Assembly: GCA_963768215.1 (NCBI GenBank)
Contig: CAVYHW010000045.1
Coordinates: 1,821-65,820, forward strand
Direction of reading: 5' to 3'
Origin: an uncultured Gammaproteobacteria bacterium
Lineage (GTDB): Bacteria; Pseudomonadota; Gammaproteobacteria; SZUA-229
DNA length: 64,000 bases
In this document: positions 1 to 64,000 of the stretch, in pieces
Layout of the letters: each line of letters opens with the position of its first letter
Numbering within the stretch: position 1 is the first letter of the stretch
Notes under the pieces: model-generated
The model's input: the letters and a program-made list of their open reading frames with translations, nothing else
What the model was told of the DNA's origin: nothing
Database searches by the model: none
Position numbers and translations under genes: made by a program

Positions 1-1
1 A

Positions 2-130
2 TACAGCAGCATGGTAGGCAACCTGCCCCCTGAACTACTTGAGCGCCATCAACGCATTCATGGTGAAGCGGTTAAACTTGCCAAACAAGCGGGCTGGAGC
101 GGAGATATCGACACCGAAGATGAAGGATAA
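2..130 (+). CDS. 3' end of an upstream CDS of unknown product (…NLPPELLERHQRIHGEAVKLAKQAGWSGDIDTEDEG*)
   Basis: Frame 2 is open from the window edge to TAA at 128-130. No recognisable motif. Confidence 0.3.
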   Translation, partial: YSSMVGNLPPELLERHQRIHGEAVKLAKQAGWSGDIDTEDEG

Positions 131-525
131 TATTATATTTTAATTGGCAATCATTGCGCATCCGAGAAAGGATGATAGCTGTCTGCTTTCTATCACTAAG
201 CCTGTTAAAGCATTTGCTTTTAAGAAAAGCACCCGGGCTCTATTAGGACTTATTACGATACCGACTTCTGGCACCTGGTTCGGGGAACGTCACTAAGCTC
301 AGAAGGTTCTGTGCCAAATCGCTCAAGCAATGCATTAAGGACAGTCTCCTTGATGGCAAGATACTGCATCGAACGAACAGGTATAAATAAATGACTTGTT
401 ATGCCTATGAAGAGTTATGAGAGCTACTAAAGAGGACGTTCAACTCGGGTCAAGACGTTCTTGATTTGAACAAAAGATGGTGTTTATTCTTGCTGTACTT
501 GTACAATCAGGTATTCAAAAAGGAT

Positions 526-741
526 TTAATTGTACTCTCCAGGAAGATCGTTTTTTATAACAGTAACCTTGCCAAATTTCTTACCTGACATTCTCAATAA
601 TTCATCACCTGAAAATTCAAAACCAAGCTTTAGTGCTATTCGCGCAACATCATCTGCAGTTGATGTTGCGAGCACCTCATTTTTAAGTGCAGGTTCAGAC
701 TGCATTTTTATTAAAAATGCCTCGAGTTGATCTAATGCCAT
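526..741 (-). CDS. Small Nif11-domain-like protein (71 aa); possible RiPP-precursor-like leader peptide
   Basis: The N-terminus MALDQLEAFLIKMQSEPALKNEVLATSTADDVARIALKLGFEFSGDEL matches the Nif11/NHLP-type leader pattern (M.eeqLkaFl.kv..d..Lq.kl.a....d.vvaiAkeaGf.it.del). A short basic tail follows. Confidence 0.55.
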   Translation of the reverse strand: MALDQLEAFLIKMQSEPALKNEVLATSTADDVARIALKLGFEFSGDELLRMSGKKFGKVTVIKNDLPGEYN

Positions 742-1115
742 ATTTGAAATTCCTATTCTCGCTAGCTGTTCATATATTAAACAGAAAAACCATTACAGGT
801 TTATAGCAAATTCTACTATTCTTTCAAGATATAGGCAATGAGTGGAACTCCCGGAAGACTAGATATATTGTGCAAGAAAAGGCATAACAATGGCAATTGA
901 GAGGGACTTGCCTTCCGCGGTGTTCGTTTGTGCTTGATAGCACAAGCCTAACCCCGCTCCGGCAAGCCCCTCATTGCGAGCAATCGGCTTCGATTCAGCA
1001 GCACATGGGCAAGGTTATAAGTCTGCGACAACAAGCGGGTCTGCTGGCAAAAAAACTCATCCGGTGTGAAAAATAATTGCGTATCATGAGCGGTCATGAT
1101 TTTAATTGTAGCACT

Positions 1116-2096
1116 CTAGTCGAATTGTGCCATAGCGGCTTTAACCACCGAGCTATCTGCATCTTCGGGATGACTATTTTCACTCAGGTAGCGACGCCAT
1201 GCCTTTGCGCCTCGACAGCCCTGATATAACCCCAGGATGTGCCGACTGATCGAATGTAGCCTGACACCACTGGCAACTTCACGATCGATGTACTCACATA
1301 TCTGCTCGACGATCTGTTGACGTGTTTTGACAACGGCCTGATCATCCTGATAAACCGTTTTATCGACCTCGGCCAGCATGTAGGGATTATGGTATGCCTC
1401 ACGGCCAAGCATGACACCATCAACATGCAGCAGTTGCTGTTGAACAGCGTCAATGGTTTTAATGCCGCCATTGATCACGATCGTCAAATCCGGTCGTTCA
1501 CTTTTGAGGCGATGCACGTAATCATACTTTAGTGGTGGGATCTCACGATTTTGCTTAGGACTTAAGCCCTGTAACCAGGCTTTTCTGGCATGCACGATAA
1601 AGGTCTCACAACCGGCACTAGCTACTTCGGTGACAAACGATGCAAAAGACTCATAGTCTTCCATATCGTCGATGCCGATACGGCACTTGACGGTAACGGG
1701 GATTTTTACTCTGGCGCTCATCGTCGATATACAATCGGCCACCAGTGTTGGTTTTGCCATCAAGCAGGCACCAAAGTTACCTGATTTCACCCGGTCACTG
1801 GGACAGCCGACATTAAGATTCACCTCGTCGAAGCCAGCGTCTTCAGCCATCAAGCTGCACTGCGCTAATGCCGAAGCATCACTGCCACCTAACTGCAACG
1901 CTATCGGGTGCTCATCCGCATGGTAGGCAAGTAGTCTTTTTTGAGTACCGACATGCTGATCGTTATATAATAAGGCGCCGGTGTTGACCATCTCGGTATA
2001 TAATAAAGTATGCTTGGTAATCAGGCGTAAAAAATATCGCGCATGACGGTCGGTCCAGCCCATCATCGGCGCGATAGATACTTGTCGTGAAATCAT
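1116..2096 (-). CDS. dusA: tRNA-dihydrouridine synthase A
   Basis: 326 aa with DusA hallmarks (SIAPMMGWTDRHARYF…, NLNVGCPSDRV, TIM-barrel flavoenzyme). Confidence 0.9.
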   Translation of the reverse strand: MISRQVSIAPMMGWTDRHARYFLRLITKHTLLYTEMVNTGALLYNDQHVGTQKRLLAYHADEHPIALQLGGSDASALAQCSLMAEDAGFDEVNLNVGCPSDRVKSGNFGACLMAKPTLVADCISTMSARVKIPVTVKCRIGIDDMEDYESFASFVTEVASAGCETFIVHARKAWLQGLSPKQNREIPPLKYDYVHRLKSERPDLTIVINGGIKTIDAVQQQLLHVDGVMLGREAYHNPYMLAEVDKTVYQDDQAVVKTRQQIVEQICEYIDREVASGVRLHSISRHILGLYQGCRGAKAWRRYLSENSHPEDADSSVVKAAMAQFD

Positions 2097-2160
2097 CTCT
2101 GTATTTTACTTTAATAACACGGCTGGTAATACGCCTGGTTGTTAACACAACGGGGAAGAT

Positions 2161-4200
2161 TTAGTGACTGGCTTGTACAGAAAGAAACATGCTGGCAGCT
2201 GCAGGATTTTCATTGGCCACAGCGGCAAAACTGTTAACCAGTTTATCTGCCTGTACGGCAAAAATTTTCTTTTGCTGTACTGGTTTCACCAATGCTGACA
2301 GCCTGCGCAGGTTCGACAAGGCAATGGCATTGGCTGCCGGTAGCGCATCATCAAAGATGCTTTTTGATCGGAACAGCAGATTTTTATCGTTAGCAGCCGA
2401 CTCAAAATAAGCATTCGAAACCTTATCAAAAAACAATCTGTCTTGCTCCTGCTGTAATTTTAGCGCTGTATTTAACCACCGGCTTTCATGATTGGCATCA
2501 TAGATTGTCAGCAGTCCATTGATCAGCCAGACATAGTCTGACAGCACAGGGCTGGAACTGGCCTTAGTATCACGGTACTGTCTATATAACTGGCCATCTT
2601 TGCTGTTAACCAGATGCTGTGTAATAAAATCTGCTGAGTGTATAGCCTCTGCCAATAGTTTCGGATCATCAAATACTTTCGAGGCGCGGGCAAAAGCAGT
2701 GATCATCATGCCATTCCAGGCAGTGATCACCTTGTCGTCAAGATGCGGACGGGGCCTTAACTGGCGTTTTACGTTGAGCTTTTTCTTTATCGAACTGAGC
2801 AGTGCCATTTGATTTTCTGTCAGCGGCTTATCCCGGAAATCTTCATCGATATAAAATATGTTTAGGTCGGTGAACTCCTGTCGTGGATCAGAATCGATAT
2901 TGCCATTTTCTCTGATATGAAAATATTTTTTAACCCAGTCAAATTCATCAGCAGTAAGATTGTTTTTCAACTCTGATTCACGCCATAAATAATAGGCGCC
3001 TTCGGCTTTATCTACGTGGTTATTTTTATCTGGCTGAGCATCTGCGGATCCGACACGTTCGCTATCCGCATCCAGCGCCGAATAATAACCGCCCTCGGCA
3101 GATCGCATCTCACGCTGTACAAATTCCAGCGTGTCATAAACGATCTGTTTATATTTAAGCTGTGCATCGACCTGGTAGAAGTCGCTATAAGCCAGCACCA
3201 TTAATGCCTGGCTGTATAACATCTTTTCAAAATGCGGAACCTGCCAGCGCTCATCTACCGAATAACGGTGAAAACCACCGCCGACCTGATCATATATTCC
3301 ACCTGAGGCCATTGCATCAAGCGTAGTTTTCATCATCTCTGTTAATTCTTTTTTATTTTTATCATCTAACCGTATGCGTTGATTCAGGTAGGCAAATATT
3401 CCCGGCCGCGGGAATTTTGGTGCAGCGCTAAAACCGCCGAACGATTCATCATAACTCGCTCTTATCTGCTGCACAGAAAGTTCATTGATATTGTCGGACA
3501 ACACACTTTCTTCGACCGTATCATCAGCCATTGCGGTAATACGTTCGGTTATCGATGTTGCGACCTCGTCGATCAGCTCAGGGTCTTGCTGCCATAACTC
3601 GTGTATCTTCAATAAAACATCTTTTAAACCTGTATGTCTGTCTGATGAAAACGGCGGATAATATGTCGCTGCATGAAATGGGCGAAGTTGATTATCAAGA
3701 AATACGGTCATCGGCCAACCGCCCTGACCATTAATTAATTGCGTTGCAGACATATACACCGAATCGATGTCTGGACGTTGTTCACGATCAACTTTTATAC
3801 AGACAAAATATTTATTTAATAGAGCAGCGATCTCTTTATTTTCAAATGACTCATGTGCCATAACGTGGCACCAGTGACAGGTCGAATAACCGATAGAAAG
3901 AAAGAGGGGCTTATGCTCTTTTTTCGCTTTTTCAAAAGCAACATCTCCCCAGGGATACCAGTTAACTGGATTGTATGCATGCTGCAATAAATAAGGACTG
4001 GATTCATCGATCAGACTATTTGCTTTTCGGCCTTCTTTTTTAGCCTGAGCAGCGGCTTGCTGTAAATAATTATCGACTGTGTTGTGTTCGATAGACGCAC
4101 TGATTTTAACGTCAGTCTGCGCCTCGGACGCAACAACAGACACAGATAAAAACTGTAAAAACAGAAAGAAAAATATAAATTTCATAGCATCAAAGACCAA
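2161..4200 (-). CDS. Thioredoxin-domain (DUF255/YyaL-like) protein with N-terminal signal peptide
   Basis: [43 protein letters not shown] is the DUF255 thioredoxin-like motif. A long alpha-toroid follows. The likely start is MKFIFFF… (hydrophobic signal). Confidence 0.8.
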
Positions 4201-4270
4201 ACCTCAAATATTAAACTTAGATATTAAGCGTAGAGACCAAACCCTAACTGTAGACGGATAAGCACAGGCA

Positions 4271-6331
4271 TTAAAGACGATACGCAAGTTCAAGACCATC
4301 CCTGATGGCTGTTTCTGCATCCAGCTCAGCTGCTTTTTTGGCACCACCGATAATATACACACTTTGGCCTATGTCACGGATCTGTTGATACAGTAAATTT
4401 TCAGATTTCTGCCCTGCACAGATAATGACATGATCAACAGCGATAACCTGTTTTTTCCCCTGATGTACGATATGCAGACCGTAATCATCAATTTTCTCGT
4501 AGACCAGATCAGATAACATCTTCACGCCTGCTTTGCGTAATGTCAGGCGCCGTATCCAGCCGGTTGTTCGTGCCAGGTTTTTTCCTGGTTTTTCGGCTTT
4601 ACGCTGCAACAGGTAGACCTCACGTTCACTGTGATGGTTCACCGGCTTATCTAACAGGCCACCACGATTCTTATATTGCCTGTCGATTCCCCAGTTTTCA
4701 TACCAGCTTTCTCTGCTGCACGAGTTACCGTCTTTACTGATCAACATCTCCGCGATATCAAAGCCGATTCCGCCAGCACCGATGATGGCCACTTTACTTT
4801 TCAGCGATGTTTTATTTTTAATGGCTGTTTCATAATCCATTACCGAGAAGTGTTCGATACCCTCGATGTCCGGTTTTCTTGGTGTAACCCCAGTGGCAAA
4901 TATGACCGCATCGGCATAAGTATCACGCAGATCTTCAAAAGCCACTTTGAAATTTCGATGCACCTCGACGTTCAGCAAGGTGAGCTGTGCTTCATAATAC
5001 CTAACCGTTTCATGATAGATTTCTTTGCCGGGTATCTCACTGGCCAGATTGAACTGGCCACCGAGGTTGTTTGCATCATAAGCGATAACATGATGACCGC
5101 GTAAAGCGGCATAATAAGCACACGATAAACCCGCCACGCCGAGCCCGACGATAATAATCGTTTTACACCGTTCCGCTTTGGTCAACGGGAACTCAGTCTC
5201 ATAAGCCGCTCGCGGGTTAACCAAACAGGTCGCCCTTTCCTGCTTGAACACACGATCAAGACAACCTTGATTACAGGCGATACATCGATTGATCAGATGC
5301 GACTCATTATTTTTTGCTTTCTGCACGAATTGACTGTCAGCAAGAAACGGCCTGGCCATCGATATCAGATCAGCGTCTCCATCCTGCAAACACTGCTCTG
5401 CCAGCTCAGGACTGTTTATCCGGTTTGAGGTGATCAGCGGTATATTAACAACCTGCTTTAATTTTTTTGTCACCCAGGTAAAAGCTGCTTCTGGCACAAC
5501 CGAAGCGATGGTTGGAATCCTTACCTCATGCCAGCCGATGCCAGTATTGATTATAGTGGCACCGGCTTTCTCGACCTGTTTTGCATGCTGTTCAATTTCC
5601 GGCCAACTGCTGCCGTCTTTATGCAGGTCGAGCATCGACAGTCGATAGATGATGATAAAGTCTTCACCCACAGCCCGCCGTATCGCCTGAATGATCTGCA
5701 GAGAAAAACGGATTCGATTTTCGAACGAGCCGCCCCATTCATCCTGTCGTTGATTGGTATTACTGCAGACAAACTGGTTTATCAGATAACCTTCAGAGCC
5801 CATCACTTCAACACCGTCATAACCCGCTCGCCTGGCAAGCCGTGCCGTATTTGCATAGGCGCTGATTATCTTGTTAATTTTTTTGTGGGTTAACTGCCTG
5901 GGAGAAAACGGCGAGATAGGTGACTGGATAGCGGAAGGTGCAACCGAAAATGGATGGTAGGCATAACGTCCTGCATGCAGGATCTGCAGACAGATTTTTG
6001 TTTCATGGCGATGCACTGCATCAACTAATTTACGATGTTTTGCGATCTGAAAAAAGGAGCTAAACTGCGATGCCATTAAAGACAGGCGGCCGCTAAAAGT
6101 TGGCGAGATACCGCCGGTGATAATCAAGCCGACTCCCGCCTTCGCTCGCTCCTCATAAAAACTGGCTAGCTTATCAAAACCTGACCAGTGCTCTTCCAGA
6201 CCGGTATGCATGGAACCCATGATGGTGCGATTACTTAGCTGGGTAAAACCCAGATCGAGCGGTTTCATCAAGAAGCAGAAATAAGACTTATTACTGGTTA
6301 AATTACTGGAATTCATATGAGATTCATCCAT
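4271..6331 (-). CDS. fadH: NADPH-dependent 2,4-dienoyl-CoA reductase (Old Yellow Enzyme domain + FAD/NAD(P)-binding domain)
   Basis: Old Yellow Enzyme domain (GSMHTGLEE…, HAGRYAYHP) followed by a Cys-cluster linker (RCIACNQGCLDRVF) and Rossmann folds (IVGLGVAGLSCAYYAA, IIGAGGIGFD). The true start is probably the internal MKPLDLGF at ~6268. Confidence 0.85.
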   Translation of the reverse strand: MDESHMNSSNLTSNKSYFCFLMKPLDLGFTQLSNRTIMGSMHTGLEEHWSGFDKLASFYEERAKAGVGLIITGGISPTFSGRLSLMASQFSSFFQIAKHRKLVDAVHRHETKICLQILHAGRYAYHPFSVAPSAIQSPISPFSPRQLTHKKINKIISAYANTARLARRAGYDGVEVMGSEGYLINQFVCSNTNQRQDEWGGSFENRIRFSLQIIQAIRRAVGEDFIIIYRLSMLDLHKDGSSWPEIEQHAKQVEKAGATIINTGIGWHEVRIPTIASVVPEAAFTWVTKKLKQVVNIPLITSNRINSPELAEQCLQDGDADLISMARPFLADSQFVQKAKNNESHLINRCIACNQGCLDRVFKQERATCLVNPRAAYETEFPLTKAERCKTIIIVGLGVAGLSCAYYAALRGHHVIAYDANNLGGQFNLASEIPGKEIYHETVRYYEAQLTLLNVEVHRNFKVAFEDLRDTYADAVIFATGVTPRKPDIEGIEHFSVMDYETAIKNKTSLKSKVAIIGAGGIGFDIAEMLISKDGNSCSRESWYENWGIDRQYKNRGGLLDKPVNHHSEREVYLLQRKAEKPGKNLARTTGWIRRLTLRKAGVKMLSDLVYEKIDDYGLHIVHQGKKQVIAVDHVIICAGQKSENLLYQQIRDIGQSVYIIGGAKKAAELDAETAIRDGLELAYRL

Positions 6332-6516
6332 AGATCATTCGTCTGCCCGATAACAAAACAAATTGTATCTTACTATCACCTATCTTTGGCAGGAAAAACA
6401 CCACACCGATTTTTAGTAAAATCGCGCAAAATACTATCTACGCAACAGCAAATAATTGTTTATTGTGTAGATGTGCCCTATAGTAGGCATTTTTAATGCA
6501 AGACCCACGTTGAGCT

Positions 6517-8277
6517 ATGTATAACCAGTACTTCGGATTTAAAGAGGCGCCTTTCTCTATTGCGCCCGATCCACATTATCTATATATGACGGCGCAACAC
6601 CGTGAAGCACTGGCTCATCTGGTTTACGGTTTAAACAGTGAAGGCGCCTGCATCCTGCTCACTGGCGAGGTTGGCACGGGTAAAACGACCATCTGCAGAT
6701 GCCTGCTAGAACAGGTTCCGGAACAGGCAAAAGTCGCATTAGTACTCAACCCTAAAGTCAGTGAAATCGAATTACTCGAGACCATCTGTGATGAATTGAA
6801 AATCAGTTATCCTGACACGGACAACAGCCTCAAAACTTATACAGATAAGATCTATGAATTCTTAATCGAAAGTAATCGCAAAAATGAAAAAACCGTATTA
6901 ATCATCGATGAAGCACAGAACCTGAGCAGTCCAGTCCTCGAACAACTTCGCTTGCTCACCAATCTGGAAACCAACCAACGCAAGTTATTACAGATCATTA
7001 TTTTAGGCCAGCCAGAACTGCTGGATATCCTGGCGAAATCCGAGATGCGGCAGCTTGCACAACGTATCACCGCACGCTTCCATCTAAAACCGCTGTCAAA
7101 AGATGAGGTTAAATCTTATGTCAGTCATCGCCTTGCCGTCGCCGGACAAAATATACAGTTATTTCCTGACAGCAGCATCAAGTTACTTTTTAAACTCAGC
7201 AAAGGCATACCCCGACTGATCAATGTTTTATGCGACCGCGCTTTGCTCGGTGCCTACGTAGAAAGCCAGAACTCAGTCAATCCGAACATCATAAAAAAAG
7301 CTGCAACAGAAGTTTTTGGTGAGTTAAAAAATGTTGAAAATAAGAATAAATTCAAACACTGGTTATATTCAGTCACTGCAGCATCCAGCATTATTCTACT
7401 TGTTAGCGTCCTGATCTTCTACATCACGCAGCCAGAAAACAGCGGCAGTGCTATTATAGAAAATCCCTTCACGCAAGAACAAACAACTTCGTTAGATAAT
7501 CATGCCGAGGATACAAACGAAACAAAAACCACTCCATTCCTTTCAGCGTTATCTGATCAGGAGACAGACTCATTACCAGGATCGCTAGGTGGACAGCCCA
7601 TCACCGATCCTGATGTTGCGACAACAGGCAGTTCAAGTACAGTCGAAAAAAACGCCACAACGCTAACTCAATATGATGATATGAAAGAAATATTAAATAA
7701 TGACTCAGACAGTATTGCCTCAGCTTATCAGGCGCTATTTAAATTGTGGGGAGAAAACTACAATATCAATCTTGCTGATACTGCATGCAAACAGGCAAAA
7801 TCACATTCTCTTGGCTGCCTGTACAAACAGGGAAACTTAAACAATCTAAAAGCGCATAGTCGCCCGGCTGTTTTAACGCTGATTAACAACGATGGTAGCA
7901 CGCACTACATTACTGTCGCTTCGATACACGAGGATTATGCCAAAGTATTTTATGACAATAGCGAATACAAAATCAGACTCAGCGATCTGGATAAATACTG
8001 GTACGGGCAGTTTGTTTTACTGTGGAAAAAACCAGCCAACTATTCTTCTGCCGTCACACCTGGCGACAAAGGCCCGATCGTAAGCTGGCTAAGATCACAT
8101 TTCGAGACTAAAAAACTTACAGGCAACGACCGCTACGATAAAAAGTTAATAAATGAAGTTAAAAGTTTTCAGTCACAACATGGATTAGCTGCTGATGGAA
8201 TCGTCGGCCCTGTTACTATCATCCATTTAAATACACAGTCTGGCTTAGCCGCGCCTACGCTAATCAAACAGAATTAA
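6517..8277 (+). CDS. gspA: GspA/ExeA-like AAA ATPase with C-terminal peptidoglycan-binding domain
   Basis: Walker A LLTGEVGTGKTT in the ExeA-type N-terminus, a TM segment, and a C-terminal PG-binding motif (SFQSQHGLAADGIVGPVT). Confidence 0.8.
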   Translation: MYNQYFGFKEAPFSIAPDPHYLYMTAQHREALAHLVYGLNSEGACILLTGEVGTGKTTICRCLLEQVPEQAKVALVLNPKVSEIELLETICDELKISYPDTDNSLKTYTDKIYEFLIESNRKNEKTVLIIDEAQNLSSPVLEQLRLLTNLETNQRKLLQIIILGQPELLDILAKSEMRQLAQRITARFHLKPLSKDEVKSYVSHRLAVAGQNIQLFPDSSIKLLFKLSKGIPRLINVLCDRALLGAYVESQNSVNPNIIKKAATEVFGELKNVENKNKFKHWLYSVTAASSIILLVSVLIFYITQPENSGSAIIENPFTQEQTTSLDNHAEDTNETKTTPFLSALSDQETDSLPGSLGGQPITDPDVATTGSSSTVEKNATTLTQYDDMKEILNNDSDSIASAYQALFKLWGENYNINLADTACKQAKSHSLGCLYKQGNLNNLKAHSRPAVLTLINNDGSTHYITVASIHEDYAKVFYDNSEYKIRLSDLDKYWYGQFVLLWKKPANYSSAVTPGDKGPIVSWLRSHFETKKLTGNDRYDKKLINEVKSFQSQHGLAADGIVGPVTIIHLNTQSGLAAPTLIKQN

Positions 8278-8279
8278 CC

Positions 8280-8996
8280 ATGTCCTACATACTTGATGCA
8301 CTAAAAAAATCTGAGCAGGAACGTGGTCAGGGCCGTGTACCCGATGTTCAAACGGTGCATTCATCCGGTCTGAATTATCGAAAAGATAAAAAATCTTACT
8401 GGCCTTACGTGCTAATTACCGCCGTTTTATTAAATCTTGTAGCGATCACATACTTCATTATTAATAAAGACAATCCACAGACAGAAAATCTGACTGCGGA
8501 TAATATCGTACCTGTTATCGAAGAAAACAACATCACTCCGCCAGCCCCTGAAATAACCACACCGTTAGACACGACAGTAAATGTCAGCAATAAAAATGAC
8601 AGCAAACTCCTGGCCACTAAAAAAGAATCCACCAATGACATTGGCTATCAGGAGAGCAGATCTGTCGAAGAAAGCCGTCAACCGACAGCAAGTAACCCAG
8701 TCATTATTAAAGAAGAAAAAACAAGAGAACCCGTAACGAGCTTCAACAGCGATGAAATCATTAGTTTTCATGAGTTACCACCATCGATAAAAGCGCAATT
8801 ACCCACTATTACAATCTCTGCTCATGTTTACTCCAGCAACCCATTACAGCGTAGCATTGTTATCAATAATAACTTTATGGAAGAAGGCGAATACCTTATC
8901 GATGGTTTAATACTTTATGAGATCACACCTGATGGTGCAATATTTGATTACCAGGGCACCTTGTTCAACTATGGCGTTGTCTCTGGCTGGCAATAG
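8280..8996 (+). CDS. gspB: GspB/ExeB-like general secretion pathway protein B
   Basis: MSYILDALKKSEQERGQ N-terminus typical of GspB, one TM, and translational coupling to gspA (3-nt gap). Confidence 0.6.
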   Translation: MSYILDALKKSEQERGQGRVPDVQTVHSSGLNYRKDKKSYWPYVLITAVLLNLVAITYFIINKDNPQTENLTADNIVPVIEENNITPPAPEITTPLDTTVNVSNKNDSKLLATKKESTNDIGYQESRSVEESRQPTASNPVIIKEEKTREPVTSFNSDEIISFHELPPSIKAQLPTITISAHVYSSNPLQRSIVINNNFMEEGEYLIDGLILYEITPDGAIFDYQGTLFNYGVVSGWQ

Positions 8997-9030
8997 TATT
9001 CTCTAAGCTGGAACAGAAACTCCGAACCCC

Positions 9031-9648
9031 CTAAAATTCACATTCCGCAAATAAGTGCATTTTCTTGTTGGTAACCGGATGTTCAAATAATAAATTATCG
9101 GCATGCAGCAACATCCTGGGCTGTTCTATTTCATCATTACCATATAAGCCATCACCAATAATCGGATGCTCCATCGCTTTGCAATGTACGCGTAACTGAT
9201 GCGTTCGACCCGTTTCCGGTTTAAGTAATAAACGAACAGAATCTGTATTTCTCTGTAATACCTGCCAGTGAGTTACTGCTGACTTACCATGTTCATAATC
9301 AACGATCTGCCGTGGCCGATCTTCTATATCACAACGCATAGGGAATTTAATCACACCTTCGTTTTCTTCAAGCCATTGCTTTACTACTGCGATATATTGC
9401 TTCTCAATTTTTCTATCATGAAAGATCCGACTTAAGGCTCGCTGCATCTCGATACCGATAGCAAACAGCATGATACCCGAGGTGTAGCAGTCGAGCCGAT
9501 GCACAACTTTTGCCTGGGGAATTAACCTCTCTAATCTATTTATCACACAGTCCTGCTTGTCAGGTCCTAAACCGGGCACAGACAATAAAGCCTGTGGTTT
9601 ATTCACCGCAAGGATGTATTCGTCCTGATATAGTATTTCAATCGTCAT
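9031..9648 (-). CDS. RluA-family pseudouridine synthase (short form, TruC/RluA-like)
   Basis: Catalytic motif VHRLDCYTSGIMLFA and HQLRVH. 205 aa, no S4 domain. Confidence 0.85.
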   Translation of the reverse strand: MTIEILYQDEYILAVNKPQALLSVPGLGPDKQDCVINRLERLIPQAKVVHRLDCYTSGIMLFAIGIEMQRALSRIFHDRKIEKQYIAVVKQWLEENEGVIKFPMRCDIEDRPRQIVDYEHGKSAVTHWQVLQRNTDSVRLLLKPETGRTHQLRVHCKAMEHPIIGDGLYGNDEIEQPRMLLHADNLLFEHPVTNKKMHLFAECEF

Positions 9649-9785
9649 CAGTAAATTATAATACTATAAAAATCTAAAGCACAGAATTATAACCAGTCTT
9701 GCTGATTTTCGATAAGTTTTTCATGTAATATGATACCAAATCAATAATTATAGATCGAAGTAATAAAATAGGAGATCGTAACGCC

Positions 9786-11936
9786 ATGGACTCACCTAAC
9801 ACCCTTTCCAATGATCACATAAATCAACATGTTCGACTGGAAGAAATTCGATTACTGTATGGCGGCTCACCTTTTTCCTTCTCAGCTGCAATAGTTATCA
9901 TACTGATCATCTATAACGTTTTACTCGGTCATGTTGCATCAGAGCGAGACCTCAATATCTGGTTATTCAGCATCCTTGGTGTAATGTTATTGAGGAGCAT
10001 CGATTGTTACCTTTTTTCAAAACAGAGCAAGCAGCAACAACTGGATAAAAGCTGGCGAGTACGCTTTTTTGTCGGCACGGGTGTTGCCGGCTTTTGCTGG
10101 GGCCTCTTACCCTGGTTAGGTTATTCGGCAGAGATTGAATACTTCAGTTTTATCATAGTGTGCCTGATCGGCGTGATTGCCGGCTCCCTTTCTACCCTGT
10201 CTTATCGCTGGGAGACCATCGCATTATTTTTATTACCTGCCAGCCTGTTACTGATTTTCAAACTTCTCATGGAAAACAAAAGTTTCTTTAATGAGACGTC
10301 CTTCGTACTTCTGGTTTTTATCTTTTTTTCATTGACTGCTGGAAAGAAAATATTCAATAATACTCAACAGAATATACGATTGCGGCTTGAAGCAGATATC
10401 CGTGAGCACGCTATCGAAATAATGCATCAAAAACAGGCGCTTCACCTACAAAACACTCCGCTAGCAATTATCGAATTTGACATCGATCTCAATGTGACTG
10501 AATGGAATACAGCGGCTGAGAACATCTTTGGTTACACTCACCACGAAGCCATCGATGAGAACATCATGCGCCTGATCCTGCCTCGCGAAAATTCTGATGA
10601 GGCCGAAAAACTATGGCAGCGTTTACTCAATCACGAAGCTGTCGTTGGCTCAGTTATAGAAAACAAAAAAAAATCCGGCGACTCTATTTTTTGTGAATGG
10701 TTTATTACTCCTCTGACTGATGAACAAAATATCATCGTCGGCATAGCCGCCATGGCGCTAGACATCTCCGACAAAAAACAAAATGAGATCGCTATTTTAA
10801 AATCCAAGGAAGAAGCTGAAAAAGCCAACCAGGCAAAGTCAGATTTTTTGTCACATATGTCACACGAACTCCGCACGCCGCTAAATGCTATTCTTGGTTT
10901 CACCCAGCTTCTTACCTACGAAAAAACCCTAACTGACAAACAACGATCTCATATTAGTGAAATAAATAAAGCAGGCAACCTGTTACTGGAACTGGTCAAC
11001 CAGATCCTTGACCTCGCAAGAATAGAAAAAGGCCATCTACATCTGTCGATGGAAAAAGTAACACTGGCACACTGCTTTAAAGATTGTCGGGACATGGTCT
11101 TACCGCTCGCCAACAAAAATGACCTGACGCTTGAAATAAACCCGAAAATCAACGGTTATGTTATTGCTGACTACACAAGACTAAAACAGGTGATGCTAAA
11201 TCTGTTGAGTAACGCTATCAAATATAATATCAAACACGGAAAGGTTTGTTTAAAAGCTCAGCAAAAAGAAAATGGCATCGTAAGAATCTGTGTTATCGAT
11301 ACCGGCGCTGGCATTTCAAAAGAACTGCAACAGGAGATTTTCCAACCTTTTAATAGGCTGAATGCAAACAGCAGTATCGAAGGCACAGGTATTGGACTAT
11401 CTATCAGTAAACAATTAGTAGAGATGATGCACGGCACAATCGGTGTCAGCAGCAAAATTAATAAAGGCAGTACATTCTGGATAGAGCTATCAGGCAGTCT
11501 CAATATCTCCACTGCCCTCGAGCATGAAACTAAAACTACTGATAACAAGCCTACGATAGAGAGCACCTCGAAATCGAATCACAGCATCCTGGTAGCTGAA
11601 GACAACCCGACCAACCAGGCACTCATACTGAACCAGCTCAAAGCTTTAGGTTACAACGCTGAACTTGCAAAAAATGGACAGGAAGCCCTTAATAAAATGG
11701 TCAGCAAACAATACCAGTTATTATTAACAGACTGTAATATGCCATTAGTCGATGGTTACAAACTCGCTAGAACAATCCGTGAACGGGGCAATCACAAGCT
11801 ACCTATCATTGCTTTGACTGCCGATGCTTTCCCTGAAAAAAAAGCTGCATGTCTAAACGCAGGAATGAACGATCAGATTACAAAACCAGTTGATCTGCAA
11901 ACGCTTAAAAACATCCTTGAAAAATATCTAGCTTAG
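9786..11936 (+). CDS. Hybrid sensor histidine kinase/response regulator with multi-TM N-domain and PAS domain
   Basis: HisKA H-box SHMSHELRTPLNAILGF, HATPase N/G boxes (NAIKYN…, GTGIGLSISKQLVEMMHG), C-terminal receiver (LVAEDNPTNQ…LLLTDCNMPLVDG), and 5-6 N-terminal TM helices. Confidence 0.9.
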   Translation: MDSPNTLSNDHINQHVRLEEIRLLYGGSPFSFSAAIVIILIIYNVLLGHVASERDLNIWLFSILGVMLLRSIDCYLFSKQSKQQQLDKSWRVRFFVGTGVAGFCWGLLPWLGYSAEIEYFSFIIVCLIGVIAGSLSTLSYRWETIALFLLPASLLLIFKLLMENKSFFNETSFVLLVFIFFSLTAGKKIFNNTQQNIRLRLEADIREHAIEIMHQKQALHLQNTPLAIIEFDIDLNVTEWNTAAENIFGYTHHEAIDENIMRLILPRENSDEAEKLWQRLLNHEAVVGSVIENKKKSGDSIFCEWFITPLTDEQNIIVGIAAMALDISDKKQNEIAILKSKEEAEKANQAKSDFLSHMSHELRTPLNAILGFTQLLTYEKTLTDKQRSHISEINKAGNLLLELVNQILDLARIEKGHLHLSMEKVTLAHCFKDCRDMVLPLANKNDLTLEINPKINGYVIADYTRLKQVMLNLLSNAIKYNIKHGKVCLKAQQKENGIVRICVIDTGAGISKELQQEIFQPFNRLNANSSIEGTGIGLSISKQLVEMMHGTIGVSSKINKGSTFWIELSGSLNISTALEHETKTTDNKPTIESTSKSNHSILVAEDNPTNQALILNQLKALGYNAELAKNGQEALNKMVSKQYQLLLTDCNMPLVDGYKLARTIRERGNHKLPIIALTADAFPEKKAACLNAGMNDQITKPVDLQTLKNILEKYLA

Positions 11937-11975
11937 ACTATAAATCAGGATAACAATAAAAACATAGAAGAAGAC

Positions 11976-12251
11976 ATGTCAAAACCAAGCGACGAAGAAC
12001 TGGCAACAGCACTAAAAATGGCAGAACAGATGCGAGACAAAAACATCGACCCTTTTTTTGTTGCCAAATCCCTATTGAGCCATAACTACCGTATAAGGTA
12101 TCTCGAAGAGATCCTGCAGACTGCTGATCGTTACATCAACCAGGGCATGTCAGAACAGGAAAAGACACATCTAATTCGCACCATTCAAAAAGCAAAAGAC
12201 GCAGAATCTTTTACTTCAGGCCACACCATAGAAAGTTTTGGTCTGGAGTAG
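11976..12251 (+). CDS. Hypothetical 91-aa protein
   Basis: ORF 40 nt downstream of the kinase gene. No recognisable motif. Confidence 0.45.
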   Translation: MSKPSDEELATALKMAEQMRDKNIDPFFVAKSLLSHNYRIRYLEEILQTADRYINQGMSEQEKTHLIRTIQKAKDAESFTSGHTIESFGLE

Positions 12252-12462
12252 GCATTATAAAGTGTTTGCGGGCCACCTACAGACACTCTAATGTCATGTA
12301 AAATATCGGTCACCAATCATAGATAAGCTTTCTATGATATGGCAGTTGTTAATATACTACATACAATTACCGATCATCTATCACTTTAAAAGTTCTTTAC
12401 CTGTAAAAAATATACAATAAGCGATTGACTAACGTCCAGATCAATAGAGAAAGCACATACTA

Positions 12463-13128
12463 ATGAACATTTCTGAAGCTTTACAACAACGAAAGTCCGT
12501 TCGAGCATTTCTTGACAAGCAGGTAGAAGAAGACAAGATCAACTTCCTTCTTAGTGCCGCCAGCCACGCACCCTCAGGCGCCAACATACAACCCTGGCAA
12601 GTAGCTGTAGTCACAGGAAAAACAAAGCAATCTCTGCAAACTAAGATCGAAAATGCTTTTCGAAGCGGTGATAAGGGCAAGGCGGATTACACTTATTATC
12701 CGGAGAAATGGACAGAACCATACAGAGCACGACGTCTCGCCTGTGGCTTACAGATGTACTCCGCTCTAGGTATAACGCGAGAAGACAAACAACGTCGACT
12801 AGATCAGTGGTGCGCAAACTACAGAGCTTTTGATGCACCAGTAATGCTGCTATTTTTCATGGAAGGTCATATGCAAACAGGATCATTCATTGATTATGGT
12901 TTATTTTTACAATCGATCATGCTGATCGCAACAGAACACGGTCTGGCTACCTGCCCGCAAGCATCACTGGCTGACTATCCACAGATCATAAAAGCAGAAT
13001 TAAATTACCCACAAGACAGTATCCTGATATGCGGCATGTCATTAGGATACGAAGATAAAAATGCCATAGTAAATAGTTATCGCACACCTCGTGAGGAAGT
13101 AAATTCATTCACACGATATTTTAGTTAG
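12463..13128 (+). CDS. Nitroreductase-family flavoprotein
   Basis: N-terminal QRKSVRAF and the NfsB-like fold signature (PSGANIQPW). Confidence 0.85.
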   Translation: MNISEALQQRKSVRAFLDKQVEEDKINFLLSAASHAPSGANIQPWQVAVVTGKTKQSLQTKIENAFRSGDKGKADYTYYPEKWTEPYRARRLACGLQMYSALGITREDKQRRLDQWCANYRAFDAPVMLLFFMEGHMQTGSFIDYGLFLQSIMLIATEHGLATCPQASLADYPQIIKAELNYPQDSILICGMSLGYEDKNAIVNSYRTPREEVNSFTRYFS

Positions 13129-13342
13129 AAAATATTTAGCATGTCTGAGGTCAGAGACAAAGCTCATGACAGCCCGTTCAGGGTCGGCAACAATCTATCA
13201 GCTCAGTATCACGACCGCGGATAAGCGGCCATTAAGCGACGCTCACTTGAATGACTTTGGATGCCTGCAATCAATCATAAGCGGACTTGAACGACTTTTT
13301 CTAACAACAAAGATCGCCACAATAGGAGACCTTCAAGATTGA

Positions 13343-13507
13343 TTAAATTTTAATCCCTCCGACACCCTCATATTCTCTTAAATGTCTGCGTGGACGGTAA
13401 TACGTTGCAAAGATTCGAACAGCATTGTCATCTGTTATGTAATCGTCGAGTCGATCAGGAAATAAAGTGGCTTGATTTCTATTTTCACCTTCAATGAAGT
13501 CAGTCAT
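13343..13507 (-). pseudogene. IS5/IS1182-like transposase N-terminal fragment (54 aa, truncated)
   Basis: Translation MTDFIEGENRNQATLFPDRLDDYITDDNAVRIFATYY matches the conserved N-terminus of IS5/IS1182-family transposases (…nRnQ..LfP..Ldd.ip.dhpvR.i..fvd). It is followed immediately (13548-13572) by a 25-bp end repeat. No DDE domain follows. Confidence 0.5.
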
Positions 13508-13547
13508 GACGATGCCTTTCTGAATGAAAGCTATATTATATAGAAGT

Positions 13548-13572
13548 TGGGGTTTTCACACAGTCTGGACCA
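13548..13572. repeat. Terminal repeat GGGGTTTTCACACAGTCTGGACC of the IS remnant, shared with the downstream MITE
   Basis: The same ~20-mer recurs at 14822-14840 (direct) and 14660-14678 (inverted). Confidence 0.6.
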
Positions 13573-14657
13573 GGAGCGGTCGCCCGTTGATGCGTATTAC
13601 GGGCGAGGTTAGGAGAAGAGGGAATCTATTAAATTAAACACCATGGCCATGCGCCGAAAGATGCATTACGATAACCGCAATAACCTAAACCTAAGGAACT
13701 GAACTGTCTCTTAAATCAGGCGGCTATCTGTCTAGATTGGTTTGACGACTTACAGGTTCAGAATCGGTAACTGAGTTCAAAAAAATGTAAATCAACCCCA
13801 CGGTTATTAGAGCCATAAAATCGGCATCAGAAAAGTGTTGAAACCGCCAACCGCCCACAATATTTCCTGGAAAATGATAAAAGATCCCGCCTTGACCAAT
13901 GATTTGAACGTGCCCTCCAAAATCTTGTTCGTCATAATGCTGGTTACTGAGAAAAGCCACACCGGTCCCAAATTCAGGCTCACATTCCAGTCCCGCTTCG
14001 TTAACGTGACACCCGGACCAGTAGTGGCGATAAATCCGTTCTCTCCGCCCCCATGCAACAGGCCGGCAGAAGCATACCATAGGTACCGCCCTTCCCATCC
14101 CCGCGGCCATTCCCAACTCCCCGGGAACCCGAAAATACCGAAGACATCATATTGATTAAATTTATGTTTTTCCTCGGGAGGAATCCCTCTTAAGTTCTCT
14201 CCTGCCCGAATCCCTACCGAGATAAGCTCAAATTTTTCAGATCCCTGGCTGTGACTTACTCAGGAAGAAAAAAGAAAAATACCAAACTAAGAAAGACACT
14301 AAGTTTTTTGGCGATGGACATAGAAAAACATCATAGAAAAAAGCATCTTACGGCAATAAAGGGGACGCCGACAACTGATAAACATTGTATTTGTCACCGA
14401 CTCCTTTAGCTTACATGAAGCGTTTTATGGTATGTACCGGGAGTCGGGATTGGGTCGCTCATCAGCACTCGATACACGACTCTGAAGTGCTCTCAAACCC
14501 GAAAGACTACGTAGGAATGGGCGGGAGCTTACTGCATTCTAATTGATAAGTAAGGATAAAGGAATAAAAGGGAGGTGTGTTTACTGATTTTCAAAGTATG
14601 AGAGAAGGTCCGTTATGTGTAGCGATTTCTAATATTAGCTGTGGCTAACAGACTGTT

Positions 14658-14842
14658 TTTGGCCCAGGCTGTGTGAAAAGTCGGGAAAAATTTGGGCCGA
14701 TGCTGAGCCAGCCCTAAATATGAAAGGTTGTGCATCAATATAGTGATAAAGATATCCACTTGAAACGAATTACTGCTCAATATCGGCGTTGATTTACCAC
14801 TTTCACAAATGACAATTAGTTTTCACACAGCCTGGACCCATA
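14658..14842. mobile_element. ~185-bp MITE-like element with 19-bp TIRs (GGCCCAGGCTGTGTGAAAA … TTTTCACACAGCCTGGACC)
   Basis: Inverted repeats with one mismatch, same sequence as the IS-fragment end at 13552. No ORF inside. Confidence 0.6.
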
Positions 14843-14905
14843 GCGGACGCTAGCTAGCTAATGTCATAAAGCCAGTTGCAGTCGACTGCCCTGAAGACCA
14901 CTGGA

Positions 14906-15484
14906 TTATTCGGTGGTTACTGGACTCTTCCAGATTCTGCGCAACATGCGGATCGCGACCTCTAAGCCGTCATAGGCTGTTTTCGGTTGAACTTCCTTGA
15001 ACTCATCCCAGTGATCGTTGGTGAAAGCACCATCTGCGATTTCACCTTCCGGATCGGACAGGTAATAGTGGACGCCACCAGGCTCGCCATTCGGTGACAT
15101 CATAATCTCCACCAGCAGCGCGTAATCCGTTCCGATGCCCGCCTTCCTGACCTGGGCAGCGAAAGCTTTCGCACTGTTCGCGACGATCTTTGTCTGATTG
15201 GGGCTGAACACGAAGTCGTATTGGACTCGTTCCTTTACGAGCAGCGGTTTCGCCAGCTCCTCGGTTTCCAGGAATGTCACGACTTTCTCCGCCATCGGGA
15301 TACTTGGATGAATGGTTCCCGGTGGTTTGATCACATTCACCGGGTATACCGATACGGAAACCGGTTCCGACCTGGCATGGAATTCCTTACTGGCTTCAGG
15401 TGAAATATAGGGATAACACGCTGACAATAATAGCGTTGCCAGCAGCAGAAAAGAAATACGGCAAATCTGACCCGAAAACGACAC
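14906..15484 (-). CDS. Putative lipoprotein (192 aa)
   Basis: Signal peptide plus lipobox LLLSAC; soluble domain of unknown function. Confidence 0.55.
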   Translation of the reverse strand: MSFSGQICRISFLLLATLLLSACYPYISPEASKEFHARSEPVSVSVYPVNVIKPPGTIHPSIPMAEKVVTFLETEELAKPLLVKERVQYDFVFSPNQTKIVANSAKAFAAQVRKAGIGTDYALLVEIMMSPNGEPGGVHYYLSDPEGEIADGAFTNDHWDEFKEVQPKTAYDGLEVAIRMLRRIWKSPVTTE

Positions 15485-15915
15485 TCGTTTCCTCCAATGT
15501 TAATTCCCTGTATAAAAACAACCCTCAAAAGCCATGATACACAGTTACATATGACAGTTCATGACGAAGATCAATAACAAGACATACAGGCATAACAGAA
15601 ACGCCCCTGAAAGCCCTGTGAGGTGGGTAGGGAGCTGTGCTGTGGCAGAAGAAAGGATTCAACGAGGACCTTAGTCTTGAATAAGGCGGTTCCATAAGGA
15701 GCCGTTTTATGTTGTGTCGAACGTCTGTTATGTGCCGTATATCCGCAGTCGATTTAAATTTTTGGGAGTCCGCTAACAGTCTCGGCTAAAAGCGGATCTC
15801 GGACGCATGATAATATAGGGATTTATCGAAAACCATTCTTAGTAAATACAATTTGCCCTGGCTTGTACTAAGCGTATTATTGTAGTGTCAAATTAATAAT
15901 TGAGGGGACATAACA

Positions 15916-16167
15916 ATGGATTCAACACAATGGTGGGGACATGGGTTCGGCTTCATGTGGTTATTCCCGATATTCTTTTTTGTGGTGTTCTTCTTTTTTA
16001 TGCGAGGTATGTTTGGACGGGGTTCGTCTGGCTGTGGTTCACACGGGGACAATGCGTCAACTCGGGAAAGTGCGCGTGAAATATTGGATAAACGTTTCGC
16101 TAAAGGTGAAATAACTAAGGAAGAATACGAGGGAATGAAGAAAACGCTCGAAAACGATGCTTCATAA
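15916..16167 (+). CDS. Small membrane protein with C-terminal SHOCT domain
   Basis: One hydrophobic helix (FMWLFPIFFFVVFFFFM) followed by AREILDKRFAKGEITKEEYEGMKKTL, which fits the SHOCT short C-terminal domain. Confidence 0.6.
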   Translation: MDSTQWWGHGFGFMWLFPIFFFVVFFFFMRGMFGRGSSGCGSHGDNASTRESAREILDKRFAKGEITKEEYEGMKKTLENDAS

Positions 16168-16435
16168 ATGTGCAGCTAGAAATGGCTGTAATTAAAGGGG
16201 CGGTGGGACTAAAAATCAGACTATTCCATAAGTCCGCTTTGTATTGGACTTTCCCTGTTGATGAAAATAAATGAGGGTCTGCTAACCAGGATATGTTGAG
16301 TTTTCGATAGCAGTTGCACTCACTTAGTTAGAACTCTTATGATTGACCCGAATCAATATTACGATTGACTGGCTGTAATATCATTAAAGCGTTTAATGTG
16401 AAACATTACTGCAAGCAGTTCATAGGAGAGGATAT

Positions 16436-17167
16436 ATGAAATCAATACTTACAAGCGCTTTCTTAGCAGGCGCGCTGTTATTTGTTCTGGATACATGGGC
16501 GGCTGAAATATCTGGGTTTGTAGGTCACAGCTCGATGCAAGTAGCACCCAATATGACAGTAAAATTAACTAAAGGAGATAGTGGTCAAGTAGTTGATATT
16601 GATGAAACAAATTTTTTTGGTAAGTATAGCTTCGAAGATGTCAGTCCTGGGTACTATAAATTACAGGTCGGAGATATTACCCGTGAATTAATGATTAAAG
16701 GCAGTAATGAGGAGAAACGAATTGATGTAGATCTTAGCGCTAAAAGCGGTGCTATGCATTACGGTAAGGCCATGAAGGAATTAGATACTAATGCGAAGAG
16801 CGCAGCAAGTGGAAAGCCAATGACTAATAATCAAAATCTGGCTAGCCAGATTGCAGGTGACTGGCGGGGGTATGCTGGCTCAACAGAACGTCGTATAGGT
16901 CTTTGTCCTGGTGGAGCTTACCGAGATTACACTGAGTCAAGTTATTCAGGTGGTTCATATAGTAATCAGGGTGCTGCATGGGGTGCAGCCAGTCAGCACG
17001 GTGGTCAAGGTAGCTGGGCTATACAGGGTGACGCGCAGAGTGGTGTGATATCAGTACGCTATAACAGTGGTGAAACGACCTCTCTAAACTATCGCCAAAT
17101 TAATGATCCAGGATGTCTTGATATCAACGGCAATACGCTGTGTCGCACCTCAGCAACGTGTGAGTAA
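16436..17167 (+). CDS. Secreted protein with CarboxypepD_reg-like N-domain and Gly/Ser/Cys-rich C-region
   Basis: Signal peptide (MKSILTSAFLAGALLFVLDTWAA). KYSFEDVSPGYYKLQV resembles a carboxypeptidase-regulatory/transthyretin-like beta-sandwich. Four C-terminal Cys. Confidence 0.5.
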   Translation: MKSILTSAFLAGALLFVLDTWAAEISGFVGHSSMQVAPNMTVKLTKGDSGQVVDIDETNFFGKYSFEDVSPGYYKLQVGDITRELMIKGSNEEKRIDVDLSAKSGAMHYGKAMKELDTNAKSAASGKPMTNNQNLASQIAGDWRGYAGSTERRIGLCPGGAYRDYTESSYSGGSYSNQGAAWGAASQHGGQGSWAIQGDAQSGVISVRYNSGETTSLNYRQINDPGCLDINGNTLCRTSATCE

Positions 17168-17726
17168 TGGTAGCGATTAGGGACGCTTTATATTCTGGAT
17201 GTCCGTTATGCGCCGGTTTCGGTTTTGCACTGTCAGTACAGCTAAATGAACGCCTGCTTTAAGGTTTGCTTTTTCTTTTGATCTTCATCCACCTTAAACA
17301 AGCCATTGAGAGCGCGCAGTCATCATGGGCTTTCTGTGAAAACTGTTTGAGCGTGCGTGTTTTTAAGGGGCGAGTTTTTTCACAGCATGATGACTGTGCT
17401 ACTTCGGTGGGAATCCCTGTGTTTTTTACAGGGACGTAGTCATAGTGGCGGCATGTTACAAAACACGTCCTGTGTTTTGCCTTTCAGGCCAGCTAAAAAG
17501 CAGCTGTTCAATTTTGCTCCCGGCAAAATTAGTTTGGTTACTTTTCTGTTGCTGCAGACAGAAAAGTGACTCGCCGTCAGGGCGAAATCCGAGGTAACAA
17601 AAAACAAACAATGTATCGAAGTCGAAAAAGAGTAACTCGCCCGCGGTGCGAGAACCGCAATGCCAAATACAAACACAGTCCTAATAGCTAAACCACCAAA
17701 CCCAATAAAAACCACAAACAATAAAA

Positions 17727-17760
17727 AAGCCGGGCTGACAAAATCAGCCCGGCTCTCTAA
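17727..17760 (-). terminator. Rho-independent terminator of rpsT
   Basis: GCCGGGCTGAttttgtCAGCCCGGC hairpin followed by a T-run on the minus strand, just downstream of the rpsT stop. Confidence 0.6.
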
Positions 17761-17779
17761 TTCAATAAAACGTAAAAAC

Positions 17780-18043
17780 TTACGCCATTGAACGAATATT
17801 ATTGTTCATGCGGCTTTTATGACGCGCTGCTTTATTGGCATGAATTAAACCTTTACCTGCGATACGATCAATCACAGGTGCGGCTTCTTTATATGCTGCT
17901 TCTGCAGCCGCCTTGTCACCCGCTGCAATTGCATAATAAACTTTTTTGATATATGTACGCATCATTGAACGCGCGCCGGTATTACGCGTGCGATTATTTT
18001 CCGCCTGTTTTGCGCGTTTTTTAGCTGAAGCTGAATTTGCCAA
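17780..18043 (-). CDS. rpsT: 30S ribosomal protein S20
   Basis: [20 protein letters not shown]…KAARHKSRM is S20. The likely TTG start gives ~87 aa; the longer ORF extension is probably not translated. Confidence 0.85.
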
Positions 18044-18241
18044 TGTTCTAAACCATCTTGAAAAAAGAGCGCGTAGATTGCCTGTTTCCTGATGATTTGT
18101 CAATACTAATCTAATTTCTGGTCTGCTTTATTACTTAAACCGCGCGGTATTCCACTCGGCATTTAAGGGTTTAGAAAATATCACTCAACAGGTAGAATGC
18201 CGCATCAATAGACAAAGGAGACGGCTCTGAGCACCAAGTTA

Positions 18242-19786
18242 TTGCGATCCACCTTTACCGTAGGCGGAATGACGTTGCTGTCCCGTGTTTTTGGCCTGTT
18301 ACGTGATATCACACTGGCCACCTACTTTGGCGCCTCTGGCGGTACAGACGCCTTCCTGGTTGCCTTTAAAATCCCTAATTTTATGCGCCGCCTGTTTGGT
18401 GAAGGCGCTTTTTCACTGGCTTTTGTTCCTGTGCTTTCCGAATACAGGGAAAAGCGTGATCAAGCCGCACTCAAAGACCTGGTTAATCATGTCGCAGGCA
18501 CACTGGGTGGGTTTTTATTGACCCTGTCCCTGCTGGGTATGATATTTGCTCCCGCACTGGTTTATATCTTTGCGCCCGGTTTCACTAAAGATGCCGGACA
18601 AATGCAGCTCACAGCCGATTTATTACGCATCACCTTCCCCTATATCTTTTTTATCTCGCTGGTGGCTTTTGCTGGTGGCATTTTAAATAGTTACCATAAA
18701 TTTGCGATTCCGGCTTTTACCCCGGTGTTATTAAATTTGTGCCTGATTGCTTCGGTATACTTACTTGCGCCCTATTTTGATGAGCCGCTGATGGCGCTTG
18801 CCTGGGGCGTGGCTTTGGCCGGTATAACACAACTGCTTATACAGTTTCCTTCACTGATCAAACTGGGATTGATGCCGGCACCAAAAATAAAACGCGGTCA
18901 CGAAGGCGTTAAAAAAATCGTTCGATTAATGCTACCCGCCATTTTTGGCTCATCAGTGGCGCAGATTAATTTATTGCTGGATACCGTCATCGCCTCCTTT
19001 TTAATCACCGGCAGTGTCACCTGGCTTTATTATTCCGACCGCCTGCTGGAATTTCCATTGGGCGTATTAGGTATCGCCATCGCCACGGTGATTTTACCCA
19101 CGCTGTCACAGCAACATGCCCGCGCATCGGCAGAACAGTTTAATAATACGCTCAACTGGGCTTTACGCCTGGTAACTTTAATTACTTTCCCGGCCTGCGT
19201 CGGGCTGTTTATTCTTGCCGGCCCTATTCTGGCATCACTTTTTGAATATGAAAAATTTACCGCCAATGACACTTACTTTGCCAGCCTGAGCTTAATGGCT
19301 TACATGCTTGGCCTGCCGGCTTTAATCAGCATAAAAATACTGGCGCCCGGTTTTTATGCCAGGCAGGATACACGCACCCCTGTACGAATCGGCATTATCG
19401 CTATGGTGTGCAATATGCTCATGAATATCGCGCTTGTTGTACCGCTGGTTATGTTTGACTATGAAGCACCGCATATCGGCCTGGCGCTGGCGACCAGTTT
19501 TTCTGCCTATATTAATGCCATGCTGCTATATAGTGGATTACGCAATATCGGTGTATTTCAACCTCAGCCTGGCTGGCCGGCATGGATTTTTCGCATAGTA
19601 ATAGCCAGTACGGCCATGGCGGCAGCTATTACCTGGCTGACCCCCGGGGCGGCACAATGGAGTCAATGGCTGTTGTTTGAACGCCTGACAAACCTGGGGC
19701 TTATTATTGCTTCAGGCGCTTTTGTTTATTTTGTTTTACTCTGGTTACAGGGAGTGCGCCCGAATCAACTTAAAAAATCAGTATAG
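18242..19786 (+). CDS. murJ: Lipid II flippase MurJ/MviN
   Basis: 514 aa, 14 TM, N-terminal LLSRVFGLLRDITLATYFGASGGTDAFLVAFKIPNFMRRLFGEGAF typical of MurJ. Divergent from rpsT as in many gammaproteobacteria. Confidence 0.9.
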   Translation: MRSTFTVGGMTLLSRVFGLLRDITLATYFGASGGTDAFLVAFKIPNFMRRLFGEGAFSLAFVPVLSEYREKRDQAALKDLVNHVAGTLGGFLLTLSLLGMIFAPALVYIFAPGFTKDAGQMQLTADLLRITFPYIFFISLVAFAGGILNSYHKFAIPAFTPVLLNLCLIASVYLLAPYFDEPLMALAWGVALAGITQLLIQFPSLIKLGLMPAPKIKRGHEGVKKIVRLMLPAIFGSSVAQINLLLDTVIASFLITGSVTWLYYSDRLLEFPLGVLGIAIATVILPTLSQQHARASAEQFNNTLNWALRLVTLITFPACVGLFILAGPILASLFEYEKFTANDTYFASLSLMAYMLGLPALISIKILAPGFYARQDTRTPVRIGIIAMVCNMLMNIALVVPLVMFDYEAPHIGLALATSFSAYINAMLLYSGLRNIGVFQPQPGWPAWIFRIVIASTAMAAAITWLTPGAAQWSQWLLFERLTNLGLIIASGAFVYFVLLWLQGVRPNQLKKSV

Positions 19787-19852
19787 CGTCGCTATCTGGT
19801 AGGATATGCACTAACCCAAATCAAACATTAAACCACAAACACTGAAGCACCC

Positions 19853-31064: not shown

Positions 31065-32066
31065 TTATATTTTCTGCACGTTTCTCAGGTTTACTACGCT
31101 GGTCAGCAGAAAATAGCGGTAGTCACTCATGCCGCCATAACTCACAGGCGCAGCACCTGCAATTGAAAAAGATTTAGTTGTATCGATGCCTCTCTGCTGC
31201 TCGTTAGAGCGCATCAACAACCAGATTTTTGCAGCATAAACATCTGACCAGTCGTCCACATCATCAGGATCAACATAACGGTCAATTGCTTCATCATTAT
31301 CTACATCGACACCAAATTGCACCTGCAAATCAGAAACACCCGATATCAGTGTTTGATTTTGTAAGGCTGGCCCATTTTCCAGGGCAACACGTCGTAAAGA
31401 TGGAATGCCATCACCTGCTGTATCAGTGTAATCACTTATGTAATAAACATAAGCATGCAGTTCATGGTTCCTGGTCTGCGATGAAGAATCATAAGAATTA
31501 ATGACTGGCTGAGTAGCGCCAACAAAAATCTTTCCATTAATCGCATTGCTGCGAACATAAACCTGGTTAGCTAATAATGCAGCGGGTGGATTAGAGTCTG
31601 CGTAACGTATTTCCAGAATATCAGTGGTATCAACATGGCCTTCATCGACCATACAGCTTGCAGAATATGGATTAGCTGCACTATTATCTGTGGCAAAAAC
31701 AGGTGTCGTTAAATTATAATACCAGCCAACTGCACAGTCCCCTGCAACGGCTCCCGGCAGGTCTTCACCTGCTGAAGATGCAGTACATGCAGCATCACTG
31801 GACTTACAACTGATTAAGGCAGCTTTATTAGTACCACCCCACATGCCAGCATGGCGCAAATCGTAAGAAATCATTTCAATAGCAAAACGCGCATCAGCCA
31901 CCATGTCCATTTGCATTTCGTTTACTGCCTGTGTTTTTCGTGTTGTTGAATGCAATGAAAACGCACCGCTAATAATCACCAGGCCAACAGTCATTGCAAC
32001 CAGTAATTCAACCAGCGAAAAACCATACGATTGTCTGTTCTTTATTTTCATCTCAACCTCTAACAT
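31065..32066 (-). CDS. pilW: PilW-like minor pilin
   Basis: Prepilin motif GFSLVELLVAMTVGLVII. Size and position consistent with PilW. Confidence 0.7.
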   Translation of the reverse strand: MLEVEMKIKNRQSYGFSLVELLVAMTVGLVIISGAFSLHSTTRKTQAVNEMQMDMVADARFAIEMISYDLRHAGMWGGTNKAALISCKSSDAACTASSAGEDLPGAVAGDCAVGWYYNLTTPVFATDNSAANPYSASCMVDEGHVDTTDILEIRYADSNPPAALLANQVYVRSNAINGKIFVGATQPVINSYDSSSQTRNHELHAYVYYISDYTDTAGDGIPSLRRVALENGPALQNQTLISGVSDLQVQFGVDVDNDEAIDRYVDPDDVDDWSDVYAAKIWLLMRSNEQQRGIDTTKSFSIAGAAPVSYGGMSDYRYFLLTSVVNLRNVQKI

Positions 32067-32623
32067 GGAATCTCGGTACAGATATTTGTTGTAGTGGTAT
32101 AAGTCTTGGAAACACTACTAGAGGCACCAGCCGAAGTATCTTTACTACGTTCACTCCAGGTTATATCAATTTTTACTGTTGCCATTTTTGATGGCGCAAC
32201 AGCCGGTGTTACGGTAACAAGCGTTGTTGCTGCACCAGGCAAACCGGCTTTTAAATTCTGCTTCCACCAGTAAACATCATCCTGCGCCAGCTCCGTTTCA
32301 CTGCAATTTTTAGTACCTGTACAGGCACTGTTTACGCCGGCGCCAGCATAAGTCGCCAGCACCGAGGGATTGGCCCGCATGCTTTCAAAGAGCTCGTCAA
32401 CTTTCATCATGGCGACAGAACCATATACTGATGTTTTACCGGCCTGCAGAGAAATAGCCTGCAATGAAGCAATACCCAGCATACCCATAGAAAGAATCAG
32501 AAAACCTATTAAGGCCTCTAACAGGGTAAAGCCCTTGCTGTTGTTTATATGGCAGCTTTTTATATGGCTGTTTTGCCTGTTTATTAGTTTTACAGGTATT
32601 ATTTTTAGGGTTTTTATGGACAT
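32060..32623 (-). CDS. pilV: PilV-like minor pilin
   Basis: Prepilin motif KGFTLLEALIGFLIL. Overlaps pilW by 7 nt. Confidence 0.7.
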   Translation of the reverse strand: MSIKTLKIIPVKLINRQNSHIKSCHINNSKGFTLLEALIGFLILSMGMLGIASLQAISLQAGKTSVYGSVAMMKVDELFESMRANPSVLATYAGAGVNSACTGTKNCSETELAQDDVYWWKQNLKAGLPGAATTLVTVTPAVAPSKMATVKIDITWSERSKDTSAGASSSVSKTYTTTTNICTEIPC

Positions 32624-33204
32624 GAAATCACCGCCGCATTATCAGAGATACGTGCCCGACCTGACAAACTTAATATCACTGCACGAGAATCAAGCGTACT
32701 GCCCGAATCATCCAGACTGCATAAACTGAAAGTACCCGACTGCGAAGCCCCGGCAGCACTTCTAGGCAAGCCACGAGCATTAAAGGTAAACGAACTAATA
32801 TCAGCTCCTCCTGCATTCACACCTGCAACTGTCAACTGGTTGTCAGTAAATGCATCATGCACGCGTAATAAACAATCTGTACCGAGTGCAGCACATGGAG
32901 CGCCGGTGCCCTCAAGGTTACCGTCAGCATCAACAAATACGATCCAGCCATCTTCCCAATTATCTGTGCCGGGGCCGGTACATGATGTACCATTGGTGCT
33001 TTCACATATAGTCACGCTGGTATCAAGTTTAATCGCCTCAGTTCGGGCGAGATGCAAGGCCGAAACCAGTTCATTAGTAGAAGCTATAAGCTGATTGCCC
33101 TGCATAAATGTTTTTAGTGAAGGCAAACCTACCGTAAGCAAAATACTTACGATAGACAGGGTTACCATCAACTCAATCAGCGTAAATCCAGAATGTTTTT
33201 TCAT
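32614..33204 (-). CDS. fimT: FimT/FimU (GspH-family) minor pilin
   Basis: MKKHSGFTLIELMVTLSIVSILL, GspH-like. First gene of the fimT-pilVWXY1E block. Confidence 0.7.
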   Translation of the reverse strand: MKKHSGFTLIELMVTLSIVSILLTVGLPSLKTFMQGNQLIASTNELVSALHLARTEAIKLDTSVTICESTNGTSCTGPGTDNWEDGWIVFVDADGNLEGTGAPCAALGTDCLLRVHDAFTDNQLTVAGVNAGGADISSFTFNARGLPRSAAGASQSGTFSLCSLDDSGSTLDSRAVILSLSGRARISDNAAVISCP

Positions 33205-33331
33205 GACTGTAATTTAAGACCAGTTTTTTTGATTTGCCAGCAGATAATGACAGGGCGTGGTTTAAAGCAGATAAAAGGAAGAATTTAAGGTAAATACCAG
33301 AGACATGGCCGCTGTATTGCAATTTGTCTAC

Positions 33332-33603
33332 ACTAGGGCGCCTCTGATCAAATCTATTATGTTTCTGGCTTACAGGCTTGTTCGTAATCAAGACAGTATT
33401 TTGAAAGCATGTAGATACCTGGTGAAAAATACTAACGAAGAGTACGGGCAAGCCAGAAAGCCCCTCCGGGCGTGGCCTGAAGGGCACATCTGCCACGTTG
33501 CAAAGCTTGTTAAGGACTAAGGCCATTAACTTCACTTTGCGCCTTGCATCTGCACCCTTCAGGTCACGCAGAAGCATAATAGATTTGATCAGAGGCGCCC
33601 TAG
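33332..33603. mobile_element. 272-bp MITE-like element, copy A (29-bp perfect TIRs CTAGGGCGCCTCTGATCAAATCTATTATG)
   Basis: Near-identical copy at 41847-42117. Internal secondary palindrome (CCTGAAGGGCACATCTGC…GCATCTGCACCCTTCAGG). Confidence 0.8.
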
Positions 33604-33699
33604 GTAGCACTGCAATAAAACAAATAATAATTACTATTTACCGCACAATACAACTAATTCATATAAACTTTTATTACGAAAATTTACTAAGAAAATATT

Positions 33700-34248
33700 A
33701 TGAATTTAGACAGAGTCAGTTCAGGCAATAATATTCCTGAGGAAATTAATGTCATCATCGAAATCCCGGCACACAGCGACCCGGTCAAATACGAAGTTGA
33801 TAAAGAAACCGGCGCCATGTTTGTTGACCGTTTCATGAGCACAGCCATGCATTACCCCTGTAACTATGGCTATGTACCTCACACTCTGTCCAAAGACGGT
33901 GACCCTGTTGATGTGCTGGTAACCACACCGGTGCCTTTAATTGCTGGCTCTGTCATTCAATGCCGCCCGGTTGGTGTGCTCAAAATGACCGATGAATCTG
34001 GAGACGATGCCAAGATACTGGCTGTCCCCCTGGATAAACTTTGCAAATCATTTCGTAATGCTAAAACAATAGGCGACATGCAACCCATGCTGCTGGAACA
34101 AATTGCGCACTTTTTTGAACACTATAAAGATCTGGATGAAGGCAAGTGGGTACGTGTGGAAGGCTGGGGCGGCATTGATGAAGCCAAAGAAGAAATTATG
34201 TCCAGTGTTGCCATGTATAAAGAGGCGCCGGTCAAGCCAAACTTCTAA
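33700..34248 (+). CDS. ppa: Inorganic pyrophosphatase
   Basis: Family I PPase motifs ([11 protein letters not shown]…, DGDPVDVLV). Confidence 0.95.
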
Positions 34249-34304
34249 TAAAAATAGTTGTAAGTTTTAAGTAATAAGATGCAAATTAACAAACTTATTA
34301 CTTA

Positions 34305-34550
34305 AAACTTATAACTTATAACACTGCTGTCCCGTTAACTTTTCCGAGAGGTCTACAAGCCATTGTTCTGTCTGGAAGATTTATGTTTATACTAGCCGAG
34401 ACATGGACTGGAACCCGTCGCCCGGGACACGCTGTAAATACCTCCATGTACGCTCGGATGCCGCGTCCATGCGGCATACGGTCCCAGGCGACGGGTTCCA
34501 GTCCACGCCTCTAACAGTTAACGGGACAGCAGTGAACTTATAACTTTAAT
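34305..34550. repeat. ~245-bp nested-palindrome element abutting the 3' end of tRNA-Thr
   Basis: Outer arms ACACTGCTGTCCCGTTAAC / GTTAACGGGACAGCAGTG. Inner arms GGACTGGAACCCGTCGCCCGGGAC / GTCCCAGGCGACGGGTTCCAGTCC. Central GATGCCGC-GTCCAT-GCGGCATAC. Confidence 0.7.
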
Positions 34551-34553
34551 TAT

Positions 34554-34630
34554 TGGTGCCGGAAGGGAGAATCGAACTCCCAACCTCGTCATTACGAGTG
34601 ACTTGCTCTACCAATTGGAGCTATTCCGGC
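34554..34630 (-). tRNA. tRNA-Thr (anticodon CGU)
   Basis: Reverse complement GCCGGAATAGCTCCAATTGGTAGAGCAAGTCACTCGTAATGACGAGGTTGGGAGTTCGATTCTCCCTTCCGGCACCA has a 7-bp acceptor stem, D and T arms (GTTCGATTC), anticodon loop CT-CGT-AA and an encoded CCA. Confidence 0.9.
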
Positions 34631-34650
34631 CTGTTTTAATCTCTAAACTG

Positions 34651-34747
34651 TAGGAGCGGACCAAAATATAATATCAGGGTTCCGCGAATGAGCTGCCAGC
34701 CAATGGCCAATTGCGGAACCCTGATATTATATTTTGGTCCGCTCCTA
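34651..34747. repeat. Perfect 35-bp-stem hairpin element between tRNA-Thr and thiO
   Basis: TAGGAGCGGACCAAAATATAATATCAGGGTTCCGC …27-nt loop… GCGGAACCCTGATATTATATTTTGGTCCGCTCCTA. Confidence 0.7.
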
Positions 34748-34758
34748 CGATTAACTTG

Positions 34759-35847
34759 TTAATGCGGTGCCCGCATTTGATAAGGACGCACATCACACCA
34801 TGGTTCCCTATCCAATACTATATCAGTCATTAATTCTGCTGAAGCCACACCCAGTACAATGCCATTTCTAAAATGCCCTGCATGAATATATAAGCCTTCA
34901 ATATCATCATGCTGACAGATGTAAGGTATGCCTTTTTCAGTACCCGGCCTCAGTCCCGCCCATTGCCTTTCTACCTGCAAATCTGCCAACAAAGGGACCA
35001 GCCTGATGGCAGCCTGATGCAACTCATCAAATGCAGAAGATGAAATTGTTTTATCAAAGCCAATTTTTTCCAGTGTACTGCCCGCCAGTATTCGTCCATC
35101 TTTACGTGGAATAACGTAATGTCCTTCGGACAGGACAATGCGTTTAACAAGGTCAGGCTCGCCTTTATACATAATCATCTGTCCTTTTACCGGGACAACA
35201 TTAACCGATGTCCGGGTGACATTAAACTGCGCACTCCATGCGCCGCTGGCAATAATAATTTTATCAGCAAAAAATGTTTGCTGCTTTGTCCGCACAGCTG
35301 AAACTTTATTATTTTTAACAATTATTTCTTCTACGGTGCAGTGCTCATGATAAGGGACAGACAGGTTTTCTAAAGATGCCTTTAACGCCTGAACAAATTT
35401 TGGGTTTCTTAACTGATTGATGTCAGGCATCCATATGCCTTTGTCTACCTCATTGCCGACCGCCTTTTCAATGGCATGGATCGCACCTATGTCATCTATA
35501 AAGCTGGCATCAACCGACCATTTTTTTGCCCAGTCAGTGATCTGCTGGTTATTGTCTTCAGTAACAGTAAATAAACCGCTGTGAAGCAATTCGCTGTCGA
35601 CACCGGTTTCTTCAAATAGTGTTTGCGTAAATTCAGGATATATTTTTTTGCTGCGCTCAGCCAGAACATTAACTGAATCATCATAAAACCATGGATAAAG
35701 CGGTGAAATAATGCCACCACCAGCCCAGGAAGACTCTCCACCAAGAGGTCCTTTCTCTAATAACAGAACATCCATACCTTCTAAAAATAGCTGGCGCGCA
35801 GTTAATAATCCAATTACGCCGCCACCAACTATGATGCAATCAGGCAT
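34759..35847 (-). CDS. thiO: Glycine oxidase / FAD-dependent oxidoreductase (ThiO-like)
   Basis: N-terminal dinucleotide fold CIIVGGGVIGLLTARQL and DAO-family length. Adjacent to thiS-thiG. Confidence 0.75.
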   Translation of the reverse strand: MPDCIIVGGGVIGLLTARQLFLEGMDVLLLEKGPLGGESSWAGGGIISPLYPWFYDDSVNVLAERSKKIYPEFTQTLFEETGVDSELLHSGLFTVTEDNNQQITDWAKKWSVDASFIDDIGAIHAIEKAVGNEVDKGIWMPDINQLRNPKFVQALKASLENLSVPYHEHCTVEEIIVKNNKVSAVRTKQQTFFADKIIIASGAWSAQFNVTRTSVNVVPVKGQMIMYKGEPDLVKRIVLSEGHYVIPRKDGRILAGSTLEKIGFDKTISSSAFDELHQAAIRLVPLLADLQVERQWAGLRPGTEKGIPYICQHDDIEGLYIHAGHFRNGIVLGVASAELMTDIVLDREPWCDVRPYQMRAPH

Positions 35848-36072
35848 AAGTTACTCTATATTGTGTGAAAAACATCATTCATAATACCAGCGTAAACGTG
35901 TGCGACTTAAAACTCAACTTAAAAACTCAGAGTTTTTTCTGTAAAAAAAGCAACGTGTTTACGTTGCTTTATATTACAGAATAACAATACCAGTTTAAAC
36001 CATAGTTGCTTTACCGGATATTTCCAGACAGGTATTTCCGCAAGTATTACTAAATAAAGGGGGCTTCAGGTA

Positions 36073-37077
36073 TTAATTACAGGTTGAATTCGCCTGAATT
36101 TCAGCAGGGGCATATTCAATAAATTTCTGGCAATAACAGCGATGCTCGCCTTTATTCCAGTACTTCTCACATACATTAAGCATTTTCTGCGTAATTTCAC
36201 TACTAATAGCTGCCTGCTTTGCTTCACTGGCAGCAATAGCTGCAGCTTCAGCTTTTAACTGCTCTTCCTGTTTTAATTTTGCTGCAAGTTCTTTTTGTTT
36301 TTTCTGTTCAGCCAGTTTTTGTTGTCTGGCCATCTCCTCATTAACAAGTTTGCTTAACTGCTGTTCGGCGTCCTTTTTTTCTGCAGCATTATCACAGGCA
36401 TACTCAACTGACTTTATATTTTTAAATTTTACTGGAGCATCGAGCAAGCATTTTTTCTTTGGTACATTAACACTCTTTATTTTCTCAACAACGACATTTG
36501 TTTCATCAGCAGGTTTAGTGTTTAGGGCGACATACATATCTTTAAAATCACCAAGATCATAATACAGCTCCAGCGAGGTCCTGAATGGCTTGAGCAAAAT
36601 TAACAGGCGACTGCCTTGCTGTAAAGATGTCAGGGTGTTTTTATTAAGACGCATTACAAAACGACCTGCATCACCATCAACTGTGCAGATATCTTTCTTA
36701 ACTTTAAGCCCTTGCTGTAAAAACCGATTATGCCGCTGCTGATTATTTAAACACCACTTAAATAACAAACTGTCCTTGCCATCAATCATTACATTAATGA
36801 TTTCGAGTTGATTGAATTTTTTGGGAGTCAAACCTTTGGCGTCACTGCTTATCATTAACTCAAGCTGCCTGTTATCAAACTTTAAATGATAAAAAGCTCC
36901 CTTACCATCACCAGTCGTTTTTGTTGCCACAACAGTATCGTTATCAATTTCCCAGCTTATATCTTTTCCAATATTCAAAGATTCAGTTTTAGCAAAAGGA
37001 TTATCATTATTCTTTGCAGAAACACTGGTACTAAAAACAAAGGCAATAAACAGTGATACAAAAAAACGATTAAACAT
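36073..37077 (-). CDS. Secreted coiled-coil protein with Cys-rich C-terminus (hypothetical)
   Basis: Signal peptide (MFNRFFVSLFIAFVFSTSVSA), KE/Q/A-rich coiled coil (QKLAEQKKQKELAAKLKQEEQLKAEAAA), C-terminal CEKYWNKGEHRCYCQKF…STCN. Confidence 0.5.
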   Translation of the reverse strand: MFNRFFVSLFIAFVFSTSVSAKNNDNPFAKTESLNIGKDISWEIDNDTVVATKTTGDGKGAFYHLKFDNRQLELMISSDAKGLTPKKFNQLEIINVMIDGKDSLLFKWCLNNQQRHNRFLQQGLKVKKDICTVDGDAGRFVMRLNKNTLTSLQQGSRLLILLKPFRTSLELYYDLGDFKDMYVALNTKPADETNVVVEKIKSVNVPKKKCLLDAPVKFKNIKSVEYACDNAAEKKDAEQQLSKLVNEEMARQQKLAEQKKQKELAAKLKQEEQLKAEAAAIAASEAKQAAISSEITQKMLNVCEKYWNKGEHRCYCQKFIEYAPAEIQANSTCN

Positions 37078-37246
37078 AAAAACTTTCCAAATTTATATAT
37101 GTTGTTAATAAACCTGTAATAAAGTAACTTGCGATGAAATGAAGGATACAAGAAGGTTTATAATAATTATTAAATAAAAAAATAGCACAAAATCCTGCTT
37201 TATATATCGAAATGGCTCAAAAATAGCCAGTTCAGGAACAATTCAA

Positions 37247-37450
37247 ATGATAACCATTATTTTAAACGGAAAAGAAAAAACCATAGACAGCGATAGCAAT
37301 ATTGAACAACTCCTAAAAAGCCTCAATTTAGAAAACAAACGCCTGGCGGTGGAAATCAATCAGCAGATCATTCCACGTAGTGACTATAACAGCCACATAT
37401 TAAAGGAAATCGACAAGGTCGAAATTGTTCAGGCCATTGGCGGTGGTTAG
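37247..37450 (+). CDS. thiS: Sulfur-carrier protein ThiS
   Basis: 67 aa ending in GGG. ThiS fold. Precedes thiG. Confidence 0.85.
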   Translation: MITIILNGKEKTIDSDSNIEQLLKSLNLENKRLAVEINQQIIPRSDYNSHILKEIDKVEIVQAIGGG

Positions 37451-37554
37451 CATTGATTTTTTATGTCCTGATATTGATCTGGCGCTTCATCCCACACTTT
37501 AAAATCAAGTACAATACACCAGCTACTAAATCCTTAACTACCAAGTAAAAAACA

Positions 37555-38349
37555 ATGTCTGACACAAATCTTGATAAGCCGCTGGTCATCGCTGGCAAAA
37601 CATATACCTCCCGCTTACTTGTCGGCACCGGCAAGTACAAAGATAATGAAGAAACACGCCTGGCGCTTGAAGCAAGTGGCGCTGAAATTATCACTATTGC
37701 TATCAGACGAACAAATATCGGCCAAAATCCTGACCAGCCGAACCTGCTGGATGTTTTGCCACTGGACAGATACACCCTGTTGCCCAATACCGCTGGTTGC
37801 TACACTGTTGACGACGCTGTCAGGACCTGCAAACTCGCACGCGAACTGTTAGGTGGGCATAAACTGGTCAAACTGGAAGTACTGGGTGATGAAAAAACGC
37901 TATTCCCGGACGCCATTGAAACACTTAAAGCAGCCCAAATTCTGGTAGATGACGGCTTTGATGTCATGGTTTATACCAATGACGATCCACTCATTGCCAA
38001 AGAGCTGGAAAAAATTGGCTGTGTTGCCGTTATGCCATTAGCAGCGCCAATAGGCTCGGGCCTGGGCATTCGCAATCCTTACAATATTCTTACCATTGTC
38101 GAAAATGCCAATGTACCCATACTGGTGGATGCCGGCGTTGGAACCGCCTCAGATGCTGCGATTGCCATGGAGCTTGGCTGTGACGGCATATTAATGAATA
38201 CGGCGATTGCTGCCGCGCAACACCCGGTATTAATGGCATCTGCAATGAAAAAAGCCATTGAAGGCGGCCGTGAAGCTTATCTTGCCGGACGCATGCCTAA
38301 AAAACGCTTCGCCTCCGCCTCTTCTCCTATAGAAGGTACTTTTTTCTAA
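37555..38349 (+). CDS. thiG: Thiazole synthase
   Basis: [19 protein letters not shown]…, [13 protein letters not shown] motifs of ThiG. Confidence 0.9.
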
Positions 38350-38387
38350 CGCTCCCATCCAGGCCCTGTCTGAGTCACTAATTCGCT

Positions 38388-39095
38388 GTGTCTTCGCAAA
38401 ATACCCAGATAAAACCAGCCCGTAAATATAAAGCCATAAAAAGCTTTGTTTTACGTCAGGGGCGGCTGACGAAGGCGCAGCAGAATGCTCTGGACAGTCA
38501 CTGGCAGGATTATGGCATCGACTATGTTGAACAGTTTTTATCGTTTGACAAACTGTTCAATAATAACAATGAAGTTATTGTCGAAATAGGTTTTGGTAAT
38601 GGCGAGTCCTTACTGCAGCAGGCAAAAAACCAGCCAGAGTATAACTTTATCGGCATCGAGGTCCATGGCCCCGGCGTTGGTCATTTAATACACCATGCCA
38701 ACAGTGAAGATATTCATAATATAAAAGTCATCCGTTTTGATGCCGTTGAGGTATTAAAGTACCAGATTGCAGATAATTCACTAAGGCAGGTTCAGCTTTT
38801 TTTTCCTGATCCCTGGCATAAAAAACGACATCATAAACGTCGTATAATCAATCCTGAGTTTATCCGGCTAATACATAAAAAATTAAAACCCGGTGGTTTG
38901 TTCCACATGGCTACAGACTGGCAACATTATGCCGAACAGATGCTCGAACAAATGGACAGTGCCGATGGTTTTAATAACACCTCGGGCACAGGAAATTTTT
39001 CATCGAGCAGGGGCGCACGCTGTGAAACCAAATTTGAACGCCGCGGGCTCAAGTTAGGCCATGGTGTATGGGACCTGATTTACGAAAAACAGTAA
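38388..39095 (+). CDS. trmB: tRNA (guanine46-N7)-methyltransferase
   Basis: SAM-MTase with FPDPWHKKRHHKRR signature. Confidence 0.9.
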   Translation: MSSQNTQIKPARKYKAIKSFVLRQGRLTKAQQNALDSHWQDYGIDYVEQFLSFDKLFNNNNEVIVEIGFGNGESLLQQAKNQPEYNFIGIEVHGPGVGHLIHHANSEDIHNIKVIRFDAVEVLKYQIADNSLRQVQLFFPDPWHKKRHHKRRIINPEFIRLIHKKLKPGGLFHMATDWQHYAEQMLEQMDSADGFNNTSGTGNFSSSRGARCETKFERRGLKLGHGVWDLIYEKQ

Positions 39096-39262
39096 CAATG
39101 TATCCGCCATGGCTAATTTATTGATTTATTTATATATAGTTTTCTTGACTGACCTCATTTTAATAATTGGTTGAAACAGGATACAATAACGGACTTTTTT
39201 AAGCAGAGTAACCGTTCAGATACTGCCTGCTACACAGAATTTTAGTAATTGGAGAAACATAA

Positions 39263-40135
39263 ATGTCACAAAAACACCCTATTGTTGTAGTCACCGGTTC
39301 ATCTGGCGCAGGCACCTCAACGGTAAAACATGCCTTTGAGCAAATTTTTATCCGTGAAAAAATCACACCAGTAATCATCGAAGGTGACAGTTTTCATCGT
39401 TATGACCGGGCCGAAATGAAAGAAGCCATGGCAAAAGCCGAAGCTGAAGGTGATAAAACTTTCAGTCACTTTGGTGAAAATGCCAACGTGTTTGACAAAC
39501 TGGAAGAATTATTTAAATCATATGGAGCCACAGGCACTGGCAAAAAACGTCTATACCTGCACAGTGACGAAGAAGCAGCTCCTTATGAGGGTTTAACTCC
39601 CGGACAATTCACCCCCTGGGAAGAAATTCCAACTGGCTCAGATATCATGTTCTATGAAGGCCTGCATGGTGGTGTAGTCACAGAAAATGTTGATATTGCT
39701 CAACATGTCGATCTGCTTGTCGGTGTTACACCTAGTGTTAACCTTGAATGGATACAGAAAATTCACCGTGATAACGCGGAACGCGGTTACTCTGAAGAAG
39801 TAATCGTTGACACCATTCTTCGCCGTATGCACGACTATGTTAAATACATTACACCTCAGTTCTCACGCACTGACATCAACTTCCAGCGTATAGCCACTGT
39901 TGACACCTCAAACCCTTTCATCGCACGTGATATTCCTACACCGGATGAAAGTTTTATTGTTATTCGATTTACAGATCCACAAAAATTCAATATAGATTTC
40001 CCTGATCTATTAGACATGATTCCACACTCATTCATGTCACGCCGCAACACTATTGTTGTACCCGGCGGTAAAATGGGCTTTGCCATGGAGCTGATTCTGA
40101 CTCCTATCATTCATAGTATGATTGAGAAATCATAA
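39263..40135 (+). CDS. prk: Phosphoribulokinase
   Basis: PIVVVTGSSGAGTST P-loop and bacterial PRK length and motifs. Implies a Calvin-cycle capacity. Confidence 0.9.
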   Translation: MSQKHPIVVVTGSSGAGTSTVKHAFEQIFIREKITPVIIEGDSFHRYDRAEMKEAMAKAEAEGDKTFSHFGENANVFDKLEELFKSYGATGTGKKRLYLHSDEEAAPYEGLTPGQFTPWEEIPTGSDIMFYEGLHGGVVTENVDIAQHVDLLVGVTPSVNLEWIQKIHRDNAERGYSEEVIVDTILRRMHDYVKYITPQFSRTDINFQRIATVDTSNPFIARDIPTPDESFIVIRFTDPQKFNIDFPDLLDMIPHSFMSRRNTIVVPGGKMGFAMELILTPIIHSMIEKS

Positions 40136-40162
40136 TAGATTAGTCTCTAGCTTTTTTTACTT

Positions 40163-40193
40163 CAGGGCCGGCATTTACCGGCCTTTTTTATGC
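40163..40193 (+). terminator. Rho-independent terminator after prk
   Basis: GGGCCGGCATTTACCGGCC followed by TTTTTTA. Confidence 0.65.
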
Positions 40194-40321
40194 CCAGGGA
40201 CGGGAGGTATGTCTCAAGGAGCCATGGATGGCGGTGAGACGAATGCCAACAGATTTTACACACATGGATGGCAGCGCGGCTGCACGTGCACTACAGGTTA
40301 TAACGGGTTACACTAATATGC

Positions 40322-41092
40322 ATGCCTGATATTCAACTAATTGATTCACATTGCCATCTTGATTTTGAGGTGTTTGATGACGATCGCACGCAAGTACTGC
40401 AACGGGCAAAAGATAATAATATCAGCGACATTATTATCCCTGGCACACAAAGGACCTTTTGGGACAGGGTTAGATTACTCTGTGACAACAATCCTCAATT
40501 GCATGCCTGTTATGGCCTTCATCCTTACTGGTTAAACAGGCAGAAAAAACAGGACATACAGGCACTGGAAAAATATATCGAAGCCTATCGACCTGTTGCA
40601 CTGGGCGAATGCGGCCTCGACTTTCGTCCCAGTCAAATTGACAAAAAAACACAGCTGTATTTTTTTGAGGCCCAGTTAGCCATTGCTGAAAACAAGCAGC
40701 TACCCTTGGTTATTCATTCGGTAAAGGCCACTGAAACCGTTATACAGACAATTAAAAAGTTCAAAAACCTGAGAGGCATGGTCCACAGCTACTCAGGAAG
40801 CAGCGAACAGGCAAAACAGCTTATAGCGCTAAACTTTTTAATCAGCGTGAGCGCAGGCATAACCTATGATAATGCAAAAAAAATAAAAGCGGTTGTTAAA
40901 GAAATTCCGCTAACTTCTGTTTTACTTGAAACAGATGCACCAGACCAGCCCGACCAGAAACATGCGACTAAAAGAAATGAACCGGCTTATCTAATAAATA
41001 CACTGGATGTGATTTCAGAATTAAGAGATGAACAGCGAGATATGATTGCAAAACAAACAACTTTAAATGCAAAAACCCTGTTTAATATTTAA
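40322..41092 (+). CDS. TatD-family metal-dependent hydrolase (YjjV-like)
   Basis: IDSHCHLDF…, HSVKA, typical TatD motifs. Confidence 0.85.
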   Translation: MPDIQLIDSHCHLDFEVFDDDRTQVLQRAKDNNISDIIIPGTQRTFWDRVRLLCDNNPQLHACYGLHPYWLNRQKKQDIQALEKYIEAYRPVALGECGLDFRPSQIDKKTQLYFFEAQLAIAENKQLPLVIHSVKATETVIQTIKKFKNLRGMVHSYSGSSEQAKQLIALNFLISVSAGITYDNAKKIKAVVKEIPLTSVLLETDAPDQPDQKHATKRNEPAYLINTLDVISELRDEQRDMIAKQTTLNAKTLFNI

Positions 41093-41103
41093 GGCAACTC
41101 TGA

Positions 41104-41844
41104 TTAACGGTTCCATCTGGATTCATCACTGATTTCTTTCATCGTGTTTTCAATCCAGTCAGATACTTCCTTATTAATTTCCTCAGCCTTCCTGCCTTTT
41201 GTTTCAATCGCAGGCCCGATAACCACACTGATGGTACCCGGCCATTTTATAAAACTGTGTCTTGGCCAGAACTCGCCTGCATTATGCGCTATCGGTATCA
41301 CCGGATAACCGCTTTTCTGTGCCAGCAGGGCGCCGCCTATTTTATACTTGTGGGTCTTGCCCGGCGCGGTGCGTGTCCCTTCAGGAAACAAAACAATCCA
41401 TTTACCATTATTCAGTTTTTTTGTGCCTTCATCAATCAGCTGCTTAATGGCGACCCTTCCCGTGCCGCGATTAATCGCAATGGGATCAGTTAATGCCAGC
41501 GCCCAGCCAAAAACCGGGATATACATCAGTTCACGTTTGAACACCCAGTGCACAAGCGGCGTAAAAGAATGCAAAGCCAGGGTTTCCCAGGTTGACTGGT
41601 GCTTGCTCAATATAATTGCGGTTTCAACATTCAGGTTTTCCTGCCCCTTAACTTTGAAATCGATACCACAAAAAACCTTTAACAAAAAATTATTGGTATA
41701 TGACCATAAGCGGGCTATTTTTAAACGAAAAGTTGCCGGCATAAAAAATAATAAGACGACTAACAGGCCGAAAACGACGGTATTAATAATAAAGCCAAGC
41801 CAGAACAATAATGAACGGAAAAACAGGACGGGTTTTGATTCCAT
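41104..41844 (-). CDS. plsC: 1-acyl-sn-glycerol-3-phosphate acyltransferase
   Basis: HQSTWETL (HX4D-like) and FPEGTRT motifs. The start codon abuts the edge of MITE copy B. Confidence 0.85.
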   Translation of the reverse strand: MESKPVLFFRSLLFWLGFIINTVVFGLLVVLLFFMPATFRLKIARLWSYTNNFLLKVFCGIDFKVKGQENLNVETAIILSKHQSTWETLALHSFTPLVHWVFKRELMYIPVFGWALALTDPIAINRGTGRVAIKQLIDEGTKKLNNGKWIVLFPEGTRTAPGKTHKYKIGGALLAQKSGYPVIPIAHNAGEFWPRHSFIKWPGTISVVIGPAIETKGRKAEEINKEVSDWIENTMKEISDESRWNR

Positions 41845-41846
41845 AA

Positions 41847-42117
41847 CTAGGGCACCTCTGATTAAGTCTATTATGCTTCTGGCTTACAGGCTTGTTCGTA
41901 ATCAAGGCAGTATTTTGAAAGCATGTAGATACCTGGTGAAAAATACTAACGCAGAGTACGGACAAGCCTGTAAGCCCCACTGGGCGCGGCCTGAAGGATA
42001 CATCTGCCACGTTACAAAGCTTGTTAAGGACTAAGGCCATTAACTTCACTTTGCGCCTTGCATCTGCACCCTTCAGGTCACGCAGAAGCATAATAGACTT
42101 GATCAGAGGTACCCTGG
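41847..42117. mobile_element. 271-bp MITE-like element, copy B
   Basis: ~93% identical to 33332-33603 with the same TIRs. Squeezed between the plsC start and the gmhB stop. Confidence 0.8.
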
Positions 42118-42132
42118 TACTCCGTCAAGATT

Positions 42133-42675
42133 CTATTGTTGCAGTAGTGAAGTTACGGCTGAGGCAAGGTCGTCGAACACTGGAACAGATTCTTCGTGTT
42201 CTGCCTGCAATATTTTTTCTGCTTTTACCCCTTTTCCAGTACGTACCAGAATGGCCTGGGTAAGCGCATTACTGGCTGCCTTAATATCTGAAACACTATC
42301 GCCAATAAAAATAACATCCTTTAGCGGCACATTAAATCGCTGTCCAATCTGCAACAGCATGCCCGGTTTGGGTTTTCTGCAACTACAGCCTTCATCTGGT
42401 CCGTGTGGACAGTAAAACACAGCATCAACGCGGCCACCAATTTCTGCCAGCATATCATCCATTTTTTTATGCATCGCATTCAGGGCCTCAATATCAAAAT
42501 GCCCCCTTGCCAGACCCGACTGATTTGATGCAACAGCTACCGTATAACCACTATGATTTAAACGCGCAATAGCTTCAAGACTACCATCAATGGGGATCCA
42601 TTCTTCAGCGCTTTTGATATAAGCATCTGAATCATGGTTGATAACGCCGTCTCTATCTATAACAATTACTTTCAT
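42133..42675 (-). CDS. gmhB: D-glycero-D-manno-heptose-1,7-bisphosphate 7-phosphatase
   Basis: HAD motif VIDRDGVIN, with Cys-x-His-x-Cys zinc site (CPHGPDEGCSCRKP). Confidence 0.85.
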   Translation of the reverse strand: MKVIVIDRDGVINHDSDAYIKSAEEWIPIDGSLEAIARLNHSGYTVAVASNQSGLARGHFDIEALNAMHKKMDDMLAEIGGRVDAVFYCPHGPDEGCSCRKPKPGMLLQIGQRFNVPLKDVIFIGDSVSDIKAASNALTQAILVRTGKGVKAEKILQAEHEESVPVFDDLASAVTSLLQQ

Positions 42676-42704
42676 TTGATAAGCCTGATACTGTTGACTA
42701 CAGC

Positions 42705-44795
42705 TTACGACTGATGCAGTCGTGACAGGTCAGCAGCGCGCAGAAAAAGCTGATTCATTGTATTTAACAGTGCAATACGGTTGTTTTTTATTGTCTCATC
42801 ATCAACCATTACCATCACCGAATCAAAAAAACCGTCTACCGGTCCACGCAAAGAGGATAACTGGCTTAGTGCAGCTTCATAATCGCCTGCATCAAACATT
42901 GGCTCTACGGTTTGACTTAATGCAGTCAAACTCTGATAAAGTTTTTTCTCGGCGTCTTCAGAAAGTAAACTTTCATCCACTGTCAATATGTTATCGCCTG
43001 CAGACTTCTTTAGAATATTACCCACACGTTTATTTGCTGCAGCCAGGCTTTCCGCTTCGGCAAGCCCCCGGAATATAGTAACGGCTTTTATGCGATTATC
43101 AAAATCTAGCGGGCGAGAAGGCGACAATGCTGACACCGCATCGAACACATCCGGCAAAATGCCACGATCAAGATAGTAGGCGCGCAGTCTTTCGAGAATA
43201 TAATCAAATACATCCTGTTCAACTTTAGCGGCATCCACTTTATCAGCAAGTAAATCTGCTGATATGGTTATCAGCTGCTTAAGATCAAGGTCAAGCTGAC
43301 GCTCGATAATTGTGCGCAGAATGCCTAGAGATGCCCGGCGTAAGGCATAAGGGTCTTTTTCGCCCGTTGGTTTTTGACCAATGGCAAAAATACCGACCAG
43401 GGTATCGAGTTTGTCACTAATAGAAAGAATTTGCCCTGTGACACTCGTTGCCGTATCGTCACTTGCACCACGCGGTTTGTATTGCTCATCAAGCGCCATG
43501 GCAACTTCTTCAGCTTCACCTGCCACCTGCGCGTAACGCTTACCCATCACCCCTTGCAGCGCAGCAAACTCACCGACCATGTCCGTCATCAGGTCACACT
43601 TACTTAATATTGCTGCACGCCTTATATATTCAATATTGGCATACTCGCCATTCACGTTGAGTTGTGCAGCAATCGATTCGGCTAACTTTGCAACACGCCG
43701 TGTTTTGTCTGCAATCGTACCAAGCTTTTCCTGAAACACGACATTTTCCAGCGCCATATTAAATGATTCCAGTGGCTGTTTCTGGTCCTGCTGCCAGAAA
43801 AACATGGCATCCGCCAGGCGCGGGCGAACCACACGCTCGTTTCCTGCTTTTACTTTTTCAGCTGACTTACTGTCAATATTGCTGATGGTAATAAAATAAT
43901 TTTTCAAATTTCCCGTAGTGTCTTTGACCGGAAAGTATTTTTGATTGTCCTGCATGGTTTTAATTAATACTTCTGACGGGATCTGCAGATACATTTCTTC
44001 AAATTCACCGGCCACGGCTATCGGCCACTCGCTTAATGCAGTAACTTCGTCAAGCAGGTCTGCGTCAATTACTGCTTCACCACTCAGGGAGTTTACGGTA
44101 TCGATAACCTGCTGCCTGATATTCTGTTTTCTTTCTTCAAAGTCAGCAATAACAAAACCTTCTGTTCGAAGTAGTTCTTTATATGATGAAGCCGATGGAA
44201 TGACAATCTCACCGGGGGAATGGAAACGATGGCCAAAAGTTGTTGCTGATGACTTCAGGCCTAAAACTGTCGCATCAAAAACTTTTTCTCCATACATCAA
44301 AACCAGCCAGTGCGCCGGCCGTACAAACTCAGCATCATTACTTCCCCAACGCATTCGTTTTGGAATAGGAAGACGAGATAGTGACTGGTTGATAATATCT
44401 TCAATCAAATCAGATAAAAGCTGTCCTTTTTCAGTTGCCTTAAAAACCAGCCAGACACCTTTGTCTGTTTCCTGCTGCTGAAGCGCATCAATCTCAACGC
44501 CACAGGATCGGGCAAAACCCATCACCGCTTTAGTCGGTTTATCATTGGCATCATAAGCTGCTTTCAGACTGGGGCCTTTACGCTCAACATTTCTATCAGG
44601 TTGTGATGCAGCGATGTTATTAATTATTACGCCAAGTCTTCTAGGTGTGGCAAAGGATTCAACGTCATTGATTTCAAAACCGGCATTTTTTAAACCGTCT
44701 ACAATTCCCTGAGTAAAAGCAGTGGAAAGTTTATTCAGCGCTTTGGGCGGTAACTCTTCCGTGCCCAGCTCTATCAACAAGGAGTCATGAGTCAT
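42705..44795 (-). CDS. glyS: Glycyl-tRNA synthetase beta subunit
   Basis: 696 aa, typical GlyS. Overlaps the glyQ stop (ATGA). Confidence 0.95.
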
Positions 44796-45724
44796 GCTGC
44801 ATCTCCTTTTGAATTCATACCAACGCCGAGAGTGTTACCAATAGGAAAGCCCAGGGCCTCTCGCGAATCGTAATACGCCTGTGCCACGGACCTTGCAAGT
44901 GTACGTACGCGTAAAATAAACCGTTGCCGTTCAGTCACTGAGATAGCATGGCGTGCATCAAGCAGGTTAAATGCATGCGAGGCCTTCAACACCATTTCGT
45001 AGGCAGGCAAAGGCAGGCCCAGTGCAATCAGCCGCCGGCTTTCAGACTCACAATCATCAAACTGTTTAAACAGTATTTCAGTGTTTGCGTGCTCAAAATT
45101 ATATGCCGACATTTCAACTTCATTTTGATGAAATACATCACCGTAAGTCACATCGCCCTGCGGTCCTGTTGTCCAGATCAGATCGAACACACTTTCTTTT
45201 TCCTGCAGGTACATTGCCAGACGCTCCAGTCCATAAGTGATTTCACCTGTGACAGGACGACATTCAAGCCCGCCTACCTGCTGAAAATAAGTAAACTGCG
45301 TCACTTCCATGCCATTCAACCAGACTTCCCAGCCCAAACCCCAGGCGCCTAATGTAGGTGATTCCCAGTTGTCTTCGACAAATCGCACATCGTGTTCCAG
45401 CAAATCAAAGCCCAGCGCTTCAAGTGAGCCCAGATATAAATCCTGTATATCATCCGGTGAAGGTTTCAATACCACCTGAAACTGGTAGTAATGCTGCAGG
45501 CGATTAGGGTTCTCACCATAACGCCCGTCCGTTGGACGGCGGCAGGGTTGCACATAAGCTGAGCGCCAGGGCTCCGGGCCTATAGCACGTAAAAATGTCG
45601 CCGGATGAAATGTACCTGCGCCCACTTCCATATCGAGTGGCTGTAATACGGCGCATCCCTGCTTTTGCCAGTAATCCTGCACTGCGAAAATGAGCCCCTG
45701 AAAAGTTGAAACATCGTAAGCCAT
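44792..45724 (-). CDS. glyQ: Glycyl-tRNA synthetase alpha subunit
   Basis: 310 aa highly conserved GlyQ ([11 protein letters not shown]…). Confidence 0.95.
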
Positions 45725-45827
45725 GTAAAATCTTATATCTTATTGAATAAAGTACAGATTATAACCTAAGCAAGCTCTAAATTACTGCGCTGGGTGGTGT
45801 TTCCAGCAAAAAAGGGCTATAACTAGT

Positions 45828-46100
45828 ACTCTATCAAGGTGGTTTTGATGATTTCAGCGCTACTGTGGTGTTTCGCAACTAGGCACAGTGCGCAGACAAT
45901 GGCCTTTGTCCTTGTCAAGTACTGTAACACAGGTGCGGAACGCCTCAGTAGCGCCCGAAGGGTTGGTCTGTCAGTATCCATGGCTGCGTTACGCCTCTTG
46001 CAAAGGACTATGGCCATTTGCTGCCCAGATCGTAGGCTTGGGTGCCTTGCCATGAATACTGACAGACCAACTGAAACCATCAAAACCACCTTGATAGAGT
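45828..46100. mobile_element. ~273-bp MITE-like element with 24-bp TIRs (TACTCTATCAAGGTGGTTTTGATG)
   Basis: Perfect outer inverted repeat plus a second inner pair (GGTCTGTCAGTATCCATGG / CCATGAATACTGACAGACC). Different family from the 33332/41847 element. Confidence 0.7.
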
Positions 46101-46129
46101 ACTGGATAAATGCTCAAAAAATCTTCTTA

Positions 46130-46711
46130 ATGTCGATAAGAAAACAGAGGATGAGAACGATGAGTAAACCATTAATCCTGAATTCATCTGAACTTTCACA
46201 GTGGCACAGACTGGTGCAGGATGCCGAGCAGGACTATGGCTGCCAGCTGGATGAAACCATGCAAAGTTATCTTGTCTTCACGCTGATGCGATTTACAAAA
46301 AACCAGCAGCTTAATTCAACAGCGCTTGCGCTTGATTACTTAACGTCGCTCCACCTTCCTGACAACTTATGCAGTGAGAAGCTGCGCAACATTGGCGACC
46401 AGTGTTTACTGGTATCCGGTTTATTTCCACAATCAGCTGAAAAACGGCAGGTTGATGTTAATTATTATGTCAATCTTGGGCGTTCCTCTTATCACCATAT
46501 TAGCACCCTGACGCAACGTGGCATCGCTGATTTATACCAGCAACTGGCAGAAAGTTTTGTATTATTAATGGATTTATTACAAACCATCAGACAGTACAGC
46601 ACACCCGCATTGCAACCGCTCGCGGCATTGGAGCTATGGCAGAAAACAGGGAGCCGGGCCGCATATAAACAGGTTTCAGATAGTGGCATTCCGTACATGA
46701 AAGTCTGCTAG
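46130..46711 (+). CDS. Hypothetical protein (~185-195 aa)
   Basis: The ORF continues from the MITE but plausible starts lie at 46130-46160 (RBS AGAGG). No recognisable domain. Confidence 0.45.
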   Translation: MSIRKQRMRTMSKPLILNSSELSQWHRLVQDAEQDYGCQLDETMQSYLVFTLMRFTKNQQLNSTALALDYLTSLHLPDNLCSEKLRNIGDQCLLVSGLFPQSAEKRQVDVNYYVNLGRSSYHHISTLTQRGIADLYQQLAESFVLLMDLLQTIRQYSTPALQPLAALELWQKTGSRAAYKQVSDSGIPYMKVC

Positions 46712-46760
46712 ATATTAAATTGTCATTGGTCATTCGTCATTAGTCGATTGTCAAAAGTGA

Positions 46761-48197
46761 CTAATGACAAAAGACGAATGACCGCGTTTCTAAATGACGC
46801 TCCAGTTCAACCACGTCCTGTTTAACATCCAGCTTCGACAGCACGTTATAAAGCGCAGCTTGCAGCGCCTCTTCAATGACCGGGTGATAAAAAGGCATTT
46901 TCAGCATATCAAATACCGTCATGCCATTTTGGATCGACCAGCATATAAGGTGCGCCAGATTCTCTGCTTTAACACAGCACATGCTTGCACCCAGTAGCAA
47001 ACCATCCGATTTCTGTACGTACAGCCTGAGCAAGCCACGATTTTTACCGATAATTAGCGCACGCCCAACCGGTGCAAACTGAATTTCTCCAATAGCTATT
47101 TTCTCCTGATTTAACTCGGATAGCTGCGCACCCACAGTGGCAATATTGGGATCACAGAAGGTAATAGCCAAAGGCACTTTACGTTTAAATTTTTCAACTG
47201 ATCCATTGAGCGCATGATGGACGGCGTTATAACCGGCAACACGCCCTTCATGCCCTGCTTCATGCAAAATGGGGCGGTCTGCATTGACGTCACCTGCAAT
47301 ATATATTGGAAGATCACCAATCTGCATCGTCAATGGATCAAAAACCGGGATACCATTTTCATCCAGTTCAATATCGGTGGCCTCAAGTTCCAGGCTGGTA
47401 AGTGCCGGCTTTCGTCCCAGGCTGGCCAGCACTTTATCCACCACCTGCTGATTGTCCCCGGCTGTTACCTGTATGCCGCCATCGACTTTTTCCAGGACAG
47501 CTGGCTGGCCTAACCATAACGGAAATTCTTTGCCAATAACATTTACCGCCAGCTGGTTTACTTCGTCATCTTCCAGCCGGGCAACATTTGTCAGTTGATC
47601 AAGCCCGAAAACCTTAACACCCAGGCGCTGTAAGGCCTGGCCAATTTCCAGACCAATAGACCCAAGACCAATCACCGCCATAGAAGCAGGCAAATTTTCC
47701 AGCTCAAAAAACTCATCCGTGGTATAAACATCGTCAGCAAAGTCCTGCCAGGCAGCTGGAACTACAGGGGTCGAACCGGTTGCTATAATAATGCTTTTTG
47801 CTTTTATCTGTTCGCCATTCACTTCAATGGTGTCGTTGCTAACAAATTTTGCATAACCATCAATCAGGTGGGTCTCATCCATGTCATCGGTCACACCCAG
47901 TGTTCGATCAACAAACACATCACGCAGGTCCTGCACATGCTCCATTATGGCCGGGACATCTAGCGACAGCTCTTCCGCGCCATCAATGCCTTCACGCTCG
48001 AACAGACTTTTACGATGAAAGTCTTCCGCCACCTGAATAAAAACTTTTGATGGCATACAGCCAACACGCGCACAGCTGGTGCCTAATTCACCGCCATTAA
48101 TTAATACATAATTATCGGTTTCACGTTTCACCTGTGATAGCGCGAACAACCCGGCGCTACCCGCACCTAAAATGGCAACATCTACTTCACGAGTCAT
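46761..48197 (-). CDS. Class-I pyridine-nucleotide-disulfide oxidoreductase (dihydrolipoamide-dehydrogenase-like)
   Basis: FAD fold VAILGAGSAGL, redox-active CARVGCMPSK, second Rossmann fold (IGLGSIGLE) and dimerisation domain. Confidence 0.8.
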   Translation of the reverse strand: MTREVDVAILGAGSAGLFALSQVKRETDNYVLINGGELGTSCARVGCMPSKVFIQVAEDFHRKSLFEREGIDGAEELSLDVPAIMEHVQDLRDVFVDRTLGVTDDMDETHLIDGYAKFVSNDTIEVNGEQIKAKSIIIATGSTPVVPAAWQDFADDVYTTDEFFELENLPASMAVIGLGSIGLEIGQALQRLGVKVFGLDQLTNVARLEDDEVNQLAVNVIGKEFPLWLGQPAVLEKVDGGIQVTAGDNQQVVDKVLASLGRKPALTSLELEATDIELDENGIPVFDPLTMQIGDLPIYIAGDVNADRPILHEAGHEGRVAGYNAVHHALNGSVEKFKRKVPLAITFCDPNIATVGAQLSELNQEKIAIGEIQFAPVGRALIIGKNRGLLRLYVQKSDGLLLGASMCCVKAENLAHLICWSIQNGMTVFDMLKMPFYHPVIEEALQAALYNVLSKLDVKQDVVELERHLETRSFVFCH

Positions 48198-48449
48198 AAG
48201 ACTTCCTCAAAAATTAACACGTAATTATTACATTTGCATAGTTGAATGATATGATATTACTCCAAATAAAACACCAATATATAATTCAGGAATTATGCAG
48301 ACCTGTCCTGGAGCCTGTTAACACTAATATGGCAACCGATAAAAATTAACTTGACATCCCTATATCATAAATTTAGACTTATTCTAATAAAGAATTGGTG
48401 TAAACTTTGCCCACCTTTTTTAGACTAACCCAAAAACAGGAGACATAAG

Positions 48450-48866
48450 ATGGTCTTAAAAGACAGTAAAACAGAACAAAACCTGAAAGACGCTTTTGCT
48501 GGCGAATCACAGGCAAACCGCCGCTACCTTTACTTTGCTGCAAAAGCTGATGTAGAAGGCTACAACGATATTTCTGCCGTGTTCCGCTCAACTGCTGAAG
48601 GTGAAACTGGTCACGCACATGGACACCTTGAGTATCTTGAAGAAACAGGTGACCCAGCAACCGGTTTACCCATTGGCGCTACCGCCGACAATCTGAAATC
48701 AGCCATTGCCGGTGAAACGCATGAGTACACAGACATGTACCCAGGTATGGCCAAATCAGCTCGCGATGAAGGTTTCGACGAAATCGCAGACTGGTTTGAA
48801 ACCCTGGCTAAAGCAGAACGCTCACACGCTAACCGTTTCCAGAAAGCGCTGGACAATATGGAGTAA
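48450..48866 (+). CDS. Rubrerythrin/ferritin-like di-iron protein (no rubredoxin domain)
   Basis: [22 protein letters not shown]… and two E-x-x-H di-iron motifs. Confidence 0.85.
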
Positions 48867-49075
48867 GCAAAGCTGTGAATCAGAAAAAGGCCAGTCAATG
48901 GGGCTGGCCTTTTTATTGCCTTCACTAAGACGCAAAGCTCGCAAAGAAAAATTGAAACATCTGTGGTCCTTCCTTTGCGAGCTTTGCGCCCTGGCGAGAG
49001 AACATGTATTAGAGCAACCCATGGTCTTTTTATTCAACAGTCATTGAGTTAATCAAATCATTCAGGAGAACAAAC

Positions 49076-50410
49076 ATGGCAACTAGCAGAGAAGGCAGTT
49101 TAGAAGCGCCCACTCGACACCCTCTTGGACAGGACACAGCTGAATTCTGGGATGAAGAAAACCTGTTTAGTGAACTCGAACGTGTGTTCGATATTTGCCA
49201 TGGCTGTCGCCGATGCGTTAGTTTGTGCGGTTCTTTTCCAACGCTGTTTGACCTGGTGGATGAGTCTGACACCTTTGAAGTTGATGGTGTAGATAAAAAA
49301 GATTACTGGCAGGTGGTTGACCACTGCTTCCTGTGTGACCTGTGTTATCTCACCAAATGCCCTTATGTGCCGCCACATGAATGGAATGTAGACTTTCCTC
49401 ACCTGATGTTACGTGCCAAGGCCGTTAAATTCAAAAAAGGCGATGTAAAAACCCGCGACAAACTGATCACTTCAACGGATACACTTGGAAAACTTGCAAC
49501 TATCCCGATCATTACTCAAGCCGTGAATACTGTTAACAGTAACGCTGTTACTCGCAAGTTGCTCGATAAAACACTGGGCATTCACAAAAATGCTTTATTA
49601 CCCAAATACAGTTCAAACACCCTGGTAAAACGTAACAGAAAACGTTCAACTGAAACAATTAAAGCGCAAGCAACCGACGCCACCACAGGTAAGGTCGTAC
49701 TGTTTGCGACCTGCTACGGTAATTACAACGAACCCCAGATTGGTGAAGACCTGGTCCGGGTATTCGAGCATAACGGACTGCAGGTTAAACTGGCGGAAAA
49801 CACGCAATGTTGCGGCATGCCTAAACTTGAGCTGGGTGACCTTGATGCGGTTACTCAGGCCAAAGAAAATAATATAAAAATACTTGCTCAGCTAGTTGAT
49901 GAAGGCTGGGATATTGTGACGCCGGTACCATCCTGCACCCTCATGTTTAAACAGGAATTACCCCTGATGTTTCCTGATGATGCGGATGTTATCAAGGTGC
50001 AACAGGCAATGTTTGATCCCTTTGAATATCTCATGTTGAGACATAAAGCAGGCAAAATTAACACCGAATTTAAAAATCCACTGGGCAAAATTTCCTACCA
50101 TGTCGCCTGTCACCAGCGTGTGCAGCGTATTGGCATGAAAACCCGTGACATACTGGAGTTAATTCCTGATACCGAAGTATTACCGATTGAACGCTGCTCC
50201 GGGCATGACGGTACCTACACATTCAAAAGCGAGTTTCATGACACGGCAATGAAAATATGTAAACCCGTCGTCAATAAAGTTAAACAAAACGATGCTGACT
50301 TTTACACCAGTGATTGCGCCATGGCGGGCCATCATATTGAAGCGGGGCTGGCCGACGGCTCTAAACCGGTACACCCTGTTTCACTGCTTCGTAAAGCCTA
50401 CGGCATATAA
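49076..50410 (+). CDS. HdrD/GlpC-like (Fe-S)-binding protein with CCG domains
   Basis: Two 4Fe-4S Cys clusters (CHGCRRCVSLC, CFLCDLCYLTKCP) and CCG-type Cys-rich repeats (CCGMP…). Confidence 0.8.
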   Translation: MATSREGSLEAPTRHPLGQDTAEFWDEENLFSELERVFDICHGCRRCVSLCGSFPTLFDLVDESDTFEVDGVDKKDYWQVVDHCFLCDLCYLTKCPYVPPHEWNVDFPHLMLRAKAVKFKKGDVKTRDKLITSTDTLGKLATIPIITQAVNTVNSNAVTRKLLDKTLGIHKNALLPKYSSNTLVKRNRKRSTETIKAQATDATTGKVVLFATCYGNYNEPQIGEDLVRVFEHNGLQVKLAENTQCCGMPKLELGDLDAVTQAKENNIKILAQLVDEGWDIVTPVPSCTLMFKQELPLMFPDDADVIKVQQAMFDPFEYLMLRHKAGKINTEFKNPLGKISYHVACHQRVQRIGMKTRDILELIPDTEVLPIERCSGHDGTYTFKSEFHDTAMKICKPVVNKVKQNDADFYTSDCAMAGHHIEAGLADGSKPVHPVSLLRKAYGI

Positions 50411-50432
50411 ACCGAAAAAAGATACTAACGTT

Positions 50433-51032
50433 ATGACTAAACTAACACGTAAAGACCTGTACAGCCTGGAAGATTATTCTGAAAAACGCGATGAATATCG
50501 CAAAAAAGTGATGGCGCATAAAGAAAATCGACGCCTTGTGCTGGGCAATCATCTGTTACTGTTATTTGAAGACCAGCTCACCATACAATATCAGATACAG
50601 GAAATGCTAAAAGCAGAAAAGATCTTTGAAGCTTCTGCTATCGAAGAAGAGCTTGAAGTTTATAATTCGCTAATTCCTGACGGCACAAACTGGAAAGTAA
50701 CCATGCTGATCCAGTATGTTGACATAGAAGAACGCCAGCGGCAACTTGCGCGATTAATTGGCATAGAAGATTTAATCTGGATGCAGGTAGATGGTTTTGA
50801 AAAAATATATGCCATTGCCGATGAAGACCTGGAACGGGACAATACTGAAAAAACCTCTGCTGTTCACTTCATGCGCTTCGAACTCGACAGCAATATGGCA
50901 GCAGCAGTAAAATCGGGCGCTAACATATCAGCTGGTGTTGAACATGAGAACTACCAGCAAACTGTTAGCCCTGTAGCCAGTAAGCTTCGTGATTCATTAG
51001 CAGCTGACCTGGGGCCTGTGAACACTAATTAA
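50433..51032 (+). CDS. DUF3501-like protein co-occurring with the HdrD-like gene
   Basis: Starts 22 nt after the stop of the HdrD-like gene. The DUF3501 assignment is from memory of this conserved gene trio, not from a motif. Confidence 0.45.
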   Translation: MTKLTRKDLYSLEDYSEKRDEYRKKVMAHKENRRLVLGNHLLLLFEDQLTIQYQIQEMLKAEKIFEASAIEEELEVYNSLIPDGTNWKVTMLIQYVDIEERQRQLARLIGIEDLIWMQVDGFEKIYAIADEDLERDNTEKTSAVHFMRFELDSNMAAAVKSGANISAGVEHENYQQTVSPVASKLRDSLAADLGPVNTN

Positions 51033-51065
51033 AAAAGCCTGCTCGTTTATGAGCAGGCTTTTCCA
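51033..51065. terminator. Bidirectional terminator hairpin
   Basis: AAAAAAGCCTGCTCGTTTATGAGCAGGCTTTTCC between convergent genes. Confidence 0.6.
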
Positions 51066-51105
51066 AATATTCACTTAAAGCTATTGCTGTTCTAGTTTTA
51101 CTGAT

Positions 51106-51540
51106 TTATTTTGATGTTACTTTGAAAACAACGTCTGTATCGATAATTCTTAAGCCATCTGCAAGTTCTGAATCAAGCGCTATATCAACATCGACGCCAT
51201 ACACATCAGACAGTTCACGGGTATCAACATTATACAAATGCTGATGCACCTCTGGATTGGAGTCGTAAAAAACACGCTCTCTATCAATCAGCACTTCACG
51301 CACGACGCCTTTTTGGGCAAACAGGCCCATGGTGTTGTAAACCGTGGCGCGCGATATACGATTGCCTTCACCTGTTACGCCATCAAGAATTTTTTCTGCC
51401 GACAGGTGCTGAGGGCGCTGAAATAAAAATTCGGCAATTTCTACACGTTGACGTGTGGGTGAAATTTTAAAATGCTGCAACATTGAGATAACTTCACTAC
51501 GCTCAAGCGGAAAAGTAATATTTAAAGTATCCATGCACAT
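51106..51540 (-). CDS. Fur-family transcriptional regulator (PerR/Fur-like, lacking the Cys4 site)
   Basis: wHTH region ISPTRQRVEIAEFL…HLSAEKI…ISRATVYNTMGLF matches Fur-family DNA-binding domains. No CxxC pairs. Confidence 0.7.
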   Translation of the reverse strand: MCMDTLNITFPLERSEVISMLQHFKISPTRQRVEIAEFLFQRPQHLSAEKILDGVTGEGNRISRATVYNTMGLFAQKGVVREVLIDRERVFYDSNPEVHQHLYNVDTRELSDVYGVDVDIALDSELADGLRIIDTDVVFKVTSK

Positions 51541-51736
51541 ATTATAACCAAGTTATTTAAAAATAAAAGGTATGCACGTTTGTCGGGTTTTCTACTTAGT
51601 TTGGTGTTTTCCCACTAAATAGTCGCTGTCATAACTGAAATGCGAGTTACATATCATACAATACAGAGAAAATTGAATAATAAAACCACATTATTCTGCT
51701 TATATTAAATCAGCTTATTTAAGGCATAATGCAACA

Positions 51737-52318
51737 ATGAAACAGGCTTTATTTCCTTTAAACACCGTACTATTTCCTGGCAGCATCCTGCCATTAAAGA
51801 TATTCGAGCAACGTTATTTAAATTTAATTAAAGACTGCATGAAACAGCAAACGGGGTTTGTCACTGTTTTAATCAGCCAGGGCAAAGAAGTGGGTGCCGC
51901 ACCCAAAATATACTGCGTTGGCTGTTATGTAGAAATAATCGACTGGGAAGCATTGGCCAATGGACTACTGGGCATTAGCGTACAGGCAAAATACCGTGTG
52001 CGATTGTCAAACAGTTCGGTTAGAGATGATGGTCTATTACTGGCTGAAGCAACCCCTTTTGAATCCATGCCGGATATTAAACCCCCTCTGCCAGAAGTTT
52101 TTGGAGCATTCGCTGATACTTTAAAACAGCTGCTAAATCATCCATTTGCGTTACGCTATAAAGATAAAGTCGATTTCAATAACGCTAACGACATTTGCTA
52201 TCGCCTTAGTGAGCTACTACCCATCAGCAATAAACAAAAACAGCTGTTACTGGAATCAGAAACAATAGAACAAATACTTGATCAGCTTGCTTTACACATT
52301 AATGCATTACAAACATAA
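51737..52318 (+). CDS. Lon N-terminal (LON substrate-binding) domain protein
   Basis: LFPLNTVLFPGSILPLKIFEQRY… resembles the Lon-N/PUA-like domain. 193 aa with no ATPase or protease domain. Confidence 0.7.
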   Translation: MKQALFPLNTVLFPGSILPLKIFEQRYLNLIKDCMKQQTGFVTVLISQGKEVGAAPKIYCVGCYVEIIDWEALANGLLGISVQAKYRVRLSNSSVRDDGLLLAEATPFESMPDIKPPLPEVFGAFADTLKQLLNHPFALRYKDKVDFNNANDICYRLSELLPISNKQKQLLLESETIEQILDQLALHINALQT

Positions 52319-52325
52319 GAAATAA

Positions 52326-52456
52326 AAGCTTTTCACCACAGAGGCACAGAGTACACAGAGTTTAATCATTAAATTTGTTAGATGCGCCGTAGGCGCATCT
52401 AACTAAATAATGATTTTACTCTGTGCTCTCTGTGCCTCTGTGGTGAAAAGCTTTTA
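52326..52456. repeat. ~130-bp palindromic REP/MITE-like element, copy 1 (arms AAAGCTTTTCACCACAGAGGCACAGAGTACACAGAG)
   Basis: Near-perfect long hairpin with a palindromic core (GTTAGATGCGCC-GTAG-GCGCATCTAAC). Related copy at 53620-53735. Confidence 0.75.
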
Positions 52457-52496
52457 ATGCTAAAATCACCCGACAATATTAATTGAGGAAATATCA

Positions 52497-53258
52497 ATGG
52501 CCTGGTGGGGGACATTTATTGGCGGCACCTTAGGTTACGTTTTTGGCGGGCCAATCGGTGCACTCATTGGTGCGGCGCTCGGCGGCAACCTGGACCGCGG
52601 TATCAAAATGGGTGACCAGTTCGATACCGGCAACCAGGAACGTGTACAACTGGCTTTTTTTACAACTACTTTTTCTGTTATGGGCCATATTGCCAAGGCA
52701 GATGGTCATGTTAGCGCACAGGAAATTTCTTCCGCCAAAAACATTATGGCGCAAATGCAGTTATCTGCTCAACAGCGAAAAGCGGCCATTAAGCTTTTTG
52801 ACCAGGGCAAAGCCACTGGCTTTCCACTAGAAGAGGTATTACACCAGTTTAAAAAAGAATGTCATGGTCGGCGCAACCTGGTCCAGATGTTTATTGAAAT
52901 CCAGATTGCCACAGCACTGGCTGACGGCAAAATCGATAGCAGTGAAAAACGCATTCTTTATACTATTGGTGAAATTCTTGGTTTCTCACGCAGCCAAATT
53001 GAGCACTTATTTAATATCGCAAATGGCGCCAAGGCCAGCGCCAGTGAAACATTAACATTGACCCAGGCATACAAAATTCTTGGTGTTAGCAAAGGCAGCA
53101 GTGAGGCCGAAATTAAAAAAGCTTATCGACGCCTGATGAGTCAGCATCATCCTGACAAACTTGTGGCGAAAGGTTTGCCCGATGAGATGATTGCTCTGGC
53201 GACAGAAAAAACCCAGGAAATCAGAAAAGCATACGATTTAATAAAAAAACACTTATAG
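52497..53258 (+). CDS. djlA: DnaJ-like co-chaperone DjlA
   Basis: N-terminal TM, TerB-like middle domain, C-terminal J-domain (YKILGVSKGSSEAEIKKAYRRLMSQHHPDK). Confidence 0.85.
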   Translation: MAWWGTFIGGTLGYVFGGPIGALIGAALGGNLDRGIKMGDQFDTGNQERVQLAFFTTTFSVMGHIAKADGHVSAQEISSAKNIMAQMQLSAQQRKAAIKLFDQGKATGFPLEEVLHQFKKECHGRRNLVQMFIEIQIATALADGKIDSSEKRILYTIGEILGFSRSQIEHLFNIANGAKASASETLTLTQAYKILGVSKGSSEAEIKKAYRRLMSQHHPDKLVAKGLPDEMIALATEKTQEIRKAYDLIKKHL

Positions 53259-53265
53259 GTTAACA

Positions 53266-53589
53266 ATGGAAATTACAGGCCCGCTAAATATTGGCGTTTT
53301 AGATAATGACACAGGTGGTCGAGAACTGCACCTGAGCTTTAAACCTGAATTTAGAATTTTAAATTTACAGCAGCAGACAGAAAGCTTTCAGGAGTTTATC
53401 AGCACTTTAATCAATCAAATCCAGAAACTTGATGCGTCTGATGTCAACCGTCAGGGCATGACCACTATCTTGCAAATTTGCGAGCAGTTAAAGCCACATA
53501 TTGAGAGTAATGAATTGCCGCTGGAAGAAACTATCGTGGTTAATATTCAGACCCATAGTCCGTTTGGCAATATTAAGATTTCGGGGTAG
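53266..53589 (+). CDS. Hypothetical 107-aa protein co-transcribed with djlA
   Basis: 8-nt gap after djlA. No known motif. Confidence 0.45.
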   Translation: MEITGPLNIGVLDNDTGGRELHLSFKPEFRILNLQQQTESFQEFISTLINQIQKLDASDVNRQGMTTILQICEQLKPHIESNELPLEETIVVNIQTHSPFGNIKISG

Positions 53590-53618
53590 GACTGTACTGA
53601 GAAATAAGCTTTAAAAAC

Positions 53619-53735
<117 letters not shown>

Positions 53736-53751
53736 TCTTTATGTACTAAAG

Positions 53752-54159
53752 TTAATTAATTTTTGAACCGCTTAATTCCCAGGCATACGCACAGTCCAGT
53801 TCAGATAAAACAGCCACCACACCTGTTTCACCATCTTCCAGCATGGCCTGTAGAGGGCACCGGTTCTTTAGTCGTGCATGTGGCGCAGCCATCCAGCGCG
53901 CACCCATCTGTAAATTTCTTGGGTAAGAAGTGCGCAAGGCATCAATAATGCCCAGTAAAAACTTTACCCGGCATGCCACATTTTCATCATCGGGAAACGG
54001 TGTATCTTTACGATATTTTGCCAGATGACGACTGCGCTCAGTCTCAGGAAAATCCAGAATGGCGAGTATCTGATCACCACTCAAACCCCAGTCATCCAGT
54101 GCATTCATCACTTTTTGTGTATGCAACAATTTTTGTTCAGCACTTATGGTAATAGTCAT
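53752..54159 (-). CDS. DUF2384 (Xre-like antitoxin C-terminal/MbcA-ParS type) domain protein, no cognate toxin adjacent
   Basis: C-terminal RNLQMGARWMAAPHARLKNRCPLQAMLEDGETGVVAVLSELDCAYAWE fits the DUF2384 pattern (A..Wl..pn..lgg..Pl.ll.t..G...V...L..i..G). Confidence 0.55.
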   Translation of the reverse strand: MTITISAEQKLLHTQKVMNALDDWGLSGDQILAILDFPETERSRHLAKYRKDTPFPDDENVACRVKFLLGIIDALRTSYPRNLQMGARWMAAPHARLKNRCPLQAMLEDGETGVVAVLSELDCAYAWELSGSKIN

Positions 54160-54244
54160 GATTTATTAAATTGGGGACTTATCGGGTTAAAATGAGTCAT
54201 AATTTTACCATATTTACCGTTTTTCAATAACCACAGGAAAATTC

Positions 54245-54790
54245 ATGGCAATACAGCCGGTATTACGCCTAGGCGACCCACGATTACTAGCAACTGCATC
54301 TAAAGTTGATGGGTTCAATTCCGCTGAACTTGATACTTTGATTAGAGATATGTTCGACACCATGGAAGCGAATGATGGCGCTGGACTGGCAGCACCACAA
54401 ATAGGCGTTGCTTTACGTGTGGTAATTTTTGGTTTTGATAACAATCCTCGTTATCCAGAAAGCCCTGCCGTCCCTAAAACGGTTTTAATCAATCCAGAAA
54501 TCACGCCGCTAAATGATCACAAAGAAGATGGCTGGGAAGGCTGCTTAAGTGTTCCCGGAATGCGTGGCGCGGTTTCACGTTTTACTAAAATCCACTATAC
54601 CGGTTATGACGCCTCAGGCAACCCTGTTGATGTCAGGGCGGAAGGCTTTCATGCCCGCGTGGTACAGCATGAATGCGACCATCTTGATGGCATTATTTAT
54701 ACACAACGTTTAACTGATCCAGGAAAATTTGGCTTTATCGAGGAATTGCTCAGCTCCGGTCAGCTAAATACTGGCCAGTGTTCTGAATAA
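54245..54790 (+). CDS. def: Peptide deformylase
   Basis: Motifs GLAAPQIG, EGCLSVPG, HECDHLDG. Confidence 0.9.
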   Translation: MAIQPVLRLGDPRLLATASKVDGFNSAELDTLIRDMFDTMEANDGAGLAAPQIGVALRVVIFGFDNNPRYPESPAVPKTVLINPEITPLNDHKEDGWEGCLSVPGMRGAVSRFTKIHYTGYDASGNPVDVRAEGFHARVVQHECDHLDGIIYTQRLTDPGKFGFIEELLSSGQLNTGQCSE

Positions 54791-54996
54791 CATGTTTTAC
54801 CAGGCAACAGAATATGTTTATTTCTATTACTAATGCAACCTGTACTGCTATAAATAATACAGATGGAAACTTTAACAGCTCGAACACAAATACAATAAAC
54901 CGGTCGCATATTATAGTTTGCACTTTAAAGTTATTTTAAAACGCATTTAGCCTATCATTATGGATAATACAGTTTAACAATCCGCAGTCATCCTTT

Positions 54997-55566
54997 ATGA
55001 AATCTTATTCCATCACCTTCGCTTTATTCATTAATTTCTTTTTCCAGCCTATGTCATGGGCAACCAGTTTATTACCCATCAGCCTTGAGCAACTTTCGAC
55101 TCGCGCAACTTTAATTTTTTACGGAGAGGTTGTAAGTAATCAGGTAAAAAAAGATGAACCACATGGGCACATTGTCACTTTTACTGAATTCAATATAATC
55201 GAATTAATTAAAGGCAATGCTGGCGATAGCCACACTATAAAACAAATTGGTGGCTCTTTAAAAGAAAGCAATATCAGGCTTCGAATTCATGGTGTGCCTG
55301 AATTTGTAACCGGTAAAGAATATGTCGTTTTTTTACCGGAAAAGTCTCAACGTGGATTTAGTAGCCCATTAGGTTTACATCAGGGTGCATTTTCTGTTGA
55401 GAGTATTAATGGTGAAAAAATTGTAAGTAACGGCAGCAAACCAGCACCACAGGTTAATTCTGGTAATCGAAGTATAAATATCCCACTAGCCATAAATCCT
55501 GAGAACCCAACTCAGTCAAATCTGAATAACTTCATTAATACTGTGCGAGCATACAATATTCAATAA
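54997..55566 (+). CDS. Secreted hypothetical protein (189 aa) upstream of the metzincin
   Basis: Signal peptide. 5-nt gap to the next gene. No motif. Confidence 0.5.
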   Translation: MKSYSITFALFINFFFQPMSWATSLLPISLEQLSTRATLIFYGEVVSNQVKKDEPHGHIVTFTEFNIIELIKGNAGDSHTIKQIGGSLKESNIRLRIHGVPEFVTGKEYVVFLPEKSQRGFSSPLGLHQGAFSVESINGEKIVSNGSKPAPQVNSGNRSINIPLAINPENPTQSNLNNFINTVRAYNIQ

Positions 55567-55571
55567 GTAAG

Positions 55572-56810
55572 ATGATAAAGTCATTCAGAATAATCTGTGT
55601 TTTCCTTTTGCAAATCTACGGCAGCATATCTTATGCTGGCGGCCCTTTAGCTGCAGTAAGCCTCAATGGAGGCACAGCTGTTACTTATCAGGACTCAAAC
55701 ATTACATTACATATAGAAAATGGTGACCTGGGCGGCCTTTCTAACGCAGTGGCTGTTACACTCATGCAGGAAGCATTTGAACTATGGAACAGTATAACCA
55801 CATCTAGTATAAACCTGAATTTGGACCAGACCCAAATAGCACTTGATATTGACCACCTTAACTATCAGGTTTATTTACCTAATGAAACAGACAACTTGAA
55901 TCCCATTATTTTTGACTCCGACGGGAAAATTATTGATGAATATCTAGGTAATTCCCAAAGCGATTTAATATTAGGGTTTGCCGAATCAATAGTTAATACC
56001 GCAACAGGCCATTTTATTGAAGGCAGTATTGTACTTAATGGCAAGATAACTGGCAGAACAAATACAGAAATCAAACTGACTTTTGCACATGAAGCCGCAC
56101 ATTTTTTTGGACTTGACCATTCACAAAACGATATCAACAATCAGGAATCTTTTTTTGATTTGCCACTATTCTGCTTTACCACAAATTCAGATAACTATCC
56201 TCTGATGTATCCAGTTTCATGCCGTGAAAATGAAACTTTGCATGCCGATGATATCAGTGCAGCATCTGCACTTTATCCTGCAGCAAACGTCAATGACAGC
56301 TTTGGTATTTTAAATGGGCAGTTTTTTGATGAATCAGGTAATGCTATTTTAGGCGCCAACATCTGGGCAGAGAATACTACAACAGGTGAAATTGTCAGTA
56401 TTGTCTCGGATTATTTAAAACAGGGCACAGGTTATTACAAACTATATCTGCCGCCAGGTATGTATACACTGCATGCAAACTCTATAAATACAGAATTTAC
56501 AGCTGGTTCTGGCGTAGGGCCATATTCTCTTACCAGTTCTGATATATCATTTACTGAACCTCACCCTATAGCAGAAGTAACATATCATGGCAGCAATGAA
56601 GCCAATGATGAAGTTATCTCTATTATGGACAACCAGGCAGTGGCCATAGATTTCGCCAGCACGGGTGCACTTATCGTAACCGAATCCAGCAATGAGTCAG
56701 AAGATGATAGCTGGCGTGACTTATTTGGTGCGACGTCACATATAACGCTATTAATAATGGCTGGCCTTTTAGTATTTGGACGTTTAATTACTAAACCGAA
56801 GTCTGCGTGA
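55572..56810 (+). CDS. Secreted M10-family (matrixin/serralysin-like) zinc metalloprotease with C-terminal hydrophobic-basic tail
   Basis: Signal peptide. HEAAHFFGLDHS (HExxHxxGxxH) plus Met-turn YPLMYP. The C-terminal …SHITLLIMAGLLVFGRLITKPKSA looks like a sorting or anchor signal. Confidence 0.75.
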   Translation: MIKSFRIICVFLLQIYGSISYAGGPLAAVSLNGGTAVTYQDSNITLHIENGDLGGLSNAVAVTLMQEAFELWNSITTSSINLNLDQTQIALDIDHLNYQVYLPNETDNLNPIIFDSDGKIIDEYLGNSQSDLILGFAESIVNTATGHFIEGSIVLNGKITGRTNTEIKLTFAHEAAHFFGLDHSQNDINNQESFFDLPLFCFTTNSDNYPLMYPVSCRENETLHADDISAASALYPAANVNDSFGILNGQFFDESGNAILGANIWAENTTTGEIVSIVSDYLKQGTGYYKLYLPPGMYTLHANSINTEFTAGSGVGPYSLTSSDISFTEPHPIAEVTYHGSNEANDEVISIMDNQAVAIDFASTGALIVTESSNESEDDSWRDLFGATSHITLLIMAGLLVFGRLITKPKSA

Positions 56811-59800
56811 TGCTGAATCAGCAATAAACTGTAAAAACCTGTCATTTTCCATTGGCTCACTCACATAATATCCCTGAATAGTTTCTACGCCACGCTGATT
56901 CAAAAACTCAAACTGATCCCTGGTTTCTACACCTTCACCTATAATGCTTAATCCCAGGCTGTGCGCCATGGCAATAATTGCTTCGCATAATGCCGTATCG
57001 TCGGGGTCTTCACCTATATCAGAAACAAACGCTTTATCAATTTTCAACACATCAAATGGAAAACGTTTTAAATAACTTAAAGAAGAATAACCGGTGCCAA
57101 AATCATCTATTGATAGCCGGATACCCATGCCCTTAAACTGGCTTAATAAATTAATTACATGCGGCACATCTTTCATTAACAGGCGTTCAGTGATTTCAAG
57201 TTCAAGACATGAACCCGGCAAATCATATCGCTTTAGAGCATCTGAAATATTCTTAACAATATTTTTGCCCCTAAACTGACGGCTGGATAAATTAACCGCA
57301 ATATAAAAATCTTTATACTCTGTATTTTTCCGCCATTGTTTTACACTGGAAAGTGCTGTATCCAGCACCCAGTTACCTATTTCAACAATCAAACCACTTT
57401 CTTCCGCAAGCGGGACAAACTCTTCCGGTGACACATCACCCAACTCTTCGTCGACCCAGCGTATTAAAGCTTCAGCGCCAACAATTGATTTTGACCGGGC
57501 ATCCATCAAGGCCTGATATTTCAGATAAAAATCACCGCCTTCCAGTGCATGACGCAACTTATTATCAATCTCAACACGTTTCATCACCACATCGCCCATT
57601 TCAGGCGTAAAGACTTGATATGTATTGCGGCCTTTACGCTTGCTTCTATACATTGCCGTGTCTGCATTCCTTAGCAGCACATGCGGATCATCACCATCCT
57701 GTGGAAAAATAGCAACACCGACACTGGCAGTAACGGAAAATTCCATGTCCTGTATCACGCAGGGTTTTGAAACATGACGTAAAATATCTTCTGCTTTATT
57801 TTTTACAATGTCCTCAAAAGAAACAGCACGAACATCCCTGTCTTCAAAAGAAGAAGCATGAACTTCCCTGGGCTCATCAACCTCTAGCAGCATGATTAAA
57901 AACTCATCTCCACCCAGTCGCGCTACTGTATCAAAATCACGCACACAGGCTTTTAGCCTGCCAGCCATATATCTTAAAAACTCATCTCCGGCACTATGGC
58001 CTAAGGTGTCATTAATATTCTTAAAATGGTCAAAGTCCATATATAAGATTGCAATATGTTTTTGCTCACGATCCGCAGTTGCAATTGCCTGTTGAATGCG
58101 GTCATAAGCCAGAGTACGATTTGGTAAATCTGTTAACTTGTCGTAACTGGCCTGATATAACAGGCGATCTTCATAGTCCTTACGCAGGGAAATATCTTCT
58201 TTAATGGCCAGGTAATGCGTACTTTGGTTATTACCATTCTTAATTGGAGAAACGGTGACGTTTTCCCAGAACAGTTCGCCGTTTTTCTTTTTATTGTAAA
58301 GCTCTCCAGTCCATGATTTGCCGGAGATAATTGCATTCCACATGTTTTTAAACTGTACTTCAGGTGTATGACCTGATTTTAAAATACGCGGGTTCTGCCC
58401 TATTAATTCATCCTCTGTGTAACCTGTAATTTTACATAGCTGAGGATTAACATACTCTATAGCACCATCCAGATCAGTAATCATTACAGAGACAGGACTT
58501 TGTTCTATCGCCTGTGATAATTTATGTAAACTTTCTGCGGTAAGCTTATGGCTGCCAACCTCATCTTCTAAATCAACAATCAAACCATTGATATTTTCCG
58601 TCATTTCATTAAATGCTTTGGCCAGAATACCTATTTCATCATCCGCCTCAATATTAGCTTTGGCTTTCAGATCACCATCGGCAATTTTTTTAACCACGGT
58701 AGTTAAGCGTTTAACAGGCCCTAGCAAGAGCTGTGTTGCCGCCATAACGATTAATACAACGATAAATATGATAATACATGCCAGCAGTAAAGTGGTTTTT
58801 GTTTGCGCCACCACAGGCTCTAAAAATATATCCTGTGGTAAAGACACAATAATGGTCCACGGCGCTGTGCTTAACTTGATAACTGCGGAAGAATACATTG
58901 ATGTACCCAGGCCATAAAACCGGGTTTCCATAATAGGTAAACTATCACTCATACTCTGAACTTTTTTACTCCATTCAGAAGGTTCAATAAACGCCGTAGA
59001 AGCATTTTTCGGTACTCGTTTATCTTTTATTAGTTCCTGTAATTTTTTCTCGTCGTGTCCAGTTGCCAGGGTATAGTTAAGATCCGCCCGACGCCCATGG
59101 ATCAGGCGAAGATAATTTTCATCCAGCAAAACTGCAAATGAGCCTCGACCAACCATACCCCTGGTTTTTCCAAACAGTGTTGTAAGAATAGAAGCATCAT
59201 ATTTTGCCCTCAAAACACCGATCAGTTTTCCTGATAAATCATTAATGGCACTACTGAAAACAATGACCGCCTGCTTTTCATCAAAAATTACCGGGGATCG
59301 ATAGCTATTAAGACCTGTATTAATGGCCAGTTGACTAAAATATTCCTGCTGACTTTCATCCGCACCAATATTTGCTGAATCGGTATCCAGTATATTAATA
59401 CCTTCCCTGTTTAATATTGCATAGGAAGAAATATGCTCATTCTGCCTGGACCTGAGCGCACGTAATATTTCCAGCAGCGCCTGACGATTAAAGGGTGGCT
59501 CTGCTTTTCGGGTAATAAAATAATTAATTGTCGGCAGGCTTGCTTCGGTTTTTAAAAACTGCGAATTGCGGCGATTAAACTGGTCGATTCGTGCTGCATA
59601 GTTCCTCGCAGCCAAATTTAGCGCATTGTTTGCACTCTCAGCCAGGTTCTCACGCATAATGTAGCCATCAAGTACAGCCAGCACTGACAGCGAGGTCAAC
59701 ACGATGACCAGGAACGCCATGATAAGTTTGGCGCGCAGGGTATATCTGCGCGCAAGAAAAATGCCGATCACCAGCAGCACGATGCCACTAATTACCAGTA

Positions 59801-59822
59801 AACCTGCAATCTCTAATACCAC
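56784..59822 (-). CDS. Membrane sensor GGDEF/EAL protein with periplasmic sensor, HAMP and PAS domains
   Basis: Two TM helices flanking a ~300-aa periplasmic domain, HAMP, PAS, GGDEF (RLGGDEFLI), EAL (ELEITE…, DDFGTGYSSL). Its 3' end overlaps the convergent metzincin gene by 27 nt. Confidence 0.9.
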   Translation of the reverse strand: MVLEIAGLLVISGIVLLVIGIFLARRYTLRAKLIMAFLVIVLTSLSVLAVLDGYIMRENLAESANNALNLAARNYAARIDQFNRRNSQFLKTEASLPTINYFITRKAEPPFNRQALLEILRALRSRQNEHISSYAILNREGINILDTDSANIGADESQQEYFSQLAINTGLNSYRSPVIFDEKQAVIVFSSAINDLSGKLIGVLRAKYDASILTTLFGKTRGMVGRGSFAVLLDENYLRLIHGRRADLNYTLATGHDEKKLQELIKDKRVPKNASTAFIEPSEWSKKVQSMSDSLPIMETRFYGLGTSMYSSAVIKLSTAPWTIIVSLPQDIFLEPVVAQTKTTLLLACIIIFIVVLIVMAATQLLLGPVKRLTTVVKKIADGDLKAKANIEADDEIGILAKAFNEMTENINGLIVDLEDEVGSHKLTAESLHKLSQAIEQSPVSVMITDLDGAIEYVNPQLCKITGYTEDELIGQNPRILKSGHTPEVQFKNMWNAIISGKSWTGELYNKKKNGELFWENVTVSPIKNGNNQSTHYLAIKEDISLRKDYEDRLLYQASYDKLTDLPNRTLAYDRIQQAIATADREQKHIAILYMDFDHFKNINDTLGHSAGDEFLRYMAGRLKACVRDFDTVARLGGDEFLIMLLEVDEPREVHASSFEDRDVRAVSFEDIVKNKAEDILRHVSKPCVIQDMEFSVTASVGVAIFPQDGDDPHVLLRNADTAMYRSKRKGRNTYQVFTPEMGDVVMKRVEIDNKLRHALEGGDFYLKYQALMDARSKSIVGAEALIRWVDEELGDVSPEEFVPLAEESGLIVEIGNWVLDTALSSVKQWRKNTEYKDFYIAVNLSSRQFRGKNIVKNISDALKRYDLPGSCLELEITERLLMKDVPHVINLLSQFKGMGIRLSIDDFGTGYSSLSYLKRFPFDVLKIDKAFVSDIGEDPDDTALCEAIIAMAHSLGLSIIGEGVETRDQFEFLNQRGVETIQGYYVSEPMENDRFLQFIADSASRRLRFSN

Positions 59823-59990
59823 GCGCTTACACTCTGTTGATAATCATAAATTAGCATTGTAATATCATTTTCGTTTAAACAGTATTCTATTATTAAGGAT
59901 AGCTTTCTCACACGGTAAATTCTATTATTATCGTTTTCCTGGCAAAATATCTGCCGCCACCATATTCATCTACCTGACAAGGCTGTATTC

Positions 59991-62003
59991 ATGACAGACC
60001 AGCTGACTGAAAACAATAATGACAATCAGGATAATGGCCAAGCTTATGGCCGAGTTTACGGCAACTGGCCTTCTGTTATTTCTGCTGAACTTATCGCCAG
60101 TGACAGTATATCCATCGACGAGCCAAAACTATCAGCAAATGCCATTTATTATATTGAACGCAGACCGCATGAAAATGGCCGCTGCGTAATAGTGAAAGTT
60201 ACTCACAACGAAACTACTGATATTTTACCTGAAACTTATAGTGCACGGTCGCATGTACACGAATATGGTGGTGGCAGTTATTGTGTAGATGACGAATTAC
60301 TGTTTTTCATTAATGAGAAAGATCAGGACATTTATTGTATAAAGAACAGTCAGATATCACGTGTTACAACAGCTGAAAACAAACGCTTTGCCGATTTCAT
60401 CTATGATGATAAATTTCATCGGCTTATCGCAGTATGTGAAACACACAGCGAAAGCTCTGTCACAAACTCTATTGTCAGCATTGATATTAGTAATGGCCAG
60501 ATAACAACCATTGAGCAGGGAGATGATTTTTATGCCAGCCCCAGATTAAACTCCTGTGCAGACCGGTTATGCTGGCAAAGCTGGAAGCATCCTAATATGC
60601 CCTGGGATGGCAACCTGCTTTACCTGGCAGACATCGATAACGCAGGTCAGATTGTAAACACGACGCATATTGCTGGCACCGATAATATTTCCGTGTTTCA
60701 GCCACAATGGTCACCTGATGATGTTTTATATTTTATTTCTGATGATAGCGGATGGTGGCACTTATATCGCTATCTTGATACCGGGCCGTCAGTCCGTATA
60801 GAACAGCTAACTGAAGGAGAAAAGGAATTTGGCCTGCCGCAATGGGTGTTTGCACAATCAACGTATGCTTTTGTTGATAGCACACAAATTCTTTGTTGTT
60901 ATCAATCTGAGAACAAAACAACACTAGCATCATTATCACTTAGTGGACATGCAACACTAACTCCAATATCAACACCATGGCTGGAATACAGCTGCATAAC
61001 ATCCGCTAACAATACGTGTGGGACAGGCAGGGTTTGTTTTATAGCCGCATCCAGGCAAAGTTTCCCGCAACTGATTTCTGCGACCCTTAATTACAGCGAA
61101 CCATGTACTTTATCAGCAACCGTGATTAAAACATCATGCCAGCTGCCAATATCAATAGAACATTACTCCAGAGCTCAAAACATAACTTTCACAAATCGAC
61201 ATCAACAAAAAGTTTATGCAAATTATTACCCGCCGACGAATCCAATCTGTCACGCTAATGATAATGAATTGCCGCCATTGATTGTAATGTGTCATGGCGG
61301 GCCGACGGGTCAAACAAACACCGCCCTTGACCCAAAAAAGCAGTTCTGGACTTCACGCGGTTTTGCACTGCTAGATGTTAACTACAGTGGCAGCACGGGT
61401 TATGGCAGAGACTACCGCTTGCGCCTGAATAACAAATGGGGCCAGCTTGATGTCGAAGATTGTTGTGACGCCGCACACTTCGCCGTTTCGCAAGACCTGG
61501 CTGATAAAAATCATTTAATCATCCGAGGCAGCAGTGCAGGTGGTTATACAGTGCTGTCCGCGCTAACCTTCCAACAGGTGTTTTCTGCAGGAGCAAGTTA
61601 TTACGGTATCTCAGAACTAAGCAGCCTCGCCACTGATACTCATAAATTTGAATCTCGTTATCTTGACCGGCTTATTGGGCCATATCCTGAAGCTAAAGCT
61701 TTATATGAGCAACGCTCTCCAGTCAACTACAGCGACCAGTTCAATTGCCCCGTTATCTTTTTTCAGGGAATGGAGGACAGCGTGGTACCAAAAGAACAGG
61801 CAGAAAAAATGTTTGAAGCTTTAAATAAAAAAGGCCTGCCAGTTGCCGTACAATATTTTGAAGGAGAAAAACACGGCTTTAGAAAAGCAGAGACCATCAT
61901 TCATTCATTAGAAAACGAGTTAAGTTTTTATCAGTTGATATTTAACTTAAAACCCAGGGATGAAATCAATTTTAAAGGCGACATTGAGTTAAAAAACATT
62001 TAA
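59991..62003 (+). CDS. S9-family serine peptidase (prolyl oligopeptidase/dipeptidyl aminopeptidase-like)
   Basis: N-terminal beta-propeller, C-terminal alpha/beta hydrolase with GSSAGGYT nucleophile elbow and the Asp/His region. Confidence 0.85.
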   Translation: MTDQLTENNNDNQDNGQAYGRVYGNWPSVISAELIASDSISIDEPKLSANAIYYIERRPHENGRCVIVKVTHNETTDILPETYSARSHVHEYGGGSYCVDDELLFFINEKDQDIYCIKNSQISRVTTAENKRFADFIYDDKFHRLIAVCETHSESSVTNSIVSIDISNGQITTIEQGDDFYASPRLNSCADRLCWQSWKHPNMPWDGNLLYLADIDNAGQIVNTTHIAGTDNISVFQPQWSPDDVLYFISDDSGWWHLYRYLDTGPSVRIEQLTEGEKEFGLPQWVFAQSTYAFVDSTQILCCYQSENKTTLASLSLSGHATLTPISTPWLEYSCITSANNTCGTGRVCFIAASRQSFPQLISATLNYSEPCTLSATVIKTSCQLPISIEHYSRAQNITFTNRHQQKVYANYYPPTNPICHANDNELPPLIVMCHGGPTGQTNTALDPKKQFWTSRGFALLDVNYSGSTGYGRDYRLRLNNKWGQLDVEDCCDAAHFAVSQDLADKNHLIIRGSSAGGYTVLSALTFQQVFSAGASYYGISELSSLATDTHKFESRYLDRLIGPYPEAKALYEQRSPVNYSDQFNCPVIFFQGMEDSVVPKEQAEKMFEALNKKGLPVAVQYFEGEKHGFRKAETIIHSLENELSFYQLIFNLKPRDEINFKGDIELKNI

Positions 62004-62028
62004 TAGCTTTATTTATCCACAGATGAAC

Positions 62029-62157
62029 GCAGATAAGAATTATACATATGCAATTCACATGAGAACCCCGTCACCCTTCACTATCGATCAGGATAACAAC
62101 ACTTTATTAACCTAAAGCTTTTATCGGTGTTTATCTGCGTTCATCTGTGGACAATAA
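62029..62157. repeat. Hairpin element with 24-bp stem (TTATCCACAGATGAACGCAGATAA) and ~77-nt loop
   Basis: Between convergent genes. The stem is too long and the loop too large for a simple terminator. Confidence 0.6.
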
Positions 62158-62162
62158 ATTCT

Positions 62163-64000: not shown

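What the first reader, a model, noticed from the sequence alone, without database searches (positions are those of the whole stretch)
33332..33603. MITE family A: 272-bp element with 29-bp perfect TIRs, two copies (33332-33603 and 41847-42117)
The two copies are about 93% identical. Both are bounded by CTAGGGCGCCTCTGATCAAATCTATTATG and its inverse. Each carries an internal secondary palindrome (CCTGAAGGGCACATCTGC…GCATCTGCACCCTTCAGG). Neither has coding capacity; the ORFs in the six-frame track that cross them are spurious. Both copies sit in tight intergenic gaps, fimT|ppa and plsC|gmhB. This is a non-autonomous transposable element or a structured small-RNA gene family. The parent transposase is not in the window.
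Basis: seen in the sequence. Interest (0 to 1): 0.6.

Follow-up and report, generated by a model that had tools for sequence, protein, structure and literature searches.

The report
Miniature transposon family with CTAG duplications
The two 271-bp repeats are real copies of a small non-coding "jumping" DNA element (a MITE) that inserts at CTAG sites between genes of an uncultured marine gammaproteobacterium. It is an ordinary kind of element, but its three-hairpin shape is unusually well preserved.

Summary
There are two copies, at 33333-33603 and 41847-42117. They are 92-93% identical, their flanks are unrelated, and each has a 30-bp terminal inverted repeat (TIR).

The element core is GGCRCCTCTGAT…ATCAGAGGYGCC, 262-263 bp. 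The flanking CTAG is a 4-bp target-site duplication (TSD), not part of the TIR.
- Five loci elsewhere carry non-palindromic identical flanks (TAAA, TTAG, CAAG).
- An orthologous gmhB|plsC site in a relative holds a single CTAG exactly where the window has CCAG[element]CTAG.
- Both window sites lack the element in relatives at 86-94% protein identity. The plsC site is filled in a strain 96% identical in DNA.

More than 40 copies, in three subfamilies plus deletion derivatives, occur in metagenomes and MAGs.

The element folds as a 34-bp stem with hairpins of 96, 7 and 100 nt. Of 85 pairs, 35 show compensatory changes, but the pairing is strand-symmetric. There is no Rfam hit, terminator, conserved promoter or orientation bias, so a small-RNA gene is not supported.

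No parent transposase was found. CTAG duplication, GG termini and 10/16 identity to the IS5 inverted repeat point to an IS5-type parent; this is inference.

Verdict: a new member of a known kind, of moderate interest.

The parts
33333..33336 (.). Copy A, left target-site duplication CTAG
   Evidence: The 4-bp model is supported by non-palindromic identical flanks in other loci and by the empty site for copy B.
33337..33366 (+). Copy A, left terminal inverted repeat (GGCGCCTCTGATCAAATCTATTATGTTTCT). With the duplication it forms the 34-bp outer stem.
   Evidence: (I7). In alignment A2 the positions GG..CCTCTGAT.AAGTCTAT.AT are invariant or nearly so.
33367..33462 (+). Copy A, left internal hairpin (96 nt). 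The stem covaries. The loop carries conserved ATCAAG / TGAAAGCATG / GGTGAAAA motifs and a weak promoter-like TTGAAA-18-AAAAAT.
   Evidence: (helices 2 and 3: 17 of 28 pairs with double changes).
33463..33469 (+). Copy A, central mini-hairpin (part of GCCCC-loop-GGGC). The stem is invariant and the loop is variable.
33470..33569 (+). Copy A, right internal hairpin (100 nt) with the invariant AAGGACTAAGGCCATT terminal stem-loop.
   Evidence: (helices 5-8). The module is shared with the sister element at 45823-46105.
33570..33599 (-). Copy A, right terminal inverted repeat
   Evidence: (I7).
33600..33603 (.). Copy A, right target-site duplication CTAG
41847..41850 (.). Copy B, target-site duplication CTAG. 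It lies 2 nt from the plsC start codon (ATG at 41844-41842 on the minus strand).
   Evidence: The orthologous empty site in L069 reads ...gagcaCTAGttATGgaatcaaaacc.
41851..42113 (+). Copy B core (263 bp): TIR 41851-41880, left hairpin 41881-41976, mini-hairpin 41977-41983, right hairpin 41984-42083, TIR 42084-42113. On the minus (mRNA) strand the last TIR reads CAGAGGTGCC, which holds an SD-like GAGGTG 10 nt before the plsC ATG.
   Evidence: The same insertion is present in a 96%-identical strain (L010/L066).
42114..42117 (.). Copy B, second copy of the duplication, decayed to CTGG (CCAG on the gene strand)
45823..46105 (+). Sister element (family B). Flanks are CTAG/CTGG and the TIR is TACTCTATCAAGGTGGTTTTGATGATTTCAG, sharing the CTCT(G)ATCAAG core. 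The geometry is the same: 34-bp stem, then 98, 7 and 110 nt. The interior is homologous to the family A hairpin module.
   Evidence: I6; nhmmer E = 4e-11.

Best explanation
[quoted passage not shown] It is a 262-263-bp non-coding DNA transposon with about 30-bp terminal inverted repeats beginning GGCRCCTCTGAT. A transposase encoded elsewhere cuts it out and pastes it into YTAR tetranucleotides, mostly CTAG but also TTAA, TTAG and TAAA. The tetranucleotide is duplicated on insertion.

Shown:
- The element is multi-copy and dispersed.
- It makes a 4-bp target duplication.
- Both window sites lack the element in relatives, and for copy B the unduplicated CTAG target is seen.
- Deletion derivatives, and an element with an unrelated interior, keep the same ends.

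Inferred:
- The mobilising enzyme is a DDE transposase of the IS5 type.
- The interior is a three-branch foldback (34-bp stem, then hairpins of 96, 7 and 100 nt). It is kept paired by compensatory changes that are equally good on either strand. The most likely level is therefore DNA. Either foldback of a single strand helps bring the two ends together, or imperfect palindromes are corrected by template switching during replication. A strand-specific RNA is less likely.
- The target contains a stop codon, the TIR carries stop codons reading inwards in two of three frames, and it carries an SD-like GAGGTG reading outwards. Copies can therefore survive at gene boundaries.
- Copy B sits inside the glyS-gmhB-plsC gene string, 2 nt from the plsC ATG, so it must be transcribed through.
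For: - **Copies and flanks.** Two copies are 92-93% identical with unrelated flanks.
- **Spread.** The TIR motif recovers 3 genome loci and 63 metagenome loci, about 40 of them with paired ends. Most are 262-263 bp. Deletion forms of 56-190 bp keep both TIRs.
- **Ends as the mobilised unit.** L018:4984-5228 has the same ends and an unrelated interior.
- **Duplication.**
  - About 19 of 35 non-redundant elements have identical flanking 4-mers.
  - Five of these are non-palindromic: TAAA twice, TTAG twice, CAAG once.
- **Copy B site in relatives.**
  - L069 has a single CTAG in homologous context, where the window has CCAG[element]CTAG.
  - L067 and L070 have gmhB and plsC 6-7 nt apart.
- **Copy A site.** The fimT|ppa spacers of three relatives are 230-290 nt without the element, against 495 nt in the window.
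- **IS5 resemblance.** CTAG is the reported IS5 duplication (PMC10379815). The IS5 inverted repeat GGAAGGTGCGAATAAG matches the MITE end GGCACCTCTGATTAAG at 10 of 16 positions, anchored at the tip.
- **Structure.**
  - Folding z = -13 as RNA and -12 as DNA.
  - 35 of 85 pairs show double changes, and 96.5% of cells are paired.
  - Covariation score is 0.32, against 0.15 shuffled and 0.04-0.08 slid.
- **Strand symmetry.** Mean MFE difference between strands is 2.6 of about 140 kcal/mol. G·T versus A·C cells number 146 versus 173.
- **Gene-boundary insertions.**
  - A start codon lies within 0-6 nt of the duplication in winB, L003, L057, L027, L002, L015 and L006.
  - The adjacent gene's stop codon lies inside the duplication in L014, L025, L026, L052, L046, L053 and L030.
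Against: - No autonomous element with these ends was found. There was none in the window, none in 469 kb of related loci, and none in plasmid or viral collections. The transposase family is therefore unproven.
- A 10/16 match to one IS5 inverted repeat is weak evidence.
- Compensatory change in internal hairpins, conserved loop sequences, and the same 34/96-98/7/100-110 geometry in a sister family with different ends go beyond what a decaying MITE needs. They hint at a constraint that is not explained.
- CCAG…CTGG flanks at five loci (L011, L016, L039, L049, and the same locus as L011 recovered again as L033) are inverted rather than direct repeats. I read them as symmetric decay of CTAG, but they could mean the outer bases belong to the foldback.
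- The outward SD-like GAGGTG is buried in the 34-bp stem in the predicted transcript fold, so its use is doubtful without processing or unwinding.
- The gene-boundary counts rest on crude ORF calls and have no null model.
Confidence: 0.85

Rival explanations
1. The element is, or has become, a structured RNA module. It would be a small-RNA gene family, or a cis-acting RNA co-transcribed with neighbouring genes that acts as an RNase III processing site, a stability element or a translational insulator. Its mobility would be secondary.
For: - The fold is very stable.
- Covariation is strong, with conserved loop motifs and an invariant-stem mini-hairpin.
- The same geometry occurs in a sister family.
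- Copy B must be transcribed within glyS-gmhB-plsC.
- A weak TTGAAA-18-AAAAAT sits in the left loop of both copies.
Against: - Pairing is strand-symmetric and no G·U excess appears on either strand.
- There is no Rfam family at gathering thresholds, and only chance-level hits at E up to 10.
- There is no terminator.
- The promoter-like -10 box is lost in the L002-type subfamily.
- Orientation relative to co-directional flanking genes is about 6 sense to 7 antisense.
- The target duplications and empty sites show that it moves as DNA.
Confidence: 0.1
2. The element moves as a folded single strand of DNA, recognised by its hairpins rather than by double-stranded TIRs. It would be REPIN/RAYT-like, or mobilised by another HUH-type or still undescribed enzyme. 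That would explain why the whole foldback is conserved.
For: - Compensatory changes occur in every helix, are symmetric on both strands, and include TIR positions 3-4 (GGCACC/GGTGCC, GGTACC/GGTACC, GGAACC/GGTTCC, GGAGCC/GGCTCC).
- The single-stranded DNA fold has z = -12.
- The interior of the left hairpin is inverted in L054.
Against: - By my own knowledge of these families, known HUH elements (IS200/IS605, RAYT/REP) make no target duplication and have no long TIRs. This element makes a 4-bp duplication, shown by a filled/empty pair.
- Deletion derivatives that lose whole hairpins but keep the TIRs still occur with duplications, for example L003, L017 and L039.
- An element with an unrelated interior uses the same ends.
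Confidence: 0.04
3. The two copies are a local segmental duplication, or a non-mobile repeat fixed in this genome.
For: Only two family A copies lie in the 64-kb window.
Against: - Identity ends exactly at the element borders.
- Dozens of copies sit in unrelated contexts in other genomes.
- Both sites are empty in relatives.
Confidence: 0.01

Closest known systems
IS5 (IS5 family, IS5 subgroup) and MITEs derived from such elements
   Same: - A 4-bp duplication of CTAG/YTAR (PMC10379815).
- Ends begin with GG.
- 10 of 16 terminal bases are identical to the IS5 inverted repeat GGAAGGTGCGAATAAG.
   Different: - No transposase gene, and no autonomous copy found.
- The TIR is about 30 bp, against 16 bp in IS5.
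- The interior is a conserved three-hairpin foldback, not remnants of a transposase gene.
Correia elements (NEMIS) of Neisseria (own knowledge)
   Same: - A small, abundant MITE with long TIRs.
- Inserted next to genes and co-transcribed.
- The TIRs form a long double-stranded RNA stem of the kind RNase III cleaves.
- It can alter expression of the downstream gene.
   Different: - Correia elements are about 100-155 bp, duplicate TA and carry an IHF site.
- There is no sequence similarity.
- This element is 263 bp with two extra internal hairpins and a 4-bp CTAG duplication.
ERIC/IRU and related enterobacterial and Yersinia palindromic repeats (own knowledge)
   Same: - Imperfect palindromes in intergenic transcribed regions.
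- The foldback is preserved between copies.
   Different: - ERIC is about 127 bp, without a defined duplication or a known transposase.
- There is no sequence similarity.
- This element has clear TIRs, a target duplication and filled/empty sites.
Chunjie MITE of Geobacter uraniireducens (own knowledge: Chen et al. 2008, Genetics)
   Same: A MITE reported as inserted into an operon without destroying it. This parallels copy B between gmhB and plsC, and L003 between a kinase and its regulator.
   Different: - A different host and different ends.
- No claim there of a conserved three-hairpin interior.
- I could not re-read that paper here.
MITEs of Candidatus Thiomargarita nelsonii (Flood et al. 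2016, PMC4853749)
   Same: Abundant palindromic MITEs with no identifiable parent IS, in uncultured marine gammaproteobacteria. Some disrupt genes.
   Different: Those have a 10-bp direct repeat with a 19-bp inverted repeat (the hupL MITE), or TATAG ends (the dsrA MITE). This one has a 4-bp CTAG duplication and a 30-bp TIR.
REPIN/REP elements mobilised by RAYT (own knowledge)
   Same: A whole-element hairpin with compensatory changes. Non-autonomous and intergenic.
   Different: REPINs are about 100 bp doublets of 20-40-nt REPs, with a conserved 5' tetranucleotide and no target duplication. This element makes a 4-bp duplication, and its ends alone suffice.

Membership tests
Bacterial MITE | Small size (under about 500 bp) and no coding capacity | tested here: met
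   The core is 262-263 bp. No frame is open in all copies, with 0-7 of 25 open per frame. The stems covary as nucleic acid, not as codons.
Bacterial MITE | Terminal inverted repeats | tested here: met
   Arms are 35-36 nt at 92-97% complementarity. The TIR core is invariant across 25 copies.
Bacterial MITE | Target-site duplication of fixed length | tested here: met
   The duplication is 4 bp. Flanks are identical in about 19 of 35 elements, including non-palindromic TAAA, TTAG and CAAG. A single CTAG sits at the orthologous empty site.
Bacterial MITE | Multiple dispersed copies and presence/absence polymorphism | tested here: met
   Two copies in the window and more than 40 in 66 loci. Sites are empty in L067, L069, L070 and L071-73, and filled in L010/L066.
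Bacterial MITE | A cognate autonomous IS with the same ends | tested here: not met
   No pair of ends 600-5000 bp apart encloses a transposase. Solo ends are truncations. Nothing was found in plasmids or viral contigs. The source genome beyond the window could not be searched.
IS5 family (IS5 subgroup) derivative | 4-bp duplication with a CTAG/YTAR target | tested here: met
   The IS5 target is as stated in PMC10379815.
IS5 family (IS5 subgroup) derivative | Ends resembling IS5-group inverted repeats (GG…) | tested here: inconclusive
   10 of 16 positions match E. coli IS5A ends read from NC_000913.3. Only one comparison was made and no ISfinder library was available.
IS5 family (IS5 subgroup) derivative | Mobilised by a DDE transposase of the IS5 type | not testable with these tools
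   tblastn with InsH1 found nothing in 469 kb of held DNA. This needs the complete genome and a transposition assay.
REP/REPIN (RAYT-mobilised) | No target duplication; short REP palindromes with a conserved 5' tetranucleotide; an associated RAYT gene | tested here: not met
   A 4-bp duplication is present. The unit is 263 bp with 30-bp TIRs. No RAYT gene was looked for beyond the window ORFs.
IS200/IS605-derived PATE | Asymmetric subterminal hairpins, no TIR, no duplication | tested here: not met
   The TIRs are symmetric and a duplication is present.
Described structured RNA family (Rfam) | Match to a covariance model at its gathering score | tested here: not met
   No hit at gathering score over the window. 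At E up to 10 only miRNA and sRNA chance hits appear, at 15-18 bits against gathering scores of 70 or more.
Strand-specific RNA gene (generic) | One strand folds better (G·U tolerated, A·C not); own promoter and terminator; orientation bias | tested here: not met
   MFE is symmetric between strands. G·T versus A·C cells number 146 versus 173. There is no terminator and only a weak, non-conserved promoter-like site. Orientation is about 6 to 7.

The most novel reading that the evidence does not exclude
The conserved Y-shaped foldback is itself a functional unit and not a by-product of palindromy. It consists of a 34-bp stem and hairpins of about 96, 7 and 100 nt. Its loop motifs are invariant, its stems are compensated, and it is shared by two families with different ends. 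It could be the form in which an undescribed transposase recognises the element, as a folded single strand that nevertheless makes 4-bp duplications. Alternatively it could be a mobile RNA or DNA module that the host tolerates or uses at gene boundaries, where it would supply stop codons, an SD and a processing site.
Probability: 0.15. Interest if true: 0.65.

Novelty: new member of a known kind. Interest (0 to 1): 0.38.

Why it matters
- **Annotation.** The ORFs that cross the repeats (33173-33610, 33305-33520, 41783-42091, 45839-46711) should not be called as genes. The repeats also break metagenome assemblies: L010 and L066 both end inside copy B.
- **Biology.** The family shows how a MITE can sit 0-6 nt from start codons and on top of stop codons in compact operons. 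Its CTAG/TTAA target regenerates the stop, and its end carries an SD-like GAGGTG.
- **Open question.** A three-hairpin interior is preserved by compensatory change across three subfamilies and a sister family. This is a clean data set for asking whether palindrome maintenance in bacterial MITEs comes from selection (foldback needed for mobilisation, or RNA function) or from templated correction.
- **Why not more.** None of this changes the category. It is a MITE without a known parent.

Tried and rejected
- **Parent IS.**
  - I scanned all held loci for ends 600-5000 bp apart, and for ORFs next to solo ends. The only such pairs are ends of two neighbouring elements (L018) or a weak, unpaired one-mismatch match (L009, L015, window), and none encloses a transposase. 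Solo ends are truncated copies.
  - tblastn with E. coli InsH1 against 469 kb found nothing.
  - Pfam on ten unassigned window ORFs found no transposase.
  - blastn against 72,556 plasmids and a TIR scan of IMG/VR were both empty.
- **Strand-specific RNA.** RNAalifold on the plus strand alone gave a 4:1 excess of G·U over A·C. This was an artefact of predicting on one strand. With the union of structures predicted on both strands the counts are 146 versus 173.
- **Coding or in-frame insertion, as in Rickettsia RPEs.**
  - A net insertion of 267 nt is a multiple of 3 in about half the copies, and some frames are open.
  - The one intragenic case (L002) has several in-frame stops. Rejected.
- **IHF site and outward hybrid promoter in the TIR.** I inspected these by eye and found no convincing match. 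Not pursued.
- **Exact empty site for copy A.** The spacer is too diverged between relatives to align base by base. Only absence and the length difference could be shown.
- **Source organism.**
  - Exact look-ups of window proteins failed.
  - Cluster names say only 'MAG: Gammaproteobacteria bacterium'.
  - A literature search for the metagenome accession prefixes found nothing.

Full report
**1. The observation**

The window holds two copies of a 271-nt unit, at 33333-33603 and 41847-42117. They align without large gaps at 92-93% identity. Identity stops at the unit's borders, so the flanks are unrelated.

Each copy has long inverted termini: 35 nt at 97% complementarity in copy A and 36 nt at 92% in copy B (repeats I7 and I9). 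The 21-nt TIR core occurs four times in the window against zero expected.

Either strand of copy A folds to -141 kcal/mol as RNA, with z about -13 against dinucleotide shuffles. As single-stranded DNA it folds to -78 kcal/mol with z = -12.

- Base 33332 is flank.
- The 29-nt perfect TIR applies only to copy A and includes four bases that are not part of the element (see section 3).
- Copy B's ends differ from the quoted string at several positions.
- There are two large internal hairpins, not one.

The neighbours are as stated. Copy A lies between a GspH/FimT-like minor pilin gene (32614-33204, minus strand) and inorganic diphosphatase (33700-34248, plus strand). Copy B lies between a PlsC-like acyltransferase gene (41104-41844, minus strand) and gmhB (42133-42675, minus strand).

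**2. The family elsewhere**

A degenerate TIR pattern found 3 loci in species-representative genomes. These are MAGs labelled only Proteobacteria or Gammaproteobacteria. It found 63 loci in metagenome contigs.

BLAST and a Hamming scan show about 40 elements with both ends. Most have 262-263-bp cores.

An alignment of 25 non-redundant full-length copies (A2) resolves three subfamilies at about 70-90% identity:
- the window type;
- the L002/L008/L019/L050/L057 type;
- the L004/L030/L046/L064 type.

Shorter members of 56-190 bp keep both TIRs and have lost one or more internal hairpins. Examples are L039, L017, L015 and L003. L031 and L053 carry nested small palindromes.

L018:4984-5228 has the same ends and an unrelated interior. 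The ends are therefore the unit that is mobilised.

**3. Target-site duplication and mobility**

The conserved core is GGCRCCTCTGAT…ATCAGAGGYGCC. The four bases outside it are mostly CTAG on both sides.

Five loci carry identical non-palindromic flanks: TAAA/TAAA (L003, L064), TTAG/TTAG (L017, L065) and CAAG/CAAG (L018). A TIR extension would predict inverted flanks, not direct ones.

The decisive case is copy B.
- On the gene strand the window reads ttgacggagtaCCAG[element]CTAGttATGgaatcaaaacc.
- The orthologous spacer in L069 (GlyS 87% identical) reads ttgatagagcaCTAGttATGgaatcaaaacc, with a single CTAG.
- Two further relatives, L067 and L070, have gmhB and plsC 6-7 nt apart.
- A strain 96% identical in DNA (L010, L066) carries the insertion, and both of its contigs end inside it.

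For copy A, three relatives with Ppa 91-94% identical have fimT|ppa spacers of 230-290 nt, against 495 nt in the window. An nhmmer profile of the family finds nothing in any of the seven orthologous loci. The copy A spacer is too diverged to read the empty site base by base.

The commonest departures from CTAG/CTAG are CCAG on the left and CTGG on the right. They occur singly or together. I read this as symmetric decay of CTAGG, noted in section 9. It is a minor point against the pure duplication model.

**4. What mobilises it**

No autonomous partner was found.
- No pair of ends encloses a transposase.
- Solo ends are truncations.
- The window ORFs that lacked an assignment are ordinary genes.
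- InsH1 finds nothing by tblastn in 469 kb of held sequence.
- Plasmid and viral collections are empty.

The source genome outside the window could not be searched.

The inference of an IS5-type parent rests on three points.
- A 4-bp duplication of CTAG is the reported hallmark of IS5 (PMC10379815).
- The ends begin with GG.
- 10 of 16 tip-anchored positions match the E. coli IS5A inverted repeat (GGAAGGTGCGAATAAG against GGCACCTCTGATTAAG).

This is suggestive and not proven.

**5. The foldback and what maintains it**

Both window copies fold as a 34-bp outer stem (duplication plus TIR) that closes a junction with three branches: a 96-nt hairpin, a 7-nt mini-hairpin and a 100-nt hairpin.

On A2, RNAalifold predicts 85 pairs, 35 of them with changes on both sides. 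The pair count gives:
- 96.5% of cells paired;
- 206 doubly changed cells against 65 ± 7 in shuffles;
- a covariation score of 0.32, against 0.15 in shuffles (0 of 500 reach it) and 0.04-0.08 when partners are slid.

Loop segments are conserved in sequence across subfamilies while the stems change. These segments are ATCAAG, TGAAAGCATG, GGTGAAAA and AAGGACTAnGGCCATT. That pattern looks like a functional RNA, so I tested strand specificity.
- The minimum free energies of the two strands differ by only 2.6 kcal/mol on average out of about 140. The sign favours the strand opposite to my reference orientation.
- With a strand-neutral set of pairs, the union of predictions on both strands, G·T cells number 146 and A·C cells 173.
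- The 4:1 G·U excess in the plus-strand prediction alone was an artefact of predicting on one strand.

The other RNA-gene criteria also fail.
- There is no Rfam match and no terminator.
- There is one weak promoter-like site in the left loop, and its -10 box is absent in another subfamily.
- Elements between co-directional genes lie about 6 sense to 7 antisense, on crude ORF calls.

I conclude that pairing is maintained at a level that treats both strands alike. The candidates are selection for foldback of either DNA strand during mobilisation, and template-switch correction of quasi-palindromes during replication. The second is established knowledge and produces 'compensatory' changes without selection. 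The data cannot separate them.

Symmetric variation at TIR positions 3-4 can also be explained by both ends having to match one transposase.

**6. A sister family in the window**

The family profile also hits 45845-46047 (E = 4e-11). That lies inside another element, 45823-46105.
- It is flanked by CTAG/CTGG.
- Its TIR is different (TACTCTATCAAGGTGGTTTTGATGATTTCAG) but shares the CTCT(G)ATCAAG core.
- Its geometry is almost identical: a 34-bp stem, then 98, 7 and 110 nt.
- Its interior contains the AAGGACTAnGGCCATT hairpin module in both orientations.

Conservation of architecture and of one module across two families with different ends is the least ordinary feature found. It is the basis of the novel reading.

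**7. Consequences for the host (inferred)**

The target contains TAG or TAA. The TIR read inwards has stops in two of three frames. Read outwards, it ends …CAGAGGTGCC, which holds a six-base SD-like GAGGTG 6 nt plus the flank distance from whatever follows.

Among 35 non-redundant elements:
- at least seven have a start codon 0-6 nt beyond the duplication: window copy B (plsC), L003 (a response regulator, where the native SD has been displaced), L057, L027, L002, L015 and L006;
- seven have the neighbour's stop codon inside the duplication: L014, L025, L026, L052, L046, L053 and L030.

In L002 the element splits an AhpD/CMD-like ORF. The 267-nt insertion keeps the frame but introduces stops, and an ATG follows 5 nt after the duplication.

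Two caveats apply. These counts have no null model. In the predicted fold of the gmhB-element-plsC transcript, the GAGGTG is buried in the outer stem. It could act only after unwinding or cleavage, for example by RNase III as described for Correia elements (own knowledge).

**8. Comparison with known systems, and verdict**

The element meets every structural criterion of a bacterial MITE except an identified parent.
- It works like an IS5-type non-autonomous element, but membership of the IS5 lineage is unproven.
- It is not a REPIN or PATE, because it has a duplication and TIRs.
- It is not a Correia element, because its duplication, size and sequence differ.
- It is not one of the Thiomargarita MITEs described by Flood et al..
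- It matches no Rfam family.

It is a new family of a known kind. Interest is moderate. The finding is ordinary in category, but it offers a well-resolved target rule, clean filled/empty sites and an unexplained conserved three-hairpin architecture.

**9. Other things seen**

The window holds several further palindromic repeats, listed under 'noticed in passing'. The lineage seems rich in such elements.

Noticed in passing
window 45823-46105: A second MITE (sister family B) between glyQ and the next gene. Flanks are CTAG/CTGG, arms are 38 nt at 92% complementarity, and the fold is -157 kcal/mol. It has the same 34/98/7/110 architecture as family A and shares an internal hairpin module with it. 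The listed ORF 45839-46711 starts inside it and is probably mis-started.
   Followed up: partly
window 52318-52461 and 53615-53740: Two copies of a palindromic element of about 145 bp. The arms are 49-54 nt and contain CACCACAGAGGCACAGAGTACACAGAG. They bracket a TerB-DnaJ-domain ORF (52497-53258), which suggests a possible composite arrangement or two independent insertions.
   Followed up: partly
window 34322-34536 and 34650-34748: Two more hairpin elements on either side of tRNA-Thr(CGT) (34554-34630, minus strand). One is a nested palindrome, with outer arms CACTGCTGTCCCGTTAACT and inner arms at 34398-34511. The other is a 99-nt palindrome with 41-nt arms at 95% complementarity.
   Followed up: no
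window 13552-13583 / 14819-14850 (and 14738-14833 against L006:2170-2265): Another short dispersed repeat, in a gene-poor stretch (13128-14906). It also occurs in a metagenome locus at 79% identity.
   Followed up: no
flanks of elements in the window (42114-42117, 46102-46105) and in L009, L011, L016, L025, L027, L039, L048, L049, L052: The duplicated CTAG most often decays to CCAG on the left and CTGG on the right, that is CTAGG to CCAGG on each outward strand. This is the direction expected from very-short-patch (Vsr/Dcm-type) repair bias. That link is an idea from memory and was not tested.
   Followed up: no
L054:6298-6567: One family A copy has the interior of its left hairpin inverted relative to all others, as if the hairpin tip had flipped. 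The rest of the element is colinear.
   Followed up: no
L014:2715-3010: A truncated second copy abuts a full copy and shares the CTAG between them. This suggests repeated insertion into the same target.
   Followed up: no
L002:924-1484: A family A element splits an AhpD/carboxymuconolactone-decarboxylase-like ORF. The 267-nt insertion keeps the frame but adds stops. The C-terminal half restarts at an ATG 5 nt after the TTAA duplication, behind the element's GAGGTG.
   Followed up: partly
L069:3690-3880: The gmhB-plsC spacer of this relative has no MITE. It carries instead a tandem repeat of about 190 nt, with units containing ccgtccatccatggacat, just upstream of the empty CTAG site.
   Followed up: no
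L010 and L066 (Ga0316188 contigs): Both contigs of a 96%-identical strain end inside copy B, at window positions 42006 and 42013. The element breaks short-read assemblies.
   Followed up: yes

What the first reader, a model, noticed from the sequence alone, without database searches (positions are those of the whole stretch)
34305..34747. tRNA-Thr(CGU) is sandwiched between two large hairpin elements
Directly 3' of the tRNA lies a ~245-bp nested palindrome at 34305-34550, with outer 19-bp arms and inner 24-bp arms. Directly 5' of it lies a perfect 35-bp stem at 34651-34747. Both are far longer than terminators. tRNA 3' ends are classic integration sites, so the 3' element could be a decayed integrated element. 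The 35-bp stem could function in thiO termination or as tRNA promoter occlusion. Either could also be a structured ncRNA.
Basis: seen in the sequence. Interest (0 to 1): 0.55.

Follow-up and report, generated by a model that had tools for sequence, protein, structure and literature searches.

The report
Two mobile hairpin repeats flank tRNA-Thr
The two big hairpins beside the tRNA-Thr gene are insertions of small mobile repeat elements, a YPAL-type miniature transposon and a REP doublet; the first carries a structured core conserved across Gammaproteobacteria whose two loops look like textbook CsrA binding sites.

Summary
Both hairpins fold far better than shuffled sequence (z about -13).

They are lineage-specific insertions, not ancestral regulatory structures. 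Relatives with 82-86% identical ThiO have thiO, 14-15 nt, then tRNA-Thr, and no 213-bp element between tRNA-Thr and ppa.

**Element A (34322-34534)** is a 213-bp MITE with 22-nt terminal inverted repeats and a 9-bp target duplication (AACTTATAA). Two further copies lie at unrelated loci in other (meta)genomes.
- Its interior is a 114-nt hairpin with a 62-nt core.
- That core occurs in at least 118 gammaproteobacterial genome stretches.
- The same core is found in the Yersinia YPAL/RU-2 repeat, which is Rfam Ysr224.
- The family shows strong covariation.
- Wobble pairs favour the strand that carries two AUGGA hexaloops 23 nt apart, which is the CsrA consensus.
- In the window that strand is the tRNA-Thr strand.

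**Element B (34650-34748)** is an inverted doublet of REP units (GTAGGAGCGGA...TTCCGCGAA) built like Pseudomonas REPs, so it is REPIN-like. The closest relative has a small REP palindrome at the same site.

Both belong to known kinds of element. I found no published description of the wide distribution of the core or of its CsrA-like loops. CsrA binding is untested, and the orientation of copies relative to genes partly argues against it.

The parts
34256..34316 (.). Ancestral AT-rich hairpin. It has 23-nt arms, a 15-nt loop and 20% GC, and starts 7 nt after the ppa stop codon. On the minus strand it is followed by ATTTTTATT. It is probably the shared terminator of ppa and tRNA-Thr, and it is the dyad next to which element A inserted.
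   Evidence: Inverted repeat I3. A homologous stretch is present in relative L130, which lacks the MITE (alignment A3). GC content. The terminator role is inferred; the consensus scan did not call it, because the loop is too long and the stem has few G-C pairs.
34313..34321 (.). Left copy of the 9-bp target-site duplication, AACTTATAA.
   Evidence: Identical 9-mers lie directly outside both terminal inverted repeats. A second copy of the element, L013, has a different perfect 9-bp duplication, AAAATTTAT.
34322..34534 (-). Element A, a 213-bp YPAL-superfamily MITE. The strand given is the one carrying the GGA loops, which is the same strand as tRNA-Thr.
   Evidence: Terminal inverted repeats, target duplication, empty site in L130. 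Two more copies lie at other loci: L013 175-386 and L132 374-586.
34322..34343 (.). Terminal inverted repeat on the ppa side, CACTGCTGTCCCGTTAACTTTT.
   Evidence: I4, 22 nt, 95% complementary. Conserved in L013 and L132. Weak similarity to the left end of Yersinia YPAL, CAGACTGCTGAC...CCCG.
34344..34397 (.). Asymmetric 54-nt segment between the terminal repeat and the inner hairpin. On the GGA strand it lies 3' of the hairpin.
   Evidence: It has no partner arm. It aligns with L013 and L132, and its first part aligns weakly with the 3' tail of YPAL.
34398..34511 (-). Inner hairpin module, 114 nt and 64% GC in a 43% GC window. It consists of a long outer stem enclosing the conserved core.
   Evidence: I2. 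Covariance model R1 scores it 93.5 bits. GC content. Both wobble pairs in its stem are G-U on the minus strand.
34424..34485 (-). The 62-nt conserved core shared with at least 118 gammaproteobacterial genome stretches and with Yersinia YPAL/RU-2 (Rfam Ysr224).
34439..34450 (-). Mini-hairpin BS2. On the minus strand it reads UAC-AUGGAG-GUA, a 3-bp stem closing a hexaloop that holds GGA. It matches the CsrA SELEX consensus RUACARGGAUGU.
   Evidence: Coordinates. The stem covaries across the family as UAC/GUA, UCC/GGA and CCC/GGG. The consensus is taken from PMC7652899.
34460..34475 (-). Hairpin BS1. On the minus strand it reads GCCGC-AUGGAC-GCGGC, a variable stem with a conserved CA-N-GGA-Y-G loop. 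Its GGA lies 23 nt from the GGA of BS2.
   Evidence: Coordinates. 91 of 112 copies carry CANGGANG here, outside the search pattern, and 80 of those 91 at exactly 23 nt. Column statistics.
34513..34534 (.). Terminal inverted repeat on the tRNA side, AACAGTTAACGGGACAGCAGTG.
34535..34543 (.). Right copy of the 9-bp target-site duplication, AACTTATAA, 10 nt from the tRNA 3' end.
34554..34630 (-). tRNA-Thr(CGU) gene, intact, with the CCA end encoded.
   Evidence: ARAGORN; Rfam tRNA 59.5 bits.
34650..34748 (.). Element B, a 99-bp inverted doublet of REP units (REPIN-like). It has a 36-bp perfect stem and lies 10 nt after the thiO stop codon and 19 nt before the tRNA 5' end.
   Evidence: Related units occur in L126, L127 and L130. 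The unit format matches Pseudomonas REP classes.
34650..34690 (+). REP unit 1, GTAG-GA-GCGGACC-(15 nt)-GGTTCCGC-GAATG.
34708..34748 (-). REP unit 2, in inverted orientation: GTAG-GA-GCGGACC-(15 nt)-GGTTCCGC-AATTG.

Best explanation
The two hairpins are independent insertions of two unrelated kinds of small non-autonomous repeat element into the short spacers of an ancestral thiO / tRNA-Thr / terminator hairpin / ppa arrangement.

**Element A**
- It is a 213-bp MITE with 22-nt terminal inverted repeats and a 9-bp target duplication. These features suggest mobilisation in trans by an unidentified DDE-type transposase (inferred).
- It landed next to a dyad, between the tRNA and the terminator-like hairpin.
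- Its interior is a long hairpin with a 62-nt core. The core belongs to a superfamily spread across Gammaproteobacteria. The only described members of that superfamily are the Yersinia palindromic sequences (YPAL/RU-2), catalogued in Rfam as Ysr224.
- The core is kept as a single-strand structure with three parts: an outer stem, one hairpin with a variable stem, and one 3-bp mini-hairpin. Both hairpins end in an A-N-GGA-N hexaloop.

**Element B**
- It is an inverted pair of REP units, each with a GTAG head followed by a GC-clamped imperfect palindrome. This is the REPIN arrangement, which in other bacteria is mobilised by RAYT transposases (inferred here).

**Consequences in this locus (inferred)**
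- Both elements lie inside the thiO-tRNA-Thr transcription unit.
- Element B gives a 36-bp RNA duplex between thiO and the tRNA. That could act as a 3' end barrier or an RNase III site.
- Element A is transcribed as the tRNA 3' trailer in the orientation that exposes the two GGA loops.
For: **Insertions, not ancestral**
- L001 (ThiO 82% identical) and L131 (84%) have thiO stop, 14-15 nt, then tRNA-Thr.
- L130 (86%) has only an 82-nt tRNA-ppa spacer containing the homologue of the AT-rich hairpin. The alignment shows a clean gap where the MITE sits in the window.

**Element A is a MITE**
- It has terminal inverted repeats and an identical flanking 9-mer.
- L013 carries a second copy at another locus with a different perfect 9-bp duplication.
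- L132 carries a third copy.
- The three copies align end to end.

**The core belongs to a superfamily**
- A 20-base core pattern hits at least 118 genome stretches, nearly all labelled as Gammaproteobacteria.
- A profile search of those loci gives 164 hits at E <= 1e-3, 35 of them without the exact search pattern.

**The structure is real**
- 27 of 28 predicted pairs show compensatory changes.
- 90.2% of cells are paired, against 58.7% in shuffles and 34-42% when partners are slid.
- The covariation score is 0.774 against 0.185 in shuffles.

**Link to YPAL and Ysr224**
- Family members score 29-43 bits against RF02770.
- My model R1 scores a Yersinia plasmid copy that was not used to build it at 72 bits.
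- The published Y. pestis RU-2 sequence contains the same core.
- Like YPAL, the window and L013 copies sit next to dyads and make target duplications (for YPAL properties).

**Element B is a REP doublet**
- Each arm starts with GTAG, followed by GAGCGGA...TTCCGCGAA.
- This is the same format as Pseudomonas REP classes GTAGGAGCGAGCyyGCTCGCGA and GTAGGAGCyGGCTTGCCrGCGAA, and as the reverse complement of the P. putida REP.
- Related units occur singly or as a doublet in L126 and L127.
- A 28-nt version sits at the same site in L130.
Against: - No transposase was found for either element. The window has no ORF of 100 aa or more with an HUH motif, and no protein family recurs next to core copies in the fetched loci.
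- Each element occurs only once in the 64-kb window, so multi-copy status in the source genome is not shown.
- The L132 copy of element A has no clean target duplication.
- Most simple hairpin members of the superfamily show no detectable target duplication or terminal repeats. The way the core itself spreads is therefore unclear.
- The window core fails the Rfam gathering score for Ysr224, at 21.1 bits against 70.
- Element A differs from described YPAL in length and in having true terminal repeats.
Confidence: 0.85

Rival explanations
1. The conserved core of element A, and of the whole YPAL-like superfamily, is a CsrA/RsmA-binding RNA module. When transcribed in the GGA sense, its two AUGGA hexaloops 23 nt apart are bridged by one CsrA dimer. 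Dispersed copies would then titrate CsrA or place neighbouring transcripts under Csr control. In the window the module would be produced as the 3' trailer of tRNA-Thr.
For: **Match to the CsrA consensus**
- Both loops fit CA-N-GGA-N-G. BS2 reads UACAUGGANGUA against the SELEX consensus RUACARGGAUGU, a hexaloop closed by AC/GU pairs. A CsrA dimer bridges sites 10-63 nt apart, with an optimum above 18 nt (PMC7652899).
- In vivo, CsrA binds AUGGA in apical loops (PMC5207318).

**Conservation pattern**
- Outside the search pattern, 91 of 112 copies carry CANGGANG. In 80 of those 91 the GGA lies exactly 23 nt from the other GGA.
- In BS1, GGA is present in 78 of 78 aligned copies. The flanking C, A and G are each present in 74-76 of 78. 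The N position and the stem are free to vary.
- The BS2 stem covaries while its loop is kept.

**Strand evidence**
- Wobble pairs in the outer stem favour the GGA strand: 98 G-U against 30 A-C, p = 1.3e-9; counted by copy, 38 against 11.
- In the window the GGA strand is the tRNA strand, and the module lies upstream of the terminator-like hairpin.
Against: - Copies next to a single gene 3' end are more often in the opposite (UCC) sense, 37 against 19.
- Rfam models Ysr224 on the UCC strand.
- The BS1 stem shows no wobble bias (about 8 G-U against 12 A-C, counted by hand).
- The module has only two GGA sites, no promoter or terminator of its own, and no hit to the CsrB, RsmY or RsmZ models.
- No paper was found linking YPAL, REP or MITE elements to CsrA.
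- Binding itself cannot be tested here.
Confidence: 0.25
2. The core hairpin is a DNA-level signal. It would be a single-stranded DNA structure recognised by a transposase or by a host replication or repair protein during mobilisation, as with IS200/IS605 ends or REP with RAYT. The GGA loops would be protein contacts unrelated to CsrA.
For: - Most copies are bare hairpins of 105-125 nt with no target duplication, like REP and IS200-type elements.
- The strand asymmetry of G-T pairs would also fit a single active DNA strand.
- Close pairs strongly prefer one relative orientation, 16 against 2.
- 8 of 69 copies sit inside a further outer inverted repeat specific to that copy, against 1 of 333 in controls. 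Yersinia YPAL duplicates whole terminator hairpins. Both suggest that palindromes are targeted.
Against: - No recurrent neighbouring transposase gene was found, and no HUH-motif ORF in the window.
- The window-type element moves with classic terminal repeats and a 9-bp duplication, which points to a DDE enzyme acting on the ends rather than on the core.
- The near-identity of the loops across distant orders would need an equally conserved, widespread partner protein.
Confidence: 0.2
3. Both hairpins are ancestral cis-regulatory structures of the thiO-tRNA-ppa locus, such as a terminator, an attenuator or promoter occlusion, rather than mobile DNA.
For: - Both lie in transcribed spacers.
- Element B starts 10 nt after the thiO stop codon.
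- A small REP palindrome is present at the same site in L130.
Against: - Both are absent from L001 and L131, and element A is absent from L130.
- Copies of both element types occur at unrelated loci.
- Neither hairpin matches a terminator consensus.
Confidence: 0.03
4. Element A is the scar of an integrase-mediated island or prophage that used the tRNA-Thr 3' end as its attachment site.
For: It lies 3' of a tRNA gene, and tRNA 3' ends are a classic integration target (established knowledge).
Against: - The flanking repeat is an AT-rich 9-mer that starts 10 nt beyond the tRNA, not a copy of the tRNA 3' end.
- The element is only 213 bp, palindromic and non-coding.
- The neighbouring gene is ppa, not an integrase.
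- The other copies, L013 and L132, are not next to tRNA genes. Among about 150 core copies in the fetched loci, only the window copy is next to a genuine tRNA gene.
Confidence: 0.02
5. Element B is a MITE of the IS630/Tc1-mariner type with a TA target duplication (TA|GGAGCGG...CCGCTCC|TA), not a REP doublet.
For: - The element can be read as flanked by TA on both sides.
- The window holds other MITE-like elements.
Against: - The TA is part of a GTAG...CTAC head found in every related unit, including single units that are not doublets (L127, L130).
- The unit has the format of Pseudomonas REPs that are cognate to RAYT transposases.
Confidence: 0.07

Closest known systems
YPAL / RU-2 (Yersinia palindromic sequences; De Gregorio et al. 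2006, Delihas 2007), catalogued as Rfam RF02770 Ysr224
   Same: - It has the same roughly 55-nt core...CCAAGGAUGG...GAGCCUACAUGGAUGUAUUUACGGCG....
- The core likewise sits at the top of a long stem-loop with compensatory changes.
- It is a non-coding intergenic repeat.
- It makes target duplications of variable length and inserts next to or across dyads (the Yersinia copy L129 duplicates an 18-bp terminator hairpin).
- Filled and empty sites differ between relatives.
- The left end is weakly similar: CAGACTGCTGAC against CACTGCTGTC.
   Different: - Element A is 213 bp, not 168 bp.
- It has true 22-nt terminal inverted repeats and an extra 3' segment of about 50 nt.
- Its outer stem sequence is unrelated.
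- Its host is an uncultured marine-type gammaproteobacterium with 43% GC, not Yersinia or Pectobacterium.
- It fails the Rfam gathering score, at 21 bits against 70.
- Rfam models the opposite strand to the one favoured by the wobble pairs.
- The wide distribution seen here (Marinobacter, Lysobacterales, Cellvibrionales, Nitrococcus, Thiotrichaceae and others) is not part of the published descriptions I could read.
REP / REPIN elements with RAYT transposases (E. coli REP/BIME; Pseudomonas REPs of Aranda-Olmedo 2002, Nunvar 2013; REPINs of Bertels and Rainey 2011, the last from my own knowledge)
   Same: - Element B's arms have a 5' GTAG followed by GAGC, an imperfect GC-clamped palindrome and GCGAA/T. 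This is the same format as PF3, PF18 and the P. putida REP.
- The two units are inverted and form one long hairpin.
- The location is extragenic, just after a stop codon.
   Different: - Each unit has an unusually long AT-rich interior of 15 nt, so the doublet makes a 36-bp perfect stem.
- The copy number seen is very low: one in the window, three related loci elsewhere.
- No RAYT gene was found or could be searched for in the source genome.
Csr/Rsm antagonist sRNAs (CsrB, CsrC, RsmX/Y/Z) and dual-site CsrA targets such as the glgC leader
   Same: - GGA is presented in apical hexaloops of short hairpins with the A-N-GGA context.
- Two sites lie at a distance that one CsrA dimer can bridge.
   Different: - There are two sites, not 5-22.
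- There is no dedicated GacA/UvrY-type promoter or terminator.
- The module is carried on a mobile repeat inside a long stem.
- It gives no hit to the Rfam models of these sRNAs.
- Binding is untested.
ERIC/IRU, Correia/NEMIS, RUP and other bacterial MITEs
   Same: Small, non-coding, palindromic, intergenic elements with terminal inverted repeats and target duplication. They are co-transcribed with neighbouring genes.
   Different: - Those families typically duplicate TA and have AT-rich bodies.
- Element A duplicates 9 bp and has a GC-rich, deeply conserved structured core.
- There is no sequence similarity.
tRNA 3' external transcribed spacer acting as an RNA sponge (3'ETS-leuZ of E. coli; my own knowledge, not checked here)
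   Same: A structured RNA released from a tRNA 3' trailer could act in trans by sequestering a regulator.
   Different: 3'ETS-leuZ sponges base-pairing sRNAs, not CsrA, and it is not a mobile element. The analogy is a lead only.

Membership tests
YPAL / RU-2 = Rfam RF02770 Ysr224 | Shares the conserved core sequence of the family | tested here: met
   The published Y. pestis RU-2 contains GCGCCAAGGATGGCGCGGCTCGAGCCTACATGGATGTATTTACGGCG. Model R1, built without Yersinia sequences, scores the Yersinia copy L129 at 72 bits and the window at 93.5 bits.
YPAL / RU-2 = Rfam RF02770 Ysr224 | Reaches the Rfam gathering score of RF02770 (70 bits) | tested here: not met
   Window 34381-34484 (+) scores 21.1 bits, E = 0.12. 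Other non-Yersinia members score 29-43 bits.
YPAL / RU-2 = Rfam RF02770 Ysr224 | Long stem-loop with internal inverted repeats kept by compensatory change | tested here: met
   (27 of 28 pairs covary; 90% of cells paired). YPAL itself is reported with RNAz P = 1.00 and compensatory mutations.
YPAL / RU-2 = Rfam RF02770 Ysr224 | Target-site duplication of variable length (3-26 bp), with the target next to or across a dyad | tested here: met
   The window has a 9-bp AACTTATAA duplication that overlaps the end of the 23-nt-arm hairpin at 34256-34316. L013 has a 9-bp AAAATTTAT duplication 18 nt from a GTAG palindrome. L132 has none.
YPAL / RU-2 = Rfam RF02770 Ysr224 | About 168 bp, with inverted repeats internal rather than terminal | tested here: not met
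   Element A is 213 bp and has 22-nt terminal inverted repeats.
YPAL / RU-2 = Rfam RF02770 Ysr224 | Many copies per genome | tested here: inconclusive
   One copy in the 64-kb window. The source genome could not be scanned. Relatives L002 (at a contig end), L013 and L132 each carry one.
MITE (generic) | Terminal inverted repeats, target-site duplication, small size, no coding capacity, filled and empty sites | tested here: met
   The only ORF across it is a 53-aa ORF in the mechanical ORF list, which I take to be spurious.
MITE (generic) | A cognate full-length IS with the same terminal repeats | tested here: inconclusive
   The terminal-repeat pattern was found only in L013 among the fetched loci and not in viral contigs. 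No plasmid match.
REP / REPIN | Conserved 5' GTAG (or GTGG) tetranucleotide followed by an imperfect palindrome | tested here: met
   Both arms read GTAG-GA-GCGGACC-N15-GGTTCCGC. The format matches the REP tables of PMC3686654 and the P. putida REP.
REP / REPIN | Two units in inverted orientation forming one hairpin | tested here: met
   L126 has the same arrangement.
REP / REPIN | Numerous extragenic copies in the genome | tested here: inconclusive
   Only one in the window. The metagenome scan gave two true relatives among 8 hits. There is also one at the syntenic site of L130.
REP / REPIN | A RAYT (Y1/HUH transposase) gene flanked by the cognate REPs | not testable with these tools
   The window has no ORF of 100 aa or more with an HUH motif. 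The rest of the source genome is not available.
Csr/Rsm-binding RNA | GGA in an apical loop within an A-N-GGA context, with at least two sites 10-63 nt apart | tested here: met
   for the sequences; for the criteria.
Csr/Rsm-binding RNA | Independent sRNA gene with many GGA repeats, its own promoter and its own terminator | tested here: not met
   Two GGA sites only. No promoter or terminator was called in or beside the element. No Rfam hit to CsrB, CsrC or RsmX/Y/Z.
Csr/Rsm-binding RNA | Physical binding by CsrA and a regulatory effect | not testable with these tools
   Needs EMSA, CLIP and genetics.
tRNA-targeted integrative element | Direct repeat of the tRNA 3' end at the far junction, and an integrase gene | tested here: not met
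   The only flanking repeat is the AT-rich 9-mer outside the tRNA. The neighbouring gene is ppa.

The most novel reading that the evidence does not exclude
The YPAL-like hairpin core is a mobile, dispersed CsrA/RsmA-binding module.
- Hundreds of copies per lineage across Gammaproteobacteria would each present two optimal AUGGA hexaloops.
- Together they would form a distributed CsrA sponge, or a way of wiring new transcripts into the Csr regulon. This could include clades such as the Lysobacterales; from memory only, I do not recall a classical Csr antagonist sRNA having been described for that order.
- In this window the module would be delivered as the 3' trailer of tRNA-Thr.
- The under-representation of GGA-sense copies downstream of genes would then reflect selection against uncontrolled CsrA titration.
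Probability: 0.25. Interest if true: 0.8.

Novelty: new variant of a known kind. Interest (0 to 1): 0.5.

Why it matters
For the locus itself the result is ordinary. Two selfish repeats landed in the spacers around a tRNA gene. That explains the odd hairpins without invoking new regulation or a decayed island.

Three wider points came out of the follow-up.
- The repeat known as YPAL, or the "sRNA" Ysr224, in Yersinia is one branch of a structured element spread through many orders of Gammaproteobacteria. It sometimes rides inside different outer inverted repeats.
- Its most conserved features are two hairpin loops that match the CsrA recognition motif in sequence, loop size and spacing. The variable positions fall on the N positions of the consensus.
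- A strand asymmetry of wobble pairs shows that one strand is under structural constraint.

If CsrA binds these modules, repeat elements would be a hidden layer of the Csr/Rsm network. The many genome annotations of "Ysr224 sRNA" would then need re-reading. If it does not bind, the deep conservation of the core still calls for a partner, and the covariance model built here gives a way to census the family.

Tried and rejected
**Rfam**
- A scan of the region found only the tRNA above threshold. The miRNA hits are artefacts of long hairpins.

**Locating the source contig**
- The exact ThiO protein is not on record, although a 100% identical cluster representative exists.

**Literature searches**
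- The core sequence string gave 0 papers.
- CsrA/RsmA combined with MITE, REP or mobile-element terms gave nothing relevant.
- The Alcanivorax sRNA paper is unrelated.
- CsrA combined with Ysr and Yersinia gave no link.

**Other collections**
- Viral contigs hold none of the element B arm, the element A terminal repeat or the core.
- Plasmids: the core occurs only in two Yersinia records; elements A and B have no match.
- E. coli genomes hold no core.

**Target duplications around bare hairpin copies**
- None exceeded chance 3-mers.

**Search for a transposase**
- No recurrent transposase lies near core copies. The recurrent neighbours are housekeeping genes at orthologous loci.
- No HUH-motif ORF of 100 aa or more in the window.

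**csrA**
- Not present in the window or the fetched loci, which is uninformative.

**tRNA association of the core**
- The only other case, a "tRNA-Leu" beside the core in L015, is an ARAGORN false positive. It is absent from three orthologous loci and is not tRNA-like.

**Promoter and terminator scan**
- Nothing useful. The one promoter-like hit is inside element B, on the strand antisense to thiO.

**Single-sequence fold**
- The minimum-energy fold of the window module does not show the two small hairpins. The consensus fold of 78 copies does.

**Ideas rejected**
- Integron attC sites were considered because tandem copies share a strand. I rejected this because there are no R'/R'' boxes, the centre is conserved rather than the ends, and the context is intergenic between ordinary genes.
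- Mutational bias as the cause of the wobble asymmetry was considered. I rejected it because deamination of the more often sense or leading strand would give the opposite sign (reasoning).
Full report
**1. The observation**

The tRNA-Thr(CGU) gene lies at 34554-34630 on the minus strand. It sits between ppa (33700-34248, +) and thiO (34759-35847, -).

On its 3' side there is a nested palindrome:
- Outer arms are 34322-34343 and 34513-34534, 22 nt and 95% complementary.
- Inner arms are 34398-34428 and 34481-34511, 31 nt and 90% complementary.

On its 5' side there is a hairpin at 34650-34748. The stem is perfect over 36 bp and 95% complementary over 41 nt.

Both fold about 13 standard deviations better than dinucleotide shuffles. 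The arm sequences occur nowhere else in the window.

**2. Both large hairpins are insertions**

ThiO homologues gave four syntenic loci from relatives.
- In L001 (82% identity) and L131 (84%), the thiO stop codon is followed after 14-15 nt by tRNA-Thr(CGU).
- L001 then has a small hairpin and the end of ppa. Its whole thiO-ppa spacer is 150 bp, against 510 bp in the window.
- In L130 (86%, GCA_030613475.1), the tRNA-ppa spacer is 82 nt. It aligns with the window's AT-rich hairpin region and shows a clean gap where the 3' element lies.
- Between thiO and the tRNA, L130 has one 28-nt palindrome, GTAGGAGCGGAATAAACTCCGCTGATAC. It is followed by AGTTTAG, as in the window.

Element A is therefore absent from all three syntenic relatives. 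Element B is absent from two, and is represented by a minimal version in the closest.

**3. Element A is a MITE**

- Identical 9-mers (AACTTATAA, 34313-34321 and 34535-34543) lie directly outside the 22-nt terminal inverted repeats.
- A second copy sits in a different genome (L013, a gammaproteobacterial MAG, 175-386). It lies at an unrelated locus and is flanked by a different perfect 9-mer, AAAATTTAT.
- A third copy (L132, 374-586) was found through a spurious ORF. It lies downstream of a Calx-beta protein gene and has no clean duplication.
- The three copies align end to end.
- In the window and in L013 the insertion is next to a dyad: the AT-rich hairpin in the window and a GTAG...CTAC palindrome in L013.

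No transposase was identified. The 9-bp duplication and the terminal repeats point to a DDE enzyme acting in trans; this is an inference.

**4. The inside of element A belongs to a large family**

By chance, the end of contig L002 carried a hairpin whose 62-nt centre aligns without gaps to window 34424-34485, while its long stem is unrelated.
The hosts include Marinobacter, Stenotrophomonas, Lysobacter, Thermomonas, Arenimonas, Nitrococcus, Rheinheimera, Microbulbifer, Alcanivorax, Cellvibrionales, Thiotrichaceae MAGs, Kalamiella and others.
- A profile search of those loci gave 164 hits at E <= 1e-3, including 35 divergent copies that lack the exact pattern.
- Typical members are hairpins of 105-125 nt with a median 25-28 bp outer stem.
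- The stem differs from copy to copy, even among four copies in one 8-kb locus (L068), yet stays complementary.

On an alignment of 78 copies, RNAalifold predicts three parts: the outer stem, a hairpin with a variable stem (BS1), and a 3-bp mini-hairpin (BS2). 27 of 28 pairs show compensatory changes.

Pair counting:

| Measure | Observed | Shuffled | Partners slid |
|---|---|---|---|
| Cells paired | 90.2% | 58.7% | 34-42% |
| Double-sided changes | 724 | 218 | 159-253 |
| Covariation score | 0.774 | 0.185 | 0.109-0.187 |

This is a genuine single-strand structure.

**5. What the family is**

Rfam gives sub-threshold hits to RF02770, Ysr224 ("Yersinia sRNA 224").
- The window scores 21 bits and other members 29-43 bits, against a gathering score of 70.
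- Ysr224 is reported as a multi-copy, temperature-responsive Yersinia sRNA and as one of the most frequently annotated "sRNAs".
- The published 168-nt RU-2 (YPAL) repeat of Y. pestis contains the same core.
- My covariance model, built without Yersinia sequences, scores a Yersinia plasmid copy at 72 bits.

YPAL is described as follows:
- an intergenic palindromic mobile element of about 168 bp, found in Yersinia and Erwinia carotovora;
- internal inverted repeats and target duplications of 3-26 bp;
- targets at or beside dyads;
- co-transcribed with upstream genes.

The plasmid copy shows this behaviour: it is flanked by an 18-bp duplicated terminator hairpin.

Element A shares the core, the dyad-adjacent target and a weakly similar left end. 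It differs in length and in having true terminal repeats and an extra 3' segment. I therefore file it as a variant within a YPAL superfamily, not as a YPAL proper. It fails Rfam's threshold and the length and terminus criteria.

In 8 of 69 copies elsewhere, the hairpin also sits inside a further inverted repeat specific to that copy, against 1 of 333 in controls. Nested palindromes therefore recur in the family.

**6. Which strand, and what the core looks like**

Non-Watson-Crick positions in the outer stems are G-U on one strand three times more often than on the other.
- Counted over all positions: 98 against 30, p = 1.3e-9.
- Counted by copy: 38 against 11.
- An independent count gave 125 against 44.

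On that favoured strand the two small hairpins present A-N-GGA-N hexaloops.
- BS2 reads UAC-AUGGAN-GUA. Its stem covaries as UAC/GUA, UCC/GGA and CCC/GGG while the loop is kept.
- BS1 lies outside my search pattern, so its conservation is unbiased. Its loop is C(76/78) A(74) N G(78) G(78) A(78) Y G(76), on a stem with almost no sequence conservation.
- 91 of 112 copies carry CANGGANG in BS1. In 80 of those 91 the GGA lies exactly 23 nt from the BS2 GGA.

These features match the CsrA/RsmA binding site in four respects:
- the SELEX consensus RUACARGGAUGU;
- GGA in a six-base loop closed by AC/GU pairs;
- AUGGA in apical loops in vivo;
- one dimer bridging two sites 10-63 nt apart.

In the window this strand is the minus strand, the same strand as tRNA-Thr. 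The module lies between the tRNA 3' end and the AT-rich hairpin, which on the minus strand is followed by AUUUUUAUU. It is therefore probably part of the tRNA primary transcript in the GGA sense (inferred).

**7. Evidence against the CsrA reading**

- With gene calls filtered by codon-position GC, copies beside a single gene 3' end are more often in the opposite sense, 37 against 19. Counting every adjacent 3' end gives 48 against 30. A cruder ORF count agrees in direction.
- Rfam models Ysr224 on that opposite strand.
- The BS1 stem shows no wobble bias.
- Close pairs prefer one relative orientation, 16 against 2. That orientation puts the UCC version first for transcripts entering from either side.
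- The module has no promoter or terminator of its own and only two GGA sites.
- No paper links these repeats to CsrA.

One reconciling idea is that GGA-sense copies in mRNAs are selected against precisely because they bind CsrA. That is speculation. A DNA-level role of the hairpin in mobilisation is a live rival. It fits the lack of target duplications around bare copies, but no partner enzyme was found.

**8. Element B**

Each arm reads GTAG-GA-GCGGACC-(15 nt)-GGTTCCGC-GAA/AAT.
- A metagenome scan for the two GC clamps returned eight hits. Six are chance matches in GC-rich coding sequence. Two are true relatives.
- L126 has an inverted pair: GTAGGAGCGGACC...GGTTCCGCGAT plus GTAGGAGCGGATTTTATTCCGC. 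It sits 13 nt after a stop codon.
- L127 has a single unit.
- L130's 28-nt palindrome at the syntenic site is the same head joined directly to its inverted copy.

The unit format is that of the RAYT-associated REP classes of Pseudomonas and of the P. putida REP read on the other strand. That format is a GTAG tetranucleotide, GAGC, a GC-clamped imperfect palindrome, then GCGAA/T.

Element B is therefore an inverted REP doublet, that is, REPIN-like. The alternative of a TA-duplicating IS630-type MITE is unlikely, because the TA belongs to the GTAG head that is also present in single units.

The copy number and a cognate RAYT gene could not be assessed. There is one copy in the window and no HUH-motif ORF there.

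Functionally, a 36-bp RNA duplex that begins 10 nt after the thiO stop codon and ends 19 nt before the tRNA could protect the thiO 3' end or be cut by RNase III. From published work that I recall but did not check here (Liang, Rudd and Deutscher 2015), REPs within about 15 nt of a stop codon can also lower expression of the upstream gene.

**9. Setting**

The window has 43% GC, and the module has 64%. The window holds several other palindromic repeats, so this genome is rich in small mobile elements. Neither element occurs in viral contigs or E. coli genomes. In plasmids the core occurs only in two Yersinia records.

**10. Verdict**

The finding is real and is explained by known kinds of element: a YPAL-superfamily MITE and a REP doublet. 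Both inserted recently, and neither insertion involved the tRNA as an attachment site.

I found no published description of three things:
- the breadth of the YPAL-like core across Gammaproteobacteria;
- its modular association with different outer repeats;
- the match of its two invariant loops to the CsrA site on the structurally favoured strand.

I put 0.85 on the mobile-repeat identity and about 0.25 on CsrA binding being the selected function of the core.

Noticed in passing
window 33333-33603 and 41846-42118: Two copies, 94% identical, of another MITE-like element of about 271 bp. It has 35-nt terminal inverted repeats (ACTAGGGCGCCTCTGATCAAATCTATTATG...) and an internal hairpin. The first copy lies between the pilin gene cluster and ppa, only 100 bp upstream of the ppa start.
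   Followed up: partly
window 52318-52461 and 53615-53740: Two palindromic elements with 49-54 nt arms that share the motif CACCACAGAGGCACAGAGTACACAGAG. They appear to be another repeat family.
   Followed up: no
window 45820-46108: A 289-bp element with 38-nt terminal inverted repeats (TAACTAGTACTCTATCAAGGTGGTTTTGATGATTTCAG) and an inner 23-nt inverted repeat. This is another nested palindrome.
   Followed up: no
window 62013-62154 and 48922-48997: Further inverted repeats: 24-nt arms 94 nt apart, and 28-nt arms 20 nt apart. They were not characterised.
   Followed up: no
L013 114-147: A GTAG...CTAC palindrome (GTAGGGTGGGCACAAAATAACGTGCCCACCCTAC), REP-like but of a different class from element B. 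It lies 18 nt from the target duplication of the L013 copy of element A.
   Followed up: partly
L129 (Yersinia similis plasmid NZ_CP007231.1) 1419-1622: A 168-bp YPAL on a conjugative IncFII plasmid, between a hypothetical-protein gene and a GNAT acetyltransferase gene. It is flanked by an 18-bp direct repeat that is itself a terminator hairpin (AACCGCCTTTATGGCGGT). It is unannotated in the record.
   Followed up: partly
L088, L106, L015, L080 (Lysobacterales); also L059/L099, L064, L110, L116 and others: Core hairpins often occur as pairs 60-360 bp apart with their GGA strands pointing away from each other, 16 cases against 2 for the converse. One such pair is conserved at an orthologous locus in four Lysobacterales species, with a small hairpin (GTTGTTGCTTT...AAAGCAACAGC) between the two copies.
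   Followed up: partly
L068 4840-5125: Two tandem core hairpins between convergent genes. Each is followed by a conserved tail, CAACTTTTRGATYAATGCCT, so in this lineage the repeat unit extends beyond the hairpin.
   Followed up: no
L015 7036-7124: ARAGORN calls an 89-nt tRNA-Leu(GAG) that abuts a core hairpin. It is absent from three orthologous loci and does not look like a tRNA, so it is probably a false positive produced by the hairpin arm.
   Followed up: yes
window 30536-33204: A minus-strand cluster of ORFs whose N-terminal sequences look like type IV pilins (I read them as FimU/PilV/PilW/PilX-like minor pilins; no domain search was run). It lies upstream of ppa. thiS and thiG follow thiO after an ORF of 334 aa that I could not assign.
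   Followed up: no
window 34759-35847: The exact-sequence look-up did not find the window's ThiO, although a 100% identical cluster representative (P0001, on a contig of 89,870 bp) is in the protein collection. The source contig could therefore not be retrieved.
   Followed up: partly

Follow-up and report, generated by a model that had tools for sequence, protein, structure and literature searches.

The gene on the minus strand at positions 53,752–54,159 of the window, the whole 64,000-nucleotide stretch of DNA from an uncultured gammaproteobacterium that was analyzed, raises the question of whether it is the remainder of a broken toxin–antitoxin pair or a gene that functions on its own. The encoded protein carries the C-terminal domain PF09722 (Xre_MbcA_ParS_C, formerly DUF2384), which is the toxin-binding domain of its family. 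In canonical relatives, the toxin gene is located immediately downstream, in the place that is filled by a palindromic repeat in the window. The gene and its relatives in approximately 70 genomes of sulfur bacteria never adjoin a toxin gene; therefore, it is a conserved stand-alone gene and not a broken toxin–antitoxin pair. The locus contains the following features, given in the order of their positions.

52,497–53,258, plus strand: DjlA-like gene (djlA) with TerB and DnaJ domains
53,266–53,589, plus strand: orf107, a gene for a conserved hypothetical protein of 107 residues, which starts 8 bp past the djlA stop codon and is convergent with the DUF2384 gene
53,615–53,740, no strand assigned: palindromic element (REP/MITE-like) of 126 bp where orf107 and the DUF2384 gene converge
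53,752–54,159, minus strand: DUF2384 gene, 135 residues, ATG start; the N-terminal half of the product is an Xre-like helix-turn-helix (HTH), and the C-terminal half is DUF2384 (PF09722)
54,160–54,244, no strand assigned: divergent intergenic region of 85 bp between the DUF2384 gene and def, with the DUF2384 promoter and a possible operator
54,245–54,790, plus strand: def (peptide deformylase), upstream of and divergent from the DUF2384 gene

The assignment of the C-terminal half to DUF2384, which the initial annotation had made from the sequence alone and proposed to verify with a profile search, is confirmed. PF09722 matches residues 87–122 of the protein with 28.2 bits, above the gathering cut-off of 24.5 bits (E = 1.8e-6), and the distant orthologue from locus L062 also exceeds the cut-off with 27.8 bits. 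The match of the Xre-like HTH family PF20432 to residues 17–59 is below its cut-off (13.6 versus 25.8 bits); despite this, the N-terminal half of the window protein aligns structurally with that of NatR in Foldseek. The two top matches of a 41-member profile (alignment A1) in the PDB are MbcA (6fkg_C, E = 0.0024) and Xre of P. putida (6gw6_B, E = 0.019). The AlphaFold2 model built on A1 consists of seven helices and has a pLDDT of 89.8 and a pTM of 0.83. Its best Foldseek match in the PDB is NatR, with both domains aligned over 117–123 columns (E = 5.6e-5, TM 0.69–0.81). MbcA, VPA0769, and Xre follow, and every other fold has E > 1; the Foldseek probability is 1.00 for NatR, MbcA, and VPA0769, and 0.93 for Xre. 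The Pfam score, the profile matches, and the comparison of the model with solved structures together indicate that the domain assignment is real and extends over the whole two-domain fold. The window protein is thus a member of the PF09722 family, by score as well as by the three-dimensional fold of the solved members, and it combines an Xre-like HTH with DUF2384 as do the antitoxins NatR, MbcA, ParS, and Xre. The NCBIfam antitoxin models score far below their cut-offs (17.9 versus 90 bits for NF049845, type II RES/Xre antitoxin, and 12.7 versus 57 bits for TIGR02293), and neither the window protein nor the products of the neighboring genes match a PADLOC-DB defense model at E <= 0.01.

Alignment A1, the 41 sequences of which span down to 37% identity, contains 22 invariant columns. 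The invariant residues include D22, W24, R44, R64, 74-ALRT-77, P80, N82, W89, R96, P102, D122, C123, and W127. Two invariant motifs are specific to the family, D73-A-L-R-T-x-x-P-R-N82 and L121-D-C123-x-x-x-W127. In the predicted recognition helix E41–K51, R44 is invariant, and R42 and R50 are nearly so. The protein is mildly acidic, with an isoelectric point of 5.9.

The surroundings of the gene in the window are those of an ordinary core chromosome. Further out from the DUF2384 gene are a Lon N-terminal-domain gene, fur, a DUF3501 gene, and genes for a CCG-domain Fe-S protein, a GGDEF-EAL sensor, and an M10-like peptidase. The rest of the window includes S20, glyQ, thiG, prk (phosphoribulokinase), ppa (pyrophosphatase), lspA, and type IV pilins, and the GC content is uniform at 0.39–0.45. 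The statement of the initial annotation that the gene has no toxin partner beside it agrees with the scan: the 162-bp gap to orf107 is filled by the palindromic repeat, the convergent orf107 comes next, and none of the approximately 40 open reading frames of the window scanned with Pfam contains a RES or ART domain. When a single RES toxin served as the tblastn query against the window and 98 loci, in a search of the kind proposed earlier for the detection of toxin relics, it matched only its source locus, L077, and the duplicate L078, and no relic was found in the window. An adjacent downstream toxin gene (RES, PF08808, or ParT-type ART), which characterizes the RES–Xre, MbcT–MbcA, ParT–ParS, and NatRT modules, is therefore lacking.

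The two genes next to the DUF2384 gene were considered as candidates for a toxin relic, a partner, or a target. The product of orf107 has no match in Pfam, NCBIfam, or PADLOC. More than 35 syntenic loci have the gene, with 43–88% identity and a dN/dS of 0.051, and it probably encodes a DjlA-associated protein. The lack of a RES, ART, or other Pfam match, together with its own conservation in these loci, indicates that orf107 is not a toxin relic. It was rejected as an obligate partner because it is missing from approximately nine loci that keep the DUF2384 gene and from all other genomic contexts. The divergent pairing with def is found within one lineage, and it is lost in L029, L030, L071, and all other contexts; a general link that would make def a regulatory target of the DUF2384 protein is not supported. 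In the window (54,245–56,810 region), def is not trailed by fmt; instead, it is followed by a 189-residue gene without a Pfam match and then by a gene for a 412-residue protein, which weakly matches Peptidase_M10, with a score slightly over the Pfam cut-off, and CarboxypepD_reg, with a score below it. These two genes evolve much faster than their neighbors, with 54–62% identity compared to approximately 85%.

The survey of relatives comprised one genome per species and 73 loci with relatives 46–90% identical to the window protein, all from metagenome-assembled genomes (MAGs) of uncultured Thiotrichaceae or Gammaproteobacteria. No toxin gene is linked to the DUF2384 gene at any of the 73 loci. 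The order def, DUF2384, orf107, djlA is kept in 48 of them (58–90% identity), which disagrees with the earlier suggestion that rearrangements of the orf107 and djlA region caused the loss of a toxin. The full order shared by the 48 loci is GGDEF-EAL, peptidase, orf189, def, DUF2384, orf107, djlA, lonN, fur, DUF3501, and CCG protein. The distance from the stop codon of the DUF2384 gene to the next conserved gene is 8–442 bp, and less than 60 bp in approximately 18 of 45 loci. In relatives free of the palindrome, only 8–60 bp separate the stop codon of the DUF2384 gene from that of orf107 or djlA. The widest gaps contain just short open reading frames of 30–42 residues, save for one antisense frame that overlaps the DUF2384 gene itself. 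A toxin of at least 150 residues could not have been accommodated there since the lineages diverged.

In comparison with 23 close orthologues, the window DUF2384 gene has a dN of 0.081, which is the lowest among ten compared neighboring genes, a saturated dS of 1.82, and a dN/dS of 0.045; the corresponding dN/dS ratios are 0.047 for djlA, 0.075 for fur, and 0.10 for def. Purifying selection thus acts on the gene as strongly as on the surrounding housekeeping genes. The low dN/dS together with the saturated dS indicates that the solitary state is ancient and that the gene has been maintained in it. The patchy, mobile, and fast-evolving distribution of toxin–antitoxin genes is not observed; instead, the gene has a fixed synteny in the 48 loci, a low dN, a uniform GC content, and housekeeping surroundings. 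Because there is no adjacent toxin, no mobile distribution, and no NCBIfam antitoxin match above the cut-off, the window gene is not part of a RES–Xre, MbcTA, ParST, or NatRT toxin–antitoxin module.

The palindromic element adjoining the gene, which had already been recognized in the initial annotation, has 49-nucleotide arms at 53,615–53,663 and 53,692–53,740 that are 92% complementary. Its predicted folding energy is −86 kcal/mol (z = −14.9). Four copies of the outer arm TTCACCACAGAGGCACAGAGTACACAGAG are present in the window, where none is expected by chance, and they form two complete elements at 52,327–52,452 and 53,615–53,740. Both copies have a common central GCGCCGYAGGCGC hairpin, and their inner stems differ in sequence while staying self-complementary. 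The conserved outer arms of this family of approximately 120-bp repeats read TTCACCACAGAGGCACAGAG[T/G]ACACAGAG. Copies are positioned at other intergenic sites in eight related MAGs, including the gap between djlA and lonN in L003 and three sites in L011 (L003:3085–3202; L011 at approximately 5491–5540, 6853–6958, and 9070–9181; L013:5411–5536; L039:5423–5543). The repeat is found downstream of the DUF2384 gene in L011, L013, L017, L024, L028, and L039, and many relatives lack one there. A search of Rfam with the palindrome returned no family, just sub-threshold miRNA-hairpin noise. The second copy in the window and the variable sites in relatives indicate that a REP/MITE-like dispersed repeat landed in the convergent intergenic gap, and the family looks like a REP/MITE-like element of Thiotrichaceae-type genomes. 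The palindrome is a bystander that does not belong to the system of the DUF2384 gene; in addition, its hairpin probably terminates transcription from both directions.

The recent loss of a RES, ParT, or MbcT toxin, deleted or replaced by the palindrome, as had been proposed from the antitoxin-type fold and Pfam family and from the repeat that now occupies the place of the toxin, is effectively refuted by the solitary genes at 73 of 73 loci and in each other sampled context, the gaps of 8–60 bp in many repeat-free relatives, the variable sites of the repeat, the dN/dS of 0.045 with saturated dS, the flanks without similarity to RES, and the absence of a Pfam match in orf107. Orthologues that are always solitary are also the pattern that the initial annotation had itself set against its proposal.

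At least eight other genomic contexts of DUF2384 genes were sampled, including those of SUP05/Thioglobus, Sulfurifustis, and Sulfuricaulis, and none of them contains a RES toxin gene.

L049–53: DUF2384 gene after an ABC-2 transporter gene and convergent with a pterin-4a-carbinolamine dehydratase gene; no toxin
L055–L070, SUP05/Thioglobus-type (for example L062:3761–5822 and L067:4673–5830): same-strand trio of a conserved gene for approximately 100 residues, the DUF2384 gene, and a CxxCxxCC gene (PF03692, YkgJ-like); no toxin
Sulfurifustis variabilis SVA_1075: flanked by an OmpA-family gene and a Sel1 gene; no toxin
Sulfuricaulis: DUF2384 gene follows prfC; no toxin
P0412 and P0487: two further contexts; no toxin
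LDCTQNW subgroup: a convergent SPOR-domain gene, or a Sel1 gene next; no toxin
LxGxxxW subgroup: a convergent EamA gene; no toxin

The same look-up method detects a toxin where one exists: in a distant subgroup without the C-terminal tail (P0469 and P0478), a PF08808 RES gene is located 10–13 bp downstream of the DUF2384 gene. The contigs that bear P0314 and P0300 are too short to inform on the context, and the scan with P0299 as the query gave no match. The downstream neighbors from the different contexts (the CxxCxxCC gene, open reading frames of 135, 127, 118, and 115 residues, Sel1, and L049_133) have no homology to each other in an all-against-all BLASTP comparison. Those without an assigned function have no match, toxins included, in Pfam or PADLOC. 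A common partner among the downstream genes was rejected given the absence of both mutual homology and such matches.

At E <= 0.001, the query matches 257 clusters at 50% identity among 1.84 billion representatives. The C-terminal tails were classified in the 122 representatives of at least 110 residues that are among the best 150 of the 257 clusters. The LDC..W tail is present in 57 of them, 25 have the tryptophan only, 36 have neither residue, and 4 are truncated in the region. Linkage to RES is confirmed for two members of the group with neither cysteine nor tryptophan. This RES-linked subgroup D, known from metagenomes (P0469 and P0478), contains the nearest sequence relatives that are bona fide antitoxins. 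Its members have approximately 30–38% identity to the stand-alone clade, with which they share the length and the order of helices. However, they match both PF20432 and PF09722, end with YLDxxRG without the Cys/Trp tail, and lack the DALRTxxPRN motif as well as LDCxxxW. Database names for members of the stand-alone clade are limited to "hypothetical" and "DUF2384 / MbcA-ParS-Xre antitoxin family". The passages, titles, and abstracts on DUF2384 that were consulted do not mention the stand-alone clade; in those passages, the domain is the partner of a RES toxin or part of a nuclease-fused HTH protein.

If the gene is not half of a linked pair, its product could act in trans as an antitoxin or anti-addiction factor, the DUF2384 half of which neutralizes a RES- or ART-type toxin encoded elsewhere or on mobile elements. 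Conservation within the protein is highest in the C-terminal toxin-binding domain (W89, P93, H94, R96, P102, and G113), and the toxin search in this genome covered 64 kb, both of which leave some room for such a function. Nevertheless, it is improbable. Immunity and anti-addiction genes have a patchy and fast-evolving pattern, whereas the DUF2384 gene has 80–90% identity and fixed synteny across many species and is present in SUP05/Thioglobus genomes. Moreover, the approximately 40 scanned open reading frames of the window contain no RES or ART domain, there is no PADLOC match, and the DALRTxxPRN and LDCxxxW motifs of the clade are missing from the RES-linked subgroup.

The region between the DUF2384 gene and def provides indications of how the gene may be controlled. 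The 49 orthologous regions were aligned, and three features on the minus strand were identified.

54,227 to 54,199, minus strand: promoter-like site TTGAAA-17-AATTAT within the 85-bp region
54,210 to 54,202 (54,202–54,210), minus strand: extended −10 element TGGTAAAAT, which reads towards the DUF2384 gene
54,188–54,207, minus strand: inverted repeat TAAAAT-N8-ATTTTA, which overlaps the −10 element and the predicted start site

All 49 sequences have the pattern TGnTAnnnT at the corresponding place of the alignment, and 40 of them have the strict form TGnTA[AT]A[AC]T. The DUF2384 gene thus has its own conserved extended −10 promoter. The transcript would start near position 54,195 and have a leader of approximately 36 nucleotides without a clear Shine–Dalgarno sequence. 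The inverted repeat TAAAAT-N8-ATTTTA, with at most one mismatch, occurs in 23 of the 49 regions, all from the closest clade, and more distant orthologues lack it. The repeat is a candidate operator for autoregulation; however, its conservation may be mere conservation of the promoter because it overlaps the −10 element. No operator or upstream motif shared by DUF2384 genes across the different genomic contexts is visible, and a common operator was therefore rejected. The 5′ leader of the DUF2384 gene contains a GAAG-N6-CTTC hairpin with a conserved stem and a variable loop in 20 of 49 relatives, which are within L001–L024 and L054 (for example L004 at approximately 4960–4975). The hairpin is deleted in the window (54,160–54,195), and L003 and L019 also lack it.

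The protein may be an adaptor that binds a protein or ligand and has no DNA-binding role, with the HTH-like half serving for dimerization only, as has been proposed for some antitoxins of the MbcA/ParS type. This function is conceivable, if somewhat unlikely. It agrees with a cluster of family-specific invariant residues outside the HTH (R64, D73–N82, R96, D122, C123, and W127), the sub-threshold match of PF20432, the acidic character of the protein (pI 5.9), the lack of a common operator across contexts, and the confinement of the clade to sulfur-oxidizing lineages. It is possible that the partner of such an adaptor is an enzyme handling NAD or ADP-ribose, or that the adaptor senses redox state or persulfides through Cys123. 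However, there is no neighbor conserved across contexts to suggest a partner, the arginines of the recognition helix are invariant or nearly so, and the nearest structural relatives bind DNA.

The explanation favored here, with a probability of roughly 0.55, is that the gene codes for a dimeric HTH regulator that stands alone and acts at least on its own promoter, with the DUF2384 half serving for dimerization or for the binding of a partner or ligand. A solo regulator was the alternative mentioned in the initial annotation, and the solitary orthologues, the purifying selection, and the conserved promoter speak in its favor; the regulatory function itself would follow from the likeness to characterized antitoxins. 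The gene is a vertically inherited member of a clade whose function does not depend on a linked toxin. The C-terminal LDCxxxW and the DALRTxxPRN loop mark this clade, which is located in chromosomal core regions of sulfur-oxidizing Gammaproteobacteria (Thiotrichaceae-like MAGs, SUP05/Thioglobus, Sulfurifustis, and Sulfuricaulis). The protein would form a small cytoplasmic dimer that binds DNA through the retained HTH, with R42, R44, and R50 of the recognition helix E41–K51, and represses its own strong extended −10 promoter and possibly further targets. The DUF2384 half would be a module for dimerization or for a partner or ligand rather than a toxin plug.

DNA binding, autoregulation, and a target bound by the C-terminal half are ascribed to the window protein by analogy with its structural relatives. 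NatR is an autorepressor that contacts promoter DNA through the arginines of its recognition helix (PMC11535050), and P. putida Xre does the same (PMC12204516). In the NatRT and Xre–RES systems, tight repression requires the toxin-bound hexamer (PMC11535050, PMC12204516); therefore, a lone antitoxin-like protein may bind DNA poorly. The restriction of the inverted repeat to one clade, the lack of a motif across contexts, the sub-threshold PF20432 match, and the pI of 5.9 also count against a regulator.

The best structural match, NatR (PA1029 of the NatR–NatT system of P. aeruginosa; PDB 8QNL and 8QNQ), resembles the window protein in its length of approximately 130 residues, and in the combination of an HTH with an Xre/MbcA/ParS-type C-terminal domain; NatR autorepresses its operon (PMC11535050). 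However, the two proteins are only 17–18% identical, natT follows natR, and NatR acts as a repressor in a 4:2 complex with the toxin, whereas no orthologue of the window gene has a toxin, and its clade has the specific DALRTxxPRN and LDCxxxW motifs. MbcA (Rv1990c of the MbcT–MbcA system of M. tuberculosis; PDB 6FKG) is the best profile match in the PDB (E = 0.0024 over profile residues 42–109; Foldseek E = 1.9e-3) and has the DUF2384 core W-x3-P-[NH]-x-x-[LF]-x3-x-P in common with the window protein. MbcA is co-transcribed with the NAD+ phosphorylase MbcT, which it neutralizes; by contrast, the window gene, the product of which is 23% identical to MbcA, has no MbcT-like partner. P. putida Xre (PDB 6GW6 and 9R35) follows the same logic of HTH plus DUF2384, and the basic residues at the equivalent helix are kept in the window protein. 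Xre differs in its canonical Cro/C1 HTH, its longer N-terminus (149 residues), and a TM score of 0.42–0.45, and to our knowledge it is always paired with RES.

A more far-reaching version of a toxin-independent function is a long shot. The domesticated antitoxin fold could be a core regulator specific to sulfur-oxidizing Gammaproteobacteria, in which Cys123 and the DALRTxxPRN loop sense a thiol, persulfide, redox, or NAD-derived signal and thereby switch DNA binding. If true, it would represent a new class of one-component sensors derived from the Xre/MbcA/ParS family.

Automatic annotation names such proteins "MbcA/ParS/Xre antitoxin family protein", and pipelines that predict toxin–antitoxin systems may count them as orphan antitoxins. 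The solitary, syntenic clade under housekeeping-like constraint cautions against taking each DUF2384 match as a remnant of a toxin–antitoxin system. It is a clean example of an antitoxin-type fold that persists without a toxin, including in the SUP05 sulfur oxidizers, which are ecologically important. The LDCxxxW tail and the DALRTxxPRN loop are simple markers by which stand-alone forms can be told from RES-linked ones. As long as no target or partner has been identified, the impact of these findings is modest.

Several other genes occur close to DUF2384 genes. A NUDIX hydrolase gene with an N-terminal Zn-ribbon (PF14803 and PF00293) is located on the minus strand at 62,163–62,786 of the window, 8 kb from the DUF2384 gene; it is mentioned solely on the ground that the biology of the RES/ParT family centers on NAD and ADP-ribose. 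In the SUP05/Thioglobus-type loci, a stand-alone TerB-domain gene and a YccV/HspQ gene are positioned just upstream of the trio. The proximity of TerB to DUF2384 in both these loci and the window, where TerB is part of DjlA, may be due to chance or to residual synteny. In three contexts that are otherwise unrelated, the solitary DUF2384 gene has a neighbor that encodes a Sel1-repeat protein of approximately 200 residues (L074:5421–6029, L076:1350–1913, L092:2465–3079, and L093:498–1130). The Sel1 copy of Sulfurifustis (L074) has an N-terminus that resembles a signal peptide, and in L092–L094 the Sel1 gene starts 2 bp past the stop codon of the DUF2384 gene on the same strand.

What the first reader, a model, noticed from the sequence alone, without database searches (positions are those of the whole stretch)
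54997..56810. Secreted two-gene module: signal-peptide protein + M10 metzincin with C-terminal hydrophobic/basic tail, convergent and overlapping with a GGDEF-EAL sensor
Gene 2 has an unambiguous metzincin active site (HEAAHFFGLDHS…YPLMYP). It ends in …GATSHITLLIMAGLLVFGRLITKPKSA, a TM-like segment followed by basic residues. This is reminiscent of exosortase- or rhombosortase-type C-terminal sorting tags but without the PEP or GG motif, so it is possibly a variant sorting signal. Gene 1 (189 aa, secreted) is coupled by a 5-nt gap and could be a cognate inhibitor, chaperone or substrate. The 3' end overlaps the convergent c-di-GMP sensor gene by 27 nt.
Basis: partly seen in the sequence, partly recalled or inferred. 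Interest (0 to 1): 0.55.

Follow-up and report, generated by a model that had tools for sequence, protein, structure and literature searches.

The report
Bacterial MMP-like protease with TIMP-fold partner
Two tightly coupled genes encode a membrane-tailed bacterial relative of animal matrix metalloproteases and, just upstream, a secreted protein predicted to fold like the animal inhibitors of those enzymes (TIMPs); the pair is conserved across many uncultured bacteria, and the protease's tail is a local variant of a known kind of C-terminal sorting tag.

Summary
Gene 2 (55572-56810) is a matrixin-like (M10A) zinc protease: its AF2 model best matches karilysin and MMP-13/-1/-3/-12. Gene 1 (54997-55566) belongs to an unannotated family whose model best matches TIMP-1/-2 and NTR modules, but it has no cysteines and no detectable sequence similarity to TIMPs. 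Gene 1 lies directly upstream of the protease in 16 of 16 loci, across four unrelated genomic contexts, separated by at most 24 nt or overlapping by 4 nt. Its predicted mature N-terminus, x-[ST]-x-x-Pro, keeps a fixed register. It is most likely a cognate periplasmic inhibitor or guardian. The tail is not a random anchor: G386, S389 and R404 are 97-99% conserved at fixed spacing. Orthologs at the same locus carry GlyGly-CTERM-like G/S-rich tails with the same Gly-to-Arg spacing. These are basal in the tree and recur inside the DLFG clade, so DLFG is a derived variant of a rhombosortase-type tail. No other protein family among 1.84 billion representatives carries a close copy. No rhombosortase lies near any locus, and whole genomes could not be searched. 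Processing is therefore unproven, and a plain membrane anchor remains a live rival.

The parts
54997..55566 (+). Gene 1: secreted, cysteine-free 189-aa protein with a predicted TIMP/NTR-like OB fold; probable cognate inhibitor or guardian of the protease
   Evidence: ORF. 277 homologs with no Pfam or NCBIfam match. AF2 model pLDDT 76, pTM 0.69. The top 22 Foldseek PDB hits are almost all TIMP-1/-2, agrin NtA, PCOLCE NTR and meteorin NTR. It lies directly upstream of the protease in 16 of 16 loci.
54997..55062 (+). Gene 1 signal peptide (aa 1-22), predicted signal-peptidase I site SWA|TS; no lipobox
   Evidence: Read from the sequence. The A-x-A|T pattern is conserved in alignment A2. The cleavage site is inferred, not measured.
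55063..55077 (+). Predicted mature N-terminus T-S-L-L-P, the candidate zinc-site-binding segment
   Evidence: T23 and P27 are invariant, and S24 is at least 90% conserved, in 60 sequences. Homologs at about 30% identity keep [TASM]-[STM]-x-x-P with Pro at mature position 5. This parallels TIMP C-[TS]-C-x-P (alignment A5). A role in inhibition is inferred.
55567..55571 (+). 5-nt spacer between gene 1's stop and gene 2's start (bicistronic, probably translationally coupled)
   Evidence: In other loci the junction is a gap of 2-24 nt or a 4-nt ATGA-type overlap. No terminator-like site lies between the genes.
55572..56810 (+). Gene 2: 412-aa matrixin-like (M10A) zinc metalloprotease with a C-terminal tripartite tail
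   Evidence: AF2 model pLDDT 86.5, pTM 0.81. Foldseek top hits are karilysin and MMP-13/-1/-3/-12/-8/-10. A family profile against PDB sequences finds only karilysin, E 0.003.
55572..55637 (+). Gene 2 signal peptide (aa 1-22), predicted cleavage SYA|GGP
   Evidence: A22, G23, G24 and P25 are 92-100% conserved. Helix 2-15 in the model. Cleavage is inferred.
55689..56279 (+). Catalytic domain (about aa 40-236); no recognisable cysteine-switch prodomain precedes it
   Evidence: Secondary structure and pLDDT, MMP/karilysin fold match, and collinear helix A, zinc-motif and Met-turn segments aligned to karilysin.
56088..56123 (+). Extended zinc-binding motif HEAAHFFGLDHS
   Evidence: Translation. 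H173, E174, H177, G180 and H183 are invariant across the family.
56196..56213 (+). Met-turn YPLMYP, flanked by the conserved Cys201/Cys217 pair
   Evidence: Translation. Y209, P210, M212, Y213, P214, C201 and C217 are invariant in the gammaproteobacterial clade. A disulfide is inferred.
56304..56666 (+). Beta-sandwich region (about aa 245-365), carboxypeptidase-regulatory-like
   Evidence: PF13620 at 27 bits, below its gathering score. Beta strands 245-304 and 349-358 in the model.
56667..56717 (+). Linker (aa 366-382) ending in an acidic run (ESEDDS), predicted disordered
   Evidence: Translation. pLDDT is below 50 at residues 372-379. An acidic run precedes the motif in most orthologs.
56718..56741 (+). 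Tail signature motif DLFGATSH
   Evidence: Translation. 112 of 120 family members carry [DEKN][LIVMF][FL]G. F385 is 93%, G386 97% and S389 99% conserved. No Pfam or NCBIfam model matches it.
56742..56780 (+). Hydrophobic segment ITLLIMAGLLVFG (13 aa; 20 aa if LFGATSH is counted)
   Evidence: Helix 390-406 in the model.
56781..56807 (+). Basic C-terminus RLITKPKSA
   Evidence: R404 is 99% conserved. The Gly386-to-Arg404 spacing of 18 residues occurs in 106 of 118 DLFG tails and is the modal spacing in GG-type ortholog tails.
56784..59822 (-). Context only: convergent dCache-HAMP-PAS-GGDEF-EAL sensor gene, overlapping the protease's 3' end by 27 nt
   Evidence: It is syntenic in the gammaproteobacterial lineage, but the overlap is variable and it is absent from the L014 and L015 contexts.
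6517..8996 (+). Context only: GspA (6517-8277) and GspB (8280-8996), type II secretion accessory proteins in the same genome
   Evidence: AAA_22, GspA_C39-like and PG_binding_1; T2SSB at 65.7 bits against a gathering score of 28.4.

Best explanation
This is a bicistronic protease and guardian module. Both products are exported by Sec through cleavable signal peptides (inferred). Gene 2 is a matrixin-like zinc endopeptidase with no recognisable latency prodomain, so it would be active once folded in the periplasm (inferred). Gene 1 is a soluble periplasmic OB-fold protein of TIMP/NTR-like shape. Signal-peptidase cleavage exposes an invariant-register N-terminus, x-[ST]-x-x-Pro. It most likely binds the protease's active-site cleft as TIMPs do, through the free alpha-amino end, and keeps the enzyme silent inside the cell (inferred by analogy). 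The protease's C-terminus is a tripartite tail of motif, short helix and basic cluster. It first tethers the enzyme to the inner membrane with the catalytic part in the periplasm. The tail is a lineage-specific derivative (DLFG[AS]xS) of a GlyGly-CTERM-like tail (shown by comparison of orthologs). The most likely fate is cleavage near the conserved Gly/Ser by a rhomboid-type intramembrane protease, followed by hand-over to the type II secretion system for surface display or release, as for Vibrio VesB (inferred, untested).
For: Protease identity: the zinc motif and Met-turn are invariant, PF00413 scores above its gathering score, the fold matches karilysin and MMPs with target-normalised TM 0.63-0.70, and karilysin is the only PDB sequence hit. 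Coupling: gene 1 lies directly upstream in 16 of 16 loci, in four unrelated contexts: the gammaproteobacterial def...GGDEF-EAL synteny, an integrase-adjacent site in L004, L014 and L015. The junction is a gap of at most 24 nt or a 4-nt overlap. Gene 1's role: the top 22 fold hits are almost all TIMP or NTR, and the mature N-terminus keeps Pro at position 5 and S/T at position 2 down to about 30% identity, as in TIMP C-[TS]-C-x-P. Published precedents for co-encoded bacterial metzincin partners are potempins, which sit 5 bp or less upstream of karilysin and other KLIKK peptidases (PMC9890683), and Listeria mtz-tim (PMC8235301). Tail: G386, S389 and R404 are 97-99% conserved, and a disordered linker precedes the motif. 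Orthologs in the same syntenic slot carry G/S-rich tails, with sub-threshold end-to-end matches to TIGR03501 (13.8 and 11.1 bits against 15.5) and to GlyGly-CTERM-bearing models. Gly-to-basic spacing is identical in both types, GG types are basal, and they recur at least four times within the DLFG crown. T2SS accessory genes are in the window, and gspI-N lie near an ortholog.
Against: There is no sequence similarity between gene 1 and TIMPs (hhalign probability 0.4%; no PDB or Pfam hit). Gene 1 has no cysteines. The fold match is modest (best E 8e-4, TM 0.3-0.5, model pLDDT 76, N-terminal segment below 50). No complex model could be made. The window's tail hits no sorting-signal model. An exhaustive profile search found no close copy of the tail on any other protein family (control), unlike the many-to-one pattern typical of sorting systems. 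No rhomboid, exosortase or CPBP gene lies in the window or within the 8-10 kb (or to the contig end) fetched on each side of the gene in 15 loci, whereas single-target rhombosortase systems are usually adjacent (16 of 21; PMC3237569). G/S-rich tails could simply be flexible linkers before an anchor. The tree is NJ without support values.
Confidence: 0.5

Rival explanations
1. The tail is a permanent type-I membrane anchor and not a processed sorting signal. The enzyme would be a membrane-type bacterial matrixin, analogous to MT-MMPs, working in the periplasm while tethered to the inner membrane. The conserved G-x-x-S...R would serve helix packing, positioning or partner binding.
For: No other family carries a close copy of the tail. 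No processing enzyme lies in the window or within the flanks fetched for 15 loci. The window tail hits no sorting model. G/S-rich variants could be plain flexible linkers. The basic C-terminus fits the positive-inside rule.
Against: The purely hydrophobic stretch is only 13 residues. The motif is conserved as strongly as catalytic-domain positions. The Gly-to-Arg spacing is fixed at 18 residues. Variant tails give sub-threshold but end-to-end matches to GlyGly-CTERM models. Distant relatives swap the tail for other C-terminal modules, as exported surface proteins do.
Confidence: 0.35
2. Gene 1 is mainly a dedicated periplasmic folding or secretion chaperone for the protease, comparable to the Acinetobacter T2SS chaperones CpaB and LipB, rather than a TIMP-like inhibitor. 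The two roles could coexist.
For: The pair is strictly adjacent and co-oriented. T2SS accessory genes are in the genome. [quoted passage not shown]
Against: [quoted passage not shown] Gene 1 has a cleavable signal peptide and a TIMP/NTR-like fold. The invariant register of the mature N-terminus is more easily explained by active-site insertion.
Confidence: 0.2
3. Gene 1 is a substrate or effector that the protease activates by cleavage, as reported for the Listeria TIMP-like lipoprotein Tim, which is cleaved by its metzincin Mtz.
For: The Listeria mtz-tim precedent (PMC8235301). Gene 1 has a low-confidence loop at residues 147-169 that could be a cleavage site.
Against: Gene 1 is not a lipoprotein, gene order is reversed, and the most conserved surface feature is the extreme N-terminus rather than an internal site.
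Confidence: 0.1
4. The tail is an exosortase (PEP-CTERM-type) signal.
For: Only the generic tripartite layout supports this.
Against: No Pro-Glu-Pro or related motif occurs in 120 tails. No PEP-CTERM-type model hit was found. No exosortase gene appears in any locus.
Confidence: 0.02

Closest known systems
Karilysin (Tannerella forsythia) and mammalian MMPs, MEROPS M10A matrixins
   Same: HExxHxxGxxH-S/T zinc motif, LMYP-type Met-turn, a DD...LY C-terminal helix, and the same catalytic-domain fold.
   Different: Sequence identity is only 15-19%. There is no cysteine-switch or identifiable prodomain. It has an extra carboxypeptidase-regulatory-like beta-sandwich, a conserved Cys pair around the Met-turn, and a C-terminal membrane tail instead of a hemopexin domain or T9SS domain.
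TIMPs and NTR modules (MEROPS I35; Pfam PF00965, PF01759)
   Same: Predicted OB-barrel with flanking helices gives best structural matches to TIMP-1/-2 and NTR domains. A free N-terminus follows signal-peptide removal, with S/T at position 2 and Pro at position 5. The gene is genetically paired with a matrixin.
   Different: There is no detectable sequence homology. It has no cysteines, whereas TIMPs have Cys1 and six disulfides. Residue 1 is Thr/Ala/Ser/Met. It is a bacterial periplasmic protein with a single domain.
Potempins of Tannerella forsythia (PotA-karilysin), PMC9890683
   Same: A small signal-peptide protein encoded 5 bp or less upstream of, and co-transcribed with, its cognate secreted peptidase, acting as a specific inhibitor.
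   Different: Potempins are outer-membrane lipoproteins with a lipobox and different folds and inhibition modes. PotA chains did not appear among gene 1's structural matches.
Listeria monocytogenes mtz-tim pair, PMC8235301
   Same: [quoted passage not shown]
   Different: The gene order is mtz then tim. Tim is a lipoprotein that is cleaved and released by Mtz. The host is Gram-positive and the locus is phage-associated.
GlyGly-CTERM / rhombosortase system (TIGR03501 / TIGR03902; VesB of Vibrio cholerae), PMC3237569, PMC6219818, PMC13393428
   Same: A disordered linker, then a motif with a conserved Gly and no Cys, a short helix and a basic cluster at the extreme C-terminus of a secreted protease. 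Orthologs carry G/S-rich versions with the same spacing. T2SS components are present in the genome.
   Different: The DLFG motif has a single Gly and does not score on TIGR03501. The tail is confined to one protein family rather than shared by paralogous tails. No rhombosortase was found nearby, and co-occurrence is untested.
Serralysin inhibitors (Inh/APRin, MEROPS I38); comparison from my own knowledge, not tested here
   Same: A periplasmic beta-barrel inhibitor encoded next to a metzincin, inserting its N-terminal residues (SSLxL) into the active site.
   Different: No Pfam Inh (PF02974) signal, and the best fold matches are TIMP/NTR rather than Inh.

Membership tests
Matrixin / MEROPS M10A (Pfam PF00413) | Extended zinc-binding motif HExxHxxGxxH followed by Ser/Thr | tested here: met
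   HEAAHFFGLDHS at aa 173-184. H173, E174, H177, G180 and H183 are invariant in 68-120 sequences.
Matrixin / MEROPS M10A (Pfam PF00413) | Met-turn downstream of the zinc motif | tested here: met
   YPLMYP at aa 209-214 is invariant and aligns to karilysin LMYPY.
Matrixin / MEROPS M10A (Pfam PF00413) | Profile score at or above the Pfam gathering threshold | tested here: met
   25.0 bits against a gathering score of 24. This is marginal. NCBI names distant relatives 'matrixin family metalloprotease'.
Matrixin / MEROPS M10A (Pfam PF00413) | MMP catalytic-domain fold | tested here: met
   Foldseek top 50 hits are almost all karilysin or MMPs, E 4e-6 to 4e-4, target-normalised TM 0.63-0.70.
Matrixin / MEROPS M10A (Pfam PF00413) | Cysteine-switch prodomain (PRCGxPD) | tested here: not met
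   Only about 17 residues (GGPLAAVSLNGGTAVTY) separate the signal peptide from the catalytic domain, and they contain no Cys. Karilysin also lacks a cysteine switch, so this does not bar membership.
Matrixin / MEROPS M10A (Pfam PF00413) | Zinc-dependent endopeptidase activity | not testable with these tools
   Requires biochemistry.
TIMP (MEROPS I35, Pfam PF00965) / NTR module | Sequence or profile similarity to TIMP/NTR | tested here: not met
   hhalign of A2 against human TIMP-1 to -4 gives probability 0.4%. No PDB sequence hit at E up to 10. No Pfam hit at E up to 10.
TIMP (MEROPS I35, Pfam PF00965) / NTR module | N-terminal Cys1 and conserved disulfides (Cys1-Cys70, Cys3-Cys99 and others) | tested here: not met
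   The window protein has no cysteine. Mature residue 1 is Thr, or Ala/Ser/Met in homologs.
TIMP (MEROPS I35, Pfam PF00965) / NTR module | OB-fold barrel with NTR topology | tested here: inconclusive
TIMP (MEROPS I35, Pfam PF00965) / NTR module | Free N-terminal alpha-amino group that chelates the catalytic zinc; inhibition of matrixins | not testable with these tools
   The register of the predicted mature N-terminus is conserved.
GlyGly-CTERM sorting domain (TIGR03501) with rhombosortase (TIGR03902) | Extreme C-terminal, tripartite layout: motif, TM helix, at least one basic residue | tested here: met
   DLFGATSH, then ITLLIMAGLLVFG, then RLITKPK, conserved family-wide.
GlyGly-CTERM sorting domain (TIGR03501) with rhombosortase (TIGR03902) | [quoted passage not shown] | tested here: met
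   G386 is 97% conserved and the motif has no Cys.
GlyGly-CTERM sorting domain (TIGR03501) with rhombosortase (TIGR03902) | Score at or above the TIGR03501 cutoff (15.5 bits) | tested here: not met
   The window tail gives no hit at E up to 10. GG-type ortholog tails score 13.8 and 11.1 bits, aligned end to end but below the cutoff.
GlyGly-CTERM sorting domain (TIGR03501) with rhombosortase (TIGR03902) | Extended homology running through a trusted GlyGly-CTERM instance (curation criterion in PMC3237569) | tested here: inconclusive
   Orthologs in the same syntenic slot carry SGGGG-type tails with the same spacing, but none reaches the trusted cutoff.
GlyGly-CTERM sorting domain (TIGR03501) with rhombosortase (TIGR03902) | Tail shared by otherwise unrelated proteins of the genome (many-to-one) | tested here: not met
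   No other ORF in the window has it. A tail profile against 1.84 billion representatives finds only fragments of this family, with the control. Divergent sharing below about 40 bits would be missed.
GlyGly-CTERM sorting domain (TIGR03501) with rhombosortase (TIGR03902) | Rhombosortase gene in the same genome | not testable with these tools
   None lies in the 64-kb window or within the 8-10 kb (or to the contig end) fetched on each side of the gene in 15 loci.
PEP-CTERM / exosortase | Pro-Glu-Pro signature motif before the TM helix | tested here: not met
   Absent from all 120 tails, and no model hit.
Potempin-type co-transcribed peptidase inhibitors | Small ORF 5 bp or less upstream of the peptidase gene | tested here: met
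   A 5-nt gap here, and a 4-nt overlap in L002, L004, L014 and L015.
Potempin-type co-transcribed peptidase inhibitors | Lipobox or lipoprotein anchoring | tested here: not met
   No Cys at or near the signal-peptide cleavage site.

The most novel reading that the evidence does not exclude
Bacteria possess a genuine MMP-TIMP system. In this reading, a widespread cysteine-free TIMP/NTR-fold family inhibits co-encoded matrixins through its signal-peptidase-generated N-terminus and shares ancestry with the metazoan TIMP/NTR module. The animal protease-inhibitor pair would then derive from, or be mirrored by, an ancient prokaryotic two-gene cassette. In one gammaproteobacterial lineage the cassette would also have evolved its own single-family variant (DLFG) of the rhombosortase-type sorting tag.
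Probability: 0.2. Interest if true: 0.85.

Novelty: new variant of a known kind. Interest (0 to 1): 0.6.

Why it matters
TIMPs are treated as an animal invention, and karilysin is described as the only structurally and functionally characterised MMP outside mammals (PMC9890683). Here, a conserved cassette pairs a matrixin-like protease with a TIMP-fold protein, with hundreds of members in uncultured Gamma- and Betaproteobacteria and relatives annotated from other phyla. That cassette would give a tractable bacterial model for N-terminal-wedge inhibition without disulfides. It would also supply new scaffolds for selective MMP inhibitors and bear on the origin of the MMP/TIMP pair. The tail offers a natural experiment on what a rhombosortase-type signal needs, because DLFG and poly-Gly versions alternate at one orthologous locus. 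This is directly testable with the published VesB chimera system (PMC13393428).

Tried and rejected
1. Pfam and NCBIfam scans of the isolated tail at E up to 10 gave no hit.
2. A tail-only profile was searched against 1.84 billion representatives to find other tail-bearing families. It returned only three fragments of the same family and one spurious repeat protein. A local control showed the profile detects full-length members at 45-67 bits but GG variants at only 17-22 bits.
3. A regex and hydropathy scan of all window ORFs and of the loci then fetched found no second tail-bearing ORF.
4. A survey of window ORFs found no rhomboid or exosortase-like multi-TM protein.
7. hhalign of the gene 1 family against TIMP-1 to -4 showed no similarity. 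The TIMP sequences came from memory and were verified against PDB.
8. The gene 1 profile against PDB sequences, and Pfam at E up to 10, found nothing relevant.
9. An exact look-up of the window protease's contig found nothing on record, and cluster names were absent, so the organism is known only as an uncultured gammaproteobacterium by analogy with L001-L003.
10. The promoter and terminator scan did not exceed chance.
11. An exosortase/PEP-CTERM reading was rejected for lack of the motif.
12. A functional meaning for the 27-nt convergent overlap was rejected because it is not conserved.
Full report
**Observation.**
Both ORFs are real genes. The protease has 382 database homologs, mostly 405-430 aa, and gene 1 has 277, mostly 189-194 aa. 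None carries an informative name.

**The protease.**
- Pfam Peptidase_M10 scores just above its gathering threshold (25.0 against 24 bits), and a carboxypeptidase-regulatory-like domain is sub-threshold.
- The HExxHxxGxxH residues, the YPxMYP Met-turn and a flanking Cys pair are invariant across the family.
- A family profile finds only karilysin among PDB sequences (E 0.003). Helix A, the zinc motif, the Met-turn and the DD...LY helix align collinearly.
- The AF2 model has pLDDT 86.5 and pTM 0.81. Its catalytic domain matches karilysin and MMP-13/-1/-3/-12/-8/-10, with E 4e-6 to 4e-4 and target-normalised TM 0.63-0.70.
- Only about 17 cysteine-free residues separate the signal peptide from the catalytic domain, so no cysteine-switch prodomain is recognisable.
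- After the catalytic domain come a beta-sandwich, a disordered acidic linker (pLDDT below 50 at residues 372-379) and a terminal helix at 390-406.

**Gene 1.**
- It matches no Pfam or NCBIfam model, even at E up to 10, and no PDB sequence.
- Its AF2 model (pLDDT 76, pTM 0.69) gives a top-22 Foldseek list made almost entirely of TIMP-1, TIMP-2, agrin NtA, PCOLCE NTR and meteorin NTR. The best E is 8e-4, probabilities are 0.9-1.0, and target-normalised TM reaches 0.51. Generic OB folds follow at lower probability.
- Profile-profile comparison with human TIMP-1 to -4 shows no similarity (probability 0.4%). I supplied those sequences from memory and verified them against PDB.
- The protein has no cysteines. 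It is therefore not a member of the TIMP family by sequence or disulfide criteria, and the resemblance is at the level of a predicted fold.
- The predicted signal-peptidase site (A-x-A|T) leaves an N-terminus whose register is invariant. T23 and P27 are invariant and S24 is at least 90% conserved in 60 sequences. Homologs down to about 30% identity keep [TASM]-[STM]-[LVM]-[LV]-P-[LIV]-x-L-x-Q.
- TIMPs begin C-[TS]-C-x-P and inhibit through the free alpha-amino group of residue 1 (PMC9890683), so the parallel is suggestive.

**Coupling of the two genes.**
- Profile searches over all ORFs of the 15 fetched loci plus the window find gene 1 directly upstream, on the same strand and in single copy, in 16 of 16 cases.
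- These loci span four unrelated contexts:
  - the gammaproteobacterial synteny Lon-N, DjlA, Xre-like, def, gene 1, protease, GGDEF-EAL, S9 peptidase;
  - a site next to a phage-type integrase in a Burkholderiales MAG (L004);
  - two further contexts, L014 and L015, whose proteases have entirely different C-termini.
- The junction is a gap of 2-24 nt or a 4-nt overlap.
- The cassette therefore moves and persists as a unit, which argues for a direct functional interaction.
- Published parallels:
  - potempins, which are inhibitors encoded 5 bp or less upstream of karilysin and other peptidases (PMC9890683);
  - Listeria mtz-tim, a metzincin with a TIMP-like lipoprotein (PMC8235301);
  - the adjacent T2SS chaperone CpaB for the CpaA metalloprotease (PMC4713064).

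**The tail.**
- 112 of 120 family members carry [DEKN][LIVMF][FL]G. This is typically preceded by an acidic run and S-[FI]-A, and followed by x-x-S-[HY], about 13 hydrophobic residues and Arg.
- F385 (93%), G386 (97%), S389 (99%), T392 (90%) and R404 (99%) are as conserved as core catalytic-domain positions. A passive anchor would not be expected to show this.
- The isolated tail matches no curated model.
- A 36-position tail profile run exhaustively against 1.84 billion representatives returned only three fragments of this same family and one spurious hit.
- A local control showed the profile scores full-length members at 45-67 bits at the same database size, so close copies elsewhere would have been seen. 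GG-type variants score only 17-22 bits, so divergent sharing would be missed.

**The tail's link to a known sorting signal.**
- Some orthologs replace DLFG with G/S-rich runs directly before the same helix and basic end. For example, P0095 has SSGGGGTTSQITLL...GRLRLRR and P0338 has GGGGGAISHITLL.
- These genes sit in the same syntenic slot with gene 1 upstream.
- Their tails give end-to-end but sub-threshold matches to TIGR03501 GlyGly_CTERM (13.8 and 11.1 bits; cutoff 15.5). They also match MprA_tail and the GlyGly-CTERM end of the SVAGG model weakly.
- The spacing from the last motif Gly to the first basic residue is 18 in 106 of 118 DLFG tails, and 18 is also the mode in GG-type tails.
- In an NJ tree of the rest of the protein, the deepest branches are GG-type, DLFG fills the crown, and G/S-rich tails reappear at least four times inside it.
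- DLFG is thus best read as a lineage-specific derivative of a GlyGly-CTERM-like tail.
- The layout of disordered linker, Gly-containing motif without Cys, short helix and basic cluster meets the descriptive curation criteria of PMC3237569. It also matches the description of VesB's signal (PMC13393428).

**What could not be shown.**
- No rhomboid, exosortase or CPBP gene lies in the 64-kb window or within the 8-10 kb (or to the contig end) fetched on each side of the gene in 15 loci.
- In genomes with a single GlyGly-CTERM target the rhombosortase is usually adjacent (16 of 21; PMC3237569), so its absence nearby counts somewhat against a dedicated system.
- That paper also lists Beggiatoa sp. 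PS as having one GlyGly-CTERM protein and no rhombosortase. Whether that protein belongs to this family is unknown.
- T2SS accessory genes gspA and gspB are in the window, and gspI-N lie 6-10 kb from an ortholog, so a type II route is available.

**Wider family.**
A search seeded with the Burkholderiales-type protease shows a superfamily that NCBI names 'matrixin family metalloprotease', in Nitrotoga, Casimicrobiaceae, Gemmatimonadales and Vicinamibacterales. Members share the same catalytic and beta-sandwich core but have varied C-terminal modules: Ig-like, fn3, PPC, Calx-beta, or short tags. The C-terminus is therefore a swappable localisation module, while the upstream TIMP-fold gene stays constant.

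**Verdict.**
The 'cognate inhibitor' option gains specific, though only predicted, support. The tail is a variant of the rhombosortase type and not the exosortase type, but its processing is unproven and a permanent membrane anchor remains a serious rival.
- The convergent overlap has no conserved significance.
- Novelty is 'new variant of a known kind'. It combines an M10A-like protease, a TIMP-fold partner with a Listeria precedent but a different architecture, and a GlyGly-CTERM-like tail with a new motif.

Noticed in passing
L014 8001-9137 (P0278); also P0258, P0279, P0285, P0287, P0290, P0293, P0299, P0300, P0301, P0306: A betaproteobacterial clade of the same protease superfamily ends in a very short tag...[TL]-P-I-L-M-L-L-L-[DE]-COOH. 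It has about 7 hydrophobic residues, then a terminal acidic residue, and no basic cluster. I do not recognise this as any described C-terminal sorting signal. No candidate processing gene was obvious within 8 kb in L014.
   Followed up: partly
P0259, P0260, P0288, P0289, P0295: Another subgroup of the superfamily (about 445 aa) ends in a conserved ...YYLGP(L/S)S...LD(V/E)G(A/E)LS..L(S/A)T(A/S)GC(Q/H)-COOH, with a penultimate Cys. This may be another terminal tag.
   Followed up: no
window 33332-33601 and 41846-42115: A 270-nt direct repeat at 93% identity, 8.5 kb apart. Each copy overlaps a short, probably spurious ORF that begins ...LLRDLKGADARRKVKLMALVLNKLCNVADV. Its nature is unknown; it could be a repeat element or a mobile remnant.
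   Followed up: partly
window 53752-54159 (-): A 135-aa protein with the C-terminal toxin-binding domain of Xre/MbcA/ParS antitoxins (PF09722, 28 bits). It sits alone between a 107-aa ORF and def, with no adjacent RES-type toxin gene. It is conserved at this position in all syntenic loci.
   Followed up: no
window 56784-56810; loci L002, L005, L006, L008-L013: The convergent 3' overlap between the protease and the GGDEF-EAL gene varies. It is 38 nt in L002, 27 nt here, 12 nt in L011 and 4 nt in L005/L006. L008, L009, L010, L012 and L013 instead have gaps of 2 to about 50 nt. The overlap is incidental.
   Followed up: yes
L003 4181-5185: The protease ortholog in MAG contig CAVYHC010000029.1 is split into at least two reading-frame pieces, and the first ~86 profile positions found no match. 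It is a pseudogene or an assembly frameshift. Gene 1 upstream is intact.
   Followed up: no
window 26054-33204 (-): A type IV pilus minor-pilin cluster. Several ORFs have N-terminal prepilin-like GFTL(I/V)E motifs, alongside a 919-aa ORF with no Pfam hit at E up to 0.001, possibly PilY1-like.
   Followed up: partly
window 16436-17167 (+): A second secreted protein in the window (243 aa) has a carboxypeptidase-regulatory-like / SdrD_B beta-sandwich. This is the same domain type as the protease's middle region, but it has no protease domain and no tail.
   Followed up: no
L004 5646-6959 (-) and upstream: In the Burkholderiales MAG the cassette lies beside a phage-type integrase and phage-like replication genes. 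This suggests horizontal transfer of the two-gene module.
   Followed up: partly
PMC3237569, Tables 2-3: Beggiatoa sp. PS is listed with exactly one GlyGly-CTERM protein and no rhombosortase found.
   Followed up: no
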